Shown one piece after another: positions 1 to 64,000 of a stretch of 64,000 nt of DNA. The notes under the pieces are model-generated. The model was given only the letters and a program-made list of their open reading frames with translations. It was not told the origin of the DNA and did not search any database. The translations under genes and the position numbers were made by a program. The stretch's first letter is position 1, and every line of letters begins with the position of its first letter. The DNA comes from Berkelbacteria bacterium GW2011_GWE1_39_12. GTDB taxonomy: Bacteria > Patescibacteriota > UBA1384 > UBA12157. Location: positions 332,288 to 396,287 of the forward strand of contig CP011213.1 of the NCBI GenBank assembly GCA_001029735.1, written 5' to 3'.

Positions 1-108
1 AAAACCGGATTGTCGGTTCTACCGCTTTCATGCAGGATTTTAACCTGAGCACATATTTTTCCCGTCTTGTTCTCGGTTACGACAGCCTTTGCAGGCCGGT
101 TACCAGGT

Positions 109-1149
109 TCAAACCGCTTGTCCATTAGGACCTCCCTCCAAAGCAGCTAATTCAACAGCAAATTTACTGGCTGTAAAATCAGGCGGCAAAAAAAGCTTCC
201 CGGTATTAGGATCCTGATCGTACATAACTTCAGAAGTTGAGACCAACATCCAGTAGGCTCTTACCTGAAGATCAGGATTTTTAAGCCTCCATAATTTATC
301 ATATTCCCTGGCGCTTGTCAAGAGTAGATTACGTTGTCTAATCTCCTTTGCCTCGTCTCTGCTATAGCCATTAGGGTTTTCATATCGATCAACTTTTGTA
401 CCTGATAGATACATCATAGAGGCACGGGATTTTATCTGGACCGCTAACATATTGTTACCTTTCTTCACCCAAAGATCGATTTTTTGAATAGCATCTTGTT
501 CAGGAAAAGCCATATATGCTTCCCATCCTTGACTTTCAAAAATTTCCATACTCGCCTTTAAACCCAGAGCTCCGTTTTTAATTGCCTTAAATTCCTCTGG
601 ATCATTGCCTAATATCTCTTGGCCTAATTCGTCAAACTTTTCCCAATAAAACTGAAGAAAACTTTTTCCCTCTTCAGTTTGTTCAAGTATAAACATCATT
701 TTGACCAGTTGATTTTGCCATTCCGCTGAATAAATATTCAAATGATCTACTTCAAGAGATATCTTATCCATTTCGACTGAGTCATGATTGTCTTTTGCCT
801 TTGCAAAAGCTTTATCGAGCTCCCTTCTCTTAAAGACTTTGTTAAAGATTTCTCCCATTTTCCAGCAAGCCTCAGGGATATCTTTTTCTAATTGGGTCAG
901 TTCTGTCGGTGATCCCTCTTGTAAATAAACTACTTCATCTACCGCAGCCTCATTCATCTTAGCGGCTATCTTATTTCTGTCACCACGGTAATCTTCAATT
1001 TGAGTGCCAAAAAAATTATCTAACTCTTCTTGCGCCAGGTCGGTCTCTAATACGAGTTGGTCGTGATCAACTGCGCAATGCTCTGGTTTTCTTTCGACAT
1101 TGATTACTTGTTCATAACTAAATTGAGGCATTGGATATAGCTCACTCAC
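109..1149 (-). CDS. hypothetical protein (no recognisable domain)
   Basis: 346-aa ORF, co-directional with and abutting the downstream GT operon; no motif recognised. Confidence 0.5.
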   Translation of the reverse strand: MSELYPMPQFSYEQVINVERKPEHCAVDHDQLVLETDLAQEELDNFFGTQIEDYRGDRNKIAAKMNEAAVDEVVYLQEGSPTELTQLEKDIPEACWKMGEIFNKVFKRRELDKAFAKAKDNHDSVEMDKISLEVDHLNIYSAEWQNQLVKMMFILEQTEEGKSFLQFYWEKFDELGQEILGNDPEEFKAIKNGALGLKASMEIFESQGWEAYMAFPEQDAIQKIDLWVKKGNNMLAVQIKSRASMMYLSGTKVDRYENPNGYSRDEAKEIRQRNLLLTSAREYDKLWRLKNPDLQVRAYWMLVSTSEVMYDQDPNTGKLFLPPDFTASKFAVELAALEGGPNGQAV

Positions 1150-1150
1150 A

Positions 1151-2233
1151 TTACTCCTTAATCAGAATTAATAGTTCTTTCTCTATTTTTATCACATTTT
1201 TCTCTGCATCAAAATTTTCTAAGATATAAGGTCTGGCTTTTTTCGCCAGTTCTTCTCTTTTTTCGTCATTTTCAATCAGTTCTGACATGCCATCAGCCAA
1301 TTCTTCCGCGTCGCGTTCCGGAACCAAAATCCCTACTTCATCAGTAATATACTCTGGAATTGCCCCAGAAGTGGTCGTGAGTACCGGTCGGCCACAGGCT
1401 AAACTCTGCAAATTAACTGTTCCAACCTGTTCTTCCCATTTTGGCATGGTAATTGAAGGATAAACCGTAAATAAAGCATTGGCAAAAAAAGGTGGAAGTT
1501 CCGCATTCTTCATTTGGCCCATTTTTTGCATCTGAGAGCCTTCGATATCAATATCCATCTCACCACTGCCAATAAAAACCAATTCTACATCAGAAAACTG
1601 ATGTTTCACACTATTCCAAGCGGCTAAAAGATAAGTAATACCCTTATCCTCGATAAACCTGCCGACGTACAAGATATAGCGTTTGCCCGTAATAGCTGCT
1701 GGTTTAGAATATGCCGGTCTAAAAAGAGAAGTATCCACTCCCCAGACACCATATGGCTCTTGTTTAAGTTTTTTAGGATCTACTCCCGCTTCTTCGAGAT
1801 TTCGCTTAGCTCCTTCATTTAAATAATAAATTGCTGCCGCTCCGCCAGCGTAATCTTTAAGCACAAATTTCAGAATTGGCGCCCAAAAGGGACCGAATCT
1901 GGCGCTAACCGGTCTATTTTCAAACATTGGAAAAATATAAGGTTTTTTTAGCTTTCTGGCGACTTTTTTGGTCACTCGGCAAATTCTAATAGCAATTTTG
2001 GAAGCATATGGTTCGGCGCCTTGAATTAAATCAGGGTTTAAAGCAATTAATTTCTTCTCTAAATCGCTAAAACTATCCCATTTAATCGCATTACCTAAAT
2101 CTACCGTCTTTAAATCACCATAAGGCGCATCAAAATAAAAATGTTTGACCTCGAATTCCTGGAAATACTTTAAAGGAAGATGGTTATCCATCCTAATCGA
2201 ATGCGTAATAATCGCTAAAATCGGCTTAGCCAT
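1151..2233 (-). CDS. glycosyltransferase, GT4-like (GT-B fold)
   Basis: C-terminal GT4-type region ...VGRFIEDKGITYLLAAW...; overlaps upstream gene by 8 nt. Confidence 0.75.
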   Translation of the reverse strand: MAKPILAIITHSIRMDNHLPLKYFQEFEVKHFYFDAPYGDLKTVDLGNAIKWDSFSDLEKKLIALNPDLIQGAEPYASKIAIRICRVTKKVARKLKKPYIFPMFENRPVSARFGPFWAPILKFVLKDYAGGAAAIYYLNEGAKRNLEEAGVDPKKLKQEPYGVWGVDTSLFRPAYSKPAAITGKRYILYVGRFIEDKGITYLLAAWNSVKHQFSDVELVFIGSGEMDIDIEGSQMQKMGQMKNAELPPFFANALFTVYPSITMPKWEEQVGTVNLQSLACGRPVLTTTSGAIPEYITDEVGILVPERDAEELADGMSELIENDEKREELAKKARPYILENFDAEKNVIKIEKELLILIKE

Positions 2234-3350
2234 TTATCGCCTCTTCCAGTAGCTTTATGGTTTCTTTTGCCGTCTTTTCCCAAGAGAACTTCTTAACTTG
2301 TTCTTTACCTGCTTTTGCCATCTGAGCGCGACTAATTTTACCCTCTAGAACTGCCTGTAAGCCTCCACAAATTGACTTAGGATCGTCAGGGTTAACTAAT
2401 ACACCCGCTGAACCTGCTACCTCTGGCATTGAGGAGAGCTTCGATGTCACGACTGGCGTGCCGAATTGCATCGCTTCAAGAATTGGGAAGCCAAAGCCTT
2501 CATATAACGACGGGTAAGCCACCACGGCCGCGTCTTGATATAACCTGGACAAATCTTTATCGCCGACATGTCCCAAAAAGCCGATTCTGTTTTTCACTCC
2601 TGTAGCCATAAGCGAATTGTAGATTCTGTCGGTATTCCAACCTTCAGCGCCCACTACCATTAAAGGATATTTTTCGATTAGTTTCGGCGGTAGCATTCCG
2701 TAAGCGGCAAAAAGAGTAGTTAAATTCTTTCTTGGCTCAATCGTACCGACAAATAAAATATAGCTTTTTTTCTTTAAATCTTTAGGTAAGTCTTTAGCAG
2801 GTTCCGCCAATTGGTTCAAACCAGGATAGATTGCCTTAACCTTATTTTCTGAAGTACCGGCAATTTTTTCGATATCTTTTTTGGTCGATTTTGAAACGGC
2901 AATGATTTTTTTACTGCCTTTGAGCGCCAACAAGGTTTGCCTGCTCAACCTTTCGGAAACATCTTCCCCGCGTTGCTCTGGGAATATGAAGGTGGTCATA
3001 TCGTGAATAATAGTCACTTGAGGTATTTTTAACCCGTTTTTATACTCCAAAAACGATGGCGCTAAGAGCACGTCTGCATCTTTGTATAAAGCGTTGTATA
3101 AACCGGAATTACCCCGCCACAGGGTTTCTTTAAGTGCACCAGGAATTTTAGCGGTTCTTATTTCGACGTTTTCTCTCCTGAAAGCTTTGATCGCCTTTTC
3201 TTTATTCTCATCATTTCTAAAGTAAGTGAAAATCAAAATATATTTGTTTTCCTTATCTTGCTCTAACAAATTTTCCACCAATCTCTTGGTGAAACGTCCT
3301 ATTCCAGCCGATTCAATAATTGCTCTCGAAGCGTCAATTGCAATTGTCAT
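2226..3350 (-). CDS. glycosyltransferase family 4
   Basis: motifs FVGTIEPRKN ... PSLYEGFGFPILEAMQFGTPVVTS (EX7E signature). Confidence 0.85.
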   Translation of the reverse strand: MTIAIDASRAIIESAGIGRFTKRLVENLLEQDKENKYILIFTYFRNDENKEKAIKAFRRENVEIRTAKIPGALKETLWRGNSGLYNALYKDADVLLAPSFLEYKNGLKIPQVTIIHDMTTFIFPEQRGEDVSERLSRQTLLALKGSKKIIAVSKSTKKDIEKIAGTSENKVKAIYPGLNQLAEPAKDLPKDLKKKSYILFVGTIEPRKNLTTLFAAYGMLPPKLIEKYPLMVVGAEGWNTDRIYNSLMATGVKNRIGFLGHVGDKDLSRLYQDAAVVAYPSLYEGFGFPILEAMQFGTPVVTSKLSSMPEVAGSAGVLVNPDDPKSICGGLQAVLEGKISRAQMAKAGKEQVKKFSWEKTAKETIKLLEEAING

Positions 3351-4231
3351 TTAACCTCAAAATAATGATTTCTACCGTTTATAATGGCCGAATACATTGT
3401 TTTAAACATTTTCTTGTCTCGTCTTTTTAGGGAAGAAGTACAGGCCCAGAAAAATTTATCGATAAAAAACAACGGGAAGGAAACTTTCGGGTAATTTTTT
3501 AGATAGAAGACTGCACCATTATGGATTAGCCAATACCTAAATTCATAAATATCATTGATCCGATTGCCGCCCGAACTGGTTCGGACATGACGCAAAATCG
3601 CCTTAGGATCAAAAACTAATTTGTAACCGGCACGCTTTACTCTTAAGGAGAAATCAGTTTCTTCCATATGGGCGTTACCCTTATAAATCTCTCCAAAACC
3701 ACCCACTTCCAGATAAACCTTTCTCAAACAACTGAAATTGCAACCGTAAGCATGATCGATTTCCTGTCTTTCGTCGGAATTAAAGTTGGTTATCTCCTTC
3801 AAACCGAAAAACTTCAATTTACCCGCTTCTTTCTTGATTGGCGGTTTTTCTTTAAAATCATATAGGACCCGCCCTCCAACCAAACCTACTTCTGGATCAG
3901 CATAATTTTCTAAATGATATTTAATAAAGTTCTTTTCTCTTATTTCCACATCGTCATCGACAAAGATGAGCAATTCTCCGTTTGCCTTTTTCACTGCTAA
4001 GTTTCTCGCGGCCGGCGAACTTTTAAGGTTGGTGCGAAAGTATTTAATAAGATTCTTATGCTCGTTGACGAAATTTAATACCTTAAGGCTCGGCTTCTCG
4101 GTTTGATCAGTTATTATTATCTCCATTGGGCTATATTCAAGGCTAACTAGGTCAGATAGCGTGTTTAAAAGAGCCTCTTCTCGTTGATAGGTTGGAATAA
4201 TAACGGAAACTTTTGGTGACTTATTTAGCAT
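3347..4231 (-). CDS. glycosyltransferase family 2
   Basis: VSVIIPTYQREEALLNTL... DDD region typical of GT2; 4-nt overlap with downstream gene. Confidence 0.8.
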   Translation of the reverse strand: MLNKSPKVSVIIPTYQREEALLNTLSDLVSLEYSPMEIIITDQTEKPSLKVLNFVNEHKNLIKYFRTNLKSSPAARNLAVKKANGELLIFVDDDVEIREKNFIKYHLENYADPEVGLVGGRVLYDFKEKPPIKKEAGKLKFFGLKEITNFNSDERQEIDHAYGCNFSCLRKVYLEVGGFGEIYKGNAHMEETDFSLRVKRAGYKLVFDPKAILRHVRTSSGGNRINDIYEFRYWLIHNGAVFYLKNYPKVSFPLFFIDKFFWACTSSLKRRDKKMFKTMYSAIINGRNHYFEVK

Positions 4232-5297
4232 TAAAAACTTCTTTGTAGACCTCTACGGTTTTTTTGGCCGTTTCTTCCCAAGAAAATTTACTGGCTTGCT
4301 CTAAGCCTTTTTCGCTCAATTCCTTGCAAAGATTAACGTCTGAGGAAAGTTTAACCATGGCATCGGTCCAGCCTTTCGAACCATGTGGGGGCAGCAGCAT
4401 TCCTGCTTCGCCCACAACTTCCGGAAGCGATGAGGTATTAGAAGAAATAACTGGTGTACCACAGGCCATCGCTTCGAGGGGCGGAAAACCAAACCCTTCA
4501 TATAATGACGGAAAAGTCAGAGCTGTCGCACCAGAATACAACGCCGGAATATCTTTATCTTCAGCATAGCCTGTAAAAATAACTTTACTAGACAGCTCAA
4601 GTTTACCAACTAAGCTGAATAAATCATCGTAATACCAGCCTTTTTTACCGACAATGACCAAATTTTCCTTGATCCCTTCTTTTACCGCTGATGCATAGAC
4701 TCGAACCAAAAAAGGTAAATTTTTTCTTGGTTCCAAGGTACCCACGTGAATAAAGTATTTTTCGCCGGTATTATACTTCTTTTTTACATCTTCCACCTGT
4801 TGAAGATCAAAAATCGGTCGAAAATCATGAGACACCGCCCAATACATAACTCTAATTTTTTCAGGGGCAATATTTAAGTATTCAACAATATCTTTTTTGG
4901 TATGCTCCGAGTCGACAATAATCATATCGGCTTTTCGGTATGAAAACGGCATCCATTTACTGTAAAAAAGACGACTGGCTAAAGGCAGGTTTTCCGGGAA
5001 TTTTATCGAAATAATGTCATGAATAGTGACGATAATTTTACCGCGATAAAGAATTGGTGCCGAAAAACAGGGTTGGTGTAGTATATCAACCTTTGCTTTT
5101 CTGGCCCTTTTGGGAAAACGAAACTGATCCCATATGAAACGCTGGGGAGTAGAAAAATCTTTATCTGTATCAGGGGCAATCAGAATATATTCGTTTTCGG
5201 GGTCGATTTTATTGAGATTTTCCACTAAATTTTTTACGTAGAAACCGAACCCACTCTTTTGGCCAAGGATAGTTTGAGTGTCTATTGCAATCCTCAT
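4221..5297 (-). CDS. glycosyltransferase family 4
   Basis: HVGTLEPRKN ... PSLYEGFGFPPLEAMACGTPVISS. ATG at 5295-5297 is preceded by GGAGAG SD; the ORF track extends to a TTG at 5315. Confidence 0.85.
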   Translation of the reverse strand: MRIAIDTQTILGQKSGFGFYVKNLVENLNKIDPENEYILIAPDTDKDFSTPQRFIWDQFRFPKRARKAKVDILHQPCFSAPILYRGKIIVTIHDIISIKFPENLPLASRLFYSKWMPFSYRKADMIIVDSEHTKKDIVEYLNIAPEKIRVMYWAVSHDFRPIFDLQQVEDVKKKYNTGEKYFIHVGTLEPRKNLPFLVRVYASAVKEGIKENLVIVGKKGWYYDDLFSLVGKLELSSKVIFTGYAEDKDIPALYSGATALTFPSLYEGFGFPPLEAMACGTPVISSNTSSLPEVVGEAGMLLPPHGSKGWTDAMVKLSSDVNLCKELSEKGLEQASKFSWEETAKKTVEVYKEVFNAK

Positions 5298-5515
5298 ATC
5301 TCTCCTCTTCCACAAGCGGTTTCGCGGAAATTTCTGCTGAAATTATAGAAACCGAACCCACTCTTTTGGCCAAGGATAGTTTGAGTGTCTATTGCAATCC
5401 TCATCTTTCTCCTTGTCTATTTGGGTTTCGCGGAATTTTTACTTGAGTAAAAATATAAAATCCGAAGCCAGATTTCTGACCTAATATGGTTTGTGTGTCG
5501 ATAGCAATTCTCATT
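5241..5515 (-). repeat. 3 tandem copies (~107-114 bp) of [spacer+RBS+first 60 nt of the GT4 gene]; copies 2 and 3 form short ORFs (5294..5404 and 5401..5514, minus strand)
   Basis: copy 1 (5241-5297) and copy 2 (5348-5404) are identical over 57 bp; copy 3 (5456-5515) is diverged; see findings. Confidence 0.9.
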
Positions 5516-6983
5516 CTGTCTCCGTTTTTTTACCTGGAAGTAAACTGGTAAACATTTCTTGGTTAATACCGCCGACAGCATAGAGAGCAACACCGTAAAC
5601 CAAGGCGGCTAAAACCATTAATAGGATAATATTGAGTGAATCCGCGGTAAAATACAAGAAAACGCCTAAAAATACACTGGCAAAGAGAACTTTCCATAAG
5701 ATTACCAGGCTAAGCTTGATCTCTAAATATTTATGCGCCACCCGCCATGAAAATACTAGCACCAAGATCTCTGTCATAACTGTTACAGCGGCGGCACCGA
5801 TATAAGAATAGTGAGGAATTAAAATAAAATTAGCAATAACATTAAAGAAAACCAAGATAACATAGGGCCAGATCATTTTTGATTGTTTACCCAGGGCAAT
5901 AACCAAATAGCCAAACATATAAGAGATAAAAGATAAACCAACAGCACAGACTAAAATTTGCAAAGCCGTTGGCGATGTCGCCGGCAGCCCTAAAACAGGA
6001 GGAATAGTGTGTGCTGTGACAAATTCTTGACCAGCCACAATTCTGATAATTCTCGTAGCAGTAAAAATGGTGCCAACAACTAGCGGCCAACCGAGAATAG
6101 TTAAAAAGTCAAAAGCTTTTTGTAAGACATTTTGTAATCTTTCATCCTTAGTTAAGATATATCGAGTCATTATTGGAAAAACGTTTCCCATGAAAATCGC
6201 TGGCAAAAACTGGAAGATTTCTAAAACCTTATAAGGAGGGCCGTAAATACCGATGTCGGTCGAAGTTTTCATTAAAGAGAGCATAACACTGTCGATTTTA
6301 AAATAAATTAACCCTAAAACTAGGACAATTCCCATTGGGACCGCTTGGCGAAAAAGTTCCCACCAATATTTAAAATCGAAAGTCGGACGGAAATGAACAT
6401 AAATTTTGCCAAGATAGGCGCTAGCAAAGAAGTTAATCATGTTGCCAATAGCATATGCCCAAAGAATTAGGTTCAAACCATAATTTTGCTTGATAAGGTA
6501 TAAGGTTAAAATCAAAATAACGGCACGGCCAATTACGTCGGTCATCGCCGCTTTATCCATTCTTAATTTATTCTGAAAAACACCCACATATGTCGAGTTC
6601 AAAGCTTGGAAAAGAGAGGCCAAGGCAGTAATACCAATGCCGAGCCTAAAGCCGTCATACTGCGGCACAAAAATCGCAATCAGAGTAGCGAGTCCAAAAA
6701 CCGCGATTCCGACGACAGTTCTCAAGGTTAAAATATTAGAGGTAGCCTTATCAATATCTGCGTCAGGTTTGGCTATCTCTCGGACAAAAATCCAAAAAAA
6801 GCCAAAGTCGGCAAAAACGCCAAAAAAAGCAAGGTAAGCGAAAATGGTTGTGTATTGACCAAACCCCGAAACACCAAGATGGCGCGTCAAAGAAGCAACC
6901 AATACCAAAGAAATCAAAGTCGTAATTACTTTGCCAACAATCTGAACAATCGTATTGTATGCCACTTTCCTCGTTAAGCTCAT
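5511..6983 (-). CDS. polysaccharide flippase (Wzx/MOP superfamily)
   Basis: 490 aa, ~12-14 predicted TM helices, N-terminus typical of Wzx-family; operon position upstream of the GT genes. Confidence 0.7.
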   Translation of the reverse strand: MSLTRKVAYNTIVQIVGKVITTLISLVLVASLTRHLGVSGFGQYTTIFAYLAFFGVFADFGFFWIFVREIAKPDADIDKATSNILTLRTVVGIAVFGLATLIAIFVPQYDGFRLGIGITALASLFQALNSTYVGVFQNKLRMDKAAMTDVIGRAVILILTLYLIKQNYGLNLILWAYAIGNMINFFASAYLGKIYVHFRPTFDFKYWWELFRQAVPMGIVLVLGLIYFKIDSVMLSLMKTSTDIGIYGPPYKVLEIFQFLPAIFMGNVFPIMTRYILTKDERLQNVLQKAFDFLTILGWPLVVGTIFTATRIIRIVAGQEFVTAHTIPPVLGLPATSPTALQILVCAVGLSFISYMFGYLVIALGKQSKMIWPYVILVFFNVIANFILIPHYSYIGAAAVTVMTEILVLVFSWRVAHKYLEIKLSLVILWKVLFASVFLGVFLYFTADSLNIILLMVLAALVYGVALYAVGGINQEMFTSLLPGKKTETE

Positions 6984-7035
6984 TGCCTTAATATTACGCC
7001 GATTTTACCTTGAAGGCAAATGAAAAAGCCGACAA

Positions 7036-7401
7036 TTAACTCGCCGGCTGTAGGTCTTTTATTATTTTCACGAGATTTGCGAAGCCGGAAGTCTTGTCGT
7101 AACCGGCATCCGCTTGGAAAATTCTGGCCCTTGCTTGGGCATCGTCTTTGTTACTAAAATCACCACTCATCAGAATGATGGGGATAGAAACTTGTGCCTG
7201 CCTCAGGGCAGAAATCATCTCAGGTCCAGTCATTACTGGCATTTGGAAATCGGTCAGGATTAGATCGATATGATTTTCCTTCATACAATCCAATCCTTTT
7301 TGGCCGTTTTCTGCGGTCAGGACCTCATAACCTTCTAACTGCAGGCGCGTTTCAAGCATTTGCCGGATTTCTGGCAAATCGTCGACGAGCAGTATCTTCA
7401 T
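7036..7401 (-). CDS. single-domain response regulator (CheY-like receiver)
   Basis: MKILLVDD...LILTDFQMPVMTG...; SD GGAGGA upstream. Confidence 0.8.
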   Translation of the reverse strand: MKILLVDDLPEIRQMLETRLQLEGYEVLTAENGQKGLDCMKENHIDLILTDFQMPVMTGPEMISALRQAQVSIPIILMSGDFSNKDDAQARARIFQADAGYDKTSGFANLVKIIKDLQPAS

Positions 7402-7471
7402 TTCTCTCCTCCATACGCCCAGTGTATTTATCTAGTAAATTTTATCTGAAAATAGTCATTTTGTCAATCAA

Positions 7472-7496
7472 AAAAACAGCTTAAAGCTGTTTTTTA
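7472..7496 (-). terminator. rho-independent terminator hairpin (aaaaacagctttaagctgtttttt)
   Basis: perfect GC-containing stem plus T-run, immediately 3' of the tRNA on the minus strand. Confidence 0.6.
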
Positions 7497-7497
7497 A

Positions 7498-7573
7498 TGG
7501 TGCGCCCAGCAGGATTTGAACCTGCGACCTTCAGATCCGCAATCTGACGCTCTATCCGCTGAGCTATGGGCGC
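7498..7573 (-). tRNA. tRNA-Arg (anticodon GCG as read), CCA encoded
   Basis: revcomp gives gcgcccatagctcagcggatagagcgtcagattgcggatctgaaggtcgcaggttcaaatcctgctgggcgca-cca; the cloverleaf folds cleanly; anticodon loop is ttGCGga. Confidence 0.8.
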
Positions 7574-7618
7574 GTTTTGTATCAATCGCTCTTTAATTGC
7601 GTAGCAATTATTCTTATC

Positions 7619-7697
7619 ACTGAGCTACAGGCGCATATATGTTGATGTGCGCCTTGTTATTCCAATTCCGAAGGAATTGAGCTTTGCTACAGGCGCA
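7619..7697 (-). repeat. two copies of the tRNA 5' end (tgcgcctgtagctcag / tgcgcctgtagcaaag) at ~62-bp spacing upstream of the tRNA-Arg
   Basis: 15-17-nt matches to tRNA positions 1-15 at 7619-7635 and 7677-7697 (plus-strand coordinates). Confidence 0.7.
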
Positions 7698-7734
7698 TTA
7701 ATACACTTAATCTTAACCTATTTTATCTTATTTT

Positions 7735-8676
7735 TCAAGACTTGATTAATTCTTCCTTCAATAAAGGGACCATTTCCTTGCGCATCATAAATCCTGACCT
7801 TGTAGCTACATGATTAGTAAAATGAATATCCAAAACTTTAGAAAGAATTTTTTCTACTTCTTCAGTTGGAGCTACTATTATATTTTGATCCGCTTCGAGA
7901 TCAATAATGGTTAAGAAAACAACATCAAGACCTTGTTCTGACATAATCTTTCCGAGTTCTGACACAATCTCATCTTTTCTAGCTAAAGCCATTTCCTCTC
8001 CGCCAATCATTTCTATTTGGGCTGTTCCTAACTTATGAGAGCCAAAATTATGCCCTGCAAACCCAGCGAAGTCACTTCTTAACATCTTAATTAGTCTATC
8101 ACCTGAAAGATCTGACTTGGATAAAAACATCTTACGAGCAAAATCAGCTGGGAAATTATTTTCTTCATTTAGCCAAGCAGCAATTTCCCTATCTCTTTCA
8201 GTTGTAACTTTTGCTTGAAAATTAAGAGTATTTGAAATAATCGCACCATAAACCAAGGTAGCAATCTCTTTTGGCATTGAAAGACCTTTTTCTTTAAATT
8301 TTTCTGCAACCAAGGTGGCAGCAGCCCCAACTAACTCAATTTGAACCTTGGCATTAGGAAATTTCTCTGACATATTAATCTTGCGATGATCGACAATTTC
8401 GGTAACTTTTTCAGGATTAATTCTCTTGTCAATCCCATCCAAATCGCTTGAATCAACCAAAATAATCTCATCAAAATATTCAGGATTTTCTTCCTTAATA
8501 TTAAAATTAAGACCATATTCCATTAGCACATGGTCAGCTTCATCATGATGTCTACCTGAAACCGAAGGAACCGCTTTCATTCCCAATTGATTAAAATAAT
8601 AAGAATACGCAAAAATACAGGCAAAGCCATCTAAATCAGGATTAATATATCCAGTAACTAAAATTTTGTTTTCCAT
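7735..8676 (-). CDS. DHH/DHHA2-family phosphoesterase, family-II inorganic pyrophosphatase-like (divergent metal-binding motifs)
   Basis: 313 aa; N-terminus ...ILVTGYINPDLDG..., ...VDSSD..., ...VDHRK... align to the PpaC HQNPDTD / VDHNE / DHH motifs but with substitutions. Confidence 0.55.
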   Translation of the reverse strand: MENKILVTGYINPDLDGFACIFAYSYYFNQLGMKAVPSVSGRHHDEADHVLMEYGLNFNIKEENPEYFDEIILVDSSDLDGIDKRINPEKVTEIVDHRKINMSEKFPNAKVQIELVGAAATLVAEKFKEKGLSMPKEIATLVYGAIISNTLNFQAKVTTERDREIAAWLNEENNFPADFARKMFLSKSDLSGDRLIKMLRSDFAGFAGHNFGSHKLGTAQIEMIGGEEMALARKDEIVSELGKIMSEQGLDVVFLTIIDLEADQNIIVAPTEEVEKILSKVLDIHFTNHVATRSGFMMRKEMVPLLKEELIKS

Positions 8677-8745
8677 AAACTCATATTAGCACATCTTTAA
8701 TTATAGATGTAAGTTTGCTAAAATGGGCAAGTAAAGATCAAAAAT

Positions 8746-9906
8746 ATGAAGATAACATTACCAAAATTAAAATTTAAGATTTCTGAAACTGTGAAAGACG
8801 CTCTATCGATCACTTTACTGTTCCTCGCGTGGCGAGGCGCTCTTTTTTTAGTCGCCTACTTTGGCTATTTTGATATTGCTCCGGCAAATGGAAACTATTT
8901 AATCAAAGAGATCCATCCGGCAATTTCGATGTGGTTGGTTTATGATTATGGCTGGTTTAAAGATATTGTAGCCAAAAGTTATGACTTCAGCCGCCATTCT
9001 ATGGCTTTCTTTCCCTTATGGCCGGCCACGATTTGGTTATTCAGCAAAATATTTTATTTTGTTAATACCCATATAATAGCATTTGTTCTAGCTAACTTAA
9101 TTACTTTGGCAGACTGCTGGATTTTCTACAAATTAGTCCAATTAGACTACGACAAAGATACGGCTTACCGCTCGGTTAAATATTTTCTTTTCTTCCCAAT
9201 GAGCTTGTTTTTAGCCAGTGCTTACTCTGAACCATTATTTTTACTCGGCGTGCTTTCATCTTTTTACTTTATTCGAAAACAGCAATATCTCTTAAGCGGG
9301 TTCGGCGGAATAATTGCATCGGCTTCCAGATTAGTTGGCAGCATCATGCTTTTACCTTTAGTTATTGAAGTCATCAAGCAGAAAATTACAAAAGAAAATT
9401 GGTGGAAAACCCTCGGGATTTTAATCGCCCCGCTTGGTTTGTTAGGGTATATGTATTTTCTAAAAACAAATTATGGCGATTGCCTTGGCTTTCTGCACGC
9501 CTATCAAAACTCTGACTGGAACAGAGGGTACGGATACAACGCTTTCAATCTCTTTTGGAATGATATTAAAATTATATTTTCCTTTCACGGATTTGGGCCA
9601 TCCAAGGATTATGTCGACGCCATGATGACTACAGGTTCAGTTTTAGTGATGCTAACCGTTTTACTCTCTAATATTAAAAAAATCAGACTTTCCTATTTTG
9701 TCTATGCGATCTTGATAATGCTAGTTCCCCTCTTTTCCAACTCTTTAGACAGCTTAAACAGATATGTTTTGCCAATTTTTCCGTTTTTCATGGTTCTAGG
9801 TATTCTTGGTAGAAGAAAATGGGTCGACAGTTTAATCACCGTTACCTTCTTGGTTCTTTTAGGACTCTTTACTGTTATGTTTATCAATCGCTGGTGGGTT
9901 GGCTAA
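8746..9906 (+). CDS. polytopic membrane protein, putative GT-C-fold glycosyltransferase (DUF2029/PMT-like)
   Basis: 386 aa, ~10 TM, aromatic-rich loops; function inferred only from architecture and locus context. Confidence 0.35.
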   Translation: MKITLPKLKFKISETVKDALSITLLFLAWRGALFLVAYFGYFDIAPANGNYLIKEIHPAISMWLVYDYGWFKDIVAKSYDFSRHSMAFFPLWPATIWLFSKIFYFVNTHIIAFVLANLITLADCWIFYKLVQLDYDKDTAYRSVKYFLFFPMSLFLASAYSEPLFLLGVLSSFYFIRKQQYLLSGFGGIIASASRLVGSIMLLPLVIEVIKQKITKENWWKTLGILIAPLGLLGYMYFLKTNYGDCLGFLHAYQNSDWNRGYGYNAFNLFWNDIKIIFSFHGFGPSKDYVDAMMTTGSVLVMLTVLLSNIKKIRLSYFVYAILIMLVPLFSNSLDSLNRYVLPIFPFFMVLGILGRRKWVDSLITVTFLVLLGLFTVMFINRWWVG

Positions 9907-9956
9907 AAACCTTTATTTAATACGCAAAATTTGATAGAATAAGGTTAGAAAAATTT

Positions 9957-10083
9957 GGAGAGGGTCGCATAATAACATTGCTGATGCAAGAACGTTGTGT
10001 AACCTTCCTCGTTACATTCGGAAGGGTCGCATAAGCGAGCTTGTCCGACCATGGTATCGTAAAGTTTTGACAAACAATTTGTG
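9957..10083 (+). repeat. two ~63-bp units, each beginning with a copy of the tRNA-Ser 5' end (ggagagggtcgcata / ggaagggtcgcata)
   Basis: units start at 9957 and 10020; the tRNA starts at 10084 with ggaagggtcgcata. Confidence 0.75.
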
Positions 10084-10172
10084 GAAGGGTCGCATAGTGG
10101 CTTAGTGCGCTGGTCTTGAAAACCGGTAGGCCTGCAAGGGTCTCGTGAGTTCGAATCTCACCCCTTCCGCCA
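10084..10172 (+). tRNA. tRNA-Ser (anticodon TGA), long variable arm, CCA encoded
   Basis: GGAAGGG...ctggt-ctTGAaa-accgg...long variable arm...GTGAGTTCGAATCTCAC-CCCTTCC-G-CCA. Confidence 0.85.
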
Positions 10173-10211
10173 ATCCAAAGGAGAGAAATTAATAACTGGT
10201 GTACTTATATC

Positions 10212-10445
10212 TTGCAATGTTCAGACGGCACCTATTATACTGGGATAACAAACGATATAGAAAAGCGATTACTAGCTCATAATTCCGGTAAAGGTGCAAA
10301 GTATACATCCGGTAGAATTCCAGTAAAATTAGTTTATCGCAAAGAAAATCTGACCGAAAATCAAGCAAGAAAAAAAGAATTTACTCTGAAGACTCTTAGC
10401 CGAAAAGAGAAAGAGAAAATTATACACGGAGAGGTCGCACATTAA
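10212..10445 (+). CDS. GIY-YIG nuclease family protein (small URI-domain protein)
   Basis: [40 protein letters not shown]; no ATG, TTG start at 10212 or an unannotated upstream start; the 3' end HGEVAH* is encoded by a copy of the tRNA-Ser 5' sequence. Confidence 0.65.
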
Positions 10446-10542
10446 CCATATTTGACCCATGACTATACAAACAATTCACGGAGAGGTCGCATAACAACCT
10501 GCTGACGCAGAACGTTGTGCAACATCTCCTTCGTTTCACTAC
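10428..10542 (+). repeat. two units beginning ggagaggtcgca(c/t) upstream of tRNA-Ser(GCT); the first lies within the 3' end of the GIY-YIG ORF
   Basis: starts at 10428 and 10480; the tRNA begins at 10543 with the same 13-mer. Confidence 0.75.
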
Positions 10543-10630
10543 GGAGAGGTCGCATAGTGGCCTAGTGCGCCTCACTGCTAACGAGGTTACCCGCAAGGGT
10601 TCGAGGGTTCGAATCCCTCCCTCTCCGCCA
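10543..10630 (+). tRNA. tRNA-Ser (anticodon GCT), long variable arm, CCA encoded
   Basis: GGAGAGG...anticodon loop ctGCTaa...GGTTCGAATCCC...CCTCTCC-G-CCA; followed by a terminator hairpin at 10636-10660. Confidence 0.85.
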
Positions 10631-10729
10631 AACAAAAACATCCAATTCATTGGATTTTTTTGTTTGTTATTGACTCACCCCAAAAAATAGTCTAAAATAC
10701 AACCATCTTGGAAGACGGGAGAATCAACA

Positions 10730-11329
10730 ATGGTCTATTTTATTAGCGTATTAATTCTCCGCGTGATGGCATTCATGTTTTGGAAAATCGATTGGCTTAA
10801 TACTTCATCTATCCCGAAAACTGGGGCCGTGTTCTTCGTGAGCAAGCACAGCAGCTGGAAGGACATAATTATCATCGGCTTGGTCAGCAAGAGACCTGTA
10901 CACTTCGTCGCTAAGGTAGAGCTATGGCAGATCAACCGTTTTATATCCTGGTGGCTAAATGCAGTCGGAGCCATTCCGATAGACCGAGAACACCCTGACC
11001 CGTCGACCTTTAAGCGGGTCCGAAAACTGCTGAAAGACGGTGAAGTTGTCGCCATCTTCCCAGAAGGAACCCGAAATGATGAGAGGAAGATCACTCATTT
11101 CTTCGAGGGAGTCGGAGTCATGTCGGCCAAGATCGACATGGTTAAGTTGGTGCCTATAGTTCCTGATCATAAAGAATCCATCAAACGTTTTGGATTTGTT
11201 CCAGCTTTTCATTCCGTTGTGACGGTCGGCTGTGCCACAATCGCTGACAACCTCAAATCGAAAGATATAAACGACGCGATCGAAAGGAATCTAAAGGAAC
11301 TCGCGGCTATCGCTTTCAATCTCGCATAA
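10730..11329 (+). CDS. 1-acyl-sn-glycerol-3-phosphate acyltransferase family (PlsC-like)
   Basis: H(X4)D-type motif KHSSWKD and FPEGTRN motif; higher GC than flanking DNA. Confidence 0.65.
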   Translation: MVYFISVLILRVMAFMFWKIDWLNTSSIPKTGAVFFVSKHSSWKDIIIIGLVSKRPVHFVAKVELWQINRFISWWLNAVGAIPIDREHPDPSTFKRVRKLLKDGEVVAIFPEGTRNDERKITHFFEGVGVMSAKIDMVKLVPIVPDHKESIKRFGFVPAFHSVVTVGCATIADNLKSKDINDAIERNLKELAAIAFNLA

Positions 11330-11472
11330 CCCATCATCCGATGGGTTTTTTATTTGGGCAAAAGCATTGAACTCATGTAATTTTTATGGTACAGTTTACG
11401 CATAAAAAAAGAGACCACTATAAGACCTCTTTTCATCGCATTTTTTACAATTCAGGCAGAAAGGAACCGGTT

Positions 11473-12732
11473 ATGAAAACACTACCATTCAGCGAGGCGG
11501 AGATTCGAAGAGCCGTAAGTCAATTCCCGACACCGTTTCACCTGTACAACGCAGAGGCAATCCGACAAAACGCTCGACGCCTTATGAAGGCATTTGAGTG
11601 GGCCGGAGGATTTACGAACTTCTTCGCCGTCAAGGCCTGCCCTAATCCTTATGTCTTAGAGATACTAATGGAAGAGGGCTTCGGCGCCGACTGTAGTTCC
11701 GCATCAGAACTTGTTTTGGCTGAAATGGTCGGAATCACCGGCGAGATGATTATGTACACGAGCAACGATACATCAGCCAGAGAACTTGTAACGGCAGTCC
11801 GCGAAGGTGTAATCGTCAACCTTGACGACATCACTTTCATACCTTTTCTCGAAAAACATGCGGGTATTCCAGAATTACTTTGTCTTCGTTATAATCCGGG
11901 ACCACTCCGCGAAGGCAACGCTCTCATCGGCAAGCCTGAAGAGGCCAAATACGGCTTCACAGGGAAACAACTCCTCGAAGGCTATAAGATTTTACGTGAT
12001 AAAGGCGTAAAGAGATTTGGCCTTCACACCATGGTTGCAAGTAATGGGTTAGATCCACAATACTTTATTGCAACCGCCGAGATGCTTTTCAGTCTCGTGG
12101 CCGAAATCAGCGAAGAACTAGGCATTTGTTTCGAATTCGTCAACCTCGGCGGCGGCATTGGCATTCCTTATATGCCCGACCAAAACCCAGTTGATTTGGA
12201 AATCGTTTCAGCCGGCATCAAAGACCTTTACAAAGATATCATCATAGGTAATGGTCTTGATCCACTTAAGATCTATATGGAGAACGGACGTATGATTGTC
12301 GGCCCGTTTGGCTGTCTGGTCACAACTGCGATTCACCCGATGACGAAATACAGGGATTACGTTGGGGTGGATGCTTGTATAAACGCACTGATGAGGTATG
12401 CACTTTACGGTTCTTATCACCATATCACGGTCGTCGGCAAAGAGAACGACCCGCTCACCAAGACATACTGTGTAACCGGCTCGCTATGCGAGAACAATGA
12501 TTATTTCGCAACCGACCGGCTACTTCCAGAAATCGTCGAGGGAGACATCTTGGTGATTCACGATACTGGTGCACATGGTCATGCCATGGGTTCAAACTAC
12601 AATGGTAAACCTCGCCCGGCCGAAATCCTAATGGATCCAGACGGATCATTTAGACAAATCAGACGAGAGGAAACGACCGCAGATCTGTTCAAAACGCTTG
12701 ATTTTTCAAAACTCAGAACGAAGAGCAGATAA
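11473..12732 (+). CDS. lysA: PLP-dependent Orn/DAP/Arg decarboxylase family, probable diaminopimelate decarboxylase
   Basis: FAVKACPNPYVLEIL (PLP-Lys motif), GGGIGIPY, C-terminal beta-barrel region; ATG at 11473 chosen (track ORF begins 11386). Confidence 0.7.
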   Translation: MKTLPFSEAEIRRAVSQFPTPFHLYNAEAIRQNARRLMKAFEWAGGFTNFFAVKACPNPYVLEILMEEGFGADCSSASELVLAEMVGITGEMIMYTSNDTSARELVTAVREGVIVNLDDITFIPFLEKHAGIPELLCLRYNPGPLREGNALIGKPEEAKYGFTGKQLLEGYKILRDKGVKRFGLHTMVASNGLDPQYFIATAEMLFSLVAEISEELGICFEFVNLGGGIGIPYMPDQNPVDLEIVSAGIKDLYKDIIIGNGLDPLKIYMENGRMIVGPFGCLVTTAIHPMTKYRDYVGVDACINALMRYALYGSYHHITVVGKENDPLTKTYCVTGSLCENNDYFATDRLLPEIVEGDILVIHDTGAHGHAMGSNYNGKPRPAEILMDPDGSFRQIRREETTADLFKTLDFSKLRTKSR

Positions 12733-12746
12733 GGGAGGATACGTAA

Positions 12747-13979
12747 GTGGCACTGAAAAACAGCTATTACGAAAGGCTAGCAGGTGGATATCTTTTTCCA
12801 GAAATTGCCCGGCGGACCAAAGAGTTTCAGGTCTTCCATCCTGAAGTGAAGATTATGCGTCTGGGGATCGGCAATACGACAGAACCGCTGCCTCAGATTG
12901 TCGCAAGCGCCATGGCTCTTGAAGCAGTCAGGTTAATGAATGTCGAGACCTACTCTGGCTATGGCGACGAACAGGGTAACAGTAAGTTGCGTCAGGCTCT
13001 TTCTGAGCGCTATAAAAAGTGTTTCGGCGTGAGACTTGACGCTGACGAGTTCTTCATTAGCGACGGTTCCAAATGCGATTGCGCCAACATCAGCTCGATC
13101 TTTTCACACGAAAGCATCATCGCTGTTGAAAGCCCGGCCTATCCGGTCTACGTCGATAGTAATGTCACCTCGGGCAAAACCGGTCAATTCAACAAAGGGA
13201 AAATGCAGTACGAGGGTGTGTATTATATGCCCTGCACCGAGATGAATGACTTCTTCCCAGAAGTCCCAAGTGGCCATGTCGATCTGATTTACCTCTGTCG
13301 GCCTAACAACCCGACAGGGGCAGTAGCAATGGCCTCTGACCTTCAGCCATTCGTCGATTATGCTCTCGAGCACAAAGCTGTCATCATCTATGATGTCGCC
13401 TACGTCGACTACCAGAAGGAAAGAGGCCTAGTCGAAAGTATTTACCAAATCCCGGGCGCCGAAAAATGCGCCATCGAGATTGGATCTTTCAGCAAATGGG
13501 CTGGCTTCACCGGCGTGCGATTGGGCTGGAGCATTGTGCCGAAGGAACTGGTCGTCGAAGATACGGTGCCAGGCGAACTCCACAGGATGTGGAGCAGACG
13601 CTACACTACCGTGTTCAACGGCGCGAGCAACATCGCCCAAGCTGGCGGACTGGCTGTTCTTTCGGAACTTGGCCAGCAATCCTGCCAGGAAGTAATCAAT
13701 TACTACATGTCAAACGCACGTCTAATCAAGAATGGGCTCTATGACATGGGATTGACTGTGTACGGTGGCACAAATGCACCATACATCTGGCTCAAAGTGC
13801 CGGACGGTATGTCCTCATGGAATTTCTTTGACAAGCTACTGAACGAAACCAACGTGGTTTGCACACCGGGCGTCGGCTTTGGCCCTGATGGCGAAGGTTT
13901 CTGTCGACTCTCGGCCTTCGGCCACCAAGAAAACATCACTGAGGCAATCGAGAGCATCAGGATGAACCTACGAATCTAG
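12747..13979 (+). CDS. dapL: LL-diaminopimelate aminotransferase
   Basis: N-terminal ...LAGGYLFPEIARR... hallmark of DapL, aminotransferase class I length/fold; terminator hairpin at 13986-14010. Confidence 0.75.
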   Translation: MALKNSYYERLAGGYLFPEIARRTKEFQVFHPEVKIMRLGIGNTTEPLPQIVASAMALEAVRLMNVETYSGYGDEQGNSKLRQALSERYKKCFGVRLDADEFFISDGSKCDCANISSIFSHESIIAVESPAYPVYVDSNVTSGKTGQFNKGKMQYEGVYYMPCTEMNDFFPEVPSGHVDLIYLCRPNNPTGAVAMASDLQPFVDYALEHKAVIIYDVAYVDYQKERGLVESIYQIPGAEKCAIEIGSFSKWAGFTGVRLGWSIVPKELVVEDTVPGELHRMWSRRYTTVFNGASNIAQAGGLAVLSELGQQSCQEVINYYMSNARLIKNGLYDMGLTVYGGTNAPYIWLKVPDGMSSWNFFDKLLNETNVVCTPGVGFGPDGEGFCRLSAFGHQENITEAIESIRMNLRI

Positions 13980-14079
13980 TCTGACAAGCCCCTTTCGAGG
14001 GGCTTTTTAAATACAAAACATTAAATAAGGGTTGACTTATTTGCCATTCTCCGAATTTTACCCGTATAGTTAAACCATC

Positions 14080-14763
14080 ATGAAATTGGCAATTCTAATC
14101 CCCGCTTTTAACGAGGAACCCACAATTACAAAAGTCATCAAGGCGATACCCAAGAAAATCGTCGGTATTTCTGAAAAAGAAATTTTTATCATCGATGATG
14201 GCTCTGAGGACCGGACAGGAATTATAGCAAGAAACGCCGGGGCTATGGTTTTGACTCATTTGGTAAATCAAGGTGTTGGCGCTGCCACCATCACCGGACT
14301 AGAAGCGGCTAAACTTTATGACGCTGATATCGCCATCACTATCGATGCTGACGGACAGCATGATCCTAAAGAAATTGAAAAAATCGTTAATTTGATTGTA
14401 AAAAAGAAGTACGACGTAGTAATCGGTTCCCGACTTTTACAACGCAAAGAGATGCCCAAGTTTAAAGCTTTTGGTAATTTCTTGATGAACTGGGTTACTT
14501 ATGCCATATATGGCCTATGGGTCAAAGATTCGCAATCAGGATTTAAGGGCTTTTCCAAGAAAGCTGTTCGAGAATTAAACCTAACATGCCGGGGATATGA
14601 AATTTGCTCCGAAATTATCGGCGAAATCAACCGAAACAATCTAAAATTTGTTGAAATGCCAATCAAGACAATTTATACCGAATACTCTAAAAAACGTGGT
14701 CAATATCCTTTAAACGCAGTTAATATCGTATTAAAACTAATCATTAAACTAATCCTTAAATAA
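14080..14763 (+). CDS. GT2 polyprenyl-phosphate sugar transferase (Dpm1/GtrB-like)
   Basis: MKLAILIPAFNEE...IDDGSEDRT...DADGQHDP motifs. Confidence 0.75.
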   Translation: MKLAILIPAFNEEPTITKVIKAIPKKIVGISEKEIFIIDDGSEDRTGIIARNAGAMVLTHLVNQGVGAATITGLEAAKLYDADIAITIDADGQHDPKEIEKIVNLIVKKKYDVVIGSRLLQRKEMPKFKAFGNFLMNWVTYAIYGLWVKDSQSGFKGFSKKAVRELNLTCRGYEICSEIIGEINRNNLKFVEMPIKTIYTEYSKKRGQYPLNAVNIVLKLIIKLILK

Positions 14764-14764
14764 T

Positions 14765-15118
14765 ATGCTATTAGTAAAAATTTTATCCTTATTTTTCGGT
14801 GTAATCGTCATTGCCAAAACAATGACAGATTTTAAAAAGAAAGAAGAAAACTGGCAGGTCTTTCTATTTTGGATAATTGTTTGGCTCGGTGTAATTTTTG
14901 TCGCTTTTAATCCGGCTATCATCAATGAGATGGTTTTAAAACTAAGCAATAGAAGTATTACCGTCGGTCAAATCGTTGGGATCGGTTTTGTTTTTATGCT
15001 TTATATATTGTATCGTGTTTATGTGAAAGCTCACCGACAAGAGAAGCAATTTAGTCGATTGATTCGAAAAATTGCTTTGATGGATTTAAAAAGCAGTAAA
15101 ATTGTCAATAAAAAATAA
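14765..15118 (+). CDS. small membrane protein (DUF2304-like partner of GtrB-type GT2)
   Basis: 117 aa, 3-4 TM, immediately follows the GT2 with a 1-nt gap. Confidence 0.4.
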   Translation: MLLVKILSLFFGVIVIAKTMTDFKKKEENWQVFLFWIIVWLGVIFVAFNPAIINEMVLKLSNRSITVGQIVGIGFVFMLYILYRVYVKAHRQEKQFSRLIRKIALMDLKSSKIVNKK

Positions 15119-15161
15119 TTATGTTACTTTGGGTCTACTAGTCTAAAACAGGTTAAAACAC

Positions 15162-16160
15162 ATGCTAAACAACAAAACAATTTTGATCACTGGGGGAACC
15201 GGATCGTTTGGAAAAAAATTTACCGAAAGAATTTTGAAGAGCTATAGGCCAAAAAAAATCATTATCTATTCAAGAGACGAGTTCAAGCAATATATGATGC
15301 GAAAAGAATTCGCCAAGCATGATTCAAAATTGCGCTTTTTTATTGGTGACGTTCGTGACAGGGAAAGATTGCATCGCGCTTTCGATGGTGTCGACGTAGT
15401 TATTCACGCAGCCGCCTTAAAGCACGTACCGATTTGCGAATATGACCCAATGGAAGCGATTAAAACCAATGTTGATGGCGCTAAAAATGTTATTGATGCA
15501 GCCATCGATAAAGGCGTCAAAAAAATTGTCGCTCTTTCAACAGACAAGGCTGTACACCCGATCAATCTGTATGGCGCCACAAAATTTGTTTCCGATAAAC
15601 TTTTTATTTCCGCTAATGCTTATGCCGGCAGTAAAAATACCAGATTTTCCGTTGTCCGCTATGGTAATGTCTCCGGCTCCAGAGGTTCAGTTATCCCCTT
15701 CTTTAAAACCTTGCTTGATAAAGGCGAAAAAATTCTACCTGTCACCGATGTAAGAATGACTCGCTTTTGGATTACTTTAGATCAAGGAGTTGATTTAGTT
15801 TTTAGAGCCATCAAGGAAGCGAAAGGTGGCGAAACTTATATTTCCAAAATCCCTTCTTATAAGATTGTAGATCTAGCTAAAGCCATGAACCCAACCGGTA
15901 AATTTAAAGAGGTCGGCATCCGTGAAGGTGAAAAACTCCATGAGGTAATGATCACACCGGAAGATTCAATGTTTACTTTTGATTATGGCGATCACTTCAT
16001 TATTTATCCGAACCTTGAGTGGTGGGATAGCAAAAAGAACGCCAAGAAAGGCGGCAAGAAAGTTAAAGAGGGTTTTAATTATTCTTCTGACGATAATGAT
16101 AAATGGCTCGATGAAAAGAAAATCGTTTCAGGACTCAAAAAAATCGATATTGTGCACTAA
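15162..16160 (+). CDS. pseB: UDP-GlcNAc 4,6-dehydratase (inverting), PseB/FlaA1/CapE family
   Basis: TILITGGTGSFGKKF...FFIGDVRDRERL...; 332 aa. Confidence 0.8.
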   Translation: MLNNKTILITGGTGSFGKKFTERILKSYRPKKIIIYSRDEFKQYMMRKEFAKHDSKLRFFIGDVRDRERLHRAFDGVDVVIHAAALKHVPICEYDPMEAIKTNVDGAKNVIDAAIDKGVKKIVALSTDKAVHPINLYGATKFVSDKLFISANAYAGSKNTRFSVVRYGNVSGSRGSVIPFFKTLLDKGEKILPVTDVRMTRFWITLDQGVDLVFRAIKEAKGGETYISKIPSYKIVDLAKAMNPTGKFKEVGIREGEKLHEVMITPEDSMFTFDYGDHFIIYPNLEWWDSKKNAKKGGKKVKEGFNYSSDDNDKWLDEKKIVSGLKKIDIVH

Positions 16161-16225
16161 TTCGACAATTAGTTGTGCACTAATTAAAAAGCAGCCACTT
16201 TCATGGCTGCATTAAGCTTCCCCTG

Positions 16226-16957
16226 CTATTGATTGAGATTCTTTCTCAAAAAGGATATTTCTGCTGACAGATCATCGACTGTTTTGTATTCACCTTCCAA
16301 GATTAATGAAACGCTCTTTCTTGCAAGAACTGTTTCCAAAAAACCAAGGATGGCATCTGAGTTAGACGATCTATGAAGGAGACAGTGGTTACTCTCTTGA
16401 GACTCGCCACTTACATGCAGATGCGATAAACGGTCTTCCAGGCCTTCGTACAAATCATTGGCATATTTCATCGACGGATCTTGCTCATATGCGTGCTGGA
16501 CATCGAGCACGAACTTAAGATCAACCGAATGAGCCACCTGGACAATGTCTTCGACGCGGATGCCACTATCTCTGCTTTTGTCCATATTCTCGATAGCTAA
16601 ATCTACCTGCAAAGGCCTTAACCCGTGCTGAAGCATTTCGTAAACCGCAATTGGGTAATCAGCGCCAACTTTTTCTAGATGCGCGACTGCTACATTTGGC
16701 TTCTGATGATCAATTACGTGCTGGATATGGCTAATATCAGGAACTCTATCTGTAATTGGCGGAAGGTGGATTGAACGAAAACCAACTGTTTCTGAACCAA
16801 ACTTACTCCTTGTCAAAGCAGTTGTTCTCTTGTCAGCCCAACCATCCAAACATATCTCAAAGATATTAGCACCTGATGCTTTTATAAATCGTTCTTGTTG
16901 TCCAGTATCGAAGACACCAACAGCAAAAAGCCAGCCGGTCGATGGCCCAATTTTCAT
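16226..16957 (-). CDS. sugar phosphate isomerase/epimerase-like TIM-barrel protein (xylose isomerase-like fold)
   Basis: ATG at 16955-16957 (MKIGPSTGW) with AGGAGGG SD; weak family resemblance only; higher GC. Confidence 0.4.
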   Translation of the reverse strand: MKIGPSTGWLFAVGVFDTGQQERFIKASGANIFEICLDGWADKRTTALTRSKFGSETVGFRSIHLPPITDRVPDISHIQHVIDHQKPNVAVAHLEKVGADYPIAVYEMLQHGLRPLQVDLAIENMDKSRDSGIRVEDIVQVAHSVDLKFVLDVQHAYEQDPSMKYANDLYEGLEDRLSHLHVSGESQESNHCLLHRSSNSDAILGFLETVLARKSVSLILEGEYKTVDDLSAEISFLRKNLNQ

Positions 16958-17038
16958 TTGTATTCCCTCCTGACAATATGATAACACAGATCTTTCAATT
17001 AAAAAAGGCGAAGAAATAACTTCTCCGCCTAACAAGAT

Positions 17039-17935
17039 CTACAATTTACTAATTGCAATGATGATGCCACCGATGATGGCGATAGAGAAAACCAACTTTT
17101 CAGATTTATCCAGACCTTTCACCTCTTTGAAGAAGTATAGCCCGATCAGTGTGGGCAAAATCATCTCGCCAATAAGGAAATAAGGCTGGACGACATTTTG
17201 CGGTGCCATAGAATAAGCTTTGTAGGTCAAGGCTAAGGAAACAAATACGCATGAACTTAAAGCTAACATCCACGCAATATCTTTTGTCTTTAGCGCGACT
17301 GTGATTGCTTTTTTGTCTACCCGTAGCAGGATGATAAAGGCAGCCACAAGCGCCCCAAGATACCAAGGAGCCAAAAATGCTCCAATAGACACATTCTTGA
17401 CGCCCAAATATCTCATAGCGAAAGTTGCCAAGCCCCAAATTATACTGTAAAAACCGACATACAGATAGAACTTGAATGGCACCGCCTTCGCATCAGGATT
17501 GCTATGAATTCTCTGTTGATAGGAATGGATGGCAAAGAAGACCACGGCTCCGAGACTTAAAATGATTCCCGTGTAGACTCCCGCATTAAGCTCTCTCCCT
17601 TCATGGAGAATCAGAAGGCTCAGAGCCATGGCAATGATATCGTCCCAAAAAGTGAAAAGCGATGTGCGGCTCAAGGAGATATCTATTGCTTTCCATTGGG
17701 CAAAGGCAGCGAAACCATTAAAAAGCCCGATAACAAAAATAATGATTGCTGTATGACTTATTGACACATGATGAGTTGCTATAGCGACAATTAAAGCAAA
17801 AATAGTGCAAAAGAAAAACTGTAGTAAAAAGCGTCGGGTCCTTGATGGTAATCCGACGTTTTGTTTCAGAATAACTGGAAATAGCCCATTGCCAACCAAA
17901 ACTCTACCTAATACAGGTAATAACCAAAGCGGCAT
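17039..17935 (-). CDS. DMT/EamA-like 10-TM membrane transporter
   Basis: 298 aa, ~10 TM helices, two-repeat architecture. Confidence 0.4.
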   Translation of the reverse strand: MPLWLLPVLGRVLVGNGLFPVILKQNVGLPSRTRRFLLQFFFCTIFALIVAIATHHVSISHTAIIIFVIGLFNGFAAFAQWKAIDISLSRTSLFTFWDDIIAMALSLLILHEGRELNAGVYTGIILSLGAVVFFAIHSYQQRIHSNPDAKAVPFKFYLYVGFYSIIWGLATFAMRYLGVKNVSIGAFLAPWYLGALVAAFIILLRVDKKAITVALKTKDIAWMLALSSCVFVSLALTYKAYSMAPQNVVQPYFLIGEMILPTLIGLYFFKEVKGLDKSEKLVFSIAIIGGIIIAISKL

Positions 17936-18065
17936 TTTCCTCCTCCTTTTACCTTATTAATGTACCATAGCTAAAAACCCTCGACAAATTACTATACAGG
18001 TTTAATCTTTAAAGATCAATTATTTTCTTGCATATCTGATCTATATCAGTTATATTTTTAGCATA

Positions 18066-19232
18066 ATGAACATTCCTTACGGCAAACAATGGATCGACGA
18101 AAAAGACAAAAAAGCAGTGCTTGATGTGATTGGCAGTGAGTTAATTGCGCAAGGACCGAAAGTTGAAGAGTTCGAAAAGGAACTTTGCAAAACAACAGGC
18201 GCTAAGTATTGCGTCGTTGTTTCAAATGGCACAGCCGCCTTACATTTGGCGACTTTGGCTTTAGATATTAAGAAAGGCAGCGAAGGCATAACCACGCCCA
18301 ATACCTTTGTCGCCTCAGCAAACTGCTTAATCTACAACAACATAAAACCAGTTCTCGCTGACATTTGTCCTGATACATATAATATTGATCCGGTTGAAAT
18401 TAAAAAGAGAATTACCAGAAAAACCAAAGTCATTATCCCCGTTCATTTTGCTGGTCAAGTCGCTGACATGGAAGAGATTCAACAAATTGCAAAAAAACAT
18501 AATCTCTTTGTAATTGAAGATGCTGCCCATGCGATTGGCTCAGAATACCCTGATGGCGGAAAAGTCGGCAACTGCAAATATTCCGACATGACTACTTTTT
18601 CTTTTCACCCTGTTAAAACCATCACGACAGGAGAAGGCGGAGCTATCACGACTAACGATAATATGCTTTATAAAAAGCTCTTACTTCTTCGTTCTCATGG
18701 CATTACAAAAAATCCTAAGGAATTTAGTCAAAATCCCGGATCTTGGTTTTATGAAATGCAAAATTTAGGTTTCAACTATCGATTAACCGATATTCAAGCA
18801 GCCTTGGGTATAAGTCAGCTCAAAAAATTAGAAAAATTCATTAAATTCAGAAAAAAAATCGTTAAAAAATATAACCAAGCATTTCAAGATTTATCTTCTT
18901 TGGGAAATGTCGTCTTACCGTTTGAAAAAACGCCAAATTCCTCGGCTTTTCATCTCTATGTTTTGCAAATTGATTTTAGAAAAATAGGACAATACGGTAA
19001 ATCAAGAAAAACTGTTATGAACCAATTAGCTAAAATCGGCATCGGCACTCAAGTGCATTATATTCCGGTTCACTTCCAACCTTATTACAAAAAACATTTT
19101 CACTTTAAAGACGGGAACTTCCCGAAAGCTGAAAATTACTACGATCAATGCTTAAGTTTGCCTTTGTACCCTAAAATGACGGATAATGAAGTTAACTACG
19201 TTATAGATTCTGTTAAAAAAGTCCTGAGTTGA
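18066..19232 (+). CDS. pseC: DegT/DnrJ/EryC1-family PLP aminotransferase (PseC-like)
   Basis: N-terminal ...VLDVIGSELIAQGPKVEEFEKELCK...AKYCVVVSNGTAALHLA..., SFHPVKTIT (PLP-Lys). Confidence 0.8.
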   Translation: MNIPYGKQWIDEKDKKAVLDVIGSELIAQGPKVEEFEKELCKTTGAKYCVVVSNGTAALHLATLALDIKKGSEGITTPNTFVASANCLIYNNIKPVLADICPDTYNIDPVEIKKRITRKTKVIIPVHFAGQVADMEEIQQIAKKHNLFVIEDAAHAIGSEYPDGGKVGNCKYSDMTTFSFHPVKTITTGEGGAITTNDNMLYKKLLLLRSHGITKNPKEFSQNPGSWFYEMQNLGFNYRLTDIQAALGISQLKKLEKFIKFRKKIVKKYNQAFQDLSSLGNVVLPFEKTPNSSAFHLYVLQIDFRKIGQYGKSRKTVMNQLAKIGIGTQVHYIPVHFQPYYKKHFHFKDGNFPKAENYYDQCLSLPLYPKMTDNEVNYVIDSVKKVLS

Positions 19233-19240
19233 GGTGAATT

Positions 19241-20344
19241 ATGGCTCTTTGGAAAAAAAATGTCGCGCTCTTAATCGTCGTTATTTTGATTGTCTTGGGT
19301 GCTCTCGAAAGAAAAAATATTTATAAAATATTTCGCAAGGAAAAGGTGAAAAGCTCAATTCCTATGGATCATTCTTCTGTTACTGAAATAAAAAATATCG
19401 GTCGGCCGATCTCTATAACTAAAGATAAAGACGGCAATTTTTATACCTGTGATTTTAGCGGTCATAATGTAAAAATTCTGGATTCTAACTTTTCACTTAT
19501 CAAGCAAATCGGCAAAGATGTCAAAGGAAGTAATCCTGGCGAATTTAATGTGCCTCACGCCGTCGATTTCGACGCTGCCGGCAATTTTTATGTTACAGAT
19601 TATGCTAACAAAAGAATCCAAAAATTTTCACCAAGTGGTGAGTTTTTATCGATAATTAATTTCGAAAGAGCCCTTGCGGGCCCAGCGACAGCTTATTTTG
19701 ATAAAAATTATAATCTTTATATTTCCGATTTTGATTCCAATAGCTTAATTAAATCAACGAAAGATGGAAAACTTCTTGGTTGGATTGGAGCTAAAATTGA
19801 CGGAACACTGACAGATGGATGGGAACTAAGTGGATCGCCAGCACAGTCAGCGGAACCGGGAGGATTTTATAAATTGCACTCAGCAAAATTTAGTGATGAT
19901 GGGATAATGTACGTAATCGATTCACATAACAACCGAGTCCAAAGATTTTCTGAGGATGGGAAATTTATGGGTTGGATTGGAGCCAAAGAAGATGGCTTGC
20001 TGACAAACGGTTGGGAGATGACAGGAAAAGCAATCTCTACTGACGTACCTGGCGGATTTAATATCCCTGTTGCCATGGATTTTATTAATGGCGAAGAAAT
20101 TGCTATCTTAGAATATGGCAATCCCAGAATCCAAAAATTCTCTAAAGACGGTAAATTCCTTGGCTGGTACGGCGGCACGCAAGATAGTAAAGTAACAGAC
20201 GGTTGGCAAATCACCGGCTTACCAAGAGAAGGCACGGATGTTGGTGCATTTAAAAACGCTTATGATCTTAAAGTCTATGGCAATAAAGTATATGTCGCTG
20301 ACACCGGAAACTACAGACTACAAATTATCGATTTTCACCCATAA
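19241..20344 (+). CDS. NHL-repeat beta-propeller protein with N-terminal membrane anchor
   Basis: six repeats of the NHL type (...FNVPHAVDFDAAGNFYVTDYANKRIQKF...). Confidence 0.6.
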   Translation: MALWKKNVALLIVVILIVLGALERKNIYKIFRKEKVKSSIPMDHSSVTEIKNIGRPISITKDKDGNFYTCDFSGHNVKILDSNFSLIKQIGKDVKGSNPGEFNVPHAVDFDAAGNFYVTDYANKRIQKFSPSGEFLSIINFERALAGPATAYFDKNYNLYISDFDSNSLIKSTKDGKLLGWIGAKIDGTLTDGWELSGSPAQSAEPGGFYKLHSAKFSDDGIMYVIDSHNNRVQRFSEDGKFMGWIGAKEDGLLTNGWEMTGKAISTDVPGGFNIPVAMDFINGEEIAILEYGNPRIQKFSKDGKFLGWYGGTQDSKVTDGWQITGLPREGTDVGAFKNAYDLKVYGNKVYVADTGNYRLQIIDFHP

Positions 20345-20350
20345 ATATTT

Positions 20351-21079
20351 ATGAACCAATCTTTTGAAAAAATAATATTCGATCGAGCTTTAAACAGACA
20401 CCCTGAATTTTGGTCGGAGAAAAAAGAAGACCTAACCAAGACTATCACTGAGATAATCGATGAAATATCTGGCTTTGAAGCTGTTGATTTTGATTCGATT
20501 TCTAAGGATGAAGCAGAAAACATTCTGGCGATTTGGTGTATTTCTGGTTCAGGGTCTTTGACGTCCGATTTTATTGATTCGCCATCGGATGATAAATACA
20601 AAGATAAGAAATGGTACGGCGGAACCGATCGCATCAGACTACGGTTTTCTGAAAAAATATTTTTAGCTATCGATAAGAAAAAAAGCAGAAACCTTTTTCT
20701 GATTTACAATGGCATACCAGAGCAGGTCGTAACATTACTCCAAGAAGCTGGGAAAAGCTTTACAGTGTTAAAACAACAGATATACGTTCCAGACGGAGAA
20801 ATTGTAAAAACTCTGGACCAGGTAGAAAAATTTAGTCTTCCGCCGGCGTTAAAGAAAAAAAGTGGCGATCTTGTAATTGTTTCTCATGCCGCTCACTTAA
20901 GCCGTATTTTGCGGTTTATGAAAAAACATGAAAAGCTGTTCGAAGGCTTAACCATAAGACCTTTGGCCGCAAGGGTTGACAATTCATCTGATTTTGTTGA
21001 AGCAGAACTTTCTGGTATATTGGATTACGTAGCAACTGGACAAGCGTCAGATAAACCAATCGATTTTGAGAGCTTTTAA
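20351..21079 (+). CDS. hypothetical protein (possibly DUF218/YdcF-like)
   Basis: LVIVSHAAHLSRILRF resembles the DUF218 motif; weak. Confidence 0.3.
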   Translation: MNQSFEKIIFDRALNRHPEFWSEKKEDLTKTITEIIDEISGFEAVDFDSISKDEAENILAIWCISGSGSLTSDFIDSPSDDKYKDKKWYGGTDRIRLRFSEKIFLAIDKKKSRNLFLIYNGIPEQVVTLLQEAGKSFTVLKQQIYVPDGEIVKTLDQVEKFSLPPALKKKSGDLVIVSHAAHLSRILRFMKKHEKLFEGLTIRPLAARVDNSSDFVEAELSGILDYVATGQASDKPIDFESF

Positions 21080-21081
21080 AT

Positions 21082-21783
21082 ATGAAACAAAAAAACTTGG
21101 CTATAATTCCGGCAAGAGGTGGAAGTAAGAGGATTCCAAAGAAAAATATCAAGAAATTCTTTGGTAAACCAATTATTGAATATTCAATTGAAGCTGCTTT
21201 GAAATCTGGGAAATTCAGTGAAGTAATGGTTTCAACCGATGATCCAAAAATAGCCAGAATTGCCAAGAAAGCCGGTGCTTCTGTCCCTTTTTTAAGAAGC
21301 ACATCGACAGCCCAAGACAAAACCCCAATTTCTCATGCCGTGGTTGAAGTCTTAAATGAATATGCTAAGCAGGGTAAAGAATTCGACAACTTTTGCTGCC
21401 TTTTTGCCACAGCACCCTTAGTTTCAGTTGAAGACATTAAAAAAGCGATGCAAATTTTATCGAAAGAAAAGAAAACAAGTTCAGTATTCACCGTGGTTAA
21501 ATACGATTATCCAATTCAAAGGTCTTTCAAAATTAAAAACGGCTGGCTAAAAATGCTTTGGCGAAGACATATAAGCACCCGTTCCCAAGATTTAGAACCG
21601 ATTTACCACGACGCCGGCCAATTCTACTGTCTGAAAACCAAAAGATTCTTGAAAGAAAAGCAATTTTTCTCTAAGAAAAGCCAAGCTCTGGTTCTGCCAG
21701 AAACAAGAGTCCAAGATATCGATACTCTGGAAGATTGGGAAATCGCCGAAATTAAATTCAAAATGTTAAAGAAAAAGAAATAA
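21082..21783 (+). CDS. pseF: CMP-nonulosonic acid synthetase (NeuA/PseF cytidylyltransferase family)
   Basis: LAIIPARGGSKRIPKKNIK... Confidence 0.75.
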   Translation: MKQKNLAIIPARGGSKRIPKKNIKKFFGKPIIEYSIEAALKSGKFSEVMVSTDDPKIARIAKKAGASVPFLRSTSTAQDKTPISHAVVEVLNEYAKQGKEFDNFCCLFATAPLVSVEDIKKAMQILSKEKKTSSVFTVVKYDYPIQRSFKIKNGWLKMLWRRHISTRSQDLEPIYHDAGQFYCLKTKRFLKEKQFFSKKSQALVLPETRVQDIDTLEDWEIAEIKFKMLKKKK

Positions 21784-21794
21784 TAAGGAGTTAC

Positions 21795-22940
21795 ATGAAG
21801 TATTGCAAAAGATGCGTCATGCCTGACACAAAACCCGATTTGTTTATTGATAAAACTGGCGTTTGCAATGCTTGCCGCAGCTTTGAAAAAAGAAAAAAAA
21901 CAAACTGGGACAAAAGAAAAAAAGAACTCCTCAAAGTAGTAGAAAAATATCGCTCTAAAAACAGCAGTAATTGGGATTGTATTGTTCCAGTTAGCGGTGG
22001 CAAAGACAGTACCTTTCAGGTTTACAAAATGCTTCAACTTGGTCTAAATCCTCTCTGTGTTACTGCCACCACCTGCCATTTAACCGAAATCGGCCGAAAA
22101 AACATCGAAAACCTAAAGAATTTAGGTGTGGATTATATCGAGTTTTCGCCAAACCCTGTTATTCGCCGAAAATTAAACCGTATTGGATTGACTCAGGTTG
22201 GCGATATCTCCTGGCCTGAACATGTTGGTATTTTCACTATTCCGGTTAGAGCCGCCGTTCAATACAATATTCCTTTGATCGTCTGGGGCGAAAATTCTCA
22301 AAATGAATATGGCGGGCCGGCAACCGACAGTGAAAATAATGTCTTAACCAGAAGTTGGCTGGAAGAATTCGGGGGACTTCTAGGTCTCCGGGTTTCAGAT
22401 TTAGTGGGCCTTGAAGAAATCGAAAAAAAGCATTTGATCCCTTATACCTATCCAACTGATGCAGAGCTAAAAAAAATCGGGGTAACGGGTATATTTTTAG
22501 GCTACTACGTTCCTTGGGACGGATATTCAAATGTCTTGATTTCTCAAGCAGTCGGCTTTAATTCGTTTCCAAAACGTATCGAAGGATCATTTGTTAATTA
22601 TGAAAATATCGACAATTATCAAGTTGGCATTCATGATTATTTTAAATTTTTGAAGTTTGGCTTTGGCCGAGCGTCAGACCTTGCTTCATTGCATGTCCGC
22701 CGAGGACGCATTAGTCGAGAAGATGCTGTTTCTATTGTTAGAGAAGTTGACGGAAAATTCCCTTGGACATACATGGATAAACCTATCGAAGATGTTTTAA
22801 AGCCTTTAGATATTTCGGTAGAAGAATTCATCAAGATTTGCGATAAATTCACCAATAGAAAAATATTTAAAACAGACTCCAGGGGTGATTTGATCAAAGA
22901 CAAAAACGGTAATTTAACTAAAATCTTTCCTTTAGAATAG
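21795..22940 (+). CDS. N-acetyl sugar amidotransferase (WbuX/PseA-like PP-loop ATPase)
   Basis: CKRCVMPDT...CNAC zinc ribbon; SGGKDS PP-loop. Confidence 0.7.
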   Translation: MKYCKRCVMPDTKPDLFIDKTGVCNACRSFEKRKKTNWDKRKKELLKVVEKYRSKNSSNWDCIVPVSGGKDSTFQVYKMLQLGLNPLCVTATTCHLTEIGRKNIENLKNLGVDYIEFSPNPVIRRKLNRIGLTQVGDISWPEHVGIFTIPVRAAVQYNIPLIVWGENSQNEYGGPATDSENNVLTRSWLEEFGGLLGLRVSDLVGLEEIEKKHLIPYTYPTDAELKKIGVTGIFLGYYVPWDGYSNVLISQAVGFNSFPKRIEGSFVNYENIDNYQVGIHDYFKFLKFGFGRASDLASLHVRRGRISREDAVSIVREVDGKFPWTYMDKPIEDVLKPLDISVEEFIKICDKFTNRKIFKTDSRGDLIKDKNGNLTKIFPLE

Positions 22941-22946
22941 GATAAA

Positions 22947-23564
22947 ATGAACGTCGCGATTATTGATTATGGCATGAGTAATTTAGGATCCATAAACAAC
23001 GCCTTGATTGAATGTGGCGGCGAGAACGTTTCCATCATTTCTAATCCGGAAGATTTTAAAAATGCCACTCATATTATTTTACCAGGTGTCGGTTCGTTCA
23101 AAGACGGCATGACTAATCTAAAAGACCTATGTTGGATAAAACCGCTCAGAAAAACCGTAATTGAAGATAAAGTCCCACTGTTAGGCATTTGTCTTGGAAT
23201 GCAGCTCCTTGCCGATAAAGGATTTGAGGGTGGTGAAATTGATGGATTGGGTTTAATCCATGGTACTGTCGAAAAATTAAAACCAGTCGATAACAAGGAA
23301 AAGATTCCTCATGTTGGCTGGAATGAAATTTATAGTAAAACAAAAAGTCCAATACTTGAGAACATCCCTGATGGGACCGATTATTATTTTGTTCACAGTT
23401 ACCATTTTATTCCAAGAAGTGTAAAGAACATTTTAACCACCACCCCATATTGCGGCAATTTCGTTTCAAGCGTTATCTCGGATAATATTTTTGGCACTCA
23501 ATTCCATCCGGAAAAAAGTCAGAGACCAGGCTTTCAATTATTAAAAAATTTCTTAAACCTGTAA
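22947..23564 (+). CDS. glutamine amidotransferase, HisH-like (WbuY)
   Basis: MNVAIIDYGMSNLGS... class-I GATase; catalytic Cys in GICLGMQ. Confidence 0.75.
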   Translation: MNVAIIDYGMSNLGSINNALIECGGENVSIISNPEDFKNATHIILPGVGSFKDGMTNLKDLCWIKPLRKTVIEDKVPLLGICLGMQLLADKGFEGGEIDGLGLIHGTVEKLKPVDNKEKIPHVGWNEIYSKTKSPILENIPDGTDYYFVHSYHFIPRSVKNILTTTPYCGNFVSSVISDNIFGTQFHPEKSQRPGFQLLKNFLNL

Positions 23565-23594
23565 TTCCGAAAATTCTACTGAATTTATAAAAAC

Positions 23595-24365
23595 ATGTTA
23601 AAAGTAAGAGTAATACCAACTTTATTATGGAAAGACGTCGGCCTGGTCAAAGGCATTGGTTTTGATAGTTGGCGAAGAGTCGGTAGTTTACTTCCGGCCA
23701 TCAGAGTTTACAATACTCGCCAAGTGGACGAGCTAATTTTAGTTGATATTACGGCAACCGCCGATAATCATAAATTGGATCTTGAGACGATTAGCGAAAT
23801 GTCTTGCGAATGCTTCGTCCCTTTCACCGTCGGCGGCGGAATTAAAAAAGTTGATGATATCAAACAGCTTCTCCGAGCTGGCGCAGATAAAGTTGCAATT
23901 AACAGCGCCGCCTATGATGATCCGACGATTATTACTGAAGGCGCTAAATTATTCGGCTCGCAATGTATTGTAGCCAGCATCGATGCTAAAAAGAATAAAG
24001 ACGGAAAATATATCTGTTATAGTCATGCCGGTAAAAAGAAAAGAAATATCGAAGTAAGTGTTTGGGCTAAGAAACTGGAAGAATTAGGTGCCGGCGAAAT
24101 ATTGATCACTTCAATTGAAAAAGACGGCACTATGGACGGCTATGATATCAACCTGATTAAAGCTGTTACAAACGTCGTTTCAATTCCAGTAATTGCTTCT
24201 GGTGGAGCCGGATCTTATGAAGATCTATACCAAGCTATTTCTAAAGGCAAAGCATCTGCCGTCGCTGCCGCCAGTATCTTTCATTACACTGAACAAACGC
24301 CAATGGAAGCTAAGGGATACTTGCATAGCAAAAAAATTCCAGTACGCATTAACAGGATTTCATAG
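23595..24365 (+). CDS. HisF-like cyclase subunit (WbuZ)
   Basis: (beta/alpha)8 HisA/HisF-family sequence ...VIPTLLWKDVGLVKG...VIASGGAG... Confidence 0.75.
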   Translation: MLKVRVIPTLLWKDVGLVKGIGFDSWRRVGSLLPAIRVYNTRQVDELILVDITATADNHKLDLETISEMSCECFVPFTVGGGIKKVDDIKQLLRAGADKVAINSAAYDDPTIITEGAKLFGSQCIVASIDAKKNKDGKYICYSHAGKKKRNIEVSVWAKKLEELGAGEILITSIEKDGTMDGYDINLIKAVTNVVSIPVIASGGAGSYEDLYQAISKGKASAVAAASIFHYTEQTPMEAKGYLHSKKIPVRINRIS

Positions 24366-24393
24366 TTATTTTCTTAATGTTAAAGAAGGCAAA

Positions 24394-24855
24394 ATGCCAT
24401 TAAAAGTTTTTAAAGCTAATAAAGACGATCTTGTCGATCTTTTTAATTTAGCCAATGATCCATTAGTTCGAAAAAATTCTTTCAATAAGAAAGAAATAAC
24501 AATGGCCGAACACAAGCACTGGTTTGGCAATCAAATAGATAGTAACAATTCTTTAATTTTGATTGCTAAAAAAGACGGTAAGTTTGTCGGTGTCGTTAAA
24601 TTCAAGCTCGAAGACGAAAATATAATTGGTATCAGCATCGCCAAATATTTCAGGGGTAAAGGGTTAAGTAATTCAGTCCTTACCGAAGCCATAGAATATC
24701 TCAAAAAAGATAGGCCTGAGATAAAAATAATTACCGCATTGATTAAAGAAGAAAATATCGCGTCAGTTAAAACCTTTGAGAAGTCAGGGTTTAAGTTTGA
24801 TCAAAAGATAAAAGTAAACGAATCCCCGTCTTTAAAATATATTTACGAGATTTAA
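24394..24855 (+). CDS. GNAT N-acetyltransferase (PseH-like)
   Basis: ATG at 24394 with AAGAAGG SD; acetyl-CoA-binding motif ...FRGKGLSNSVLTEAIEY... Confidence 0.55.
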   Translation: MPLKVFKANKDDLVDLFNLANDPLVRKNSFNKKEITMAEHKHWFGNQIDSNNSLILIAKKDGKFVGVVKFKLEDENIIGISIAKYFRGKGLSNSVLTEAIEYLKKDRPEIKIITALIKEENIASVKTFEKSGFKFDQKIKVNESPSLKYIYEI

Positions 24856-24858
24856 TAA

Positions 24859-25917
24859 ATGTCATCAAAAGAAATAAAATTTAAAATTGGTAAACATAAT
24901 ATTGGTAAAAATGAACCTGTTTTTGTTATTGCCGAACTATCTGCTAACCATGGCCACAAGTTTAGCATTGCGGCTAAAACCATCAAGGCCATGAAAAAAG
25001 CTGGCGCCGACGCGGTCAAGCTTCAGACCTATACTCCAGACACCATCACAATCGACTCAGACAACGCTTGCTTTAAGATCAAGCAAGGAACCATCTGGGA
25101 CGGCAAAAATCTCCACAAGCTTTACCAGGAGGCCTACATGCCTTGGGATTGGCAGCCTAAGCTGAAAAAGATCGCCGAAGATTTAGGTATGATCTGTTTT
25201 TCATCGCCTTTCGACAATACTGCCGTGAACTTCTTGGAAAAAATGAAGGTTCCAGCCTATAAAATTGCTTCTTTTGAAATTACTGATATTCCATTGATTG
25301 AATATGTCGCCAAAAAAAATAAACCGATCATCATTTCAACCGGCGTGGCTGAACTTGCGGACATCAAAGAAGCAGTTGCCGCTTGTAAAAGAATGGGTAA
25401 CCATAAAATTGCTTTACTAAAGTGCACTTCTTCTTATCCGGCTTCTTACGAAGAGATGAATTTAAATACAATTCCTGATATGCAGAAGAAATTCAAGACA
25501 ATCGCTGGTCTTTCAGATCATAGTTTAAACATCGAGATTCCTGTAGCAGCCGTGGCTTGTGGCGCCAAAATAATTGAAAAACATTTTATACTAGACAAAA
25601 AAATCGGCGGGCCGGATGTCGCCTTTTCCCTTGAGCCAAATGAATTTAAAGCCATGGTTCAAAATATCAGAAACACAGAGAAAGCCTTGGGTCAACCAAC
25701 CTATGTTTTATCTGGAGCTTCAAAAAAGAACCGTGAATTTTCGAGGTCTCTCTTTGCTGTCGAAGACATTGGCAAAAATGAAAAATTTACCGAGAAAAAC
25801 ATTCGCTCAATTAGGCCCGGATTCGGTTTGCCCCCAAAATATTTAAAAGTAATTTTGAACAAATTAGCCAAAAAAAACATTAAAAGAGGGACACCGTTAG
25901 ACAAGGAAATGTTCTAA
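24859..25917 (+). CDS. pseI: nonulosonic acid synthase (NeuB/PseI family)
   Basis: VFVIAELSANHGHKFSIAAKTIKAMKKAGADAVKLQTY; SAF domain at C-terminus. Confidence 0.85.
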   Translation: MSSKEIKFKIGKHNIGKNEPVFVIAELSANHGHKFSIAAKTIKAMKKAGADAVKLQTYTPDTITIDSDNACFKIKQGTIWDGKNLHKLYQEAYMPWDWQPKLKKIAEDLGMICFSSPFDNTAVNFLEKMKVPAYKIASFEITDIPLIEYVAKKNKPIIISTGVAELADIKEAVAACKRMGNHKIALLKCTSSYPASYEEMNLNTIPDMQKKFKTIAGLSDHSLNIEIPVAAVACGAKIIEKHFILDKKIGGPDVAFSLEPNEFKAMVQNIRNTEKALGQPTYVLSGASKKNREFSRSLFAVEDIGKNEKFTEKNIRSIRPGFGLPPKYLKVILNKLAKKNIKRGTPLDKEMF

Positions 25918-25918
25918 A

Positions 25919-27388
25919 ATGAATATTATAATTAACGGATTTCTAGATAGAAGAACCAATCATATAGCCCAAAAGGTACTTTCATCGATCAATGTTGAAA
26001 CTTTCATTTTCACATATAATTACTTCAAACCCAATTTTGGTCGCCTTAACTCAAAGGCAATACTGATTAATTGGCGAAAAATAAACTTCATGGGCAACTA
26101 TGACATTGACTTCAATAAGCTCGAACCGTTGGATGAAGATCTAGTTGACGCCATGAGAAAATATGAATCCATATTCATGAGAATGGCAGATAGATTGGAA
26201 ACCTTCAAAAATTATTCTTACCGTGAAAGAAAAAGTCTCTATTTAAAACATCTTCGATATTGGAATGACACCATTGAGAAGAAAAAAATCGATCTCTTTC
26301 TTTCACAAAACGTTCCCCATGAAACTTCGGATTTCGTTTGTTACTGCCTGTGTAAGCTAAAAAACATCCCGACAATTATTCTTTGTCAAACGCACATTCC
26401 GGACACTTGTTTGATTTTTGATGACTGGGAAAACACTGATTATGGACTAGTTGATGAATTTAAAAAACTAAAAACAAAACTATCGCGGATCAAAATTGAC
26501 AGAATCAATCTTTCCCCGCGATTTGAAAAGTATTATTTATTACAGACTGACAAAAGCAAAAATATTACTCCCTTTTATATGAAAAAGAACTCCTTAATTA
26601 AGGTTGGTACAAAGAAAATTCAAGCAATTTGTAGAAAATTAAAAGAAAACCCGACTGTCTATTTCCATGAGGGCGGGTTGATTTGCAGATCTTTGGCCCG
26701 TCGATCTATCGATAAGATAATGACCAAGATTTTAATGAATTTTTATGAAAAAAACTGCACGGAATTCAAACCTAAAAGCAAATATATTTTCGTCGCTCTG
26801 CACGTGCAACCTGAAATGTCCACTTCTCCCCGAGCGGATGTCTATGTTAATCAGATTATGATCGTTCAGTTGCTGGCCGCCTGTGCGCCAAAAGATGTAA
26901 AAATCTTCGTAAAGGAACACCCGAATCAAAGAGCTTTGGGTCGAACAAAAGAGTTTTATCAAGACATTTTAAGCCTCAAAAATGTCAGCTTGATTAGCCG
27001 AAAAGTTGATTCTAAGGATTTAGTAAAGAATAGCTTAGCGGTCGCCACCTGTGTCGGTTTAGTCGGGTTTGAAAGCTTATTCCAAAACAAACCGGTCTTA
27101 ATGTTTGGCCACGACTTTTACCAATATGCCCCCGGCGTTTTCTCAATTAGAACCAAGTCAGATCTAGAAAATGCGGTTAAACAAATAAACAAGGGGTCAA
27201 CTTTCAAACCCAAGGATTTCAAAATTTTTCTTAAGGCCATGGACAATATTAGCATCAATGGAACAACCGATTCCGACTATCTGCCGACCTCCAGCCTCAC
27301 AATAAAAGAAAACACTCTCAATATCGCTCAAGCAATTATCAAAAAAAATAGAAAAATTTCAGAAAAAAAATGCTTAAACATTATCTAA
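25919..27388 (+). CDS. Capsule_synth-family (KpsC/KpsS/LpsZ-like) putative ulosonic-acid glycosyltransferase
   Basis: motifs IFVALHVQPEMSTSP, IFVKEHPNQ, VATCVGLVGFESLFQNKPVLMFG match the KpsS-family LQvxxDS / KxHP / G...PV..G pattern. Confidence 0.5.
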   Translation: MNIIINGFLDRRTNHIAQKVLSSINVETFIFTYNYFKPNFGRLNSKAILINWRKINFMGNYDIDFNKLEPLDEDLVDAMRKYESIFMRMADRLETFKNYSYRERKSLYLKHLRYWNDTIEKKKIDLFLSQNVPHETSDFVCYCLCKLKNIPTIILCQTHIPDTCLIFDDWENTDYGLVDEFKKLKTKLSRIKIDRINLSPRFEKYYLLQTDKSKNITPFYMKKNSLIKVGTKKIQAICRKLKENPTVYFHEGGLICRSLARRSIDKIMTKILMNFYEKNCTEFKPKSKYIFVALHVQPEMSTSPRADVYVNQIMIVQLLAACAPKDVKIFVKEHPNQRALGRTKEFYQDILSLKNVSLISRKVDSKDLVKNSLAVATCVGLVGFESLFQNKPVLMFGHDFYQYAPGVFSIRTKSDLENAVKQINKGSTFKPKDFKIFLKAMDNISINGTTDSDYLPTSSLTIKENTLNIAQAIIKKNRKISEKKCLNII

Positions 27389-28680
27389 ATATCTTAAAAC
27401 AAAAAAGCGTCAAGAGACTGGCCGTCAATTCAATATGGCTAACCGCCGATAACGCCTTAAGAATTTTCGCCGGCTTTTTTGTCGGAGTCTGGGTTGCACG
27501 GTTTTTGGGACCGGATAACTTTGGCCAGTGGAGCTATGCTTTGTCGTATGTTTCAATTTTTGCCGTCTTAATCGGTTCATCGCTCAATAATGTGGTTGTG
27601 CGAGAATTGGTTAAATTTCCTAAAAAAAGAAATAAAATCCTTGGCAGCTCTTTTGTGTTGAAATTTTCCGGGGCTATAATTGCATTTTTACTAAGTGTCT
27701 TTTCGATTTACTTATTCTCCCATCAGGCAAATTCAATTAAGCTGATGGTTTTAATTGTGGCTTCTGGTACAATATTCCAATCTTTCGAAGTCATAAATTA
27801 TTGGTTTGAATCTAGAGTCGAATCAAATTATGCCGTAATCGCACGCTCTATAGCTTTTATTGTCTCCAACTTATTGAAAATATTTTTCGTGCTCAGTCAT
27901 TACAGTATTGTCTGGTTTGCTGTCGCCAGTGCCGCGGAGATATTTATTTGCGCCATCGCCTATCTCAGCGTATATAAAGCCAGCAAAAGAAAAATACTGG
28001 GTTGGAGATTTGATAAAAAAGTTACCAAAAAGATTTTTTTAGCTGGTTTGCCTCTAATTATCGCTGGAATATTAGCCACGGTGTACTCAACTGCAGATAA
28101 AATTTTAGTCGGTTCTTTTATCAATGATGCAGCTTTGGGCAATTATTCAGTCGGAACAATGCTAACTAATTCTTGGAGTTTTATCGCTACAGCCATCACA
28201 ATTTCAGTTTATCCATCGATCATCTACACTAAATTAAATTCTGTTCATCTATATGAGCGCAGAATGAAAAAACTTTACAGCTTAATGGTAATTATGGCAA
28301 TATTTATGAGTCTGCCAATTTCTGTTTTTTCACACCAAATCATTTATTTTCTCTATGGGCCAAAATATGACTCGGCGGCAATCGTTCTCTCAATTTATGT
28401 TTGGACGGCCGTCCCAGCTTTTTTAGATATTGCCGGCCAAAAATGGCTATTTGCTGAAAACCTGCAAAAATATTTACCGATCAAAACCTTGATCGGATCT
28501 ACTGTAAGTATTGTTCTAAACCTGATTTTTATTCCGAAATATGGAGTTGTCGGAGCGGCGTTTGTAGCTCTCCTTTCAATTTCGATCGCGACATATTTCT
28601 CAAACGCGTTTTTTAAGGAAACCCGCCCCTTGTTTCGCGCCCAAACCTTGGCTATTATTAAACCGAGGATACTAGGTTAA
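27370..28680 (+). CDS. polysaccharide flippase (Wzx/MOP superfamily)
   Basis: 436 aa, 12 TM, Wzx-like N-terminus. Confidence 0.7.
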   Translation: MLKHYLNILKQKSVKRLAVNSIWLTADNALRIFAGFFVGVWVARFLGPDNFGQWSYALSYVSIFAVLIGSSLNNVVVRELVKFPKKRNKILGSSFVLKFSGAIIAFLLSVFSIYLFSHQANSIKLMVLIVASGTIFQSFEVINYWFESRVESNYAVIARSIAFIVSNLLKIFFVLSHYSIVWFAVASAAEIFICAIAYLSVYKASKRKILGWRFDKKVTKKIFLAGLPLIIAGILATVYSTADKILVGSFINDAALGNYSVGTMLTNSWSFIATAITISVYPSIIYTKLNSVHLYERRMKKLYSLMVIMAIFMSLPISVFSHQIIYFLYGPKYDSAAIVLSIYVWTAVPAFLDIAGQKWLFAENLQKYLPIKTLIGSTVSIVLNLIFIPKYGVVGAAFVALLSISIATYFSNAFFKETRPLFRAQTLAIIKPRILG

Positions 28681-28734
28681 AAAATAGATCCGCTTTCGAG
28701 CGGATCGCGGAAATTTTCTAAAACAGGGAAAATT

Positions 28735-30135
28735 ATGAATATACTCTGGATCACCAATAAATATGTTGAAGGTAAAAGCTTAAGCCGATACTATCCCGAT
28801 TTTCTTAAGTTTGTCGAGGAAAATGTCGATAAATCTGGTAACAAAATTAGCTTTATATTTTTTTCTAACGCAATGGTTCCAAGAATCAAGTCAAAAAATA
28901 ACTTTTTCTTTGACCCAAAAAAAATAGTCTTAAAAAATGATAAACTGATAAAAAAGACAGCGGCAAAGTTAGAGGACGAATACCAGTTTACTTTCAAACA
29001 GGCTTATTTCCCTGATCTTATCCAGGTTTCCAAAAACCAAGATTTTAGGAAAATTCACTTAACCGAAAAAGAGTTTTCCAGTCTCGGCCATTTGGTCCAC
29101 AAATTTTTATTTTTAGAAAATATTATTGATCAAAAAAAATTGGATGTCGTCTTCTGTGATCAAAGCCCTGAAGTGGAAATGGAACTTGCTAGGGTCATTT
29201 GTTTAAAAAAGAAAAAAATATTTCTACGTCAAACCGAGTCATTTTTAGGCAGATGCGTGTTCCATCAACAATTCGCATTTGGAAAAGAGAAAATTGTCCT
29301 GGCAACTCTTGATAAGAAAATCACCAGATCTTTTGCAAAAAATTTTGTTAACGACTTCGCTAGACATAACAGACCCGCGTATCCACCAGTAGAGCATCTT
29401 AAAGCTGATTTTAAAGAGTTTTACTTACAACGGCTAATCCATTTCTACAAATATCCGCAATTTATAAAATTGTTTTTTTTAAAACCTTATTTTCTTTTCG
29501 AAGAAAAGATACTTAAGACTCTGATTAGAAAAAAATTTTACAAAAATAGGCCATATTTTTTCTTCGGTTTTCATTTACCGACTGAATCAACGGTCTCACT
29601 GCGTGCCTTGCCTTACATGAACCAATTCTCACTAATTGAAAGTATCAGCCGTGTTTTACCTTTTGGGTATTACCTATATGTTAGAGAACATCCTGGGTGG
29701 AGAAAACGTTTCTCCTTCTCTTTCCTTAAAAAAGTTGGAGCCTTGCCATGCGTTAGACTTATTTCCCCTGATATCCCAATCTCCGATATTCTTAAATCCA
29801 GCCGAGGAATTTTAACTTATAATGCGACAACCGGGATAGAAGCGCTAATGTATGGCAAACCGATTTTGTCTTTTGCGCCAAATCTTTATCATAATCTTCA
29901 CCCGGCCGCTGATTATTGTTCCGATCTTTATAACCTTGGCATGCAATTATCGAAATTGGCGAACGCTTCAGTAAACAAAAAGGATACGTATGAATATATT
30001 TACAAAATGCTTCGATCATCGAGCAGAGTTTCAATTAGAGCCGGAACATTTCTATCAAAAAAAGACAGCGTTGAGAAAGCGTCAGTTTTTGCTAAAGAAC
30101 TATTAGCGGCGATAGAGTACTGCGAAAAAAACTAA
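28735..30135 (+). CDS. Capsule_synth-family (KpsC/KpsS-like) putative glycosyltransferase, paralog of 25919..27388
   Basis: YFFFGFHLPTESTVS, YVREHPGW, ILTYNATTGIEALMYGKPILSF. Confidence 0.5.
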   Translation: MNILWITNKYVEGKSLSRYYPDFLKFVEENVDKSGNKISFIFFSNAMVPRIKSKNNFFFDPKKIVLKNDKLIKKTAAKLEDEYQFTFKQAYFPDLIQVSKNQDFRKIHLTEKEFSSLGHLVHKFLFLENIIDQKKLDVVFCDQSPEVEMELARVICLKKKKIFLRQTESFLGRCVFHQQFAFGKEKIVLATLDKKITRSFAKNFVNDFARHNRPAYPPVEHLKADFKEFYLQRLIHFYKYPQFIKLFFLKPYFLFEEKILKTLIRKKFYKNRPYFFFGFHLPTESTVSLRALPYMNQFSLIESISRVLPFGYYLYVREHPGWRKRFSFSFLKKVGALPCVRLISPDIPISDILKSSRGILTYNATTGIEALMYGKPILSFAPNLYHNLHPAADYCSDLYNLGMQLSKLANASVNKKDTYEYIYKMLRSSSRVSIRAGTFLSKKDSVEKASVFAKELLAAIEYCEKN

Positions 30136-31967
30136 TCCTTGATATTCGTTAAAATAAAAAAGTTCTCGTTTTCAAAAAATTTTGTATAGTCTGTAAAATG
30201 TTCGTCTTGTTTTATACTCTCGATACTAGATTTGATGGACTTTTCACGCGCTTCAAACTTTTCACTGTAGTTTTTAAAGCCCTTATCAGTTGAGGCTGCA
30301 CCTTGGGACAAAACTGGATCAGGACGTAGTATCTTTTTTTCAAGAATTAATACCGAATTATTGTTTTGTAAATAGTCGGGTTTTAATTCTTGCAAGGTAA
30401 TGTTTTGAGCTACCATGCCGAGCTGATAACTACTGGTGATTAATGTCAAATTTTTATCCGTATATTGCTTTGCTAACCGACTAATCACTCTAAATTCTTC
30501 ATCATAATATGATCTGTAAAACTTTGGCGGTAAAAATAAACCAGATGCAGAGATCAAAACAGAGCCAACTAGCAAATAGTGATACATTTTTTTTGAATAG
30601 ATTTGATCAACAAAAGTTGTTAGGCCAAAAATTGAAAGCATTAATAAATACCATCCGCTTCTACCTCTGTAATTGCTCATTTCAAAAATTCCTGTCTGCG
30701 TGCTTAAGCCGTATACCAAGCTTGCAATAGACAAAGTCAAGAGTAATGCGTTTTTTTTACGTAAAGCATAAATAAAAAGAAAAGTTGAAAACCCAATCCA
30801 TAAATATGAACCTAGACCGAGTATGGAATTAATTGATCTAACATTTTTTACCCTTATTGCGTCATAGCCAGTACCAAGCATGGGCTTCAAATATGGATTT
30901 TTTTGTACATATCCCGGCATTTTGAGATCTTCAGTAATAGCATCATTTGTGGTTGATTCCTCTCCGACGGTCACTTGAATACCTGGAAATCCATAATATC
31001 TTTTCAAGACATTTGATTGAATATAAACATGTCCAAATGAAGTTAGAAAACCGATAAACAAAAATAGATTTATACACAAAAGATAGCGAGAGTACCCTTT
31101 AGTAAATTTTTTATTGAATACAAAAACCGCAAGAAAAAGAACTGCGGCTGTGGGAAGTAATGAAATAAAAAAATATGGCACAGACAGAGCTAGAGCGACG
31201 GAGAAAATCAGGAACAAAACCAGATTTAGTTTTCTTCTTTTAATTTCTTGATCAGAAATTAAAACAATAAAGGCAGCAAAATAGATAAAAGTTAAAGAAG
31301 AGGAGAAAAAACCAATCGTCTGTAATGTAAATTGATTATAAATTGGCAAAACCAGTAATGCCAAAAGAAATACAGTTAATACCTTATTTTTTAGGAAATT
31401 GTGAATTAAAAGTATGAAAGCGATAACAGTTACCATTCCAATAGCAGGCCCAGTGAACCGATAGAGATCTGCAAAAGATATAATTTTCGCTAGAGGCATT
31501 AGTATTATGTGAAAACCAGGAGCATAAAAGCCATTGCTCAAATAGCCAGGGCTCAATAAATTTTTTACAAAAAATAGATGATTATAAGTGTCATTGCTCC
31601 CAGGACCAATGAATTTAAAACTGTCAAAATAACGGGTATATATTATAACTATTGATAATATTATTACTGAAAAGATTGCTAACCAATTAAACCTAACTTT
31701 TCTTAATTCGGGTAGTTTTATTTTATAACAAACCCATAAGTTAGCTAAGACAACAAAAGATAAATAAGACTCAGGAAAGTATCTCATCGTGCTAGTGCAA
31801 TAGAATATATAGCCAATAATAATTTCCAATGACAGAGAAAAAGGAATGGCATATCTTAAGGCTATTTTTTCATCTTTCATTAAGTGCTTTAAAGGTAAAA
31901 ACATAGCAAAAGAACTTATTAAAAAGAGAAAAAAAATGGCTACAGAGATTATAATATTATGTATCAT
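30132..31967 (-). CDS. large polytopic membrane protein with C-terminal soluble domain (putative GT-C glycosyltransferase/polymerase)
   Basis: 611 aa, >12 TM; locus context. Confidence 0.35.
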   Translation of the reverse strand: MIHNIIISVAIFFLFLISSFAMFLPLKHLMKDEKIALRYAIPFSLSLEIIIGYIFYCTSTMRYFPESYLSFVVLANLWVCYKIKLPELRKVRFNWLAIFSVIILSIVIIYTRYFDSFKFIGPGSNDTYNHLFFVKNLLSPGYLSNGFYAPGFHIILMPLAKIISFADLYRFTGPAIGMVTVIAFILLIHNFLKNKVLTVFLLALLVLPIYNQFTLQTIGFFSSSLTFIYFAAFIVLISDQEIKRRKLNLVLFLIFSVALALSVPYFFISLLPTAAVLFLAVFVFNKKFTKGYSRYLLCINLFLFIGFLTSFGHVYIQSNVLKRYYGFPGIQVTVGEESTTNDAITEDLKMPGYVQKNPYLKPMLGTGYDAIRVKNVRSINSILGLGSYLWIGFSTFLFIYALRKKNALLLTLSIASLVYGLSTQTGIFEMSNYRGRSGWYLLMLSIFGLTTFVDQIYSKKMYHYLLVGSVLISASGLFLPPKFYRSYYDEEFRVISRLAKQYTDKNLTLITSSYQLGMVAQNITLQELKPDYLQNNNSVLILEKKILRPDPVLSQGAASTDKGFKNYSEKFEAREKSIKSSIESIKQDEHFTDYTKFFENENFFILTNIKD

Positions 31968-33175
31968 TATTTTGTATTATAGATGTCTTTAAGAATTATT
32001 GCTAAGTCTTTAATATTATAACTCTCTGCTAATTTTAAAGCATTTTTCGATAATTTAGAATGCAAATTGCCATCTTTCAAGATAATCTTTATTGATTCGG
32101 CCGCTTTCGATTCACCTTTTACAACAAAACCTGCCTTAAATTTTTCAACTGTTGGCAAATTTGACTCAAGAGAGCAAACTATAGGTAAGCCAAGAGCAGC
32201 GGATTCAAGTAGCGAGGTCGGTAAACCTTCTGACCGCGAATTTAAAAGAGAAAGATCGGCGCTTTTAAGTATCTCAAGCTTTTTAATGCCCGATAATAAA
32301 CCAGTAAAAATAATGCGGTCTTGTAATCCAAGTCTTCTTGCTAATCGTTCAATGTTGGCTCTTTCCCCCTCGTCTGGACCAATAATCAAAAAAGTAAAAG
32401 ATAATCTATCTTTAATTTTGGAAAGTACCTTAAGTGAAATATCCAGCCCTTTTTGCCTGTGGATTCTACCAATAAATACAATGATTTTATCCTTATGCGG
32501 AATACCATAGCTTTTACGAACATCGGCCGGCTTAATATTCCAATATTCACTCAAATCGAGACCATTTGGAACAATTTCAATCTTCGATTTAATTTGCGGC
32601 AAGATTTCCAACACACCTTTTTTCTCCTTCTCATTAAGAACAATAACAGCACTACTATTAAGAGCCAAAGATGCAAATCTTTTTATGATAAAATTTTTGA
32701 TTGTATAGAACTTAGACTTTCTGGCTGCTGAAAATAATGACCCATGAGGTTGAAAAACATATTTCTTGTTAAGTTTGTGGCAAATCCTACCAGTGATAAT
32801 TGATTGATAAGTAAAAAATTCATGGATATGGATTACATCATAATTCTTAATATTTAAATCCAGCCACTTTTTCATTCCCACAGGGATATAAAGATTAAAA
32901 TTCTTTGCCAACTTATTATTAAAGTTTTTAAATCGGATAACCTGTATGCCTTCAATCTTTTCTCTTAACTTTTTATTCCTTTGTTTTGAATCCAAAACAT
33001 CAGTTGTTACCACAGTGACAGAATTCCCCATTCTTGTCAGTTCCTTTGCAAAATCAAAAGTTACCCTAACAGGGCCGCCGTAACTCCATGCCGGCGCAAA
33101 ATAAGGGATTACAAACAATATTTTTTTATTTTCTGAAGCTTTATTCATTTTATTTCCAGCAAAACTAATTTTCAT
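31967..33175 (-). CDS. glycosyltransferase family 4
   Basis: FIGRIHRQKGLDISLKVL...; the start is ambiguous (ATGs at 33175 or 33148). Confidence 0.75.
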   Translation of the reverse strand: MKISFAGNKMNKASENKKILFVIPYFAPAWSYGGPVRVTFDFAKELTRMGNSVTVVTTDVLDSKQRNKKLREKIEGIQVIRFKNFNNKLAKNFNLYIPVGMKKWLDLNIKNYDVIHIHEFFTYQSIITGRICHKLNKKYVFQPHGSLFSAARKSKFYTIKNFIIKRFASLALNSSAVIVLNEKEKKGVLEILPQIKSKIEIVPNGLDLSEYWNIKPADVRKSYGIPHKDKIIVFIGRIHRQKGLDISLKVLSKIKDRLSFTFLIIGPDEGERANIERLARRLGLQDRIIFTGLLSGIKKLEILKSADLSLLNSRSEGLPTSLLESAALGLPIVCSLESNLPTVEKFKAGFVVKGESKAAESIKIILKDGNLHSKLSKNALKLAESYNIKDLAIILKDIYNTK

Positions 33176-33407
33176 CGTAACATCGCATGAGTAATTCCGC
33201 AAACAACAGATATACTCGGTAATATTATGTTATCGGATGTCTATATTCATACCTTTAAAAAAATCGTTTAGATAACTTTATTAAATGTAGTGACAATACT
33301 TTTTGTAATTAACTTTATTCCGTAGCTAGTACGACACAAAGAAGAAAATAAAAGGGAATATATTTTTGTTTACATCCTTGCTTTAATATGATTAATTTAA
33401 TTATGCA

Positions 33408-34307
33408 ATGGCTAAAACAAAAATCTTAATTTTAGGTGCTTCTGGTATGATCGGCAATACCCTCTTTCGAAAGCTATCGCAAAGTAGAAAATACGAAGTA
33501 TTTGGGACCGTGCCAAATGAGACTCAAGAAAAATTAATTGCCGAAAAATACAAAAAACAGATTTTCAATCATATAGAAATCGAGAACTTCGATTCTGTTA
33601 TTCGTGTTGTTGAAGTGGCCAGGCCAAGCATTGTCATTAATTGTGTAGGTTTGATCAAACAAATGTCTAATGCCAATGATTTACCTGTCGCCATTTATAT
33701 GAATGCCCTGTTTCCACATCGGCTGGCACACCTGTTAAGCGCGGCCAATGTAAGATTAATTCATCTTAGCACCGATTGCGTTTTTTCCGGAATAACAGGT
33801 TATTATTACGAAAAAGATCTAACAGATGCAACTGATACCTATGGTAAAACCAAATTTTTAGGCGAAGTAACTAACTATAAGAATTGCTTGACACTACGAA
33901 CCTCTTGTATCGGTCATGAGTTGCAAGGCTATAAAGGAATCGTGGAATGGTTTCTATCGCAGTCTGGGAGCACCTGGGGCTATAGAAAGGCTATCTATTC
34001 CGGCGTTCCCACAGTAGAACTGGCAGAAATTTTAACAAAGTTTATTATTCCAAATCACCAGCTATCCGGCCTTTACCATGTTTCCGCCGAGCCAATCAAT
34101 AAAAATGATTTATTAAACCTGATCGCCAAAGAATATAAGAAAAAAATTAAAATCAAACCTGATGATAAAGAAGTGGTAGACCGATCCATTAACTCTGATA
34201 GATTTCGCAAAAAAACAGGCTACAAGCCACCAACTTGGAATGCTTTAATCAAGAAAATGCACAAAGACTACGCTTCTAGTCATATTTATCGAAAGTATGA
34301 ATCATGA
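33408..34307 (+). CDS. SDR-family NAD(P)-dependent sugar reductase (RmlD/dTDP-4-dehydrorhamnose reductase-like)
   Basis: KILILGASGMIGNTL Rossmann motif; ~300 aa RmlD-like length. Confidence 0.6.
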   Translation: MAKTKILILGASGMIGNTLFRKLSQSRKYEVFGTVPNETQEKLIAEKYKKQIFNHIEIENFDSVIRVVEVARPSIVINCVGLIKQMSNANDLPVAIYMNALFPHRLAHLLSAANVRLIHLSTDCVFSGITGYYYEKDLTDATDTYGKTKFLGEVTNYKNCLTLRTSCIGHELQGYKGIVEWFLSQSGSTWGYRKAIYSGVPTVELAEILTKFIIPNHQLSGLYHVSAEPINKNDLLNLIAKEYKKKIKIKPDDKEVVDRSINSDRFRKKTGYKPPTWNALIKKMHKDYASSHIYRKYES

Positions 34308-36280
34308 ATAAACTAATCAAGATTGGTATTACTGGCCAAAGTGGCTTTATCGGTTCGTCACTGAAGAATTATATTCAAAGAAACTCAGACGATGAATTTG
34401 ATGTTATTGAGTTTAAGGATGTTTTTTTCCAAAGTGATAAAAAATTGGAAGATTTTGTCTCTAAATCAGATGTAATCATCCATTTGGCTGGTATGTCTCG
34501 GGGTGACGATTCTGAACTCTATCAAACAAATATTGATTTAACCAATAAATTGATTAGCGCACTAGAGAAAACCGGCAACAAAGCGGGCGTTATTTTTGCT
34601 TCGTCAATTCACGAAAAAACCGATAACGCTTTTGGTAAGTCAAAGAGAGATTCGAGAATGCTCTTAAACAACTGGGCAAAAAAAAATAAAACGAAATTTT
34701 CGGGTTTATTAATCCCCCATGTTTTTGGACCAAATGCCAGGCCTTTCCATAATTCAGCTCTGTCAACTTTTTGCTATCAACTGACTCATGATCAAAAACC
34801 AAAACTGACGAATGATAGTGAATTAAAACTAATTTTCGTTGACGATTTGGCCGTTAAAATTCTTGATATCGCCAAAAGCAACCAATGGGTAAACAAAATC
34901 GATATCAAACCTTATAAGCGAATTTTGGTTTCAGAGTTACTCAAGAAATTAATGCAATATAAGCGTTCATATCTCGATAAAGATATAAAACCTGATCTTA
35001 ATACCCCCTTTGACATAAACCTGTTTAAAACCTTATACTCATATCTTGATAAAAAAGATAGCCAAACAGAAGGAAAGCAAGTGCCTCAAAAAGCTTCAAA
35101 AATAAAAGTCATAGATTTGCTCCCCGAGAAATCGCGGAAATTTTCAAAATTGAAAATTATGACCATTGTCGGTACAAGACCCGAAATTATTCGTCTCAGC
35201 CGAGTAATGCATGAACTAGATAAACATTTTAACCATGTCATTGTCCATACCGGACAAAATTACGATTATGAGTTAAATGAGATATTTTTTAAAGAATTAG
35301 GCATCAAAAAGCCAGACTTCTTCTTAAATGCCGCCACAGAAAATGTCGCCGGCACAATCGGCAATATTATTAACCTATCCGATGAATTATTTGAAAAAGA
35401 GAAACCTGACGCCGTTCTCCTGTATGGTGATACAAATAGCTGTTTATCGATAATTTCCGCTAAAAGAAAAAAAATCCCCGTCTTTCATATGGAAGCCGGA
35501 AACCGTGCCTTCGATCAACGGGTACCAGAGGACATCAACCGAAAGATTGTTGATCACTTAAGTGATATTAATATGCCATTGACCGAGCATGCGCGAAGAC
35601 ATCTTTTGGCCGAAGGAATCAAACCTGAAACGATTATCAAGACTGGTTCACCGATGATGGAAATTTTGAATTTCTATATGCCTAAGATTAAAACCAGTAA
35701 AGTTCTTACAAAATTAAAATTAACCAAGAAAAAATATTTTGTAGTCAGCGCTCACCGAGAAGAGAATATCGATTATCCAGAGAACTTTGATAATCTTCTT
35801 GATTCACTCAATGCAGTTGCCCGAGAGTATAAAATGCCTGTAATTGTTTCCACTCATCCAAGAACTCGTAAAAAAATTGAAAATCTTAAAGATAAAGACT
35901 TCGATAAAAGGATCCAGTTTCTAAAACCTCTCGGTATGTTTGATTACGTCAAACTTCAACAGAACGCTTACTGTGTTCTTTCAGATAGCGGTACTCTTAC
36001 AGAAGAATCTTCTATCCTAAACTTTCCAGCTATTATGATCAGACAAGCCCATGAAAGACCGGAGGGTATGGATGAAGGAACTTTAATAATGTCTGGACTT
36101 AAACCTGCAAATGTGCTTCAATCAATTCAAATTATCACCAGTGACTTTTCTTCCAAAGAACGGGTGACTAAAACTGTACCAGATTACGATGTTAAAAACG
36201 TCTCCAAGAAGGTGGCCCGAACCATTATGAGCTATACCGACTATATTAATCGAACTGTCTGGCACAAGAACGAGATCTAA
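34304..36280 (+). CDS. fusion: N-terminal SDR domain + C-terminal UDP-GlcNAc 2-epimerase (WecB/Cap5G/WbjD-like)
   Basis: N-terminus IGITGQSGFIGSSL; from ~aa 278 MTIVGTRPEIIRLSRV...HTGQNYDYELNEIFF (2-epimerase); single uninterrupted frame. Confidence 0.75.
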   Translation: MNKLIKIGITGQSGFIGSSLKNYIQRNSDDEFDVIEFKDVFFQSDKKLEDFVSKSDVIIHLAGMSRGDDSELYQTNIDLTNKLISALEKTGNKAGVIFASSIHEKTDNAFGKSKRDSRMLLNNWAKKNKTKFSGLLIPHVFGPNARPFHNSALSTFCYQLTHDQKPKLTNDSELKLIFVDDLAVKILDIAKSNQWVNKIDIKPYKRILVSELLKKLMQYKRSYLDKDIKPDLNTPFDINLFKTLYSYLDKKDSQTEGKQVPQKASKIKVIDLLPEKSRKFSKLKIMTIVGTRPEIIRLSRVMHELDKHFNHVIVHTGQNYDYELNEIFFKELGIKKPDFFLNAATENVAGTIGNIINLSDELFEKEKPDAVLLYGDTNSCLSIISAKRKKIPVFHMEAGNRAFDQRVPEDINRKIVDHLSDINMPLTEHARRHLLAEGIKPETIIKTGSPMMEILNFYMPKIKTSKVLTKLKLTKKKYFVVSAHREENIDYPENFDNLLDSLNAVAREYKMPVIVSTHPRTRKKIENLKDKDFDKRIQFLKPLGMFDYVKLQQNAYCVLSDSGTLTEESSILNFPAIMIRQAHERPEGMDEGTLIMSGLKPANVLQSIQIITSDFSSKERVTKTVPDYDVKNVSKKVARTIMSYTDYINRTVWHKNEI

Positions 36281-38308
36281 TTATTTAGCAATTAAATTCA
36301 CACCGTTATCTTTTTTTTCTACCTTAAAGAGCTTATGGTTTTTTGACGTGGCTTGATCAGAGAACAAATCACCATAATGCGTCCAGAAATTATCATCCGC
36401 CTGGGCCAAATAAACGTAATCAAACTTCTCGTTAGTCAGTCTATAACTCCAATTTTCTTTCGAGGCGTTATTTGTCCAGACGTCGCCAGAACCATATTTC
36501 TCCCCCAGAGACCAACTGCCATCGCCTCCGTTCATGATTCTTGGAGCGATTTCATATCTCACCATCATACATTCCCATCCGTTTGTGTTCTGATATATCA
36601 GCCAAACCTTGCTTGATTCCTCGGTTCTAGCATTTATATCATCTGAAAACGGTTTAGTTTTTTCCCGTACCACTTCAGTTGATTTAGCCATAATCTGCGG
36701 CGGAACTATTAATTGATAAAAAGGAGGTGTATGAAAAATAAGAAGAAACAGCAAAATTATATCTGATATCCAGCCTAATACCTTCTCGTATTTAGGGTTT
36801 TCTTTCATAAAAACTGCGAGCGAGCCTATAGTGATTAGTGCCATGCCTAAAAGATAAGAGTTGATATAGCGGCTCATTGAAGCCAAATTTACACCCTCAA
36901 ATTCAGAAAAATAAAAAGTGTAAGCCAAGAGATGCAGAAATAAAAAGACAGAAAGCCCAACTACAAGAGATATATACAAGCTCAAGATGCGAGAACGATC
37001 ATCTTTCTTGCCAAAATAAATAATAAACCCTAAAGGAATTGTAAAAATTAATAGCCAGATCGGTATAGTTAAGCCAGGTTTGTTAATTTTCTCGGTGAAG
37101 GTTAAATAAAATTTGATGATTCTTTGTTCAGACTTATAACCCCCATCCTGTTGATTCATCGGCATTTTAACAACAGCCTGTTTAAAATTACCGATGATTG
37201 TCTTTTCGCGTGTCGTTGCGTTTTCTGAAAACGCTTCATTAATTCTTGATGGACTCGGTATTGAGCTGGAATCGACGATCCCTTGACCCTTGACATAAAA
37301 ATCCCAACTCTTCATTGGAACGACTGCCGCCAGCCCCATTAATATGATTATCCCAAGCATGTTCTTCCAGTTATTCAACTTTAAACGATTTTTAATTTTA
37401 CTCAAATTCTTAATTAACAGATCCAGACAAATAATTAAAACAACAGTAAGTGATAAAGCTATACCTGTTATTTTAATGATAGGTAAACAAAAAATAGCCG
37501 GGATAAGCATTAATTTTGACTTTCCGGTTCTTAAAATATAAACCGAGGATAAAACAGCACTGGCGAAGATTACACCAATAATATGATCATTTGTAATCGA
37601 TAAAAGACCTGGCCCAAAGTAAAGCAAGGCGGAAAAAGTAGCTACAGTAAAGACTATAAGTTTTTTCCAGTGCTTGCCAACTAGATCGAAAATAAAAGAA
37701 ATCGAAGAAAGAACTAAAATACCTTGAGCAAAATACAAGACCGCTTCGTTGTATCTTGAGAACCTCAGGAAAAAATACTGAAATAAGGCAATCCCAGGTG
37801 GATAATTGATTTTGCCGACTAAGATAGCACTTTCAGTTGTATAAAAATTATCGGTATGTAGAATTGCTTTGGTGAATTGCCCCCAGAAAAACTCATCCCA
37901 GCCAAAAATACTTGCTTTAAGAGTAAAAACAAACCAAGCCAGTCCTGAAAATAAGAGAAAATAGAAGCCGAAGGGTAAACTTTTAATCTCTTGCCAAGTT
38001 ACCTTTAATTTAAAAATCGAATACATCGGGAGCAGAAAGCCAAGCAAAAATATCACAAAACTAACAATCAGCAAAATTTTAAAAAACCCGGCCACATACA
38101 AGATAGAAATTAATCCAGTTGCCACCAAAAAAGGAAAATATGGTGCGTATTTTTTATACCTTAAAGATAGAAAAAATGACCAACCTAATAGAGAAACAAA
38201 GCTTAAAATATATAAATAATTCATATTAAAGTTTGCAATACCTGTTATTCCTTGATACTTTATTTTTGTCCATATTAATATTCTATCGTATTTAATTGGA
38301 AAGAACAA
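36281..38308 (-). CDS. large polytopic membrane protein (putative GT-C-like glycosyltransferase)
   Basis: 675 aa, many TM, C-terminal soluble domain. Confidence 0.35.
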   Translation of the reverse strand: MFFPIKYDRILIWTKIKYQGITGIANFNMNYLYILSFVSLLGWSFFLSLRYKKYAPYFPFLVATGLISILYVAGFFKILLIVSFVIFLLGFLLPMYSIFKLKVTWQEIKSLPFGFYFLLFSGLAWFVFTLKASIFGWDEFFWGQFTKAILHTDNFYTTESAILVGKINYPPGIALFQYFFLRFSRYNEAVLYFAQGILVLSSISFIFDLVGKHWKKLIVFTVATFSALLYFGPGLLSITNDHIIGVIFASAVLSSVYILRTGKSKLMLIPAIFCLPIIKITGIALSLTVVLIICLDLLIKNLSKIKNRLKLNNWKNMLGIIILMGLAAVVPMKSWDFYVKGQGIVDSSSIPSPSRINEAFSENATTREKTIIGNFKQAVVKMPMNQQDGGYKSEQRIIKFYLTFTEKINKPGLTIPIWLLIFTIPLGFIIYFGKKDDRSRILSLYISLVVGLSVFLFLHLLAYTFYFSEFEGVNLASMSRYINSYLLGMALITIGSLAVFMKENPKYEKVLGWISDIILLFLLIFHTPPFYQLIVPPQIMAKSTEVVREKTKPFSDDINARTEESSKVWLIYQNTNGWECMMVRYEIAPRIMNGGDGSWSLGEKYGSGDVWTNNASKENWSYRLTNEKFDYVYLAQADDNFWTHYGDLFSDQATSKNHKLFKVEKKDNGVNLIAK

Positions 38309-38309
38309 A

Positions 38310-39497
38310 ATGAATATTTTGGTTATTCACGAGACCGAATATGTTAAAAAAGTAGTCTATGAATTTCAAATAATTCCTGAACTCCTGGCTTCAAATGGCC
38401 ATCGGGTTTTTGTAATCGATTATCCGATGGCTTGGAAAAAAAGTAATTTATTTGATTTAGGCAGCTTCAAAACAGAATATTACTTGAATGTTAAAAAAGC
38501 CAATAAGAAAAAGGGGGTAACTCTAATTCGCCCTGGCATTATTAAAATTCCGGGAATCAGCCGCTTATTTGCCTTTTTTTCTTATTTTTCGTTAATTAAA
38601 AAAACAATAAAAAAATATAAAATAAATCAAATAATTCTTTATTCTGTTCCAACCAACGGCTTACAAACACTTTATTATGCCAAAAAATATAAAATCCCAG
38701 TGCATTTTCGTATGCTCGACGTCTTGCATCAACTGGTGCCATCTAAATTACTTTCTTGGCCAACTTATTTGATGGAGAAATATATCTATAAGCGGGTAAC
38801 TGAAATTACTGCCATTACGCCTCGACTGGTAAAATATGCCATTAAGATGGGGGGCGACCCTAAAACCACCTCTTATCTACCGACTGGATCAGATGCTGAT
38901 CTTTTCTTTCCCCAGAAAAAAAATATAGATCTTATTGAGAAATTTTGGATCAAAAAACAGGATAATGTTGTCCTGTTTGCGGGTACTCTATATAATTTTT
39001 CAGGTTTAGATATCTTAATAAAATACCTTGGAGAGAATCCGAAATTGAAGCGAAACCTTAAGATGATTATTGTTGGACACGGTGAACAAGAAGGTTTGCT
39101 AAAGAAAATGATTAAAGAATATAACCTCGATAAAAATGTTTTCTTGACAGGTTTTATCGATTATTTGGAACTCAATACATATATCAACTTAGCAGATATA
39201 TGTATTAACTCATTTCAAAAAAACAACATCACCAATATTATTTTTCCTAGCAAAATTTACCAATATTTAGCCTGCGGTAAACCTGTTGTCGCCACCAAAC
39301 TAAAAGGGCTTTTAGAGCTGTTTCCTGTTGGGAACAAGAATGTTTATTATTTCAACCTTAAAAAACCTGGAGAGTTTTTCTATTTAATCCATAAAATAAA
39401 GCACCAAAAAATAAATATTAAAAATCAATCACTTCAAAAAATTATGACAGTTATTGAAGAAAAACTAGAACAAGTTAACCGGCGAGTCGGCAATTAA
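38310..39497 (+). CDS. glycosyltransferase family 4
   Basis: C-terminal ...IFPSKIYQYLACGKPVVAT... Confidence 0.7.
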   Translation: MNILVIHETEYVKKVVYEFQIIPELLASNGHRVFVIDYPMAWKKSNLFDLGSFKTEYYLNVKKANKKKGVTLIRPGIIKIPGISRLFAFFSYFSLIKKTIKKYKINQIILYSVPTNGLQTLYYAKKYKIPVHFRMLDVLHQLVPSKLLSWPTYLMEKYIYKRVTEITAITPRLVKYAIKMGGDPKTTSYLPTGSDADLFFPQKKNIDLIEKFWIKKQDNVVLFAGTLYNFSGLDILIKYLGENPKLKRNLKMIIVGHGEQEGLLKKMIKEYNLDKNVFLTGFIDYLELNTYINLADICINSFQKNNITNIIFPSKIYQYLACGKPVVATKLKGLLELFPVGNKNVYYFNLKKPGEFFYLIHKIKHQKINIKNQSLQKIMTVIEEKLEQVNRRVGN

Positions 39498-40088
39498 CAT
39501 AAAAACGTAGATCAAAATTGCCAACATCATACCATATATCAGCACTCTGAGGGACGAATATAGAAATCTCTTTCTTGGGATGTTTGAGTAACAGGTTATA
39601 TTATAGACTTCGGTAATGTAGGCATCATAAATCTGCCGTTCGTCGTCTAGCGCTTTGTGAATTTCTTTACGATACTCATCTAAATCCATTGCGTTGATAT
39701 GATGATGGTAAAATAAACTTTCCTTCTGGCCTTTTTTTGTAGTGGTGTGAGGCGGTTTTAAGGCAACAATAGCCAGAAAAAGTGAGAGGATTAATGCACT
39801 AAGCAAGACCCAAAAAACCGGATTGCCGTCGATATTATCGCGGAAATAAGTAACCAACAAAACAATCAAGGCTGAATTAAACCCGATGACAATATTCGAC
39901 CGGACATCAAGCATGTTGCGGATTTCCGTTTGTTTATCTAAAAGTGAGTCCATAAATGTGACTTTACTTAAAGTATCGATTTCGTTTTCAACCCGCTCAA
40001 CTTCACTTTCAATTTTTTTGTCGATGGCTAGATCTTTTTGATCTAATTCAATAGTATCTTCATTCATTCCACTCCTTTTATTTGTCAT
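39465..40088 (-). CDS. hypothetical membrane protein (N-terminal coiled/soluble region, 2 central TM + C-terminal TM)
   Basis: 207 aa; architecture only. Confidence 0.4.
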   Translation of the reverse strand: MTNKRSGMNEDTIELDQKDLAIDKKIESEVERVENEIDTLSKVTFMDSLLDKQTEIRNMLDVRSNIVIGFNSALIVLLVTYFRDNIDGNPVFWVLLSALILSLFLAIVALKPPHTTTKKGQKESLFYHHHINAMDLDEYRKEIHKALDDERQIYDAYITEVYNITCYSNIPRKRFLYSSLRVLIYGMMLAILIYVFMLIADSPVNLF

Positions 40089-40187
40089 TCCGGACCGGCC
40101 GTCGGCAAGTTCCAGAATCCATTTTTAGTAATATTAGTATATCAATTTGCTTTTGTCATTGCGAGCAGAGCGAAGCAATCCTTACTT

Positions 40188-40952
40188 TCAACTTTTTACT
40201 ATTCCTGCCCCCAACCAAGCGAGTTCAAAAATAGCTCGTTGCGTTTTAGCAATCGATTCCGATTCGATGATTACCGCCAAGAGTTCACCTTGTAAAGACA
40301 TGATCGCCACCTTGTTACCATAAATATCGATCTCGTTAGTAAAAGGAAATTTGTCGGCCGGAACAAGACGAGTCTTGCGTAAATGTTCTCTGTTGTGAGA
40401 AGCATATTCTCTGTTAATCGGCGCATCAGGTGCGATATTTCTAGCAGTGATTCCTTTAGCTACTCTTTTACTGAGATATTCTATTACAAATTCCGGTTCT
40501 TCGGAATACAAACCTTCAGCCGTTGCATAAGCGACGATTTCACTTCCTGATTCCTGGTTTAAAGTGTCTTCCAAAGCGAGTTTAATTCCTTCAACACCTT
40601 TGAAAAACTGAACCTTTGGACTTTGGCCGGAACTTTCTAAAGCTCGTAGCTCTGGCATAATTTCTTCAAATTCACGTAGTTTTTCTGTTTGGATTCTTTT
40701 AAATTGCTCAATTGAAACGCCGCTGTATTTTTTAACGCTAATGTCTTCTACCAATGAGAAAAACCCCATCTTCACCAAGTCCTCAACCACGTCATAAACA
40801 AAGGTTCTTTGAATCCCTGATTCTTTGGCGATCTGACCCACAGTGGCTTCGCCTAATTTTAAACAAGCCAAATAAATTACGGCTTCTTGCGGTTTCAATC
40901 CGAATTTCTCCAATTGTTTGATAAATTTTTGGTTGTTATTTAAATCATTCAT
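40188..40952 (-). CDS. TrmB-family transcriptional regulator
   Basis: N-terminal wHTH ...LKPQEAVIYLACLKLGEATVGQIAKESGIQRTFVYDVVEDL... Confidence 0.7.
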   Translation of the reverse strand: MNDLNNNQKFIKQLEKFGLKPQEAVIYLACLKLGEATVGQIAKESGIQRTFVYDVVEDLVKMGFFSLVEDISVKKYSGVSIEQFKRIQTEKLREFEEIMPELRALESSGQSPKVQFFKGVEGIKLALEDTLNQESGSEIVAYATAEGLYSEEPEFVIEYLSKRVAKGITARNIAPDAPINREYASHNREHLRKTRLVPADKFPFTNEIDIYGNKVAIMSLQGELLAVIIESESIAKTQRAIFELAWLGAGIVKS

Positions 40953-41042
40953 TAACTAAATTGTATCTTTTTTTACGACAATTGTCAAGAAACTTCGCTA
41001 TATTAGACCTCTAAATTAGAGTCAAATATCTGTATTAATATA

Positions 41043-41071
41043 TTGACAAATTAATCTGCTTATGCTACAAT
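41043..41071 (+). promoter_or_regulatory. sigma70-like promoter TTGACA-17-TACAAT
   Basis: perfect -35, 17-nt spacer, -10 TACAAT ~58 nt upstream of the ATG at 41130. Confidence 0.55.
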
Positions 41072-41129
41072 GGCTTGTTACCTAATAGGGGTAACAGATT
41101 AGACCTTTAACAATAAGGAGAGAAAAAAA

Positions 41130-41459
41130 ATGAGTAAAGTGCAAGATTATCTACCTACAGTTTCAATATTACTGTTAGCCCTGATTATGGGTCTTTGCTT
41201 ATACAACGGCAGCGAAAGTGGTAAAAAATGGATACTGCCGGCTATCGCTCAAGTCCAACTTGATAAAGATGAGGAAGCTACCTATAAGGAGGCTCTTGTT
41301 AAATTTGCTCAAGGAGATAGCAAACTGCTTGACCAGTGGATTGATCACCTTCGAGCCAAAAAGAAAAAAGGCGTTTTGCCCAAACTTCCAAATGGCTATG
41401 ACAAAGACGGTTTGATTATCGTCGACGGTAAGGCAGTTTTAATTCCTAAAGATCAGTAA
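41130..41459 (+). CDS. small membrane-anchored/secreted hypothetical protein
   Basis: N-terminal hydrophobic segment; SD AAGGAGAG. Confidence 0.45.
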   Translation: MSKVQDYLPTVSILLLALIMGLCLYNGSESGKKWILPAIAQVQLDKDEEATYKEALVKFAQGDSKLLDQWIDHLRAKKKKGVLPKLPNGYDKDGLIIVDGKAVLIPKDQ

Positions 41460-41501
41460 CAAATTATGTGGCGGCACCGGCCCTGACAGGTGAGGAGAAA
41501 T

Positions 41502-41999
41502 ATGTTTTGGCAAATAATGGCTTATGGTTTAGGTCCAATACTTGGGATAGTTTTATTCCATAAAACTTGTCCCAGCGTTTCATATGCCCTTTCGGATGTT
41601 GTTATTGTAGCTGTTTGCTCTACACTAAACTGCTATCTGATTGCAAGATCGTATATCAAGCCCTTTGAACGAAAGAATCTTCTCCTGGAAAAGGGCTGGA
41701 TTTCCTTATCAAGGAAGCCGAGATGGGCTGCATGGGCACAGCCGGCAGATATGATCGAACATGAAAAGGTTATAATTGGTTTGCCCAATGAGCCTTCCAT
41801 AAAGGATGGTATATGGTCAATTCCAGCCATCGAAGGCTCTTTTGATCAAGTAAACTTCTTTGAGATTAAGTTCGAAAACAGTACCTTGATTGTAGATAAG
41901 AAGATTTACGAACGGTTTACCTCGGAAGGACAATGGGAACTGCGCACCCAGCTAGAAAAGTGGGCAAACGGAACCTCAAGGCTTCTCGTCGAAAAGTAA
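41502..41999 (+). CDS. hypothetical membrane protein
   Basis: 2 N-terminal TM; terminator hairpin at 42011-42045. Confidence 0.45.
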   Translation: MFWQIMAYGLGPILGIVLFHKTCPSVSYALSDVVIVAVCSTLNCYLIARSYIKPFERKNLLLEKGWISLSRKPRWAAWAQPADMIEHEKVIIGLPNEPSIKDGIWSIPAIEGSFDQVNFFEIKFENSTLIVDKKIYERFTSEGQWELRTQLEKWANGTSRLLVEK

Positions 42000-42039
42000 T
42001 ATATGACACTTCCCCGTCGGATTTTATCCGGCGGGGATT

Positions 42040-42146
42040 TTTTATTAGAGATCGTAAGGGAACAAAAGGGAAGAGAATATAAGGGAGAAAACGAAAGGGG
42101 AAAAACAGATGGGATACATAAGAGGAAACAAAAGAGAATCAAAAGC
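42040..42146. repeat. purine-rich (GA) flank; with the CT-rich flank at 42690-42800 forms an imperfect inverted repeat around the four-helix-bundle gene
   Basis: shared 14-nt perfect IR aagagaatcaaaag (42124-42140 vs revcomp of 42709-42723) plus repeated aaaggg/gaagag words. Confidence 0.6.
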
Positions 42147-42668
42147 TTATTTATTCTTATTATCACTTTTATCTAAAATATCTTTTAGATACTCATCAAA
42201 ATCTTTCTCAATTTTAGCTCTATTTTTGAGTTCTTTTCGAGCCATATCATTGCCACTAACCGTCTTTTCTCTATAACCCTTTTCTTCCAAACTTTTAATC
42301 TGTTTTTGCAGCATTTTAGCTTCGCCAACTCCCATTTGTATCCCTTTTGCACACCCTTTTGGATCCCCAATCTCTCCCTTTTGGCAATACTTGAAATCCC
42401 CTATGAGTTCTTCCAGAGATCCGGCCGAAAATCCTAGGAACGATATATATTCTTTGGTCGAAGTCCTCAAATACCCTTCTTCGATATTCCTGACTACACT
42501 TCTGGCCGAACGAATCATCTGGTCTTTTAAATCGGTTAAATATTGACCGGTTTTTGGATGCTTTGACGGAAAAGATACAACGAATTTTTCAGTTAATTCA
42601 AATATATCGTTGGCTTGCTGCCAGGTTAACAAATTGCGATATCCCAAGGGGTTCGAATGGGATAACAT
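42147..42668 (-). CDS. four-helix-bundle protein ('23S rRNA intervening sequence protein' family)
   Basis: LGYRNLLTWQQANDIFELTEKF...RSARSVVRNIEEGY...GSLEELIGDFKYC matches the conserved IVS-protein pattern (L.VWQKA..L...IY...P..E...L..Q.RRAA.SI..NIAEG...EEL). Confidence 0.7.
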   Translation of the reverse strand: MLSHSNPLGYRNLLTWQQANDIFELTEKFVVSFPSKHPKTGQYLTDLKDQMIRSARSVVRNIEEGYLRTSTKEYISFLGFSAGSLEELIGDFKYCQKGEIGDPKGCAKGIQMGVGEAKMLQKQIKSLEEKGYREKTVSGNDMARKELKNRAKIEKDFDEYLKDILDKSDNKNK

Positions 42669-42770
42669 AAGGGTCTCCTATGCGAATTAAAAATTAAATA
42701 TTCCCCTTTTGATTCTCTTCTGATTTTCCTTTTGATCTTCTTCCCCTTTGTCACCCTTTTGATTTCCCTT

Positions 42771-43547
42771 TTATTCCACCTTCTTAGTTCTCCCGTGTAA
42801 AACGGTATCCCATAAGATCCGCAAACCACGTGGAATAAAAAAGAAGGCATATTTAATAATCGCTAAAATCGTCCATTTATCAGACATCGCCCGGGTTTGA
42901 TGTGTTTCGATGGCTTTACGAAACTCGGCGGCTGTTTCCCCTTCAAATAAGGTATAACCCTTCCCAATTGCTTCAAGAATATGAGCGTCGGAATTACCTA
43001 ATTCCGCCTGCAAAATAGTTTCGTTAATCAAGGCGGCCCTGATATTTTCGTCGCCAAGAGTCGGAGTGGCGTTAATTACTTCAATGCCATCTAAATCTTT
43101 CCCAACCCTCATCAATGTTTTTAAACCAATGCCGTTCATCATTGGGCGGTCTCTGTTATTCCATCTGGACTGTTCGAACGGATGACAAGAAACAACCAAG
43201 CCACCTTGGGCATGCACTCTTTTAATTACCTCGGCGGCATCCAAGTTGGCCTCAATCGGCTCTTTTAAGAATAAACCCAAGAGATGGCCTTGAATCGAAG
43301 TTATTTCTTCACCTAAAACGAGATCAAAGCTGTATTTTTTCTCTTTCACCAATTTTTCAGCTTCAAAAGCCCCGGCCATGGTATCGTGATCGCAAATAGC
43401 AATAACATCAAGATTGGTCTGATTTTCAACGTAATCTAAAACTTCCGGCACTGTTGGACGACCGTCAGAATTCACGGTGTGGATGTGAACATCCGCCGTC
43501 CCCAACTGAGTAAATTTTTCAATCGCCCTAATACCTTTTTTATTCAC
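42771..43547 (-). CDS. PHP-domain metal-dependent phosphoesterase
   Basis: ADVHIHTVNSDG...AICDHD... PHP motifs. Confidence 0.7.
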   Translation of the reverse strand: MNKKGIRAIEKFTQLGTADVHIHTVNSDGRPTVPEVLDYVENQTNLDVIAICDHDTMAGAFEAEKLVKEKKYSFDLVLGEEITSIQGHLLGLFLKEPIEANLDAAEVIKRVHAQGGLVVSCHPFEQSRWNNRDRPMMNGIGLKTLMRVGKDLDGIEVINATPTLGDENIRAALINETILQAELGNSDAHILEAIGKGYTLFEGETAAEFRKAIETHQTRAMSDKWTILAIIKYAFFFIPRGLRILWDTVLHGRTKKVE

Positions 43548-43581
43548 AATTAAATTATAGCAAATAATTACTGCTAAGAGA

Positions 43582-43610
43582 TTGACATTACCTCAATTTT
43601 CTGGTATTAT
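43582..43610 (+). promoter_or_regulatory. sigma70-like promoter TTGACA-17-TATTAT
   Basis: consensus -35/-10 upstream of 43668. Confidence 0.5.
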
Positions 43611-43667
43611 TTCTCTCGTCCGCTATAAGTGAATTTATTTACTTTTGTGGGACGAAATCAGTGAAAG

Positions 43668-44441
43668 ATGAGGGACCAGAAATTGGCTAAGTCAGAAATT
43701 GAAGGAATGGGACAACCGGAAAACAAAGACAGAACAGAAAACCAGGTAGCAGAAGAAGATACACCGGTAGTGGTCACGGTAGAGACTCGTGCAGACGATC
43801 AACAGGGCGCGGCTGAAACAGAGGCAGTTACTGAACCGGAAGCTGTTGAACCAGAAACAGCACCTCATGTTCCACCATCGACACCGGCACATGAGACCCT
43901 AGCCAGGGCGATTGAAGATGTGAAAACAGCTTCGTGCCCTAGGGACGCAGACGAGGCATTGACGGCGCTCGCTTTGCAGTGCGGAGCGCGTAAAGACGAC
44001 TTCTTCCCGGACGACGTCCGCGGCAAGCTAGCCGCAGAAGCCCTATTTGTGGGGATCATGAACAACAAGCATGGAATCGTCTACGACCCGATCACGGAGT
44101 TTGCCGTGAACCAGATCGGGCTCGAAGAGACAAAGAAGTTCGCCGATAAAATGGGTATGGCTTTTGTCGATTGCTTCCCCGGGTGCCCTACCTGTAAAGG
44201 GCACATTGCGACCAAAGAACTGGCGGATCAAATACGGACATCAATTGAATCATCGAACATCCGTATTCCCGAAGAACTGGCCGCAATGTTTGGACCAGAG
44301 CTTACAGCACAGATCGAAGATCTGATAAGGCAAACGCCAGCTACCAGCGGCACTATCGAGATCTTCAGCGTCGAAGATCTCGACCGCATTCCTGGAAGAA
44401 CTTCCTTCGAACGGATATTCGGTCGTCGACGGCGCTTCTAG
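43668..44441 (+). CDS. acidic hypothetical protein with Cys cluster (CFPGCPTCKGH)
   Basis: 257 aa, high-GC codon usage, strong terminator at 44471-44508. Confidence 0.5.
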   Translation: MRDQKLAKSEIEGMGQPENKDRTENQVAEEDTPVVVTVETRADDQQGAAETEAVTEPEAVEPETAPHVPPSTPAHETLARAIEDVKTASCPRDADEALTALALQCGARKDDFFPDDVRGKLAAEALFVGIMNNKHGIVYDPITEFAVNQIGLEETKKFADKMGMAFVDCFPGCPTCKGHIATKELADQIRTSIESSNIRIPEELAAMFGPELTAQIEDLIRQTPATSGTIEIFSVEDLDRIPGRTSFERIFGRRRRF

Positions 44442-44579
44442 TAGATCCATTATCGAACTAACATACAAGAAACAGCCTTGGGTTTTCACCCAAGGCTGTT
44501 TTTCTTTTTGGGTAGACAAAAAACAACTCATGAGCTAGTCTAAGATGGAAGAACGTACATCACAATTGAAGGAGGTCAT

Positions 44580-44957
44580 ATGGCTGCCACTGCTACTATG
44601 ATACCAACTAATCTTCGTCGACGACGAGCTGCAAAACAAGTAAGAAAGTTGAATGCTAAAGATGATGCCGTATCTAAACATGTCGGCAAAACCATAACTG
44701 ACCTCTACGAACTGAGTCAATCCGGCACTGTTCCGGTAAACATAACCTTCGCCTTAAGATTAAAGCCAGACACCAGAAGTCCAGAAGAGATTAAAGAGAG
44801 CTTTGAAACCTTTACCCAGGCCATCCTGAAACTCTTACAAGATCTCTTTTGCACTTGTGGCGGAACATGCACAGTTGATTCATACGTCGTTAATCTAGCG
44901 GATCACATTGAATCTTGCGTTTTTCGCTATGATCCCACTTTACCTAGCCCGAATTAA
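44580..44957 (+). CDS. hypothetical protein
   Basis: SD GAAGGAGG 7 nt before ATG; terminator hairpin gcccgaa..ttcgggc at 44948-44975. Confidence 0.5.
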   Translation: MAATATMIPTNLRRRRAAKQVRKLNAKDDAVSKHVGKTITDLYELSQSGTVPVNITFALRLKPDTRSPEEIKESFETFTQAILKLLQDLFCTCGGTCTVDSYVVNLADHIESCVFRYDPTLPSPN

Positions 44958-45120
44958 ACTTTCGGGCTTTTTAACTAGTTATATTTAGAGGACGGGATCC
45001 CCGCGGAGTAGTTTATCCACATTTTGTAATTTTATAATCTTTGTTTTACTATTAAGTAGATCTAAGTTGTTTTTACCGCGAAGTCCCCTTGCCCAGAAGG
45101 AGGCGCGGCTACTCGAATCC

Positions 45121-45267
45121 CCATTCTCACAAAATGGTTATTATTTCAAAACAATTTGAGGAAGGATTGTTTTGATTAAAACTATTTGAGAATTGTCGTG
45201 TTTATGGCAATTCTGCATGTGGAAGGATAGTTTTAAAGAATTGTACTGTGAGAGATGGTCGTTTTTT
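45121..45267 (+). ncRNA. candidate structured RNA, copy 1 (unknown family)
   Basis: closing helix ccattctcaca/tgtgagagatgg, hairpin caaaacaat-ttgaggaagg-attgttttg, hairpin gagaattgtcg/tggcaattct, terminal T-run. Confidence 0.45.
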
Positions 45268-45381
45268 AGTATTTTTTATTTTTTAAGGTAAAAATAGACG
45301 ATCTTTCGATTATTGTTTATTGTTTTTTAATTTTGTTACAATATAAATGTTCTAGCGAAATAGAAACAAACACTCGTATTT

Positions 45382-45528
45382 CCATTCTCACAAATGGTTG
45401 TTAGTTCAAAACAATTTGAGGAAGGATTGTTTTGAAAAAGACTATTCGAGAATTGCCTTGTTTAAGGTAATTCTGCAAGGGAAAGGATAGTTTTAGAGAG
45501 AATTAATGTGAGAAGTGGAGGGTTTTTT
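45382..45528 (+). ncRNA. candidate structured RNA, copy 2 (diverged paralog of copy 1)
   Basis: same architecture; helix 2 arms changed to gaattgcc/ggtaattc, keeping pairing via a different wobble. Confidence 0.45.
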
Positions 45529-45735
45529 ATTTTTAAATATATGATAATTTGCAGTAAATTTAGAGTGTTTTATAATTAAATGGTTCTATCTAATATATAA
45601 GCTCAATAATTCGTGGACTGGTGGCGCCTTCAGAGCTTAGTCAAATACTCTCGGTTTCAACGCTCAAATACCTTGGCTGTTGTATTGTTGAGGTAAAAGG
45701 AGGGGTGTCGAATACGATTTTTTAGTACTCTTATC

Positions 45736-45764
45736 TTGACAAAATACTATTTATGAGATACAAT
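45736..45764 (+). promoter_or_regulatory. sigma70-like promoter TTGACA-17-TACAAT
   Basis: perfect consensus upstream of 45806. Confidence 0.55.
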
Positions 45765-45805
45765 GCTCGATGTACCTTAACATGGGTGAGCAGGAGGAGA
45801 AAACC

Positions 45806-46606
45806 ATGGCGAATTTGGAACGAGTTTTTTATGTATTGGATGGTGTCAGGAAAACACTTTTTCAGGTTCCTGACGATAGATTGGCAATGTGGCAGGGTTT
45901 CAACGACCCGGACAACTTTGACGACATGGGGTATCCGGGCGATATTATTGCTAAAATACTCAGCCGTGATCCGGAAGTTATCAGAAAAATCATGGCAGAA
46001 AACCCGCCGACGACACTCGAGATGCTTCAATATAAGCTCTCGGTGTTAAACAAAGCAACTGATTGGTCAAAGGTGGACATCTGTGCCGATATCATTACCG
46101 GCTGGATGTTCAAAAAAATCACAATCAAGGACTACGTTCAGGCTTTGAAAAGCCTGGGTATTACAATACAGTCTAGCTTACTACTCGTTGCGTTTGAAAG
46201 TAATGAGTCGGGCCCAACCTTCTTTACGGCCCAAAAGGTTCAGGAAGACCTTGCCATGACGTTTGGCATGAATTCAAGAAAACAACAGTCCTTCCTGATG
46301 AAAGAAGAAGCGAGAATGGGCTCGCTGGAGGATTTCTTAAACTACACACTTGAATTAGTGTGTATAGCGATCCTTAAAAATCATGATGTTTGGGGAGTCC
46401 TCTCGAACGCATTTCAGTCGAATACCACCGTGAAGCTTTCGAATTGCATCTATAAAAGCGAAGAACAAGCGGAGCTTAGCGGAAGACGGCTGCTTCTCGA
46501 GATTGATCCCGCGGCGTTCTATGACCGAACCAAGCCGCTTATCATCTTGAAATCCGTGCCTGAACCAAAATGGCATGGAAGCATTTTCACAGTAAGAAGC
46601 ATTTAG
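45806..46606 (+). CDS. hypothetical protein
   Basis: ATG at 45806 with AGGAGG SD; terminator 46605-46630. Confidence 0.55.
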   Translation: MANLERVFYVLDGVRKTLFQVPDDRLAMWQGFNDPDNFDDMGYPGDIIAKILSRDPEVIRKIMAENPPTTLEMLQYKLSVLNKATDWSKVDICADIITGWMFKKITIKDYVQALKSLGITIQSSLLLVAFESNESGPTFFTAQKVQEDLAMTFGMNSRKQQSFLMKEEARMGSLEDFLNYTLELVCIAILKNHDVWGVLSNAFQSNTTVKLSNCIYKSEEQAELSGRRLLLEIDPAAFYDRTKPLIILKSVPEPKWHGSIFTVRSI

Positions 46607-46641
46607 CCCTTCGTAAGAGGGGCTTTTTTAATCCCTTACTC

Positions 46642-46670
46642 TTGACAACAGCTCAACTATATGCTATAGT
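46642..46670 (+). promoter_or_regulatory. sigma70-like promoter TTGACA-17-TATAGT
   Basis: consensus hexamers upstream of 46782. Confidence 0.5.
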
Positions 46671-46781
46671 GGCAAGTTGTGTTCTTTTACAACTAGTCTT
46701 AAATCCAAGCAATCACCCGGTTTCCGGGTTTTATATAGTCACTGCAATTTCTCTAAAAAATCAACTATGGAGGCAGTTCTT

Positions 46782-47807
46782 ATGAAGCGAAATACAATAG
46801 CAGTACTTGGAATGGCACTTCTTCTGGCGTTTTGTACCGTACCAGCACAGGCAGGCGGACCTGGCGACAGCGGCACCTATGTGACCGCTGACGTCTTCAA
46901 CCCCTCGAGTATGAACTTGGACGGCGTAGATAACACATCGACTTTCTTCCCAACCGACATCCTCGGCAACGAGAATTTCAGAGAGAAGACATGTGCCGTC
47001 ATCGGCGTGAATCACGCCAACATCGGTGATGCTGAGTTCGACGGCAACAAAGAAATCGTCGTTTATCAGCCAAATCGCAAGTTTGCCGTTGGCATAGCCC
47101 GTTCATCTGTCGACTCAAGTCGCTGGTCAGTTAACCCTGACAGCACTGGTACGATGGAAACATCGGGCCATTGGATGACTTTTACTAGCGCATATCAAGC
47201 CAGTAAGAAAGTGGCAATCGGTCTGAGCATAACCAGCGGCAAGGCTTATACAGCCACCACTTGGCCAGGCTTTAGCTACATAGATAACGAAACAGATAAC
47301 GTGCATAGTTTCCCTGGCGGAACAGACCGAATGACCATCAAAGATGGCACGAACTTCGTCCTTGGTGCTGACCTAGCCGTCAACTCTGAATTCAACGTCT
47401 TAGCCGCGTGGAACAGCCGTTCCGGCGAACTAAGCATGTCAACCGTCATGGACGACGGTAGTGATCCGGGTTATCCAGGAATGGGCCCGCTATCCTTTAG
47501 CAAAGATTCTATGACGATTGCTGGCAGATACCATAAGGGTAAACTGCAAGCGACCGTCGGTTTCCAAGGGATTCAGAATGACGGGGCCTACATGGAAACC
47601 GACAAGACGATGCGCAGCTTCGCAGGAGTGCATTACCAGTTCAGCAAGAACCTTTCGGTTCGAGCTGGAAGCTGCTCTGGAAGCCGCGACATTGGTGCCC
47701 TCTACAGCGACAATTGCTGGGTCGTCAATGCTGGGTACCTCAATAAGGGCCTCAATACGAGTAACAACAACTCGATGTGGCTCCTGAGCGGAGGTAAGCT
47801 GTTCTAG
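46782..47807 (+). CDS. putative outer-membrane beta-barrel protein (signal peptide, C-terminal Phe)
   Basis: MKRNTIAVLGMALLLAFCTVPAQA signal peptide; alternating amphipathic strands; ends ...LLSGGKLF; terminator 47834-47867. Confidence 0.5.
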   Translation: MKRNTIAVLGMALLLAFCTVPAQAGGPGDSGTYVTADVFNPSSMNLDGVDNTSTFFPTDILGNENFREKTCAVIGVNHANIGDAEFDGNKEIVVYQPNRKFAVGIARSSVDSSRWSVNPDSTGTMETSGHWMTFTSAYQASKKVAIGLSITSGKAYTATTWPGFSYIDNETDNVHSFPGGTDRMTIKDGTNFVLGADLAVNSEFNVLAAWNSRSGELSMSTVMDDGSDPGYPGMGPLSFSKDSMTIAGRYHKGKLQATVGFQGIQNDGAYMETDKTMRSFAGVHYQFSKNLSVRAGSCSGSRDIGALYSDNCWVVNAGYLNKGLNTSNNNSMWLLSGGKLF

Positions 47808-47870
47808 GAACAGCAAACTAACGAACTTATCGAAAAGGCGGTGGAGATTTCTCCCCCGCCTTTTTTAATA

Positions 47871-47900
47871 CTAAATTTATTTGACTTGTCCAAAAAACCA
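47871..47900 (+). promoter_or_regulatory. sigma70-like promoter TTGACT-18-TATACT
   Basis: upstream of 47937. Confidence 0.45.
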
Positions 47901-47936
47901 GTTCTATACTTTATCTAAGAGCAGACGGAGGTGAAT

Positions 47937-48317
47937 ATGGAAGCTGTCATAGTTCTAACCCCTCTTTCTTTCGATCAGAGATATGGCATTTTCTACTATA
48001 AGGACAATAATTCCCTGACAATTGTCTTCTCTGGCGATGTAGTACTGAATAGACTCTTTACTCTAGAGCTAAGACCAACAACTATCTTCGTGGACATGCT
48101 TGGAATTAATTTGAGCGATCTAAGAAGAATTACTATTAACACCCAAGCTCTTCCGACGCAAGGCTATGACAAGGTTCTGCCTTTCCTTGGCCTTTTTGCA
48201 GCCTATACCAACAACGCCCTTAACATCGATCTCTTGATCTTGGCTCAGAAATCCCTTTACAATACCGACCGGGGTTTCTCCAAGTTCGATCTTCAGGTTT
48301 TTCCTGAAGGCAGCTAG
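47937..48317 (+). CDS. hypothetical protein
   Basis: GGAGG SD 7 nt before ATG 47937; terminator cccgcc..ggcggg at 48320-48342. Confidence 0.5.
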   Translation: MEAVIVLTPLSFDQRYGIFYYKDNNSLTIVFSGDVVLNRLFTLELRPTTIFVDMLGINLSDLRRITINTQALPTQGYDKVLPFLGLFAAYTNNALNIDLLILAQKSLYNTDRGFSKFDLQVFPEGS

Positions 48318-48352
48318 CTACCCGCCCCCTGGCGGGTTTTATAAATTTAGTA

Positions 48353-48381
48353 TTGACCATTCGGTTATTTTCTGATATAGT
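48353..48381 (+). promoter_or_regulatory. sigma70-like promoter TTGACC-17-TATAGT
   Basis: upstream of 48414. Confidence 0.45.
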
Positions 48382-48413
48382 TTCGATGCATCAAAAGCAT
48401 AAGGAGGATCAAT

Positions 48414-48743
48414 ATGTATGTGCCCGCAGATGTTATTGGAGTAAGAAGAGAAACCGAAAATGCTCTGAGTAGAGCAAACATTAACCATAAAATCACGATC
48501 GCAAGAAGAGTAACCGTGTATTTTAAGGGCAGCGGCTCAGGATATCTATATGCAAAAAGTGGTTTGGTTGAAAATGTAATGACAGTTGTTCCCAAGCCAG
48601 GATTTGGGGCAGCCTATGTCGTCATCGGCTTTAAGGTAGACGACAAGAAGGCCGAGATGGTTGCCTACTCAACAGGCGAGACCAAATGGTCCTATGCAGA
48701 CAAATCCCTAACCCCCTTCTGGGCCGAACCTGAGAATGAATAA
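48414..48743 (+). CDS. hypothetical protein
   Basis: AAGGAGG SD; terminator 48758-48782. Confidence 0.5.
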   Translation: MYVPADVIGVRRETENALSRANINHKITIARRVTVYFKGSGSGYLYAKSGLVENVMTVVPKPGFGAAYVVIGFKVDDKKAEMVAYSTGETKWSYADKSLTPFWAEPENE

Positions 48744-48819
48744 CGATCGATCTCACAACCCACTGATTTTGGTGGGTTTTTTAGTACTAAAAAACCCAGG
48801 ATTTCTCCTGGGTTAACTG

Positions 48820-49446
48820 TTACTTGATAGAATATCCAATCCCGAAACCGACAAAGCCGTTATCACCGAACTTTGTACGAAGTTCCGGAGTAAAGTCCCT
48901 GTAGGACTTAGATGCTCTCAGGTAGGCAGCTTTGTTGTTCGCTGCCAGATCGATGTTTGTGCCCTTCTTGGTTTTGAAACCAATACCTACAAAAGGTTTT
49001 GACCTCTCTTCAAGAGTTAGGAACAAATTGACCTTTCCTTTATACCTGAATCCGAATTGGATTGGTTCTCCTTCAAGAGACGCGATCATACCAATCCCGA
49101 AGTGATTAGCTTCGTAATCGAACATCAAGCTTTCGCCCAATGTCGTATCTGAGCATTCTCGCTTGTAGTTGGCGATGTAACCAGTTTGGAACCGAGAACC
49201 AATTCTTTGAGCAATCGAGAGCTCGTTGGTCACACTCGCCTCATCATCGCAGCCATACCATCCAATAGATGTATTTTTAGCGACTTGCCGGGAAGCGTAA
49301 AACCAAGGATCATTTTCAACTGCCACCTTCAGAAATGTTCCTGAACCAAAAAGGTAGCATGCCGTCAGATCCGCCGGGTTAGCAGCTTGAACTGGAACTG
49401 AGTAAAGCAGCACGATTGCTGCCAAGATCGCAATTATATACCTCAT
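48820..49446 (-). CDS. putative small outer-membrane beta-barrel/porin-family protein with signal peptide
   Basis: MRYIIAILAAIVLLYSVPVQA signal peptide; beta-rich; own terminator at 48789-48814 (minus). Confidence 0.45.
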   Translation of the reverse strand: MRYIIAILAAIVLLYSVPVQAANPADLTACYLFGSGTFLKVAVENDPWFYASRQVAKNTSIGWYGCDDEASVTNELSIAQRIGSRFQTGYIANYKRECSDTTLGESLMFDYEANHFGIGMIASLEGEPIQFGFRYKGKVNLFLTLEERSKPFVGIGFKTKKGTNIDLAANNKAAYLRASKSYRDFTPELRTKFGDNGFVGFGIGYSIK

Positions 49447-49500
49447 TTAGTTTCCTCCTTTTGAATGTGTCGGAGGAAATTCCCCCGACTACCTAAATTG

Positions 49501-50721
49501 CTATGCAACCAAGTAATCGGGAAGAGGCACATGAGCGATCTTATTCACTATATCTGGCAGTAAAGCCGACTGATCAGCGTTCGCAAGCCTTCCAACAAGA
49601 GAACAAGATTCAAGTTTAAGCGGTGGGGTTATCCAACCGTGTTGGCTTGTTTCAAATTGCTTTTGCTGACCGCTGCTTAACCAGATCGCTTCTATTGGAC
49701 CCGCCCGACTGGAAATCAAGACTTTCGTCTTTTCCTTCTCTGTCGATGCCTGCGCAGATGAACTAAACCAAGGCAGAATAAACAAACACAGAATTGTCGC
49801 GGCCAAGGCCAAGGCAAAACTATGTTTGAAATTCCCTGTATTTTGGTGACAATACTCTTTGCGCCAAACTTTGTAACCTGTAGAGCCAGCGATCTCATCG
49901 ATCACTTTTTTCTCATGTCTTGAAAGCGGCGCTAGAAGTTTATCTTTTATCCGTCGCAGCTCTGTCTGAACTACTATTTCTCGGATGATATTTCCCGGAT
50001 AGCAGAACAAGCCATAAGGCCAGAAAAGTATCGAGAAAACAAATTTCTTCTTGTCAGCCAGAACTGTCGCCAGAAGTCGTTTCTTCCGTTTCCAGATTCG
50101 AAGCGCATACATCAGCAAACAAACAGGCCAAGTCCGCAAGAAAAGGAACCAGGACCATGTCCACCAGTTGACGCTTTTAAGATGTGCGCCGAGTGTTTCT
50201 GCCCCGGTTTTTGGACCAATGTTGTATTTACTTTTCCATGAGTTGTAGCTCATTTCCTCGGGCCATCGTTGCATTTCCATTTCACGATTGTCTTGGGTGT
50301 TACGAAAACATTGTTCCATCAACGCACCTCTGGTACTAGATGAAACAATGCCACCACCATTCGGACAAATCGGAGTTGGAAACCCTAGTTTCTGATCCAG
50401 ACGGTCAATCTCGCGCAGATCGCTATAAAGCGTTTTGGGCGTGTAATTTCTGCCCAACTTATGCGCTCTTCCTCCGATCTTACTACAGAGCGCGGCCACC
50501 CGGATTCCGGCTTTCTTCTGATACTCATAGTCTTGGCTAGCCTGAGAAAATGTTTTAGGATGCTGCTGCATCTGACAAAACGCCCAAAGCAGCCAAACGA
50601 CAAAGAGCACAAAGCCGATACAATCAAAAACTGTAATGCGGTCGTCCTGTCCGTCATTGTAATAACGCTGATTCGGACGATTTCTCATTCTGCTTAGCGC
50701 CGTGTAATACTCGTGATCCAT
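49501..50721 (-). CDS. hypothetical polytopic membrane protein
   Basis: 406 aa, several TM, Trp-rich; no family recognised. Confidence 0.45.
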   Translation of the reverse strand: MDHEYYTALSRMRNRPNQRYYNDGQDDRITVFDCIGFVLFVVWLLWAFCQMQQHPKTFSQASQDYEYQKKAGIRVAALCSKIGGRAHKLGRNYTPKTLYSDLREIDRLDQKLGFPTPICPNGGGIVSSSTRGALMEQCFRNTQDNREMEMQRWPEEMSYNSWKSKYNIGPKTGAETLGAHLKSVNWWTWSWFLFLRTWPVCLLMYALRIWKRKKRLLATVLADKKKFVFSILFWPYGLFCYPGNIIREIVVQTELRRIKDKLLAPLSRHEKKVIDEIAGSTGYKVWRKEYCHQNTGNFKHSFALALAATILCLFILPWFSSSAQASTEKEKTKVLISSRAGPIEAIWLSSGQQKQFETSQHGWITPPLKLESCSLVGRLANADQSALLPDIVNKIAHVPLPDYLVA

Positions 50722-50861
50722 TCATTTCACCCCCTCTTTTGGCTAGTTGCCAGATTCAATTGTTAAATTTCATCGCATAGTACGAACAGGTGAGAATACT
50801 ACCAATAAAGCAAAAAGTCAAGATACTAAAAACCCCGAGATTTCTCTCGGGGCAAATAGAT

Positions 50862-51047
50862 CTACCAGTTGGCCCTCTCATCCCAGAACCCAACGTGTTT
50901 CGGCCATCGGTACGGATCACGAGGATCATCTTCCCAATTCGCCTCAGTAGCCCAATGCCCACGATGAGGTTGATGACCATCGGGGTAATCCTGTTCTTTA
51001 TACTCTATATAATCATCTTCTTTAATTACATCCTCGTTCTCAGCCAT
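50862..51047 (-). CDS. small acidic Trp-rich hypothetical protein
   Basis: ATG at 51045-51047 preceded by AGGAGG; the longer track ORF begins further upstream. Confidence 0.4.
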   Translation of the reverse strand: MAENEDVIKEDDYIEYKEQDYPDGHQPHRGHWATEANWEDDPRDPYRWPKHVGFWDERANW

Positions 51048-51066
51048 ATCAACTACCTTTTCCTCC

Positions 51067-51507
51067 TTATTTTTTTGAAACCTTAAACTTTTCTGTTTCC
51101 CAGTCTTTGAGAATTCCAGCATGCTCTATTCGCTTATAGGCAGGTCTAAACTTTATATTGTCCCCCTTGTCGATGACTTTGAAATATGCGGTACACTTTA
51201 AAACGCATTTTTCCTCTTCAGTGAAACCAGGAACAAGAATATCCCAGTGATATTCAGCGGCGGTTGGAATGCTTTCTTTTTCATTTTCAACACAATACAC
51301 CCGGACGGATTGTTTTGAACTAACTCCACAAACCGCTTGGTGATCGGGATCATAGTCTGCAACCACAAGGCAATACTGGTCCGCAGAATAACCAAACCGA
51401 GTCCCAATAAAACCGATTTCCATTTCTTGGCCCATGATTGCAAACAATTCAATTACCACCTTCAAAGCGAGTCTCTCGTTTTTATTGAAATAATGGTTGT
51501 CAAACAT
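51067..51507 (-). CDS. hypothetical protein
   Basis: ATG 51505-51507 with AGGAGGG SD. Confidence 0.5.
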   Translation of the reverse strand: MFDNHYFNKNERLALKVVIELFAIMGQEMEIGFIGTRFGYSADQYCLVVADYDPDHQAVCGVSSKQSVRVYCVENEKESIPTAAEYHWDILVPGFTEEEKCVLKCTAYFKVIDKGDNIKFRPAYKRIEHAGILKDWETEKFKVSKK

Positions 51508-51667
51508 AATCCCTCCTTTTGATTGTTAATATCCGCCCTCTCGCGAACAGATGATGGTATCATAAGACTGTTATTTAGTCCTATTTTTTGACATATTGAT
51601 ATATACAATAGAGTTTGTTATCTTATATTTAAATAATGTTGTCCATTTTTTGGACAAAAGGAGTTAG

Positions 51668-52369
51668 ATGGATATTAAAATCGAGGGTTTAGACGAAGAG
51701 GAATTCCATGTCTATAAAGCCTTACTTTCCCTAAAAAGAGGGACTGTTTTGCAATTAGCAGCCATTTCCGGCGAAAAGCGAAGCAATCTTTACCGAATCT
51801 TGGACAATTTGATGGCCAAACGTCTGGTCAGCGAAATTTATGAGGGCAAAAAACACTTTTATATCGCCGAATCGCCAAAAGTTTTGATGGATTTTATTAA
51901 TCAGCAAAAAGAGCGAATATCAGAGATAATTCCCGAGCTTGAGACAATCGAAAAAGAAGCGCTCGAGCGGCCAAAAATTAAGTTTTATGAGGGAAAAAAC
52001 GGCATCAAAAATCTTTATGACGAACTAATTATGCCAAACCAGGAAATTCTCGCCTTTGCCTGGCCGGATAAACTACTGGATAAGATTGATTTTCACAATG
52101 AATTTGTCAAAACCCGCTTAAAACATAATATGCCAGTCAGAGCAATTTACCCTGACAACAGGGCGGCCCGCTTAAGAAATACGGGCTTAAAAGAATCCAA
52201 ATATTCTAAAAAATTGCCAGCTTTTGACGCCACCATGCTAATTTCAGGCAATAAAGTAGTTTTATTTTCCATGAAAAACTGGATTACAGGAGTACTGATC
52301 GACAACAAAGAAATCGCCGACTGCCTAAAAGCTTTGTTTGACGGATATTGGGGCGAATTAAAAAAATAA
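51668..52369 (+). CDS. TrmB-family transcriptional regulator (second copy)
   Basis: wHTH ...FHVYKALLSLKRGTVLQLAAISGEKRSNLYRILDNLMAKRLV... Confidence 0.65.
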   Translation: MDIKIEGLDEEEFHVYKALLSLKRGTVLQLAAISGEKRSNLYRILDNLMAKRLVSEIYEGKKHFYIAESPKVLMDFINQQKERISEIIPELETIEKEALERPKIKFYEGKNGIKNLYDELIMPNQEILAFAWPDKLLDKIDFHNEFVKTRLKHNMPVRAIYPDNRAARLRNTGLKESKYSKKLPAFDATMLISGNKVVLFSMKNWITGVLIDNKEIADCLKALFDGYWGELKK

Positions 52370-52435
52370 CAATAATTCACAACTTGCCATTATTTTTCTA
52401 TCTACAAGGCTCTATGATCCACTAGAAAGCGCTTT

Positions 52436-53128
52436 CTAGCCTCTTGCCACAACCAGTCCCCAAACTTCTTTTACACCCGCATTTTTGAGCACTTTGGCGC
52501 ACTCGTTTAACGTCGCGCCAGTGGTTGTGACATCGTCAACTATTAAGATCCTTTTGCCTTTCAGACTTTCGGCTTTATGGACTTTAAAGACTCCCTCCAG
52601 ATTAGTCCTTCTCTTTTTGCCGGATAATCCGACCTGTCTTTTGGTATATCTAGTTTTTACCAGTAATTCCTCGGAGGGTATCTTAATATTCTTTGATACC
52701 TCTTGGGCTAGTATTTCTGCTTGATTGAATCCCCTTTCTGCCAGTCGTTGATGATGTAAGGGGGCAAAAGTTATGACGTCGATTTTCAGATCAGCAGGCA
52801 AAGCATTCACCATAATTTTAGCCAGGTTTTTCTTTAGTTCCAATGCATGATTATATTTGAAATTATGAATCATTTCCTTGATTGGCCCTTCTTCAAAATA
52901 GGCGCCAACCAAAACGCCATTTATTTCGAAATTTTTCGCACATTTTTGACAAATTTTTCCATTTTTATTTAATCTTAAACAACTGGGGCAAACTTGCTCA
53001 CCAATTTTTATAATATTTTTTTCGCATTTTTTACATAATAAAAAACCCTCAGTATTACAGCCAACACAAAACTGAGGGAAAAATAGATCTAAAAACAATT
53101 TTTTTATTTTAGCAAGCGACTTTTTCAT
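52436..53128 (-). CDS. comFC: ComF-family protein (double zinc ribbon + phosphoribosyltransferase domain)
   Basis: CxxC...CxxC pairs; RILIVDDVTTTGATL PRTase motif; start either ATG 53128 or TTG 53173. Confidence 0.7.
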   Translation of the reverse strand: MKKSLAKIKKLFLDLFFPQFCVGCNTEGFLLCKKCEKNIIKIGEQVCPSCLRLNKNGKICQKCAKNFEINGVLVGAYFEEGPIKEMIHNFKYNHALELKKNLAKIMVNALPADLKIDVITFAPLHHQRLAERGFNQAEILAQEVSKNIKIPSEELLVKTRYTKRQVGLSGKKRRTNLEGVFKVHKAESLKGKRILIVDDVTTTGATLNECAKVLKNAGVKEVWGLVVARG

Positions 53129-53138
53129 CGAATCTTTT

Positions 53139-54800
53139 TCAGCGAATCTTGTGAATCGACGCACTATCCTCAAAAGTTTTAACGTTTTGACTTTCTTCCT
53201 CTAAACTTTCAATCACTTTTTTATAGTTTAGATAGTTAGCGTAAGCCGGATATGCCGATGGATCAGTATTACCAGGCGGATTAACGTCATCTAGAACATA
53301 AGAAATATTTTTATATTTTAGCTGAACATCTTTAATTAAATTTTGATAATTCTTTTGTATTTTCTTATCATCTTGATGCTTTCGATAGTTCTCAACCACT
53401 AAAATCTGCTCTTCTGTCAATTTCAGAGGTGTCATCCTTATATTGGTAGTTTTAACAGGTAAAAACAAGTTTGCGGCCGGATTATAAAGAATTGGAGCAT
53501 CTTTGGCGATATTTGAATCTATATAATCAACCTTAGCTTGATCTACCGGCCAGAACCAAATATGGTTGGTAAAAGTATTAGGAATTTCATTAAAACCATT
53601 GAAAATGACCGAGTTAATGATAACCAAATAACCAATCAAGCCAAAAACGAATATTTGTCCAAGGCGAATTCTATTAAGGTTTAATTCGAAGACATAGCGC
53701 CAAAGAAATGCAAGGGAAACAGTCAGCGGTAAGGCTAACTCTCTGGCAAATCGTCCAGGTACACTTGATTCGTTCAGCCTAGACATGACATAAAAAAATA
53801 TCAGCCAAATAATTACCAATTGTTTGGCTTTTTTATCTGTTTTTGTCGAAAAATTCGTCATTAAAAGATATATAAATCCAGCCAAACCAAAACACCAAAC
53901 CAAATTTCCTGCAAACGACGGATAATCATTATAGTCCGGAAGAATATTTAAGTAGTTATTCTTTAGAAACGGCGCATTTGTGAAAAACCCAATAATAAAA
54001 TTGGAAACCATGCCGCCGTATAGCAACTCAGACAAAAAGTATCCGGCGATTAAGAGAACCAAAAATATTCCGGTGCTCAAAACGACTTTGAGCGAAAGCT
54101 TTATTTTGCATGTAAAAATCTTTTGATAGAGCTGTATCAAGCCAAACACAAGTAAAATACTTAGAACATTAAAAAAAGTGAAATGGTGAGTCAAGGCAAT
54201 AAGCAATAGAAATAATCCCGACCAGACAAGGTTCAATTTTTTATTGGTTTTAAAATAACGGATTAAGAAGGCGAAAAGCATGACGGCAAAAAAACCGTAA
54301 GCCAGCATATCCGGGTAATTGCCGTCGATAAAACCATACAGGGGATATCCTGAGCTTAGGAGTAAAACAAAAGAGGTTAAAACGGAAACTTTCAAACTGA
54401 AAATTTGGCGCAACAAGAAAAACATGGCAAGCGTCGGTAGAATAATTAAGATTGGAGTTAAATTGGTTAAAACCCACCATATATCTCGATGAAAAAGCTT
54501 GCTAATGCCTATTACAATCAAATGAAAACCGGCAGGATAGGCGGAAAGATTAACTTTTCCGGCCACCATAACTGTTTTAATTAAATTATAATGACCGACA
54601 ACATCGTTTCCCGGAGGTACCAAAAAATGACGATGCCAATAAACATAGTAAATAATAAATATTTGAAGACTTAAGGCTAATAGCCCAATCCCAATCCAAA
54701 AATAGCGATAGAGTTTTGATCCTTGCATTAATAACCCCTTAGATAACAAATTTCCCAATAACTTAGAGGACCGTAATATCCCAATAAATTCCAATGTCAT
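53139..54800 (-). CDS. large polytopic membrane protein (putative GT-C/ArnT-like glycosyltransferase)
   Basis: 553 aa, ~12 TM. Confidence 0.35.
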   Translation of the reverse strand: MTLEFIGILRSSKLLGNLLSKGLLMQGSKLYRYFWIGIGLLALSLQIFIIYYVYWHRHFLVPPGNDVVGHYNLIKTVMVAGKVNLSAYPAGFHLIVIGISKLFHRDIWWVLTNLTPILIILPTLAMFFLLRQIFSLKVSVLTSFVLLLSSGYPLYGFIDGNYPDMLAYGFFAVMLFAFLIRYFKTNKKLNLVWSGLFLLLIALTHHFTFFNVLSILLVFGLIQLYQKIFTCKIKLSLKVVLSTGIFLVLLIAGYFLSELLYGGMVSNFIIGFFTNAPFLKNNYLNILPDYNDYPSFAGNLVWCFGLAGFIYLLMTNFSTKTDKKAKQLVIIWLIFFYVMSRLNESSVPGRFARELALPLTVSLAFLWRYVFELNLNRIRLGQIFVFGLIGYLVIINSVIFNGFNEIPNTFTNHIWFWPVDQAKVDYIDSNIAKDAPILYNPAANLFLPVKTTNIRMTPLKLTEEQILVVENYRKHQDDKKIQKNYQNLIKDVQLKYKNISYVLDDVNPPGNTDPSAYPAYANYLNYKKVIESLEEESQNVKTFEDSASIHKIR

Positions 54801-56259
54801 TTAACCAGGCAATACCATCGACAACCGGACGGAAATATTCTTTATAAGTACCTGGTACCATGTTGCTTGGAGCGGCCATCGTGAATCGAAATGTTGCAGT
54901 TTCACCTGGAGCAACGGAACTTTCCAACATGGTAATACGATTTGGCGATGACCAATTTTCTCTTCTGACAAAGCCGGTAATGCGATCTCTGCCTCTGTCG
55001 GTGCCTAAATGCATACTGGAATCCCAAGTGGCCGTGCCAGTATTTTTGATTTTTAAATTAAGATAAGCTGTTTCATTACGATTGACTGCAGGATAAGCAC
55101 TCTGAGAAACAAAGCTATATTGATATCGATTTGGGACTTGAACAACCGGAGCATTTGCAATATTAATATCCCAATAAATTCCAAGGTCATTCATCCAAGC
55201 AATCCCATCAACCACGGGTCGGAAGTATTCTCGGTAGGTTCCTGGAGCCATATTACTTGGAGCGGCCATCGTGAATCGAAATGTTGCAGTTTCACCTGGA
55301 GCAACGGAACTTTCCAACATCGTGATTCTATTAGCTGATGACCAAGTGTTTCCCCTAATGAAACCTGGGACACGATCTCTGCCTCTGTCGGTGCCTAAAT
55401 GCATACTGGAAGTCCAAGTGGCCGAACCGGTGTTTCTGACCGTTAAGTTAAAATAAGCCGTTTCATTTTGACGGATCGTCGGATAAGCGCTTTGTGAGAC
55501 AAAACTATACTGATAGATTGTGCTCCAAAGATTAAAATAAGTAGTAAAGTTTTGTCCTAAGTGAGGAGTATATCTATAAAGAGAAGCTGTAGCTCGGTTA
55601 GAGTATGTCACGCTTTGACCATCGATCGTAGCTGTCTGTCCAACCTGATAATCGGAAAAACCATGTCCTTGAGCTCTTTCGTAGTTGTACCTTAACTGCC
55701 AAGCAGCGTTTTCTATTTGCTTAGTAAAACCAACATAAGCGTCATTACAACCGCCGCCATCTGGACAACCGTAACCCATGGCCGCGTTCAAAGCTGATTG
55801 ATTTAAAGTTACAGAAGCTCCACCTGTAACCAAACCTTGCTCTTTTTGTAATGTAGCTAAAATAGCAACCGGATTAATAGTTCCGGTTGAAGAATTGATA
55901 TCAATTCCATTTAGCGCGCCAGAGGCATCGCCATAACCATGAGCGGCGTCATAAACTATTCGAGCGGCCGAGCGGCCATTTTCCGAATAAGTTTTTAGAA
56001 AAGTTCCGGTCGTGTTAAAAAGATCCTGTATACCAGCGGCGCTAATCCCTTCAACATTAATAAAAGCTGCATCTGCCACAAGATTATTGGGATCGAAACT
56101 AGCTTTGGCTGTTTGATTTTGCGAAAGAGGAGCACCAAAATAAAAGGTGGTAAAAATCAGTGTGACCAATAGAACAATATGGACAATTTTTTTCAAAAAC
56201 CCCTCCATTATTAAAACCGCTAAGTTATTTAATTTTATCAATTTATGTCTTATTGTCAA
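54763..56259 (-). CDS. secreted protein with two tandem ~130-aa Ig-like repeats
   Basis: N-terminal signal/TM; C-terminal half is two near-identical repeats (DNA units ~390 bp at ~54780-55170 and ~55170-55560). Confidence 0.55.
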   Translation of the reverse strand: MTIRHKLIKLNNLAVLIMEGFLKKIVHIVLLVTLIFTTFYFGAPLSQNQTAKASFDPNNLVADAAFINVEGISAAGIQDLFNTTGTFLKTYSENGRSAARIVYDAAHGYGDASGALNGIDINSSTGTINPVAILATLQKEQGLVTGGASVTLNQSALNAAMGYGCPDGGGCNDAYVGFTKQIENAAWQLRYNYERAQGHGFSDYQVGQTATIDGQSVTYSNRATASLYRYTPHLGQNFTTYFNLWSTIYQYSFVSQSAYPTIRQNETAYFNLTVRNTGSATWTSSMHLGTDRGRDRVPGFIRGNTWSSANRITMLESSVAPGETATFRFTMAAPSNMAPGTYREYFRPVVDGIAWMNDLGIYWDINIANAPVVQVPNRYQYSFVSQSAYPAVNRNETAYLNLKIKNTGTATWDSSMHLGTDRGRDRITGFVRRENWSSPNRITMLESSVAPGETATFRFTMAAPSNMVPGTYKEYFRPVVDGIAWLNDIGIYWDITVL

Positions 56260-56321
56260 ATCAAATCATTGTTGCCAACGTTGTCTAATTGTAATATTAT
56301 AAATTCAAGGAGGCAAATAAA

Positions 56322-56717
56322 ATGGATAATTCAATTCTCAATAACTCCAATCAAGATTGGATGGAAGACTATGAGGGTCAATTGGCCATCGATGTTTTTC
56401 AAACCGCGGAAGATATCGTTCTAAAGGCACCGATCGCCGGTGTGAAACCCGAGGATTTAGAAATTTCGATTACAGATGAAATTATTAATATCAAAGGTGA
56501 GCGCAAAGAAACTGCAGACGGAACAGCGGAAATAACTCGTGATAATTTTTTTGCTCAAGAATGCTATTGGGGTAGTTTCAGTCGCTCGTATGTTTTGCCC
56601 ATTGCCGTTAATTCAGAAAAGGCAACTGCTTCACTGAAAAATGGGATTCTAACTATTCGTATTCCAAAACTGGAAAAAACAAAAACTAAAACCATCGAGA
56701 TCAAAACGGAAGATTAA
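56322..56717 (+). CDS. Hsp20/alpha-crystallin small heat-shock protein
   Basis: ...KPEDLEISITDEIINIKGER...GILTIRIPK; AAGGAGG SD. Confidence 0.8.
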   Translation: MDNSILNNSNQDWMEDYEGQLAIDVFQTAEDIVLKAPIAGVKPEDLEISITDEIINIKGERKETADGTAEITRDNFFAQECYWGSFSRSYVLPIAVNSEKATASLKNGILTIRIPKLEKTKTKTIEIKTED

Positions 56718-56719
56718 TT

Positions 56720-57640
56720 ATGTGGCCGTTTGGCAAAGTTCAAAAAGGAACACAAATGTCAACAAATAGACCAAAAATTCGAAAAGCCGTAATTCCGGCT
56801 GCAGGTTATGGTACCAGATTTTTACCTATGACCAAAGCCAGCCCAAAAGAAATGTTGCCAATCATTGACAAACCGGTTATTCAATATGTCGTTGAAGAAG
56901 CAGTGGCTTCTGGAATTGAAGATATTATTATTGTCACTGGATACAATAAAAGAGCCATTGAGGATCATTTTGATCACGGCTTGGAGTTGGAAAACTACTT
57001 AAAAGAACGCGGCAAGACTGAACAACTTGAAGAGTGTCAGAAAATTGCAGAGATGGCTAACTTTATTTATATTCGCCAGAAAGGCCCCTATGGCAACGGC
57101 ACGCCAATCTTAAACGCCGAAGCAATTATCGGCGATGAGCCGTTTGCTGTTTTATGGGGTGACGAATTTATCTATTCCGAACCGCCTCGATTAAAACAAA
57201 TGATCGAAGTTTATGAAAAATATGGTGATCCAGTTATTTCTGGTGTTAGGATTCCAAATAAAAAAGATTTAAGCAAATACGGCATTGCCAAAATTCATCC
57301 GGTTGAAGATAAGGTCTTTGAAATTGAAGAGATTGTTGAAAAACCTGAACCGGACCAAGCACCGTCGGATTTAGCCACTCATGGCGCATATATCCTTACG
57401 CCGGACATATTTGACGCTCTGAGAAGTATCGAACCAGGTAAAGGAGGTGAAATTTGGCTAACAGACGGGATTAACGCACTAAAGAAAAATCATAAAATAT
57501 ATGCTCGAGAAATTGAAAACAGTAAATACTATGACACTGGTAACAAACTGGAATACCTGAAGGCAAACGTGGACTTCGGTTTAAAACGCGCTGATATCAA
57601 CGGGGATTTTAAAGAATATTTAAAAAATTTAGATATTTAG
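56720..57640 (+). CDS. galU: UTP--glucose-1-phosphate uridylyltransferase
   Basis: KAVIPAAGYGTRFLPMTKASPKEMLPIIDKPVIQYVVEEA. Confidence 0.8.
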   Translation: MWPFGKVQKGTQMSTNRPKIRKAVIPAAGYGTRFLPMTKASPKEMLPIIDKPVIQYVVEEAVASGIEDIIIVTGYNKRAIEDHFDHGLELENYLKERGKTEQLEECQKIAEMANFIYIRQKGPYGNGTPILNAEAIIGDEPFAVLWGDEFIYSEPPRLKQMIEVYEKYGDPVISGVRIPNKKDLSKYGIAKIHPVEDKVFEIEEIVEKPEPDQAPSDLATHGAYILTPDIFDALRSIEPGKGGEIWLTDGINALKKNHKIYAREIENSKYYDTGNKLEYLKANVDFGLKRADINGDFKEYLKNLDI

Positions 57641-57649
57641 ACTAAAAAG

Positions 57650-59095
57650 TTGGAGGGTATTTTGAATAACATGACTAACGCACCCATGAATACAGATGGG
57701 TCAAACCCAGGACTTGGCGGCCTTCTAAAAGGCCGGGGATTGGTACTTACTGGCGCTGGCTTACTCATTGTTATACTAATTATTGTTGTTATTGTAATCG
57801 GGAGTAGCGGTGGAAAGAAAACGGCAACCACTGTAAAGAGCAGTAATTCTTTGGTTATTTGGGGAACCGAACCCTCAGCGAACTTTGATGGTCTTATCAC
57901 CAACTTCCAGAGTAAAAATACGGGATATAAAATAACGTATGTTCAAAAGGACTCCTCAACATATCTTACCGACTCCCTCAATGCCATATCGAGTGGCACC
58001 GGGCCTGACGTTTGGGCAGTCCCAAATACCTGGATGGCAAAATATCATACTAGCATGATTCCAATGACAACTGACTTAATTGCCGATAAAAAAGCCAAAA
58101 AAACCGATGCTGATGTCTATAAAACCCTTTTTCCTAAAGTTATCGTTCAAGATAATATAATTGCTGACAAAATCTACGGCATTCCGATGTCTATAGATAA
58201 CCTAGTACTCTTCTATAATAAAACAATCTTAACAAAGACACTCAACGAATATTTTGCCGCCGGTAATAAAGATTTGGATGGCTCTATTGCTCAGATGTTC
58301 ACAACCGGACCTAAATCTTGGGACGATTTTGTAAAGCTTTCGAAAATGGTAACCAAAAAGGAAGGCTCAAATATCACACAATCAGCCATCGCTCTAGGCA
58401 CACCCGATAACGTTAGAGCAAGTGCTGATATTTTAACTCTTTTAATGCTGCAAGACGGTGCAAAAATGGTTTCTAGTAATTTAGATAGTGCCAATTTTGC
58501 TAATGCTGAAAATGTTTTCAATGGACAACAATTTCCTGGTGCTCAAGCGCTTAATTTTTATACCGCTTTTGCAAATCCAGGCAATAGTCTTTACACGTGG
58601 AACAGCTCCATAACCGATAGTCTGCATGCCTTTGCGAACGGGCAAACAGCCATGATGATAGATTATTTAGCTGCAACCACCGATGTTAGCCGAATTAATC
58701 CAAATGCGAATATTGGAACATTTTCAGTTCCCCAAGTAAAGGAAACCTCTAATCCTGTGGACTATTCTTCTTACATAACATATACAGTCCCAAAATCATC
58801 CCCTAATTCTGTTTTAGCCTGGCAATTTATCAACTTTATCGCTAATTCGGCTTCAACAACCGCCTATACCAGTAAAACCCAGTCGCAACCAGTACTTTTG
58901 AGCTCTATAACGTCTAATTCTGCGAGAGGAAAACGCATTATCAACTCACAAACTTGGTATATGCCTGATCCGGTTTTAACGCCGCCGATTTTAAAGAATG
59001 CTATCAAGCAGGTTAACGACGGTAAAAATGCTCAAACAGCGATTGAATATGCAGCTTCGCAAGTTACTGATTTACTTAAGAAGTTAAAGAATTAA
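57650..59095 (+). CDS. membrane-anchored extracellular solute-binding protein (ABC-type SBP family 1-like)
   Basis: N-terminal TM, then SBP-like fold sequence (...LVIWGTEPSANFDGLITNFQSKNTGYKITYVQKD...). Confidence 0.5.
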   Translation: MEGILNNMTNAPMNTDGSNPGLGGLLKGRGLVLTGAGLLIVILIIVVIVIGSSGGKKTATTVKSSNSLVIWGTEPSANFDGLITNFQSKNTGYKITYVQKDSSTYLTDSLNAISSGTGPDVWAVPNTWMAKYHTSMIPMTTDLIADKKAKKTDADVYKTLFPKVIVQDNIIADKIYGIPMSIDNLVLFYNKTILTKTLNEYFAAGNKDLDGSIAQMFTTGPKSWDDFVKLSKMVTKKEGSNITQSAIALGTPDNVRASADILTLLMLQDGAKMVSSNLDSANFANAENVFNGQQFPGAQALNFYTAFANPGNSLYTWNSSITDSLHAFANGQTAMMIDYLAATTDVSRINPNANIGTFSVPQVKETSNPVDYSSYITYTVPKSSPNSVLAWQFINFIANSASTTAYTSKTQSQPVLLSSITSNSARGKRIINSQTWYMPDPVLTPPILKNAIKQVNDGKNAQTAIEYAASQVTDLLKKLKN

Positions 59096-59096
59096 T

Positions 59097-59399
59097 ATGA
59101 TTAATTTATTAAAAGATTTACCAATAATTTCCAGAGCATATGCTCAACCCACGGCCGTTGTTACAGATATTGGACACGCAGTTAATTTTGGTGATTATAT
59201 TAATAACGTCATAAATGTGATTACTCCAATATTAGGCAGTATTGCTTTGTTGGTTTTCATTATTGCCGGCTATCTCTATATCACCAGTCAGGGAGATCAG
59301 AGTAAAATTGGGCTTGCCAAAGAGTTGATTATTGGAGTAATCACTGGTATTTTACTTTTATTTCTAATTAATGTTCTTAAAACTCAAATAGGATTTTAA
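59097..59399 (+). CDS. TrbC/VirB2-like pilin-family small membrane protein (paralog 1)
   Basis: leader ...AYAQP, TM, conserved GDQSK...LIIGVITGILL second TM. Confidence 0.55.
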   Translation: MINLLKDLPIISRAYAQPTAVVTDIGHAVNFGDYINNVINVITPILGSIALLVFIIAGYLYITSQGDQSKIGLAKELIIGVITGILLLFLINVLKTQIGF

Positions 59400-59729
59400 A
59401 TGCAAGATTTGTTCATTTTTCTTAACCAAGCTAAGGCACAAAGCGATACATTAGTTGGTGTCACAGAGGTAAGATCGTCGGCATCAAACTTTTCTAACGT
59501 TCATGAGGTTGTAGCAGGTGCTATTACCTGGATAACCGTCATTGCATCGGCGCTTTTACTTATTGCAATTATTTATTCAGGTATAATGTATATAACAAGC
59601 GGCGGTGATCAGACAAAGGCAGAAAACGCCAAAAAGAATTTACTCTGGGCAATTATCGGTATGTTCGTGATTTTGTTTTCGTACACTGTCATTGAATATC
59701 TACCTAATTTTATAGAAAGTGCACCATGA
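59400..59729 (+). CDS. TrbC/VirB2-like pilin-family protein (paralog 2)
   Basis: ...AKAQS leader; YITSGGDQTKAENAKKNLLWAIIGMFVIL. Confidence 0.55.
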   Translation: MQDLFIFLNQAKAQSDTLVGVTEVRSSASNFSNVHEVVAGAITWITVIASALLLIAIIYSGIMYITSGGDQTKAENAKKNLLWAIIGMFVILFSYTVIEYLPNFIESAP

Positions 59730-60055
59730 AGATAATTGCGTTAAAAGAAATCGCGCAAGCGACTCAAGTTATTCCCAGCGTACCCGGTGGATCAGAAAAC
59801 TTTGACTGGGGTAATTCGGTGAGCCCGCTTATTCAGAATATTACAACTATTGCCTTGGATATCGTCGGCGGGATAGCAATGCTATATATGATAATTGGTG
59901 CTATTCAATATTTCACTGCCTATGGTGACGAATCAAAGGCCACTGCAGGCAAAACCACCTTACTTTGGGCAATCGTTGGTTTAGTTGTTATAGTTGTTTC
60001 CAGAATAATCATCGGGTGGGTTTTCAGCTTTGTTACAACAACCTCAGCCTTCTAA
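59726..60055 (+). CDS. TrbC/VirB2-like pilin-family protein (paralog 3)
   Basis: YFTAYGDESKATAGKTTLLWAIVGLVVIVV. Confidence 0.55.
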   Translation: MKIIALKEIAQATQVIPSVPGGSENFDWGNSVSPLIQNITTIALDIVGGIAMLYMIIGAIQYFTAYGDESKATAGKTTLLWAIVGLVVIVVSRIIIGWVFSFVTTTSAF

Positions 60056-60114
60056 TTTGACAAAATAGTCAGCGCAATTTAAGATGTAGTTAAAGTATAT
60101 AACAAGGAGGTCGA

Positions 60115-60435
60115 ATGTTTAGTTTTATCGAACGAGCTCATGCTCAGGTATCAACAATACCGAGTCTAGCACCAACAACTACCCCGTTAAACCCCTCGCA
60201 ATTGGCTTTAAACATAGTTAACTGGATTCTTTGGGCAGCCGGTTTCATTGCTGTTGCTTATCTTGTCTATGGTGGTATTCTTTACATTACGGCCGGCGGG
60301 GACGCAGAAAAAGCAACCAAGGGCCGCACAGCCGTTATCAATGCCATTATCGGTGTCATCATCATCGTTTTGGCAGTAGCTCTTGTAAACTGGGCACAAG
60401 ATGCCGCAGGTTCTAATTTAACACCTGGTCAGTAA
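60115..60435 (+). CDS. TrbC/VirB2-like pilin-family protein (paralog 4)
   Basis: ...AHAQVS leader; YITAGGDAEKATKGRTAVINAIIGVIIIVL; AAGGAGG SD; terminator after 60435. Confidence 0.55.
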   Translation: MFSFIERAHAQVSTIPSLAPTTTPLNPSQLALNIVNWILWAAGFIAVAYLVYGGILYITAGGDAEKATKGRTAVINAIIGVIIIVLAVALVNWAQDAAGSNLTPGQ

Positions 60436-60496
60436 ACTTATCTAAGTAAGAAAAAACCGCCCCGGATTAACCATGGGCGGTTTTTTTGTGTTCGAT

Positions 60497-61267
60497 TCAA
60501 CGGATCTGGAGTGTGTCGCCCGACTGGGGCCGACATTTTTCCATGTCCGCAGTAACTATTATATGGTCGCCGTCAATATCTCTCACTCGATAGCGAGCGA
60601 TCACTTCGCAACCTTTCTTCTTGAAGACAAGCACGGTCGAACCGTTATTGTCTTTTACGAAGACATTCCTCTGTTCTCTCAGAACAAAGGAGGTTACCTC
60701 TTCGTAGGAGCCATCGGCGCACGATCGTGCGACTGTGTATTTACAGTTGGCTTCCAATGAGAAACCCTTCGCGTTCTCCGTGTTCCAAGGGTTATTACAG
60801 TAAACCGGGGCCGCTTGATGAACAACTACATTCTGCTGCGGTGCTACTACTATTTCTTGCTGAGGAGCAACGACTACGGGCTGAGAAGTATAGACGGGCT
60901 GTTCCTGAGGATAGTCATTACATCCAACAGGAACTCGCTCGTCCCAAGGCTGGGCTTTGTGACCAATATTCACATTGATAGTGTCGATATTGATCTTCAA
61001 CTTTGGACGATTGCTTCTGCTCTGTTGCCGATAACTATACCGGGGCTGAGGCTGATACCTGTTGTCATGGCCATAACCTCTGTCCCCACGGTCATGTCTA
61101 TATTGAGGCGCATAGAACGTATTGCGAGCAATCGGAGCATGAAACGTGTTACGAGCGATAGGCGCATGAAACGTGTTTTGTGCAACTGGTGCACGGTATG
61201 CGCTAACAGGGGCGACCATCAAGGCCGCCAGAAGAACTACCATTGCTACCATAACTGAGATTCTCAT
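60497..61267 (-). CDS. secreted hypothetical protein with 3x 9-aa tandem repeat (HAPIARNTF)
   Basis: ATG 61265-61267 with GAGGAG SD; signal peptide MRISVMVAMVVLLAALMVAPVSA; higher GC. Confidence 0.5.
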   Translation of the reverse strand: MRISVMVAMVVLLAALMVAPVSAYRAPVAQNTFHAPIARNTFHAPIARNTFYAPQYRHDRGDRGYGHDNRYQPQPRYSYRQQSRSNRPKLKINIDTINVNIGHKAQPWDERVPVGCNDYPQEQPVYTSQPVVVAPQQEIVVAPQQNVVVHQAAPVYCNNPWNTENAKGFSLEANCKYTVARSCADGSYEEVTSFVLREQRNVFVKDNNGSTVLVFKKKGCEVIARYRVRDIDGDHIIVTADMEKCRPQSGDTLQIR

Positions 61268-61483
61268 CTGTTTTCTCCTCATATAAGCAAGATAGGTGCC
61301 GAACCTGTTACACAGGTTCAAACACCTTATCAAACACTGAACCATATTCAGTTTTTAATGAACATGTTATCATATCACAAAAAACAGGTTTTGTCAACCT
61401 GTCGTAAGTCATAAAGTCTTCAAGTCGAAAGTCAAAAAAGTGCTTTCTTTACGGACTTTTAACTTTAAGAACTTTTGACTATT

Positions 61484-63070
61484 CTACTGCTTAGTGACGC
61501 GCTCTATTTCTTCTTTGGTCGTTAAACCCTGCGCCACTTTTTCCATTCCGTCTTCATACATTGTTTTCATGCCCAAACGATGAGCGGTTTCTTCAAAATC
61601 GCGAAGAGGCGCTTGTTTTTGAATTAGGTCATCAATCTCGCGGCTTGGGGTTAGAACTTCAACAATACCGATACGTCCTTTAAATCCTGTTTTATGGCAA
61701 ACCTCACAGCCTTGCCCTTTACACTTTTGACAGATTTTTCGTACCAATCGTTGAGCAATAATTAAGTTAATAGAACCAGCCAAAAGATAAGGCGGGATCC
61801 CCATTTCCATAAGACGCGCTAAAGCCGCCGGCGCATTGTTTGTGTGAAGCGTGCTGAGCACTAAATGTCCCGTCAGCGCAGCTTGCAAGGCTGTGTTTGC
61901 GGTTTCTGCATCGCGAATTTCCCCTACCATCAGAATGTCAGGATCTTGTCTTAGACAAGCTCTTAGCGCGTTAGCGAAAGTTGTGCTTTCGCGATTTGTT
62001 CTTTGCTCGCTATCTTCAGTACCTTCACTGTTTTTCATCTGCGCGCTTGTGTCGCCTGTTTCAATTTGAATTTGTTCAATCCCGTCAATTCTATATTCAA
62101 TCGGATTTTCTAAAGTAATAATTTTTTTACCCGGTTCGTTCAATTTTTGCAAAATTGCATACAGAGTAGTGGTTTTACCTGAACCAGTTGGACCGGTATT
62201 TAAGACTAAACCTTGTGGTTTGGAGATTGCTTCTTTGATCACTTCCATCGCACCCTTGTTAAATCCAAGCGTTTCCAAGTCCACAAATTTTTTCTTTTTC
62301 GGTAGTAATCTCATGACAATCGCTTCGCCATAGGATGTTGGCAAAGTTGACACACGAATATCCATCGTTTCTTCTATAACCGTTACTTCGAAACGACCAT
62401 CTTGAGGATTGTTAACATCTAGTTTTAGCTTGGCCAAATACTTAATTCTGGCGGCGATTGCATGGAAACCTGATGGCGGCAGCTTGGCCACATCCTGCAA
62501 AACTCCGTCAATACGATAACGGATTCTGAAATCATTTTCTTGTGGTTCAATATGAATATCTGTTGCATCATTTTTGACAGCACCGGCAAAAACAACATCT
62601 AATAATTCAGTAGTCGAAACTTTCGTAATTTTTTCCTTCAGGTCAGAAAAAGATTGAATTTGATCTTCAAAACTTTTTTGATTGTCGGCGGTGACGGAAA
62701 CCTTATCATTTTTTTCAATTTCAGGGAGCAAAGTTTGATATAAAGTCAGCCCGTAACGCATCGAGGTATTGGAGCAGAGGGATAGCACAATTTCGTTTTG
62801 AGTCGCTAATTTTAGCTTGGCGATGTATTCCTTTAAACCAGGGTCTGCCGGCCGATCTGAAACGACTCTAATAGTTTTGCCCATTCTTAAATAAGCAATT
62901 ACTTCATGAACAAAAGCCTCTTCTTTTGGGATAATATGCAAAACATCAGGAGCAACGGGATAACCTATAAGATTAACGTAGTCCATCTTCATGTGTTCAG
63001 CATTTTCTTTGGCGTGTTTTTCCTCGTCTTCTCGAGCAAATTGTTGGAGTGTCAGGTCAATATCTGCCAT
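61484..63070 (-). CDS. GspE/PilB-family secretion/pilus-assembly ATPase
   Basis: Walker A GPTGSGKTT; Asp/His boxes; C-terminal tetracysteine CQKCKGQGCEVCHKTG. Confidence 0.85.
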   Translation of the reverse strand: MADIDLTLQQFAREDEEKHAKENAEHMKMDYVNLIGYPVAPDVLHIIPKEEAFVHEVIAYLRMGKTIRVVSDRPADPGLKEYIAKLKLATQNEIVLSLCSNTSMRYGLTLYQTLLPEIEKNDKVSVTADNQKSFEDQIQSFSDLKEKITKVSTTELLDVVFAGAVKNDATDIHIEPQENDFRIRYRIDGVLQDVAKLPPSGFHAIAARIKYLAKLKLDVNNPQDGRFEVTVIEETMDIRVSTLPTSYGEAIVMRLLPKKKKFVDLETLGFNKGAMEVIKEAISKPQGLVLNTGPTGSGKTTTLYAILQKLNEPGKKIITLENPIEYRIDGIEQIQIETGDTSAQMKNSEGTEDSEQRTNRESTTFANALRACLRQDPDILMVGEIRDAETANTALQAALTGHLVLSTLHTNNAPAALARLMEMGIPPYLLAGSINLIIAQRLVRKICQKCKGQGCEVCHKTGFKGRIGIVEVLTPSREIDDLIQKQAPLRDFEETAHRLGMKTMYEDGMEKVAQGLTTKEEIERVTKQ

Positions 63071-63160
63071 TTATAGTCTCCTTCGAAATTTAAATCTAAT
63101 TTAATGATAGCACTAGCGCTAAAAAACTCCAAAACCTTTTGCACGCCAATCCTACTTATC

Positions 63161-63189
63161 TTGACAGATTCAATTAAATATGATAGTAT
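63161..63189 (+). promoter_or_regulatory. sigma70-like promoter TTGACA-17-TAGTAT
   Basis: consensus hexamers ~135 nt upstream of the GTG at 63324. Confidence 0.5.
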
Positions 63190-63323
63190 GTTAGTTGTGC
63201 TCGAGTTGAGATTGGCAAATTAGCTACAAGATTTAGGTTTTTTTAGCTAATTTGGCTCTCTTGACTGATTTCCTGCGGAGAGAGTAAGAACGGACCCAAG
63301 TGGTCTATTCAAGGGGAAAGTAC

Positions 63324-64000
63324 GTGAAAAAACTAGTTGTTTTATCGCTCGAGGTTCTTCTCGTTGTCTTGGCGCTTTTATGCGCCATCGTCCCGACAAT
63401 GGCCGGTGGACCAGATTCCCAGTTTAACGGCGTTCAGTTGGGCTTTGCCCAGCAGGTCTGGGGCGGTTGGTACGCAGCCGAAGTGTCGCCGCAAGGAATC
63501 GTCGTCCATCAGGGACAAACAATACTTCTCGAAGCTTGGGATACAGACTCAAGCAAACTCGAGACCGAATGGAAACCGGTCTTCATAGATCAGGGAATTT
63601 TCGGCAGTCTCTGGGGGTTTGTAACTTGGACCCCCACTGTTGTAGGCAAAGGGCAAATGTATCTTTTTGCCAAGAAACATCCTTCTCCCGCCGACACCAT
63701 CTCTGCGGTTTTTGAGCACGATATAGTGGTGGCGCCGGCTTTCGACCCGAGCTTGAAGATGTTCGCCCAGGCGTTTTACAATCCTGGGGATTACAGATAT
63801 GCCAGGATTGAGGTTCAGATCTGGAATGAGACCATTAATCCAACCGGAATAATGTTCAAACTCCAGGATGACGGCAATGGATTCTTCACGATCTTTGCCA
63901 GGAACACTCTTGGCACAGTCGTGAGCCAGTACCACGTATATGTCCAGCAACGCGATGATATCACGTATACAGTGAGTGGTATCGTCGTCAACGGGTACCG
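63324..64000 (+). CDS. secreted hypothetical protein, 3'-truncated by window end
   Basis: GTG start with AAGGGGA SD; signal peptide (M)KKLVVLSLEVLLVVLALLCAIVPTMA; the open frame runs to 64000 without a stop; higher GC; not in the ORF track because it has no in-window stop. Confidence 0.5.
   Translation, partial: MKKLVVLSLEVLLVVLALLCAIVPTMAGGPDSQFNGVQLGFAQQVWGGWYAAEVSPQGIVVHQGQTILLEAWDTDSSKLETEWKPVFIDQGIFGSLWGFVTWTPTVVGKGQMYLFAKKHPSPADTISAVFEHDIVVAPAFDPSLKMFAQAFYNPGDYRYARIEVQIWNETINPTGIMFKLQDDGNGFFTIFARNTLGTVVSQYHVYVQQRDDITYTVSGIVVNGY

Follow-up and report, generated by a model that had tools for sequence, protein, structure and literature searches.

Several described systems resemble parts of the locus reported here, an array of partial copies of a glycosyltransferase (GT4) gene start that lies between this gene and an upstream flippase gene. 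SecM, MifM and VemP are regulatory nascent chains that mimic a substrate, and they carry export or insertion signals together with defined arrest motifs. At icd with prophages e14 and 21, as in integration into tRNA genes, a large element located between the copies carries the duplicate, and the displaced fragment is dead. In the translational bypassing of phage T4 gene 60 the gap is 50 nt. For short upstream frames in bacteria the usual criterion is whether they are translated, and conservation of their sequences is rare. Our literature searches found nothing comparable to the array, and no description of a regulatory leader born from the start of the very gene that it regulates.

The array shares with ATGA termination-reinitiation coupling both the ATGA common to a stop and a start and the position of the Shine-Dalgarno sequence inside the 3' end of the upstream frame, but its upstream frames are not genes; they are copies of the start of the downstream gene, with a peptide conserved over the first 19-20 codons. 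Like the leader-peptide attenuators (ermC, cat/cmlA and the leaders of amino-acid operons) it combines a short leader ORF, which has a Shine-Dalgarno sequence to itself, with a conserved hairpin involving the 3' coding part of the leader, just upstream of a gene. Unlike in those systems, the hairpin does not sequester the GT4 Shine-Dalgarno sequence, there is no terminator, there are neither alternative pairings nor regulatory codon runs, and the leader is a copy of the N-terminus of the regulated gene. The amino-acid sequence of the leader, and not translation alone, is under selection, as in SecM, MifM and VemP, although no comparable signals or arrest motifs were identified in the array. 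As in gene-end duplications of the icd/e14 type, the duplicated gene end differs mainly at synonymous sites, but the copies are separated by only 38-74 nt without a recombinase element, and the upstream copy is intact. Stretches of nucleotide identity bounded by diverged sequence in 5 of 12 units (loci other than the window are designated by L numbers) are what concerted evolution of tandem repeats would leave, yet seven units have escaped homogenisation and are synonymously saturated while identical in peptide, which conversion alone cannot yield. Finally, the array recalls T4 gene 60 in its hairpin right after the would-be take-off codon, in the matching codons downstream and in the stop that directly follows in L020 and L022. 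Its gap, however, would be 98-134 nt, and no lineage has lost the Shine-Dalgarno sequence or the ATG of the downstream copy, whose start is intact throughout; bypassing is therefore unnecessary, and we consider it very unlikely here.

Anatomy of the array at the flippase-GT4 junction

In the window, by which we mean the whole 64-kb stretch of DNA that was analysed, the array is encoded on the minus strand among genes for a flippase, glycosyltransferases and a response regulator (Table 1). Three ATGA stop/start overlaps, at a unit spacing of 110 and 107 nt, link the flippase stop to two mini-ORFs of 37 and 36 codons and these to the GT4 start, and all three units (mini-ORF 3, mini-ORF 2 and GT4) open with MRIAIDTQTILGQKSGFGFY. 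Re-reading the window reproduced all the coordinates given for the chained mini-ORFs in a preliminary description of this DNA, as well as the GGAG-type Shine-Dalgarno sequence that it had assigned to each unit and that stands ahead of all three starts. The 64 kb contain exactly three occurrences of a 26-nt start motif, against a chance expectation of 0. The array was not called by Tandem Repeats Finder because the spacers are too diverged, and Rfam at the gathering score gave nothing at 5241-5520 and only three tRNAs in the whole window.

Table 1. Features of the array and of the genes that flank it (positions in the window).
Feature	Position	Strand	Remarks
Flippase gene, Wzx-type polysaccharide	6983..5511	-	490 aa; ORF list; Pfam Polysacc_synt E=1e-29
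Flippase TGA	5513..5511	-	Overlaps mini-ORF 3 ATG 5514..5512
GGAG Shine-Dalgarno of mini-ORF 3, within flippase tail	5520..5523	-	Context ACGGAGACAGA directly before ATG
Mini-ORF 3 (unit 1; 'copy 3' of the preliminary description)	5514..5401	-	37 aa, MRIAIDTQTILGQKSGFGFYIFTQVKIPRNPNRQGER; TGA overlaps ATG 5404..5402
N3, upstream copy of GT4 codons 1-20	5455..5514	-	17 nt differ from gene start, all synonymous
S3, S_a-type spacer, 50 nt	5405..5454	-	Inner hairpin stem ATTTTTAC/GTAAAAAT
S3 core AAATTCCGCGAAACC	5438..5424	-	S3 also carries Shine-Dalgarno AAGGAGA for the next start
Unit 1 predicted hairpin	5424..5469	-	Begins near mini-ORF 3 codon 16-18; local fold z=-1.49; consensus structure with compensatory pairs
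Mini-ORF 2 (unit 2)	5404..5294	-	36 aa, ...GFGFYNFSRNFRETACGRGEI; TGA overlaps GT4 ATG 5297..5295
N2, upstream copy	5345..5404	-	59/60 nt identical to gene start
S2, S_a-type spacer, 47 nt	5298..5344	-	Core AATTTCCGCGAAACC at 5332..5318; Shine-Dalgarno GAGGAGA
Unit 2 predicted hairpin	5317..5354	-	P1 CGGTTTC/GAAACCG, P2 AATTTC/GAAATT
GT4 glycosyltransferase gene	5297..4221	-	358 aa; Pfam Glycos_transf_1 / Glyco_transf_4
N1, GT4 codons 1-20, template of copies	5297..5238	-	Within GT4 gene

A Candidatus Berkelbacteria protein matches the GT4 protein at 100%. Conservation within the GT4 family is highest at the N-terminus, and the peptide encoded by the 20 copied codons corresponds, in an ordinary GT-B fold, to the first beta-strand and the glycine loop.

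Gene callers mis-annotate array loci, giving P0068 a false 83-residue extension and leaving most mini-ORFs uncalled. A second apparent echo of a gene start, at position 54800 of the window, was also examined; it was rejected, being a domain repeat within the upstream protein that is read in a different frame.

Recurrence, frame and spacer conservation across lineages

The same arrangement is found in 10 further lineages, recovered from different samples and with different assemblers, which gives 12 units in 11 lineages (the window, L017, L018-L023, L027, L028 and L030). The pattern used to search metagenomes demanded intact codons 1-9 in both copies and thereby introduces a bias for six of the loci, while the arrays of the window, L027 and L028 were found without any demand on the upstream copy. 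A protein search with concatenated mini-ORFs as the query returned five matches, one of them useful. Across lineages the upstream frames comprise 36-45 codons and are up to three deep.

Among relatives sampled without bias the array is a patchy, minority state (approximately 2 of 9), and it is therefore dispensable. It is missing from the closest relative, L016, and from all GTDB representatives, and no decayed N or S relic was found in 12 single-junction relatives. In the array-less loci L016, L031, L033 and L034 the flippase stop overlaps the GT4 ATG directly, and this ATGA junction is the ancestral state. The preliminary description had held that a related genome with one unit and without a conserved mini-ORF peptide would speak for a recent neutral duplication. 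The closest relative (82% amino-acid identity) does have a single unit. Given its age and its recurrence in many lineages, however, the array is not a recent neutral duplication.

Unit length is congruent to 2 modulo 3 in 8 of 9 units with the S_a type of spacer (110, 107, 110, 110, 110, 113, 134 and 101 nt), so that the mini-ORF stop stays within the ATGA. In 8 of the 12 units this stop lies in the ATGA of the next start, and it has been kept there despite indels (3, 3, 9 and 24 nt) and internally compensated frameshifts, which would lend indirect support to the link with translational coupling proposed previously. In units without an ATGA stop the mini-ORF nonetheless terminates ahead of the GT4 start, 2 nt before it in L028 and at codon 20, approximately 40 nt before it, in the units with the other spacer type, S_b (L020, L022). 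Every downstream start is preceded at 5-12 nt by GGAG, AGGA or AAGG, i.e. in the 3' end of the upstream frame. Only in L019 and L021, where a mobile GIY-YIG gene is inserted just upstream, does the upstream copy lack a Shine-Dalgarno sequence of its own. No promoter-like site or convincing terminator rises above background inside the array, a pattern that would fit co-transcription with the flippase. Minus-one frameshifting was considered and rejected, as there is no slippery site and the -1 frame is closed in window unit 2 by a TAA at the N/S junction.

The GIY-YIG gene (Pfam PF01541, E=4e-17) is situated exactly between the flippase stop and the ATG of the upstream copy. It is 87% identical at the nucleotide level between L019 and L021, compared with 27% identity at 4-fold sites of the flanking GT4, and the element has 15-bp perfect inverted repeats at both ends. 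Being present in L019 and L021 only, and not in the window, this element is a neighbour of the array and not a part of it. Other hairpin elements are found upstream of the copy in L017, L018 and L027, so the junction is an insertion hot spot; no recombinase gene is present near the array.

The spacers of pairs of lineages are 0.61-0.94 identical where the 4-fold sites of GT4 in the same pairs are saturated (0.24-0.54); the values are 0.87 vs 0.35 for L017/L027, 0.79 vs 0.24 for L020/L022 and 0.94 vs 0.51 for L028/L019. This constraint is not on the tail peptide, because the tail peptides are frameshifted relative to one another. The distribution of the S_a and S_b types does not follow the GT4 tree, a mismatch that lateral spread could explain. 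The commoner type, S_a, folds into a predicted hairpin with the consensus P1 GGUUUC/GAAACC and a 7-bp P2, four pairs of which have changed on both sides. In this structure 95.6% of hairpin cells are paired vs 86% in shuffles (0/500), and sliding the partners gives at most 66%. Local fold z values range from -0.5 to -3.6 in S_a units, compared with +0.26 at the same offset in functional genes, and in L030 the stems are kept around a 24-nt insertion in the loop. The hairpin is A/U-rich and weak, and it ends approximately 20 nt ahead of the GT4 ATG, leaving the Shine-Dalgarno sequence free. Folds of whole units are no more stable than shuffles and show no consistent stability, the signal being confined to the part of the unit that begins at codon 16. 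No hairpin signal comes from the S_b units (L020, L022), and no conserved alternative pairing was found.

An origin of the spacer from a genome-wide repeat or MITE was rejected, since its core occurs only inside arrays, in the window as in the other loci. The spacer bears a weak resemblance to nt 61-135 of the gene itself (combined p=0.024) and none that reaches significance to the flippase tail (p=0.13).

Constraint on the upstream peptide and gene conversion

When every upstream copy is compared with its own gene, 83 of the differing codons are synonymous and 5 are non-synonymous (5.7%), whereas the functional gene starts of array lineages compared with each other give 15.5% non-synonymous, and random change 77%. 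L030 adds four synonymous codons and no non-synonymous one (total 87 vs 5), and L019 and L021 account for three of the five non-synonymous codons and for the only frameshift. Synonymous saturation has been reached in seven units, each of which has 0-2 non-synonymous codons. The constraint also holds for the window, L027 and L028, and in L020 and L022 the ORF consists of exactly the 19 conserved residues followed by TGA. The variable residues of the upstream copy (R2, V7, I10, M11 and T15) match the GT4 of the same lineage, while at the nucleotide level the minimum distance of the upstream copies from any sampled functional start is 8-12 of 57 nt. Pairing of an antisense RNA or sRNA was rejected as the source of this codon pattern, as many of the synonymous differences are transversions.

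In the window, 16 nt in 14 codons distinguish copy 3 from copy 2, slightly fewer than the approximately 17 positions counted before; all of the differences are synonymous, as had been stated, and include Ser TCT vs AGT. Against the GT4 start the differences are 17 of 60 nt in 15 codons, again all synonymous. Random placement of 16 substitutions was all-synonymous in 0 of 200,000 trials. The view that copy 3 is not a decaying duplicate is upheld, and among the options offered for it the comparative data best fit purifying selection on a peptide.

In 5 of the 12 units the copies have been homogenised, either fully or in part. Conversion is full in window unit 2 and L018, which are identical to the gene at 59 of 60 nt and differ from it only at codon 20 (TAT vs TAC in the window, where copy 2 had been described as identical to the gene start over 57 nt). 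It is partial in L027 (29 nt), L028 (45 nt) and L030 (codons 8-20), where identical 3' tracts stand beside diverged 5' codons. The near-identity of N2 to the gene start most likely results from such homogenisation. Unit 2 is not a fresh duplicate, because S2 is an old S_a-type spacer that is only 67% identical to S3. L027 has the look of a recombinant between lineages, as its flippase tail, the 5' half of its upstream copy and its spacer resemble the clade of L017, L019 and L028, but its GT4 does not.

Origin and possible function of the array

Judging from these sequence comparisons, we lean, with somewhat more confidence than doubt, towards an array that would be a translated and coupled leader of GT4, derived from an old partial tandem duplication of the 5' end of the gene and kept by selection. 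We infer that the mini-ORFs are translated, that ribosomes restart at the ATGA sites and that the output of GT4 is set in this way. A ribosome ending the flippase would halt at the TGA of the ATGA and restart on the overlapping ATG of mini-ORF 3, read its 37 codons, opening the hairpin that starts at codon 18, and stop at the next ATGA. It would then restart on mini-ORF 2, read 36 codons, stop at the third ATGA and restart on GT4, and direct ribosome entry may also occur at each unit through its own Shine-Dalgarno sequence. The leader would thus relay, and tune, the amount of GT4 made per flippase message. We know of no coupling mechanism that requires a specific 19-aa peptide. A sequence-specific role for the peptide is a more tentative proposal, possible in our view but rather doubtful: the mini-ORF may be a 'self-mimic' leader, identical in peptide to the N-terminus of its own enzyme and tracking its lineage-specific residues. 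As a nascent chain, such a peptide could influence how translation terminates and restarts at the start of GT4; as a micropeptide, it could instead compete with the N-terminus of the enzyme.

The copies might instead be a neutral structural variant without function, overwritten by gene conversion and diverged via recombination with alleles of related lineages, which is the workable form of the cassette exchange that the preliminary description saw in the junction. Conversion is directly visible in the five units named above (as tracts of 29-45 nt in the last three), L027 looks mosaic, the distribution is patchy with spacer types that do not follow the tree, and the upstream peptide is closer to its own gene than to those of other lineages, as conversion predicts. 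We nevertheless regard this explanation as unlikely. Conversion alone would produce mostly non-synonymous differences, which is not what the seven saturated units display, and frequent imports would leave mosaic flanks, yet the flippase and GT4 identities are concordant between lineages, and between sister lineages the nucleotide identity stays level as far as the array. Conservation of the spacers across lineages with saturated synonymous sites, the compensatory changes in the hairpin and the kept frame are also left unaccounted for, and no upstream copy comes near any sampled functional start. The concordant identities, the level profiles and the conserved spacers also speak against a scar of cassette exchange as originally conceived. 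For the related suggestion, that copy 3 derives from the N-terminus of a diverged allele brought in from elsewhere, no donor-like sequence was found, although import may apply in single cases such as the apparent recombinant L027. It is less probable still that the 19-20-aa peptide is itself the functional product, as a micropeptide acting in trans by mimicry of the enzyme N-terminus or as a nascent chain that acts in cis by pausing the ribosome and sensing something, in the manner of SecM, MifM or TnaC, with coupling secondary. An amino-acid constraint that tolerates almost every synonymous change, including Ser TCN/AGY switches, is what such a product would show, and the ORFs of exactly 19 residues and the lineage-matched variable residues agree with it. 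The matching, however, is explicable by gene conversion, a first beta-strand with its glycine loop does not obviously form a module of its own, and a Pfam search with the peptide gave no match.

Insertion or excision of mobile DNA at a conserved gene start, on the model of elements that carry a replacement gene end, could have left a duplicated start and a spacer as its footprint, and the insertions at this junction speak for it. We hold it to be highly improbable, since the inserted elements lie upstream of the array and not between the copies, the spacer core is unrelated to their inverted repeats and is absent from the rest of the window and of the loci, the surroundings contain no recombinase gene, and a displaced fragment should decay, which the upstream copies do not. 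An assembly artefact that joined strain variants in tandem would find some encouragement in a second, independent assembly of this organism at draft level (GCA_003509005.1, locus L015). There the elements follow one another as in the window (N3-S3-N2 ... N2-S2-N1), but unit 2 contains a scaffold gap ('NN') and part of an additional N2. Support for the third unit therefore comes from a single clean assembly, and for two-unit arrays from 10 others (MEGAHIT, JGI, Logan). These ten, together with an identical stretch of only 59 nt, shorter than a sequencing read, and spacers S2 and S3 too different for strain variants of a genome with identical GT4, make an artefact scarcely credible.

On the reading that we favour, a leader made from a gene's own first 20 codons would have kept its peptide through complete synonymous turnover in many uncultured lineages of Patescibacteria. 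If its function is confirmed, the array would be a clean natural case of a partial duplication becoming a regulatory leader, and peptide-level selection on a 19-residue upstream ORF would become testable. It would also offer a handle on the way these reduced genomes balance the flippase against the first transferase in their pathway for a surface polysaccharide.

Anatomy and recurrence of the array

In the window, three ATGA stop/start overlaps chain four reading frames, those of the flippase gene, two mini-ORFs and the GT4 gene, as the preliminary description had reported. The mini-ORFs form an array, in which each unit is an upstream copy of the 20-codon GT4 gene start followed by a spacer. 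A GT2 gene and two further GT4 genes lie downstream, and the GT4 protein is 100% identical to an annotated Candidatus Berkelbacteria (Patescibacteria) protein. All three window units open with MRIAIDTQTILGQKSGFGFY; in the 64 kb there are three occurrences of the 26-nt start motif where chance predicts 0, and the units are spaced by 110 and 107 nt. Both spacers contain AAATT(T)CCGCGAAACC and, as Shine-Dalgarno sequence, a GGAG-type motif. Copy 2 matches the gene start at 59/60 nt. Between copy 3 and the gene there are 17 nt differences, and between copy 3 and copy 2 there are 16, rather than the 17 or so first estimated, but every difference is indeed synonymous, including a Ser TCT versus AGT switch, an outcome never reached when 16 substitutions were placed at random 200,000 times. 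In L015 (GCA_003509005.1, DODL01000009.1), a draft assembly from the same organism, the units come in the same order but unit 2 contains an NN gap, so that the third window unit is provisional at read level.

Coordinates of the array, of insertions at the junction and of accompanying observations
Feature	Sequence	Position	Strand
Wzx-type flippase, 490 aa	window	6983..5511	minus
Mini-ORF, 37 aa (copy 3)	window	5514..5401	minus
Mini-ORF, 36 aa (copy 2)	window	5404..5294	minus
GT4 glycosyltransferase, 358 aa	window	5297..4221	minus
Terminator-like hairpin in copy 3, AGGTCAGAAATCTGGCTT then CGGATTTTAT	window	5465-5482	minus
498-aa ORF with internal repeat	window	54763-56259	minus
ORF with doubtful start	window	53139..54800	
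NN scaffold gap and partial extra gene-start copy in unit 2	L015	2870-2895	
GIY-YIG insertion	L019, oriented	9960-10245	minus strand of locus
GIY-YIG insertion	L021, oriented	6215-6510	
Hairpin/inverted-repeat element	L017	1363-1446	
Hairpin/inverted-repeat element	L018	3040-3123	
Hairpin/inverted-repeat element	L027	73-148	
False 442-aa protein (P0068)	L017	1308-2636	
Shared flippase tail	L027 and L029	1-30 in each	

Gene calling splits the draft's flippase in two (231 and 250 aa), and the oddities of this draft probably reflect an assembly or frameshift problem. The terminator-like pairing in copy 3 arises from Gln-Lys and Phe-Gly-Phe codons, the functional gene start can pair likewise, and the count of such sites in the surrounding region is not above shuffled expectation. 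The internal repeat of the 498-aa ORF (...PGTY[RK]EYFRPVVDGIAW[ML]ND[LI]GIYWDI...) mimics, in another frame, a duplicated gene start for a neighboring ORF, whose start is therefore doubtful.

Within the family, conservation peaks at the GT4 N-terminus, M[RK]IAIDTQT[TI]LGQK[ST]GFGFYVKNL, which is nearly invariant in 120 homologs whose overall identity is only 59-82%. Unit number varies among relatives: in L016, the closest one at 82% aa identity, the junction is simple and the flippase TGA overlaps the GT4 ATG, but ten lineages besides the window carry arrays, giving 11 lineages and 12 units in total. These are L017; six metagenome contigs that a two-copy pattern retrieved (L018-L023); L027 and L028, from homolog look-ups made without prior knowledge of the junction; and L030, reached via a called 45-aa mini-ORF. 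Arrays were present in 2/9 look-ups chosen regardless of junction. The junction is simple in L029, L031, L033 and L034 as well, and the copy is single in ten reference genomes. In the GT4 tree, arrays are confined to one subclade, interspersed with single-junction members, and no decayed copy or spacer remnant was found upstream of the 12 single-junction genes examined.

Gene callers mostly leave the mini-ORFs uncalled (L028 and L030 excepted), and in L017 the caller adds 83 residues to GT4 by reading the spacer and upstream copy in another frame. Logan contigs L027 and L029, from sister samples SRR30681630 and SRR30681629, share their first 30 nt, after which L027 continues into an array and L029 into a single junction. 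The split resembles a branch point in the assembly graph, and both junction states may coexist in one community.

Constraint on peptide, spacer and frame

Compared with their own genes, upstream copies differ at 83 synonymous and 5 non-synonymous codons (5.7%), to which L030 adds a further 4 and 0. The non-synonymous share is 15.5% among functional starts of array lineages, 18.5% among upstream copies, and 77% is expected from random single-base change. Seven units carry 8-17 synonymous nt differences per 57-60 nt with 0-2 non-synonymous codons (codons 2-19), and variable residues of upstream copies (R2, V7, I10, M11, T15) agree with the gene of their own lineage. Judged from these substitutions, the peptide sequence itself is conserved, beyond a mere open frame.

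Spacers fall into type S_a (both window units, L017, L018, L019, L027, L028, L030 and, degenerate, L021), type S_b (L020, L022) and another type in L023. Between lineages they are 0.61-0.94 identical, as against 0.24-0.54, saturated or nearly so, at GT4 4-fold sites in the same pairs. Tail peptides are frameshifted between lineages despite the conserved spacer DNA, which indicates that constraint acts on nucleotides. S_a is predicted to form a hairpin in which stem P1, GGUUUC (codons 18-19)/GAAACC, encloses a variable loop and stem P2, AUUUUUC/GAAAAAU. Both partners are altered in four P2 pairs, and in L030 the two stems persist despite 24 nt inserted into the loop. Hairpin cells are paired in 95.6% of cases, where shuffles give 86% (0/500) and slid partners no more than 66%; local fold z-scores are -0.5 to -3.6 versus +0.26 at equal offset in functional genes.

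Unit length is 2 modulo 3 in 8/9 S_a units (110, 107, 110, 110, 110, 113, 134, 101). The mini-ORF stop lies within ATGA in eight units and elsewhere still precedes the GT4 start. In any other frame, the leader would become fused to GT4 or ribosomes would pass over the GT4 start, from which we infer that the mini-ORFs are translated. Every upstream copy except those of L019 and L021 has its own Shine-Dalgarno sequence.

Origin and possible role of the array

We lean, by a modest measure, towards the array being an old partial duplication of the GT4 5' end, since retained as a translated leader; comparison yielded no settled source for the spacer. A neutral variant shaped by conversion and recombination seems unlikely, although part of the data fits it. 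Window unit 2 and L018 depart from the gene start only at codon 20, though their spacers are old, and L027, L028 and L030 have 29-45 nt identical 3' tracts beside diverged 5' codons. Conversion between copies must therefore be frequent, and accounts for upstream peptides tracking their own gene. It cannot explain the seven saturated yet peptide-identical units, since a neutral upstream copy would differ mostly non-synonymously. Import from a diverged allele, suggested earlier for copy 3, finds no support in the flanks: flippase and GT4 identities are concordant (81/82% for window/L016, 72/79% for L021/L023, 86-92% in the L017/L028/L019 clade), identity profiles between sister lineages are flat up to the array, and none of the functional starts sampled comes close to an upstream copy. 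A possible exception is L027, which may be recombinant: its flippase tail, its spacer and its upstream copy over the 5' half resemble the L017 clade, and its GT4 does not. That the peptide itself is the functional product appears less probable still.

The small remaining probability is split between an assembly artefact, for which the gap in the draft's unit 2 could speak, and a mobile-DNA footprint. Small insertions seem to recur at the flippase/GT4 junction, an apparent hot spot, in every case upstream of the array. One of them, shared by L019 and L021, is a GIY-YIG gene of 88 aa (Pfam PF01541). It occupies precisely the interval from the flippase stop to the ATG of the upstream copy, which its TGA overlaps, and has perfect inverted repeats of 15 bp at its two ends (ATCCCGTTAGAGATA / TATCTCTAACGGGAT). 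The L019 and L021 versions share 87% nt identity even though their flanking genes are at synonymous saturation, which suggests a small element that was mobile recently and prefers a certain site. These two loci account for 3/5 non-synonymous codons and the sole frameshift; the upstream copy is intact in L028, a close relative of L019 lacking the insertion. L017, L018 and L027 each have a different hairpin/inverted-repeat element in the interval between upstream gene and array; that of L017 belongs to a kind that translates as 'IPAFAGMT'. No inserted element was found between copies, and the spacer core shows no relation to such elements, so we treat them as neighbors of the array and not as its cause.

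As a translated leader, the array would pass ribosomes that finish the flippase on to the GT4 start by way of ATGA restarts, and could thereby affect GT4 output; the hairpin would lie shortly before the ribosome-binding site of GT4. In sharing stop and start it would work like ATGA-coupled operon junctions. Its resemblance to leader-peptide attenuators is superficial, as the hairpin leaves the Shine-Dalgarno sequence uncovered and neither a terminator nor an alternative pairing is present. Rfam gave no match for the array, and we found no description in the literature of a leader copying the N-terminus of its own gene. The patchy distribution shows that such a leader is dispensable, and its loss is easy, as recombination between two copies restores a clean junction.

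Follow-up and report, generated by a model that had tools for sequence, protein, structure and literature searches.

Upstream copies of tRNA 5' ends in a Berkelbacteria genome: decayed partial tRNA copies, a conserved hairpin and a possible link to GIY-YIG nuclease genes

Introduction

Why should the 5' end of a tRNA gene be repeated, twice and in tandem, directly upstream of that gene? The question is raised by a tRNA-Arg(GCG) gene of Berkelbacteria bacterium GW2011_GWE1_39_12, which is preceded on the minus strand by two units of about 60 nt. We refer to the whole 64,000-nucleotide stretch of DNA that was analyzed (positions 332,288 to 396,287 of CP011213.1, assembly GCA_001029735.1) as the window. 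A preliminary description of the window offered two alternatives for these units: they could be the traces of an element that repeatedly entered and left the DNA at the 5' boundary of the tRNA, or they could form a functional duplicated leader. As set out below, the first alternative fits best, albeit in a modified form, while the second draws on a conserved hairpin and a promoter and is given a probability of its own.

Results

Two units that begin like the tRNA precede tRNA-Arg(GCG)

A repeat search identified a three-member direct-repeat family at the Arg locus, with spacings of 61 and 62 nt, confirming the claim of two tandem units 5' of the tRNA. Its members are the 5' end of the tRNA (7559-7573) and the starts of the proximal unit (7620-7634, 87% identical) and the distal unit (7682-7696, 73%). 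On the minus strand the tRNA starts with GCGCCCATAGCTCAGCGGATAGAG, the proximal unit with GCGCCTGTAGCTCAGTGATAAGA and the distal unit with GCGCCTGTAGCAAAGC, so that each unit begins with a near-copy of the first 14-24 nt of tRNA-Arg. In full, the distal unit reads GCGCCTGTAGCAAAGCTCAATTCCTTCGGAATTGGAATAACAAGGCGCACATCAACATAT and the proximal unit GCGCCTGTAGCTCAGTGATAAGAATAATTGCTACGCAATTAAAGAGCGATTGATACAAAAC. The coordinates of all features are collected in Table 1.

The two units are built differently. The proximal unit holds approximately the first 24 nt of the tRNA, that is, the acceptor 5' strand and the D arm, followed by about 37 nt that are unrelated to the tRNA and end in TTGATACAAAAC; it has no significant fold (z = -0.5). 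The distal unit opens with a pseudo acceptor 5' strand, GCGCCT, and GTAGC, and continues with an inner stem-loop (CAATTCC-uuc-GGAATTG), the complementary strand AGGCGC and a 13-nt tail. The fold that had been proposed for this unit is indeed its predicted minimum free energy (MFE) structure, at -18 kcal/mol with a z-score of -3.3, and none of 200 shuffled sequences folds as well. There is no ORF within 7574-7740, and no recognizable ORF remnant at the tRNA-Arg locus.

Table 1. Features of the tRNA-Arg and tRNA-Ser loci. Positions are counted from the first nucleotide of the window.
Feature	Positions	Strand	Basis
Intrinsic-terminator-like hairpin AAAAAACAGCTT/AAGCTGTTTTTT, directly 3' of tRNA-Arg	7471-7495	minus	inverted repeat; sequence
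tRNA-Arg(GCG), intact, CCA encoded	7498-7573	minus	ARAGORN; Rfam RF00005, 75.7 bits
Proximal unit of tRNA-Arg, type B	7574-7634	minus	sequence; repeat family; no significant fold; no Rfam match
Distal unit of tRNA-Arg, type A hairpin	7635-7696	minus	fold; L080 ortholog
Sigma-70-like promoter TTGAAA-17-TAAGAT, upstream of the Arg distal unit	7710-7738	minus	consensus scan
Distal unit of tRNA-Ser(TGA), type A hairpin	9957-10019	plus	sequence; fold -20.6 kcal/mol, z = -4.1
Proximal unit of tRNA-Ser(TGA), type B, tail AAAGTTTTGACAAACAATTTGT	10020-10082	plus	sequence; no significant fold
tRNA-Ser(TGA)	10083-10172	plus	ARAGORN; Rfam
GIY-YIG nuclease ORF, 85 aa, ATT start as annotated in GCA_003509005.1	10188-10445	plus	Pfam PF01541, 3.3e-12
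Distal unit of tRNA-Ser(GCT), type B, 52 nt	10428-10479	plus	sequence; repeats; not in orthologous locus L166
Proximal unit of tRNA-Ser(GCT), type A hairpin	10480-10542	plus	fold -23.6 kcal/mol, z = -4.4
tRNA-Ser(GCT)	10543-10630	plus	ARAGORN; Rfam

The copies are neither chance matches nor assembly artefacts

To put these matches in perspective, a 14-mer with at most 2 mismatches is expected, by calculation, about 8e-4 times per 250 nt. We compared this with the tRNAs in all loci that had been fetched. Of these 83 unique tRNAs, 10 show their first 14 nt again, with no more than 2 mismatches, in the 250 nt upstream; for the same 83 tRNAs the controls gave 0 matches downstream, 0 in reverse complement and 0.6 with permuted queries. 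Given this expectation and these controls, the units are not chance resemblances, in line with the earlier judgement that coincidence was unlikely. An assembly artefact can be dismissed as well, because the sequence is identical in five independent assemblies. In the roughly 84 kb of this genome that were searched, no orphan pseudo-5' copy lies outside these loci.

The same layout recurs at the Ser loci and comprises two unit types

The preliminary description had reported the two-unit layout at both tRNA-Ser genes as well, and hence at 3 of 3 tRNAs in the window. Both statements hold; at tRNA-Ser(GCT), the spacings are 52 and 63 nt. Checking other tRNAs of the genome had been proposed at the same time, and one more that was examined extends the pattern to 4 of 4: this fourth tRNA, tRNA-Ser(CGA) (locus L161), lies within 10 kb beyond the end of the window and has units too. 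The genes near the three tRNA loci of the window encode a DHH phosphoesterase, a response regulator, a mannosyltransferase-like protein, an acyltransferase and a GIY-YIG protein.

Two types of unit exist among these loci. Type A, represented by the distal units of tRNA-Arg and tRNA-Ser(TGA) and the proximal units of tRNA-Ser(GCT) and tRNA-Ser(CGA), begins with the first 11-16 nt of the tRNA and closes with their complement, so that both strands of the acceptor stem are kept; it forms a long hairpin, with z-scores of -3.3, -4.1 and -4.4. Type B consists of a decayed copy that covers more of the tRNA 5' part, followed by a tail, with z-scores of about 0 and a tail motif, TTGA(Y)ACAAAC, that is common to the type B units. 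Each tRNA of this genome that was examined has one unit of either type (4 of 4, 3 of them being Ser paralogs), in the order A-B at two loci and B-A at the two others. The few nucleotides that precede each real or pseudo 5' end are alike within a locus, and unit A of tRNA-Ser(GCT) is nearly identical to that of tRNA-Ser(CGA).

The presence of exactly one A and one B unit at all four tRNAs looks more regular than random scarring would be.

The units are tRNA-derived, as they match the first 14-24 nt of their cognate tRNA. They are not themselves tRNAs according to either ARAGORN or RF00005 (gathering threshold 29 bits), with which only the three true tRNAs score. A covariance-model search for tRNA-like or other structure had been suggested, and it came back empty: with Rfam 15, neither a scan of the whole window at the gathering threshold nor a permissive scan (E <= 10) of 7350-10750 placed any family on 7574-7696, 9957-10082 or 10428-10542. 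Scans of viral contigs for the unit-A motif gave 0 matches.

A promoter-like site lies upstream of the distal unit

A sigma-70-like promoter is positioned upstream of the Arg distal unit, which would make both Arg units part of a transcribed 5' leader. An equivalent promoter, TTGAAA-17-TAGAAT, is found directly upstream of unit A in L080, a relative whose neighboring DHH protein is 56% identical and in which just one unit, of type A, precedes tRNA-Arg(GCG). In both genomes unit A starts 5-13 nt after the promoter-like site, which is a match to the consensus. In L080 the tRNA follows unit A with nothing in between; as this leaves no room for another promoter, unit A is probably the 5' end of the primary transcript. 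We also considered an internal promoter in the tails of the type B units (TTGACAAACA), and rejected it: there is no properly spaced -10 box, and the scan finds no promoter there.

From this arrangement the units are probably a transcribed leader that is removed by RNase P. The gene for the RNase P protein, rnpA, is present near the window in the same genome, so ordinary 5' processing is expected. A free pseudo-5' strand may compete for the 3' acceptor strand of the tRNA: in the MFE structure of the Ser(GCT) precursor, computed in silico, it pairs with that strand.

Type A is conserved and type B is labile

For the Arg locus, the DHH phosphoesterase gene served as the anchor in a search of genome and metagenome collections for orthologs. 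Little synteny remains, and L080 is the only relative in which an ortholog of unit A was found (1795-1854). All 15 base pairs are kept in it, with 2 double and 2 single compensatory changes. Identity between the window and L080 is 78% for unit A, as compared with 77% for the tRNA and 62% for the promoter region. At tRNA-Ser(GCT), unit A and the tRNA are each 94% identical to their counterparts in L166, while the adjacent ORF reaches 73% (at the nucleotide level) and a spacer 38%. In the Ser units A, 96% of pair cells are maintained, with some compensatory changes. The covariation statistics rest on 2-3 sequences, which are too few for significance. Synteny through the acyltransferase gene is found in one relative only, with a different arrangement.

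The conservation of unit A exceeds what is expected of a neutral scar, and it fits a functional leader element at least as well as it fits a tolerated scar. We weighed the possibility that the hairpin that mimics an acceptor stem, perhaps together with type B, is kept for a purpose and selected for what it contributes to the precursor. It could be a protective stem-loop at the 5' terminus, stabilize the 3' end of the upstream GIY-YIG mRNA once RNase P has cut, time folding or processing, or act as a decoy substrate for RNase P; on this reading, the resemblance to the tRNA would be required for the function. Besides conservation at the level of the tRNA and above that of the neighboring ORF and spacers, such selection would account for the paired positions maintained at the Arg (15/15) and Ser (96%) loci, with the compensatory changes seen in those 2-3 sequences, for the strong folds (z-scores from -3.3 to -4.4), for the constant place of unit A just behind a conserved promoter in two genomes and for the occurrence of units at 4 of 4 tRNAs. 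Acceptor-closing hairpins of the same design, moreover, precede tRNA-Pro (L062, L141) and tRNA-Leu (L029) in other Patescibacteria, and the competition of the pseudo-5' strand for the tRNA 3' strand, as predicted in silico, is in keeping with a functional leader.

Against this stands the distribution of the units among relatives. The orthologous tRNA-Arg(GCG) genes of L163 and L076 have no units, and that of L080 has A only; tRNA-Ser(TGA) has no units in L163 and L164. The orthologous Ser(TGA)-GIY-YIG-Ser(GCT) arrangement forms a gradient, from no units in L165 through A only in L166 to B plus A in the window. In other words, orthologous tRNAs in the nearest relatives have no units or one, and there is therefore no fixed leader architecture. 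The order of the units varies, type B is unstructured and poorly conserved, no Rfam family or tRNA model scores on the units, and the likeness of the A units of the Ser paralogs could be explained by gene conversion. Taken together, we regard a leader kept for its function as an unlikely, though by no means negligible, account of the units as a whole.

A hint at how type A itself came about is given by L080, whose tRNA-Arg has a T arm and an acceptor 3' strand that can be aligned with the 3' part of unit A (p = 0.015). This alignment suggests that type A is a collapsed copy of a whole tRNA.

Upstream copies are associated with GIY-YIG ORFs at tRNA 5' ends

In the window, the GIY-YIG ORF starts 16 nt 3' of tRNA-Ser(TGA), between the two tRNA-Ser genes, and the pseudo-5' end of the Ser(GCT) distal unit supplies its last codons (..HGEVAH*). 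At tRNA-Ser(CGA) a fuller architecture is still intact: a B unit, an A unit, a pseudo-5' half with GC-rich hairpin inserts, a GIY-YIG ORF, 14 nt and then the intact tRNA. An HMM search of Patescibacteria loci that had been fetched through an unrelated gene, and hence without regard to tRNAs, identified 15 distinct GIY-YIG ORFs, 9 of which end between -15 and +19 nt from the 5' end of a same-strand tRNA, often with the stop codon within the tRNA; for a tenth, the distance is 97 nt on the upstream side. In at least 6 cases, the GIY-YIG ORF is closely preceded by a copy of the 5' part of the tRNA.

When one uniform criterion is applied to the 81 tRNAs of such unbiased Patescibacteria loci, 12 have an upstream copy of their 5' part, compared with 1 downstream and 0 in reverse complement. 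These copies are statistically associated with adjacency to a GIY-YIG ORF, being present at 6 of 9 tRNAs that adjoin such an ORF and at 6 of 72 others (Fisher p = 2e-4, odds ratio 22). This association bears directly on a simpler explanation, in which the units are plain tandem partial duplications, generated by replication slippage or unequal crossing-over and then decayed, and the GIY-YIG ORFs are bystanders that exploit tRNA promoters. Plain duplication would account for repeats that take in 14-16 nt of upstream flank in L029 and L082 (in L082 even the -10 box), for the similarity of the nucleotides before real and pseudo 5' ends within a locus and for the Arg locus, which has no ORF. It does not predict the tie between copies and nuclease genes, nor that the ORFs sit, exact to the nucleotide, at the 5' ends of at least seven tRNA species, nor that pseudo-copies in unrelated genomes share one GC-rich hairpin, inserted at a matching position of the tRNA. 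In L165, furthermore, one tRNA-Ser is interrupted in its anticodon loop by a second tRNA-Ser that is intact; insertion into tRNA genes therefore occurs in this group, and this case points to insertion events rather than slippage. Duplication with the nuclease genes as mere bystanders thus appears improbable to us.

Two further observations connect the ORFs to the units. The end of the L165 ORF, ATAGTTTGACAA, matches the tails of the Ser B units, ATAGTTTTGACAA and AAAGTTTTGACAA. In addition, at the leader of tRNA-Pro(GGG), an orthologous site with a shared upstream flank, a GIY-YIG ORF in L130 takes the place that a pseudo-5' hairpin unit occupies in L062 and L141, so that the cassette is polymorphic for presence and absence at this site.

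Measured as stop-to-stop frames, the ORFs span 73-157 aa, most of them 73-130 aa. The window ORF (85 aa) and most others have little beyond the catalytic domain and no separate DNA-binding domain; the 153-aa ORF of L077/L156 has a faint match to DUF1653, which is not a known DNA-binding domain, and two GIY-YIG ORFs have weak matches to the group I intron endonuclease model TIGR01453. The window protein is 60-65% identical to a widespread bacterial family of about 85 aa, one homolog of which, in a Sebaldella-type genome, adjoins ruvC with no tRNA nearby. The window GIY-YIG gene also keeps its position between the two tRNA-Ser genes in four relatives. It may therefore be a stable resident of the genome and not a mobile gene that is still active.

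Integrase-type elements and group I introns do not account for the units

Fragments of tRNA beside tRNA genes are a classical signature of integrated elements (PMC9897764), and the units could accordingly be read as attachment-site remnants of integrase-type elements, such as prophages or genomic islands, in the tRNA gene. In L163, a large serine recombinase gene indeed abuts the 3' end of tRNA-Arg(GCG). Other observations speak against such remnants: the repeats are upstream 5' parts instead of downstream 3' parts, they are spaced by 52-63 nt, leaving no room for an element, and there is no integrase or recombinase gene near the three loci of the window. Downstream of the 4 tRNAs there is no significant pseudo-3' end, and the candidate 'CTGGGCG' downstream of tRNA-Arg is not significant (p = 0.6). 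The attachment-site reading is thereby largely refuted, we rejected it, and we consider it very improbable. A group I intron was rejected as well, for there is no Rfam group I match and no ribozyme, and the downstream tRNA is complete.

Discussion

The explanation we favor, with a probability of roughly 0.5, is that the Arg units are decayed partial copies of tRNA-Arg, scars of duplications linked to a nuclease, of which type A has been retained as a hairpin. DNA-level turnover at the tRNA 5' boundary would have made the units between the promoter and the mature 5' end. Recombination provoked by a nuclease would yield a partial tandem duplication that runs from the promoter-proximal leader into the 5' part of the tRNA, resulting in an architecture of promoter, pseudo-5' part, ORF and intact tRNA, with the cassette between the copies. 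Subsequent recombination between the repeated 5' ends, with deletion of the ORF, would leave type B scars of about 60 nt, and collapse of a whole upstream tRNA copy would leave a type A hairpin. The original promoter would then drive transcription of the array of units as a long 5' leader, with RNase P cutting at the true 5' end. We propose that the hairpin copy persists because a free pseudo-5' strand can compete for the tRNA 3' acceptor strand; most simply, the hairpin would be kept since it sequesters this decoy strand.

This sequence of events preserves part of the original proposal of insertion and excision and alters the rest. A candidate element does exist, namely the GIY-YIG ORFs at tRNA 5' ends with a duplicated 5' part upstream. 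The process itself resembles duplication followed by deletion and decay more than clean excision. Because the Arg locus has neither an ORF nor a recognizable remnant of one, its link to GIY-YIG nucleases is drawn by analogy with the Ser loci only, and we infer nuclease-driven recombination as the origin of the Arg units on that footing.

Both tRNA fragments left by insertions and GIY-YIG endonucleases in tRNA clusters are known. The closest precedent is SegB of phages T4 and T6, a free-standing GIY-YIG homing endonuclease in a tRNA gene cluster that recognizes a tRNA-gene motif (PMC2330249, PMC13096335). In phage T6, cleavage by SegB and recombination give rise to tandem repeats of tRNA-Tyr and segB, aided by a stretch of homology that the 5' end of the tRNA shares with the 3' end of segB (PMC13096335). 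The systems share a GIY-YIG gene among tRNA genes, and here, too, the 3' end of the ORF contains a copy of the tRNA 5' end. The differences are that SegB is phage-borne, whereas the ORFs described here are cellular, consist mostly of the catalytic domain and have a predicted activity only, and that they abut the tRNA 5' end to the nucleotide and are accompanied by decayed 5' fragments and hairpin units of about 60 nt. SegB is also larger and has a DNA-binding region in addition.

Three other systems are instructive for what they share and do not share with these loci. Classical attachment-site fragments are 3' parts of the tRNA found downstream of it, on the far side of an element that spans kilobases, and an integrase gene adjoins them. 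Partial, non-functional tRNA copies beside an intact gene, as by-products of DNA insertion, are common to both situations; the fragments found here come from the 5' part, sit upstream at a distance of tens of nucleotides and lie within the transcription unit. Non-canonical tRNA fragments and partial copies that flank integrated elements have been described before (PMC9897764). Group I introns, some with homing endonuclease genes, occur in tRNA genes of Patescibacteria (PMC13011429). They resemble the present case in that tRNA genes of this phylum host DNA of a selfish or inserted kind, and in that GIY-YIG is a family typical of endonucleases borne by introns; in our case the downstream tRNA is complete and not a 3' exon, so that function is kept by duplication instead of splicing. 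The E. coli tyrT locus, finally, has 178-bp tandem repeats that each carry the last ~19 nt of tRNA-Tyr. These are likewise short tandem units beside a tRNA gene with a copy of a tRNA terminus, originating from unequal recombination, but they carry the 3' terminus and lie downstream, with no hairpin mimic and no nuclease gene.

A full-text literature search turned up no earlier account of fragments from the 5' part of tRNAs on the upstream side, nor of GIY-YIG ORFs placed at the 5' ends of tRNA genes in Patescibacteria. The pattern is thus apparently undescribed in the ultra-small (CPR) bacteria. According to that search, what is new is the placement on the 5' side, the occurrence of miniature cassettes in cellular genomes and the conservation of hairpins that mimic an acceptor stem.

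The duplication-scar explanation of the Arg units can be extended into a more general proposal, about which we are doubtful but which we consider possible. Miniature GIY-YIG cassettes, consisting of the catalytic domain only, would home to the 5' boundary of tRNA genes, ride the tRNA promoter and keep the essential tRNA functional by duplication, not by splicing; hairpins left by their decay, such as the Arg distal unit, would be co-opted as conserved, structured leaders of pre-tRNAs. Where the stop codon of the GIY-YIG ORF lies inside the tRNA, RNase P processing would, on this proposal, decapitate the nuclease mRNA.

If true, tRNA genes in ultra-small bacteria would be hot spots of a selfish-DNA turnover that is undescribed in cellular genomes, with nuclease cassettes that enter on the 5' side and preserve the gene by partial duplication, the mirror image of integrase-mediated integration on the 3' side. 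This would explain tRNA-like fragments that confuse tRNA annotation in metagenome-assembled genomes, and it would provide a testable link between RNase P processing and nuclease expression. It also predicts long, structured pre-tRNA leaders in genomes that are under strong size reduction, and the conserved acceptor-stem-mimic hairpin is a candidate for a new cis-acting RNA element.

Duplicated tRNA fragments and the surroundings of tRNA-Arg(GCG)

Pseudo-copies of different tRNAs in different genomes (L037, L078, L079 and L012) have in common a GC-rich hairpin, CCTGCCTGC(CG)GCAGGCAGG, inserted after nt 9-10, and the loops of the pseudo-5' halves in five further loci (L016, L032, L076, L082, and L161, the last from the window's own genome) are filled by other GC-rich hairpins. 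These hairpins could represent mobile GC clusters of small size, or else insulators kept by selection. In other Patescibacteria, intact tRNA genes can be followed, 20-200 nt downstream, by pseudo-3' fragments, several of which share a GC-rich insert between the acceptor 3' strand and the T-loop remnant; no significant pseudo-3' fragments were found in the window's genome.

In a relative (L163), tRNA-Arg(GCG) is without upstream units, the decayed partial tRNA copies of about 60 nt, and its 3' end is overlapped by a large serine recombinase gene (1796-3550), in what looks like an integrated element. In the window, a near-consensus promoter directly follows the terminator of tRNA-Arg and presumably drives the response-regulator gene at 7036-7401.

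Coordinates of features in the window and in the fetched loci (L-numbers)
Feature	Locus	Position (nt)	Strand	Remark
CCTGCCTGC(CG)GCAGGCAGG hairpin in pseudo-tRNA copy	L037	7673
	L078	1693
	L079	~7950
	L012	6750
Pseudo-3' tRNA fragment	L079	5152-5380, 8650-8800, 12539-12650
	L008	5795-6000
	L041
	L016
Promoter	window	7439-7467	-	TTGACA-17-TAAAAT
GIY-YIG ORF	window	10188-10445	+	ATT start, 16 nt past tRNA-Ser(TGA)
Third GIY-YIG gene	L159	12700-13200		97 aa; same genome, ~1.6 kb before window start
GIY-YIG ORF before tRNA-Ser(CGA)	L161	7906-8148		same genome, ~0.9 kb past window end
Small GIY-YIG ORF at tRNA 5' end	L032	6380
	L037	7951
	L077	5463
	L130	15008
	L079	6544
	L076	1412
	L082	4349

GIY-YIG ORFs and their association with tRNA genes

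The GIY-YIG nuclease ORF between the two tRNA-Ser genes of the window runs into the pseudo-5' end with which the next unit opens, and has its stop codon there (..CAC GGA GAG GTC GCA CAT TAA). The C-terminal HGEVA is kept in L166, the orthologous locus of a relative, where the stop lies within the hairpin-type unit (unit A). In L165, the corresponding locus of another relative, the tRNA after the GIY-YIG ORF (8245-8334) is a chimera with a broken anticodon stem, Ser(TGA)-like in its 5' part and Ser(GCT)-like in its 3' part; this mosaic is evidence that the two Ser genes on either side have recombined. The same locus also holds a tRNA inside a tRNA (7726-7960): an insert of about 110 nt, itself a different, intact tRNA-Ser(TGA), interrupts the anticodon loop of the ortholog of the window's tRNA-Ser(TGA) (10083-10172).

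Elsewhere in the window's genome, the GIY-YIG gene of L159 is bounded by inverted repeats of about 31 bp (TGTCATGCCGGACCGGCTG..CAGGATCC / GGATCCTGC..CAGCCGGTCCGGGATGACA) and resembles a small transposon. The ORF of L161, in a locus directly downstream of the rpmH-rnpA-yidD-yidC-jag operon, is interrupted at a run of eight A; the break could mark a pseudogene or a slippery site, or stem from a sequencing error. A homolog with 62% identity to the window's protein is found in a Sebaldella-type genome (L167-L172, 1501-1767), where it adjoins ruvC in a fixed context with no tRNA nearby; resident, non-tRNA-linked members therefore exist in the GIY-YIG family.

Across the Patescibacteria loci, small GIY-YIG ORFs stop either inside the 5' end of a tRNA on the same strand or no more than about 20 nt from it; in L032, for example, the stop codon TAG is itself nt 8-10 of tRNA-Asp. 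Cleavage by RNase P at the tRNA 5' end would strip the stop codon from the GIY-YIG mRNA, which suggests that nuclease expression is coupled to tRNA processing.

Follow-up and report, generated by a model that had tools for sequence, protein, structure and literature searches.

The question raised by this locus is why the first bases of a tRNA-Ser gene should be written several times over, directly ahead of two tRNA-Ser genes that enclose a small GIY-YIG nuclease gene. The DNA analysed, hereafter the window, is a 64-kb stretch from the ultra-small CPR bacterium Candidatus Berkelbacteria GW2011_GWE1_39_12. In a first-pass annotation it had been proposed that a family of small GIY-YIG genes inserts exactly at the 5' boundary of tRNA-Ser genes, with the tRNA end being regenerated and the repeats being left behind as coding-end scars. 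Here the repeats, the gene and related loci (designated by L numbers) are analysed, and the explanations that could account for them are weighed.

Organisation of the tRNA-Ser block

The string GGTCGCATA has five exact copies in the 64 kb, all on the + strand and confined to positions 9963-10556, where a sixth copy carries one mismatch; the repeat, its coordinates and the six copies at two tRNA-Ser genes had been correctly described. Each of them marks where tRNA-Ser(TGA), tRNA-Ser(GCT) or one of four upstream units of 52-63 nt starts, and for the 11-mer GRGGTCGCAYA three matches were found versus 0.01 expected from shuffles. The features of the block are as follows:

9930..9940, + strand: promoter-like extended -10 element tttGaTAGAAT, 5' of the entire tRNA/GIY-YIG block (read from the sequence)
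9957..10019, + strand: unit A1, X-type, in which the tRNA-Ser 5' end is repeated (ggagagggtcgcata) and a small stem-loop at the apex is followed by a complementary arm on the 3' side (fold, covariance model)
10020..10082, + strand: unit A2, Y-type, in which the 5' end of tRNA-Ser(TGA) is repeated (ggaagggtcgcata), with a short stem (GGTCG/CGACC) and a tail ending in ...gttttgacaaacaatttgt (sequence)
10083..10172, + strand: tRNA-Ser(TGA), intact, CCA encoded (ARAGORN; Rfam tRNA, 53.9 bits)
10188..10445, + strand: GIY-YIG nuclease gene GIY#1, 85 aa, UPF0213/YhbQ type (Pfam PF01541, PDB 1ZG2)
10428..10479, + strand: unit B1, decayed Y-type, with a 5'-end copy carrying one change (ggagaggtcgcaCAt), apex lost, tail ending in ...caaacaattcac (sequence)
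10480..10542, + strand: unit B2, X-type hairpin (fold, covariance model)
10543..10630, + strand: tRNA-Ser(GCT), intact, CCA encoded (ARAGORN; Rfam tRNA, 52.4 bits)
10629..10666, + strand: terminator-like hairpin followed by a T run, at the block end (inverted repeat I1, 18-nt arms, 94% complementary)

The start of tRNA-Ser(GCT) at 10543 stands as first annotated, while that of tRNA-Ser(TGA) has to be moved from 10084 to 10083. Start-to-start distances are 63 and 63 nt along A1, A2 and tRNA-Ser(TGA), and 52 and 63 nt along B1, B2 and tRNA-Ser(GCT). Each unit begins by repeating the initial 11-20 nt of its downstream tRNA together with a few bases of the leader, and units of this kind were found upstream of all four tRNA genes examined in the Berkelbacteria genome. 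The 13-mer repeats represent tRNA gene self-fragments. The earlier remark that an ORF terminates at each copy with G(E/R)VA and a stop is literally true and yet uninformative, because all copies share ...GGTCGCATA(A/G), in which GCA-TAA/TAG is an in-frame stop; what is being translated is the GCATAG or GCATAA of the tRNA.

The motif TTTGxTAxxxT is present at the position equivalent to 9930..9940 in L084, L089, L090 and L091, and we regard the element as a putative promoter, since a consensus scan gave a different candidate nearby (9946-9973). A sigma-70 promoter based on the TTGACA found in Y tails was rejected, the distance to any -10-like hexamer being 20-21 nt. A CRISPR-like or casposon-like reading of the array (repeat of about 30 nt, spacer of about 30 nt, 14-nt duplication) was also dropped, as the repeat is tRNA-specific and cas and casposase genes are absent.

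The GIY-YIG gene and its product

GIY#1 sits between the two tRNA-Ser genes, with an ATT start at 10188 placed 3 nt past the Shine-Dalgarno sequence aaaggagag (10177-10185). A profile search with ORF 10212-10445 alone returned PF01541 with E = 3e-12, in support of the GIY-YIG identity first assigned to it; when read from the upstream in-frame ATT, the entire domain is covered (E = 8.6e-16, 58.4 bits versus a cut-off of 22.6 bits, profile positions 1-77 of 78), and the NCBI record GCA_003509005.1 of the same genome annotates the gene with 85 aa. Residues 3-79 match PDB entries 1ZG2 (E = 1.8e-18) and 1YWL (E = 6.8e-15), and the motifs ..YIL.., YYTG, ..R..H and E are visible in the translation. 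On these matches, GIY#1 is a member of the GIY-YIG superfamily (PF01541) and of the UPF0213/YhbQ-like proteins. The ORF does end inside the first repeat at 10428, as had been noted: its last 18 nt, stop included, fall within unit B1, and GGAGAGGTCGCA is common to the ORF end (10428-10439) and to both tRNA starts, with 12-13 identical bases.

The products of GIY#1 and of GIY#3, a second subfamily described below, are 80-85 aa long and contain nothing beyond the catalytic domain. A homing endonuclease combines a nuclease with a sequence-specific recognition domain, and both proteins lack a DNA-binding domain. At E <= 0.001 the PHROG search gave no family for GIY#1 and no match to SegB or to homing endonucleases. 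SegB has around 220 aa, with a DNA-binding region. The dN/dS of GIY#1 is 0.07-0.2 and its divergence (70-73%) is similar to that of the flanking orthologs (68-80%), values by which the gene is evolving like a resident, vertically inherited one. Its expression is probably throttled, judging from the AUU start and from a stop codon located beyond the expected RNase P cut.

Hairpin units at the tRNA-Ser genes

Two unit types, X and Y, occur at the tRNA-Ser genes, and in most units the copied tRNA 5' end pairs with a complementary arm, giving a predicted hairpin. The X-type units A1 (MFE -20.5 kcal/mol, z = -3.9; covariance model 66.9 bits) and B2 (MFE -23.6 kcal/mol, z = -4.4; 74.9 bits) show 88% identity along their full length and 85% identity in the body, so that the homology of unit bodies between the two loci, already pointed out in the first-pass annotation, holds; the B2 body is also 90% identical to the X unit of L083, in another genome. 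Compensatory changes are found in 7 of the 18 pairs of the hairpin fold. Between genomes whose synonymous sites are saturated, the X body retains 90-97% identity (94% for the tRNA itself), and X is 97% identical to its copy in a genome where the synonymous sites of GIY#1 are saturated (pS 0.71). As for the Y type, the fold of A2 is no better than those of shuffles (z = -0.4), its tail being common to B1, L090, L084 and the Y unit of L138, while B1 gives no significant fold and is homologous to the long unit of L090, where the apex is retained.

Each of the three tRNA-Ser loci of the Berkelbacteria genome has both an X and a Y unit, in the order X-Y at one and Y-X at two. Unit counts vary among relatives: none in L085 or before the tRNA-Ser(GCT) of L091, one in L083 and L090, and two here. 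The breakpoint follows position 13-14 of the tRNA in all tRNA-Ser units, and lies in the anticodon loop or the T-loop in other relics. A1, the distal X, is the most diverged X, and B1, the distal Y, is mutated and no longer has an apex, a pattern of divergence that fits an order in which the proximal unit is the youngest.

Searches for further members of these types were negative within the following limits. Rfam 15 at E <= 10 (positions 9000-11500) returned only tRNAs, with no match in 9957-10082 or 10428-10542, and at gathering thresholds only tRNAs were obtained for the whole window, which places X and Y in no described RNA family. Covariance models of X and of XY detected no additional copies, either in the window or among 18 other loci, the X sequence had no match in the viral-contig scan, and the antisense pseudo-ORF spanning tRNA and units, used as a query for other genomes with repeated copies, gave no matches.

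Self-fragments at the tRNA-Arg(GCG) gene

The fourth tRNA gene with units lies on the opposite strand of the window:

7498..7573, - strand: tRNA-Arg(GCG), intact (ARAGORN; Rfam 75.7 bits)
7574..7634, - strand: unit U2, repeating tRNA-Arg from position 1 to about 20 (gcgcctgtagctcagtgata), with a small hairpin at the place of the D-loop and the 3' strand of the D-stem (gagcg) (sequence)
7635..7696, - strand: unit U1, a copy of tRNA-Arg positions 1-11, an 8-bp hairpin capped by cUUCGg, and aaggcgc+A (sequence, fold)

U2 lacks the remainder of the tRNA (self-fragment test, p = 0.003). In U1, aaggcgc+A corresponds to the acceptor 3' strand plus the discriminator base, and the unit folds with an MFE of -18 kcal/mol (z = -3.6). 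No nuclease gene was found among the genes neighbouring these units. At the tRNA-Arg of L090, 5' and 3' self-fragments are both present.

tRNA linkage and possible replacement in related loci

A survey for GIY-YIG ORFs abutting tRNAs, which the first-pass annotation had called for, gave a clear result close to GIY#1: the eight distinct close loci (proteins 70-76% identical) all directly abut a tRNA-Ser gene, upstream and/or downstream. Among more than 180 more distant GIY-YIG loci (80 from GTDB, 43 from metagenomes outside the close clade and 58 viral), a tRNA was adjacent in just two, L051 and L130, and an association with tRNAs across the UPF0213 family was rejected. The family of small GIY-YIG genes at tRNA-Ser that had been postulated can thus be upheld for the eight close loci and for L138, L199 and L203, described below, and not family-wide. 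Wedging against tRNA-Ser, with the stop codon within tRNA-derived sequence, is limited to the Berkelbacteria-type clade within UPF0213.

The tRNA partner itself changes among relatives. The junction between ...ATTATACAC and GGAGAG is retained against two distinct tRNA-Ser(GCT) sequences, and in L084, L089 and L090 the resident tRNA-Ser(TGA) survives as a 3' remnant that is directly preceded by a different tRNA-Ser(TGA); L084 has retained the 5' part of the resident tRNA upstream as well, which places the insert in the anticodon loop of that tRNA. L083 and L088 have 295 nt in common at 92% identity, ending exactly at ...CACGGAGAG, with both flanks unrelated, a stretch that we count as a putative cassette exchange in favour of the explanation preferred below. 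No empty site, with tRNA-Ser(TGA) beside tRNA-Ser(GCT) and no gene, was recovered in related genomes.

tRNA-Ser loci interrupted by an ORF

The second subfamily, GIY#3, is found in the same genome at L138, about 0.8-1.4 kb past the window end. The order there is Y, X, positions 1 to about 36 of tRNA-Ser(CGA), a GC-rich hairpin, GIY#3, intact tRNA-Ser(CGA), the trailer TTGTGACAA and a decayed T-arm relic; the relic 5' half of the tRNA (ggagagg...) differs from the intact copy (ggaaggg...). GIY#3 is frameshifted in this genome, and its reconstructed protein matches PF01541 with E = 3e-14 and PHROGs with a weak N-terminal match alone; no relatives appeared in the viral-contig scan. In L199, from another CPR lineage, positions 1-16 of tRNA-Ser(GCT) are followed by the ORF, the intact tRNA, TGTGACAA and a 3' relic; tatcggagc, a direct repeat of 9 bp, is found at both sides. 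In L203, also from another CPR lineage, the 5' half of tRNA-Ser(CGA), up to ...tttcgaaa, is followed directly by ATG, the ORF and the intact tRNA. The three loci share the layout tRNA-Ser 5' fragment, ORF, intact tRNA-Ser, with decayed 3' relics in L138 and L199. All three GIY#3-type loci examined are therefore tRNA-adjacent, a count affected by selection bias, as L199 and L203 were chosen for ORF calls that ran into their flanks.

Over-long ORF calls of this subfamily translate flanking sequence (GEVAASPRLV, for example, is encoded by a 5' fragment of tRNA-Ser together with the GC hairpin), and on back-translation the C-termini appear to read into tRNA-Ser, as confirmed in the DNA for P0166 in L203. 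A GC-rich double hairpin (CCAGCCnnnGGCTGG plus a second stem) was seen only beside GIY-YIG genes at tRNA-Ser loci, and in L199 it has a 7-bp target duplication. Together with the linkage in the clade, the layouts of L138, L199 and L203 fit the part of the original proposal by which the tRNA is regenerated and 5' scars are left in series.

A possible mechanism and its precedents

The reading that we prefer, and to which we give roughly even credence, is that nuclease-promoted breakage and replacement of tRNA genes has left the nested self-fragments. A nuclease encoded at or near the locus would cut tRNA genes within the DNA encoding the D-, anticodon or T-loop, and the break would be repaired from another tRNA-Ser copy, either a paralog or incoming DNA, in which the nuclease gene and/or a hairpin insert precedes a full tRNA or the 5' part of one. 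As the template bears a tRNA, a working gene would always be regenerated beside the insert, while the old 5' piece would be displaced upstream and, at times, the old 3' piece downstream. Repeated rounds would give serial scars, the youngest being closest to the live tRNA, and the ORF-less X and Y units would have spread likewise among the three tRNA-Ser paralogs. The entire block may be a single transcription unit, and we propose that confinement in a local hairpin is what allows each copy to persist; the hairpins could originate from fold-back repair, or from selection against a decoy 5' end that would disturb the folding of the co-transcribed tRNA.

By analogy, this process is best read as a bacterial-chromosome variant of the SegB/tRNA amplification of T-even phages and of the gene hybrids created by mobile ORFs in fungal mitochondria. 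SegB is a free-standing GIY-YIG homing endonuclease located in the T-even phage tRNA gene cluster (PMC13096335; Brok-Volchanskaya 2008 cited there); in T6 the enzyme cleaves within tRNA genes, microhomology of its 3' end with the 5' end of a tRNA leads to tandem amplification of tRNA-containing segments, and the protein has a C-terminal part beyond the nuclease domain (PMC13096335). The block shares with it a GIY-YIG gene among tRNA genes and the microhomology between ORF 3' end and tRNA 5' end (12-13 bases here), and differs in the 80-85 aa, catalytic-domain-only proteins, of putative nuclease activity and with no homology beyond the core for GIY#1 in PHROG, in the host DNA, which is a bacterial chromosome instead of a phage, and in the repeats, which are ORF-less hairpin units of 52-63 nt and not whole tRNA-plus-gene units. 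Fungal mitochondrial mORFs carry a replacement gene end that displaces the native one, and the native part survives as a diverged duplicate beside the insert; such gene hybrids are known for Allomyces atp6 and Glomus atp6, atp9, cox2 and nad3, with LAGLIDADG or GIY-YIG ORFs (PMC3630166). L138, L199 and L203 follow the same logic with tRNA-Ser, a displaced 5' relic being found in L138 and L203 and both 5' and 3' relics in L199, whereas the GIY#1 ORF of the window lies between two genes and not within one. Here the target is a tRNA gene in a bacterial host rather than a protein gene, the replacement is a whole tRNA or its 5' part located 3' of the ORF, so that the displaced relic is mainly a 5' end, and the relics are hairpin-folded and in series.

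In favour of this mechanism we count the architecture of the interrupted loci, the coupling in the clade, the nested replacement, to which the tRNA fragments of L090 and L130 also belong, the recurrent breakpoints, the youngest-proximal order, the spread, the cassette exchange and the experimental precedent. Against it stand the missing DNA-binding domain, the lack of tRNA linkage of UPF0213 elsewhere (GIY#1 matches this family, PDB 1ZG2 and 1YWL, over its full length, yet the family at large is tRNA-adjacent in 2 of more than 180 distant loci), the vertical-like evolution of GIY#1, the missing empty site, the tRNA-Arg units without a nuclease and the frameshift in GIY#3. Self-immunity is a further difficulty, as the intact tRNA beside each insert retains the presumed break site, and a nuclease of 80 aa without a recognition domain raises the question of how targeting is achieved; if the mechanism is true, one possibility would be structure-specific cutting of hairpin-prone tRNA DNA.

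It is also conceivable, though in our estimate doubtful, that CPR bacteria carry a selfish cassette not described so far, in which a GIY-YIG gene reduced to its catalytic domain travels with tRNA-Ser or its 5' part, invades and replaces the resident tRNA-Ser at loop-encoding positions and leaves nested self-fragments; X and Y derivatives would spread among paralogs and genomes, being tolerated as their decoy 5' ends are hairpin-locked, and the nuclease would be made at trace level through an AUU or AUC start and a stop beyond the RNase P cut that yields a non-stop mRNA. Were this so, tRNA genes in the reduced genomes of CPR bacteria would be contested ground for minimal nuclease cassettes, which replace a target rather than split it, and the SegB/tRNA and mitochondrial mobile-ORF paradigms would be extended to bacterial chromosomes. 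It would also account for unannotated repeats and hairpins around CPR tRNA genes, for tRNA pseudo-fragments that confuse annotation and for rearrangement breakpoints at tRNA loci.

Alternative explanations

The X, Y and tRNA-Arg units could instead be functional pre-tRNA leader hairpins with no causal link to GIY-YIG genes, acting as RNase P or processing punctuation, as stabilisers of upstream mRNA 3' ends or as folding insulators, with GIY#1 being a resident UPF0213 housekeeping gene that lies in a tRNA operon by chance. We consider this possible, if on the unlikely side. The strong folds (z from -3.6 to -6.2), the compensatory changes, an X body as conserved as the tRNA despite saturated synonymous sites, and apical loops of the stable RNA types cUUCGg and UAAC are in line with it, and the conservation and covariation of X and the UUCG/UAAC loops suit a functional RNA equally well as they do our preferred mechanism. 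The units at tRNA-Arg occur without any nuclease gene, every unit is placed between a promoter-like element and a mature tRNA, rnpA is encoded in the genome and GIY#1 evolves like a resident; hairpins of this kind would represent an undescribed class of tRNA-mimicking leader element. However, the presence, number and order of units differ among close relatives, B1 and A2 fold no better than shuffles, no Rfam family is matched, and the near-identity of X across genomes, as opposed to compensatory drift, looks more like recent spread; nor does this reading explain the 3' self-fragments downstream of tRNAs, or why a complete GIY-YIG ORF should occupy the insert position in an identical direct-repeat architecture. 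Ordinary tandem duplication and decay of tRNAs, or gene conversion among tRNA-Ser paralogs, with no nuclease involved and a coincidental GIY-YIG adjacency, seems improbable to us. X and U1 do retain both acceptor strands and the discriminator base, and U2 the D-arm, as internally deleted tRNAs would; the direct repeats around the units would permit slippage, expansion and loss, and tRNA-Ser paralogs have common 5' sequence. The breakpoints are, on the other hand, non-random, all those of tRNA-Ser units following position 13-14, the apical hairpins are foreign to tRNA, GIY-YIG ORFs occupy the exact insert position in three independent loci, and two GIY-YIG subfamilies occur at three tRNA-Ser loci, versus 2 of more than 180 distant loci that are tRNA-adjacent.

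Two further readings have very little probability in our view. Tyrosine integrases reportedly insert in tRNA genes, the element carrying a copy of the tRNA 3' part, and integrative elements are said to duplicate a tRNA segment at the crossover (Williams, 2002); the units could accordingly be att-site duplications made by a recombinase or transposase (integrase, casposase-like, IS) that targets tRNA 5' regions, their hairpin bodies being what remains of tiny non-autonomous elements. The regenerated intact tRNA and the duplicated tRNA segment at the other end of the insert resemble such events, the double hairpin of L199 has its target duplication, and the L085 locus has a serine recombinase gene at a distance of about 2.4 kb. 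The adjacent recombinase, 3' duplication and kb-sized element of an integrase-type att duplication are nevertheless missing here: no integrase or transposase is called in about 20 kb around the window loci, the ORF-less inserts have just 35-50 nt (tens to hundreds of bases for inserts as a whole), it is the 5' part that is duplicated whereas known tRNA integrases duplicate the 3' part, and the repeat sequence is tRNA-specific, which argues against a single site-specific enzyme. The literal form of the original proposal, in which every unit without an ORF goes back to a former GIY-YIG gene copy and represents its 3' coding end in decayed form, is just as hard to sustain. GIY#1 truly ends within a copy, and each copy is preceded by about 12 nt similar to the end of the ORF (aaacaattcac versus aaaattatacac), but the native tRNA leader (agaaaaattt) shows the same similarity, the alignment of the stretch before the L138 Y unit, the one candidate remnant tested, with the GIY#1 3' end is at chance level (p about 0.1), and comparison by eye revealed no coding similarity between the window unit bodies and the GIY-YIG ORF. 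The units are hairpins built on a tRNA copy, GEVA-stop being tRNA sequence read in frame, and the same kind of unit is found at tRNA-Arg(GCG) without a GIY-YIG gene.

Additional observations

GC-rich double-hairpin elements were reportedly described in Allomyces mitochondrial DNA by Paquin et al. in 2000. Those seen here are likewise small GC-rich double hairpins in an AT-rich genome, next to putative mobile endonuclease ORFs, and differ in their unrelated sequences, the bacterial host and a mobility that is putative. The term for such elements appears in PMC4570212 and others. A 204-aa ORF beside GIY#1 in L091 gave weak HTH matches only (Pfam, PHROGs, PDB), for which reason its reading as a LAGLIDADG protein is a guess. 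In L130, one of the two distant loci with an adjacent tRNA, a tRNA-Ala 3' fragment precedes the GIY-YIG gene.

The tRNA-Ser block and its units

When the region at 9957-10660 was re-read from the sequence, the repeat strings, positions and spacing claimed in the first-pass annotation all agreed with it. The source organism, Candidatus Berkelbacteria bacterium GW2011_GWE1_39_12, belongs to the CPR and has a genome of 915 kb. Both tRNA-Ser genes of the block have two units upstream, each opening with a copy of the first 13-15 bases of that tRNA. Five exact copies of GGTCGCATA are present in the 64 kb, confined to the tRNA-Ser block, along with a sixth that has one mismatch, and the 11-mer version of the repeat gave 3 matches, versus 0.01 expected. 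Two analogous units are associated with a tRNA-Arg gene.

Features of the tRNA-Ser block and of the tRNA-Arg gene
9930-9940: extended -10-like element, kept at the equivalent place in relatives
9957-10019: unit A1, X type, 5' of tRNA-Ser(TGA)
10020-10082: unit A2, Y type, 5' of tRNA-Ser(TGA)
10083-10172: tRNA-Ser(TGA) (ARAGORN and Rfam)
10428-10479: unit B1, Y type, 5' of tRNA-Ser(GCT)
10480-10542: unit B2, X type, 5' of tRNA-Ser(GCT)
10543-10630: tRNA-Ser(GCT) (ARAGORN and Rfam)
10629-10666: terminator-like hairpin, 3' end of the block
7498-7573, minus strand: tRNA-Arg(GCG)
7574-7634, minus strand: unit U2, tRNA positions 1 to about 20, D-loop hairpin and D-stem 3' strand
7635-7696, minus strand: unit U1, tRNA positions 1-11, cUUCGg hairpin, acceptor 3' strand and discriminator base (z = -3.6)

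Since the -10-like element and the terminator-like hairpin bracket the block, the series X, Y, tRNA, GIY-YIG gene, Y, X, tRNA is probably a single transcript.

In the X units (A1, B2) the stretch corresponding to tRNA positions 1-16 is base-paired to a complementary 3' arm. The resulting long hairpin carries a 4-bp stem and a tetraloop as its cap and has z-scores of -3.9 to -6.2 against shuffles. The Y units (A2, B1) have a shorter stem on GGTCGCATA(T) and a tail ...(t)ttgacaaacaatt...; the Y copy of L138, another locus of this genome, is a clean 10-bp hairpin, and both window copies are decayed and fold no better than shuffled sequences. Each of the three tRNA-Ser loci in this genome has both X and Y. 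At L090 and L091 (L numbers denote loci with GIY-YIG homologues) a longer unit joins an X-like apex to a Y body, which shows that B1 is the same unit after deletion of the apex. A consensus fold of six copies has 18 pairs, 7 of them with compensatory change (for instance TTGC/GCAA, CTGC/GCAG and TTTTC/GAAAA with a cUUCGg loop). No Rfam family matches the units, and a covariance model built on them found zero further copies within the window. X is 97% identical to its L083 copy while the synonymous sites of the GIY-YIG gene are saturated between both genomes, which points to either recent spread or strong constraint.

Self-fragments upstream and downstream of tRNAs were scored with a shuffling test. 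An upstream self-fragment was detected for all four tRNAs available from this genome (p <= 0.003), the type-1 tRNA-Ser of L083, L090 and L091, the tRNA-Ser(GCT) of L199 and the tRNA-Arg of L090; downstream, 3' self-fragments were found for the L090 tRNA-Arg, the tRNA-Ser(GCT) of L083 and L199, and the L130 tRNA-Ala. The test was negative for 'type-2' tRNA-Ser genes of relatives and, upstream, for tRNAs of the more distant GIY-YIG loci L015, L051, L075, L105, L147 and L172. Around tRNA-Arg(GCG) there is no nuclease gene nearby; the units are restricted neither to tRNA-Ser nor to nuclease-gene loci.

The GIY-YIG gene and its association with tRNA-Ser

GIY#1, the GIY-YIG gene of the window, lies between tRNA-Ser(TGA) and tRNA-Ser(GCT). 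The mechanical ORF call (TTG at 10212) is without the first beta-strand of the domain. Read from an in-frame ATT at 10188, located 3 nt past the Shine-Dalgarno aaaggagag, the protein has 85 aa, the length also annotated in this genome's NCBI record. The GIY-YIG identity proposed earlier was borne out by profile search: this form spans the entire Pfam domain (E = 8.6e-16), and it is also similar to the UPF0213 structures 1ZG2 and 1YWL. Neither in the window (10177-10190) nor at the equivalent place in L083, L084, L088 and L090 does any ATG, GTG or TTG start preserve the catalytic GIY strand. In frame, a few nt past a strong AAAGGAG, the window, L088 and L090 have ATT as start codon and L083 and L084 have ATC; in L091 and L086 the start is ATG. 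Retention of a near-cognate start across loci suggests deliberately low translation. The stop codon lies 3' of the first base of the tRNA-like copy or of the real tRNA (window 10428-10445; L083 388-402; L088 868-906; L089 2103-2141), in L088 and L089 being formed within the anticodon loop. An RNase P cut at that first base would give a non-stop mRNA.

The link between GIY-YIG genes and tRNA-Ser genes is real, and the expectation that such ORFs adjoin tRNA-Ser in relatives held: tRNA-Ser(TGA) is directly upstream in L083, L084, L085-87, L089, L090 and L091, and tRNA-Ser(GCT) directly downstream in L083, L088 and L090. The L089 ORF runs into the same type-2 tRNA-Ser(GCT) 5' end as L088, followed by the contig end. 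Among the closest homologues (66-76% identity) the linkage is visible in the protein termini, some ending in ...KIIHGEMLEWLKRASC, a read-through into tRNA-Ser, and others beginning with a translated tRNA 3' end. L083 and L088 have in common a 295-nt cassette (92% identity) with unrelated sequence on both flanks, ending exactly at the junction of ...ATTATACAC with GGAGAG, which is retained against two unrelated tRNA-Ser(GCT) sequences. The family at large is without this link, an adjacent tRNA being present in 2 (L051, L130) of more than 180 more distant loci drawn from GTDB genomes, metagenomes and viral contigs.

In L084 the downstream position is occupied by a chimeric tRNA (2745-2834). Its 5' part and anticodon arm are those of tRNA-Ser(TGA), and its 3' part is that of tRNA-Ser(GCT); the anticodon loop is 8 nt long, and ARAGORN reports a 90-nt tRNA-Gln(CTG). 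In L091 a 204-aa ORF with an N-terminal HTH (2689-3303; also in L086 from 1677, incomplete at the contig end) separates GIY#1 from tRNA-Ser(GCT); its C-terminal part is LAGLIDADG-like by eye (LLYWCEGSK), and Pfam, PHROGs and PDB gave HTH matches only.

GIY#1 looks like a long-term resident of its slot rather than a frequent jumper, because it is under purifying selection (dN/dS 0.07-0.2) and its divergence equals that of the flanking glycosyltransferase and DUF2304 genes. Genes for GT2, DUF2304 and a PIG-V-like mannosyltransferase surround the block (window 8746-9906 and 10730 onward; L084, L090 and the contig of protein call P0005) on differing sides and strands, so that the block coincides with rearrangement breakpoints.

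Proposed nested replacement of tRNA genes

The resident tRNA-Ser(TGA) of L084, L089 and L090 persists as a 3' remnant, with a different tRNA-Ser(TGA) directly adjoining it on the 5' side. L084 also retains the 5' part of its resident tRNA-Ser(TGA) upstream, which places the insert in its anticodon loop. The 51-nt 3' half of this doubly interrupted tRNA (L084 2412-2462), directly 5' of the GIY#1 ribosome-binding site, is 100% identical to window 10122-10172 despite saturated synonymous sites between the two genomes, suggesting either recent interruption or a relic 3' end still under constraint. At L130 a distant GIY-YIG gene is preceded by a tRNA-Ala 3' relic.

L138, whose position 9071 is window position 64000, carries GIY#3 (7906-8148, about 0.9-1.2 kb past that position), a gene of a second, CPR-rich subfamily. 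The order is Y, X, a tRNA-Ser(CGA) 5' half, GIY#3, intact tRNA-Ser(CGA), the trailer TTGTGACAA and a decayed T-arm relic. The 5' half reaches the anticodon, has a GC-rich double hairpin inside its D-loop, and differs from the intact copy (ggagagg... against ggaaggg...), as would be expected of a resident and an incoming copy. GIY#3 has a frameshift in an A8 run, which the independent JGI protein call P0129 also implies; this is a pseudogene or, alternatively, a site of slippage. Over-long ORF calls in this subfamily translate the same flanks as at L138, GEVAASPRLVGLGPKW being a tRNA-Ser 5' fragment plus GC hairpin and FDSPPRH a tRNA 3' end. By back-translation several C-terminal ends appear to read into tRNA-Ser, and for protein call P0166 (L203) this was confirmed on DNA. 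There, a tRNA-Ser(CGA) 5' half ending ...tttcgaaa is followed directly by the ATG of the ORF and then by the intact tRNA. At L199 the order is tRNA-Ser(GCT) positions 1-16, ORF, intact tRNA, TGTGACAA and a 3' relic, the insert being bracketed by a 9-bp direct repeat.

The common layout is an old tRNA 5' piece, an insert (GIY-YIG gene or short hairpin body), a complete tRNA and sometimes an old 3' piece, with recurrent breakpoints in the D-loop (after position 13-16), anticodon loop and T-loop. The serial units fit an order with the youngest nearest the live tRNA: among X units, the distal one (A1) has diverged most, and B1, the distal Y unit, is decayed.

Origin of the units

The proposal that small GIY-YIG genes insert at the tRNA-Ser 5' boundary and leave decayed coding 3' ends stands in part: the data fit serial scars at tRNA-Ser genes occupied by a nuclease gene and do not fit remnant coding ends. 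The 'G(E/R)VA-stop' ORF ends are merely GGAGAGGTCGCATA(A/G) read in one frame; the stretch before the L138 Y unit, the sole candidate tested, aligned to the GIY-YIG 3' end at chance level, and by eye the window unit bodies have no coding similarity to GIY-YIG. We favour a reading in which a nuclease would promote breakage of tRNA genes, which would then be replaced from a template, with serial self-fragments as the trace. From the anatomy, associations and conservation observed, we infer the cutting, its direction and a role for the hairpins, which may reflect a fold-back origin or sequester a decoy 5' end. Two precedents support this reading: the T6 endonuclease SegB cuts within tRNA genes, and tRNA segments are amplified via microhomology of its own 3' end with the tRNA 5' end (PMC13096335); in fungal mitochondria, mobile ORFs bring along a substitute for one end of a gene, by which the native end is displaced (PMC3630166). 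The main rival is that the X, Y and tRNA-Arg units are functional leader RNAs, which would account for their conservation, covariation and UUCG/UAAC loops; it is compatible with breakage and replacement. In a literature search no description of this arrangement was found, only the phage and mitochondrial analogues, and a study of the group I introns located in tRNA genes of Patescibacteria mentions neither GIY-YIG genes nor tRNA duplication.

GC-rich hairpins

The CCAGCCnnnGGCTGG motif occurs in 6 of the 203 loci, each time beside a GIY-YIG gene at a tRNA-Ser locus. With a second stem it forms a GC-rich double hairpin in AT-rich surrounding DNA (L090 2309-2323; L138 7878-7892; L199 2032-2046), which in L199 has a 7-bp target duplication (gtggctg), resembling a tiny mobile element. 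A 97-aa GIY-YIG gene of a different subfamily, with no adjoining tRNA, lies about 2.8-3.1 kb ahead of window position 1 in this Berkelbacteria genome (L136 13886-14179), with GC-rich inverted repeats on both sides (gtcatgccggaccggctg... and ...cagccggtccgggatgac).
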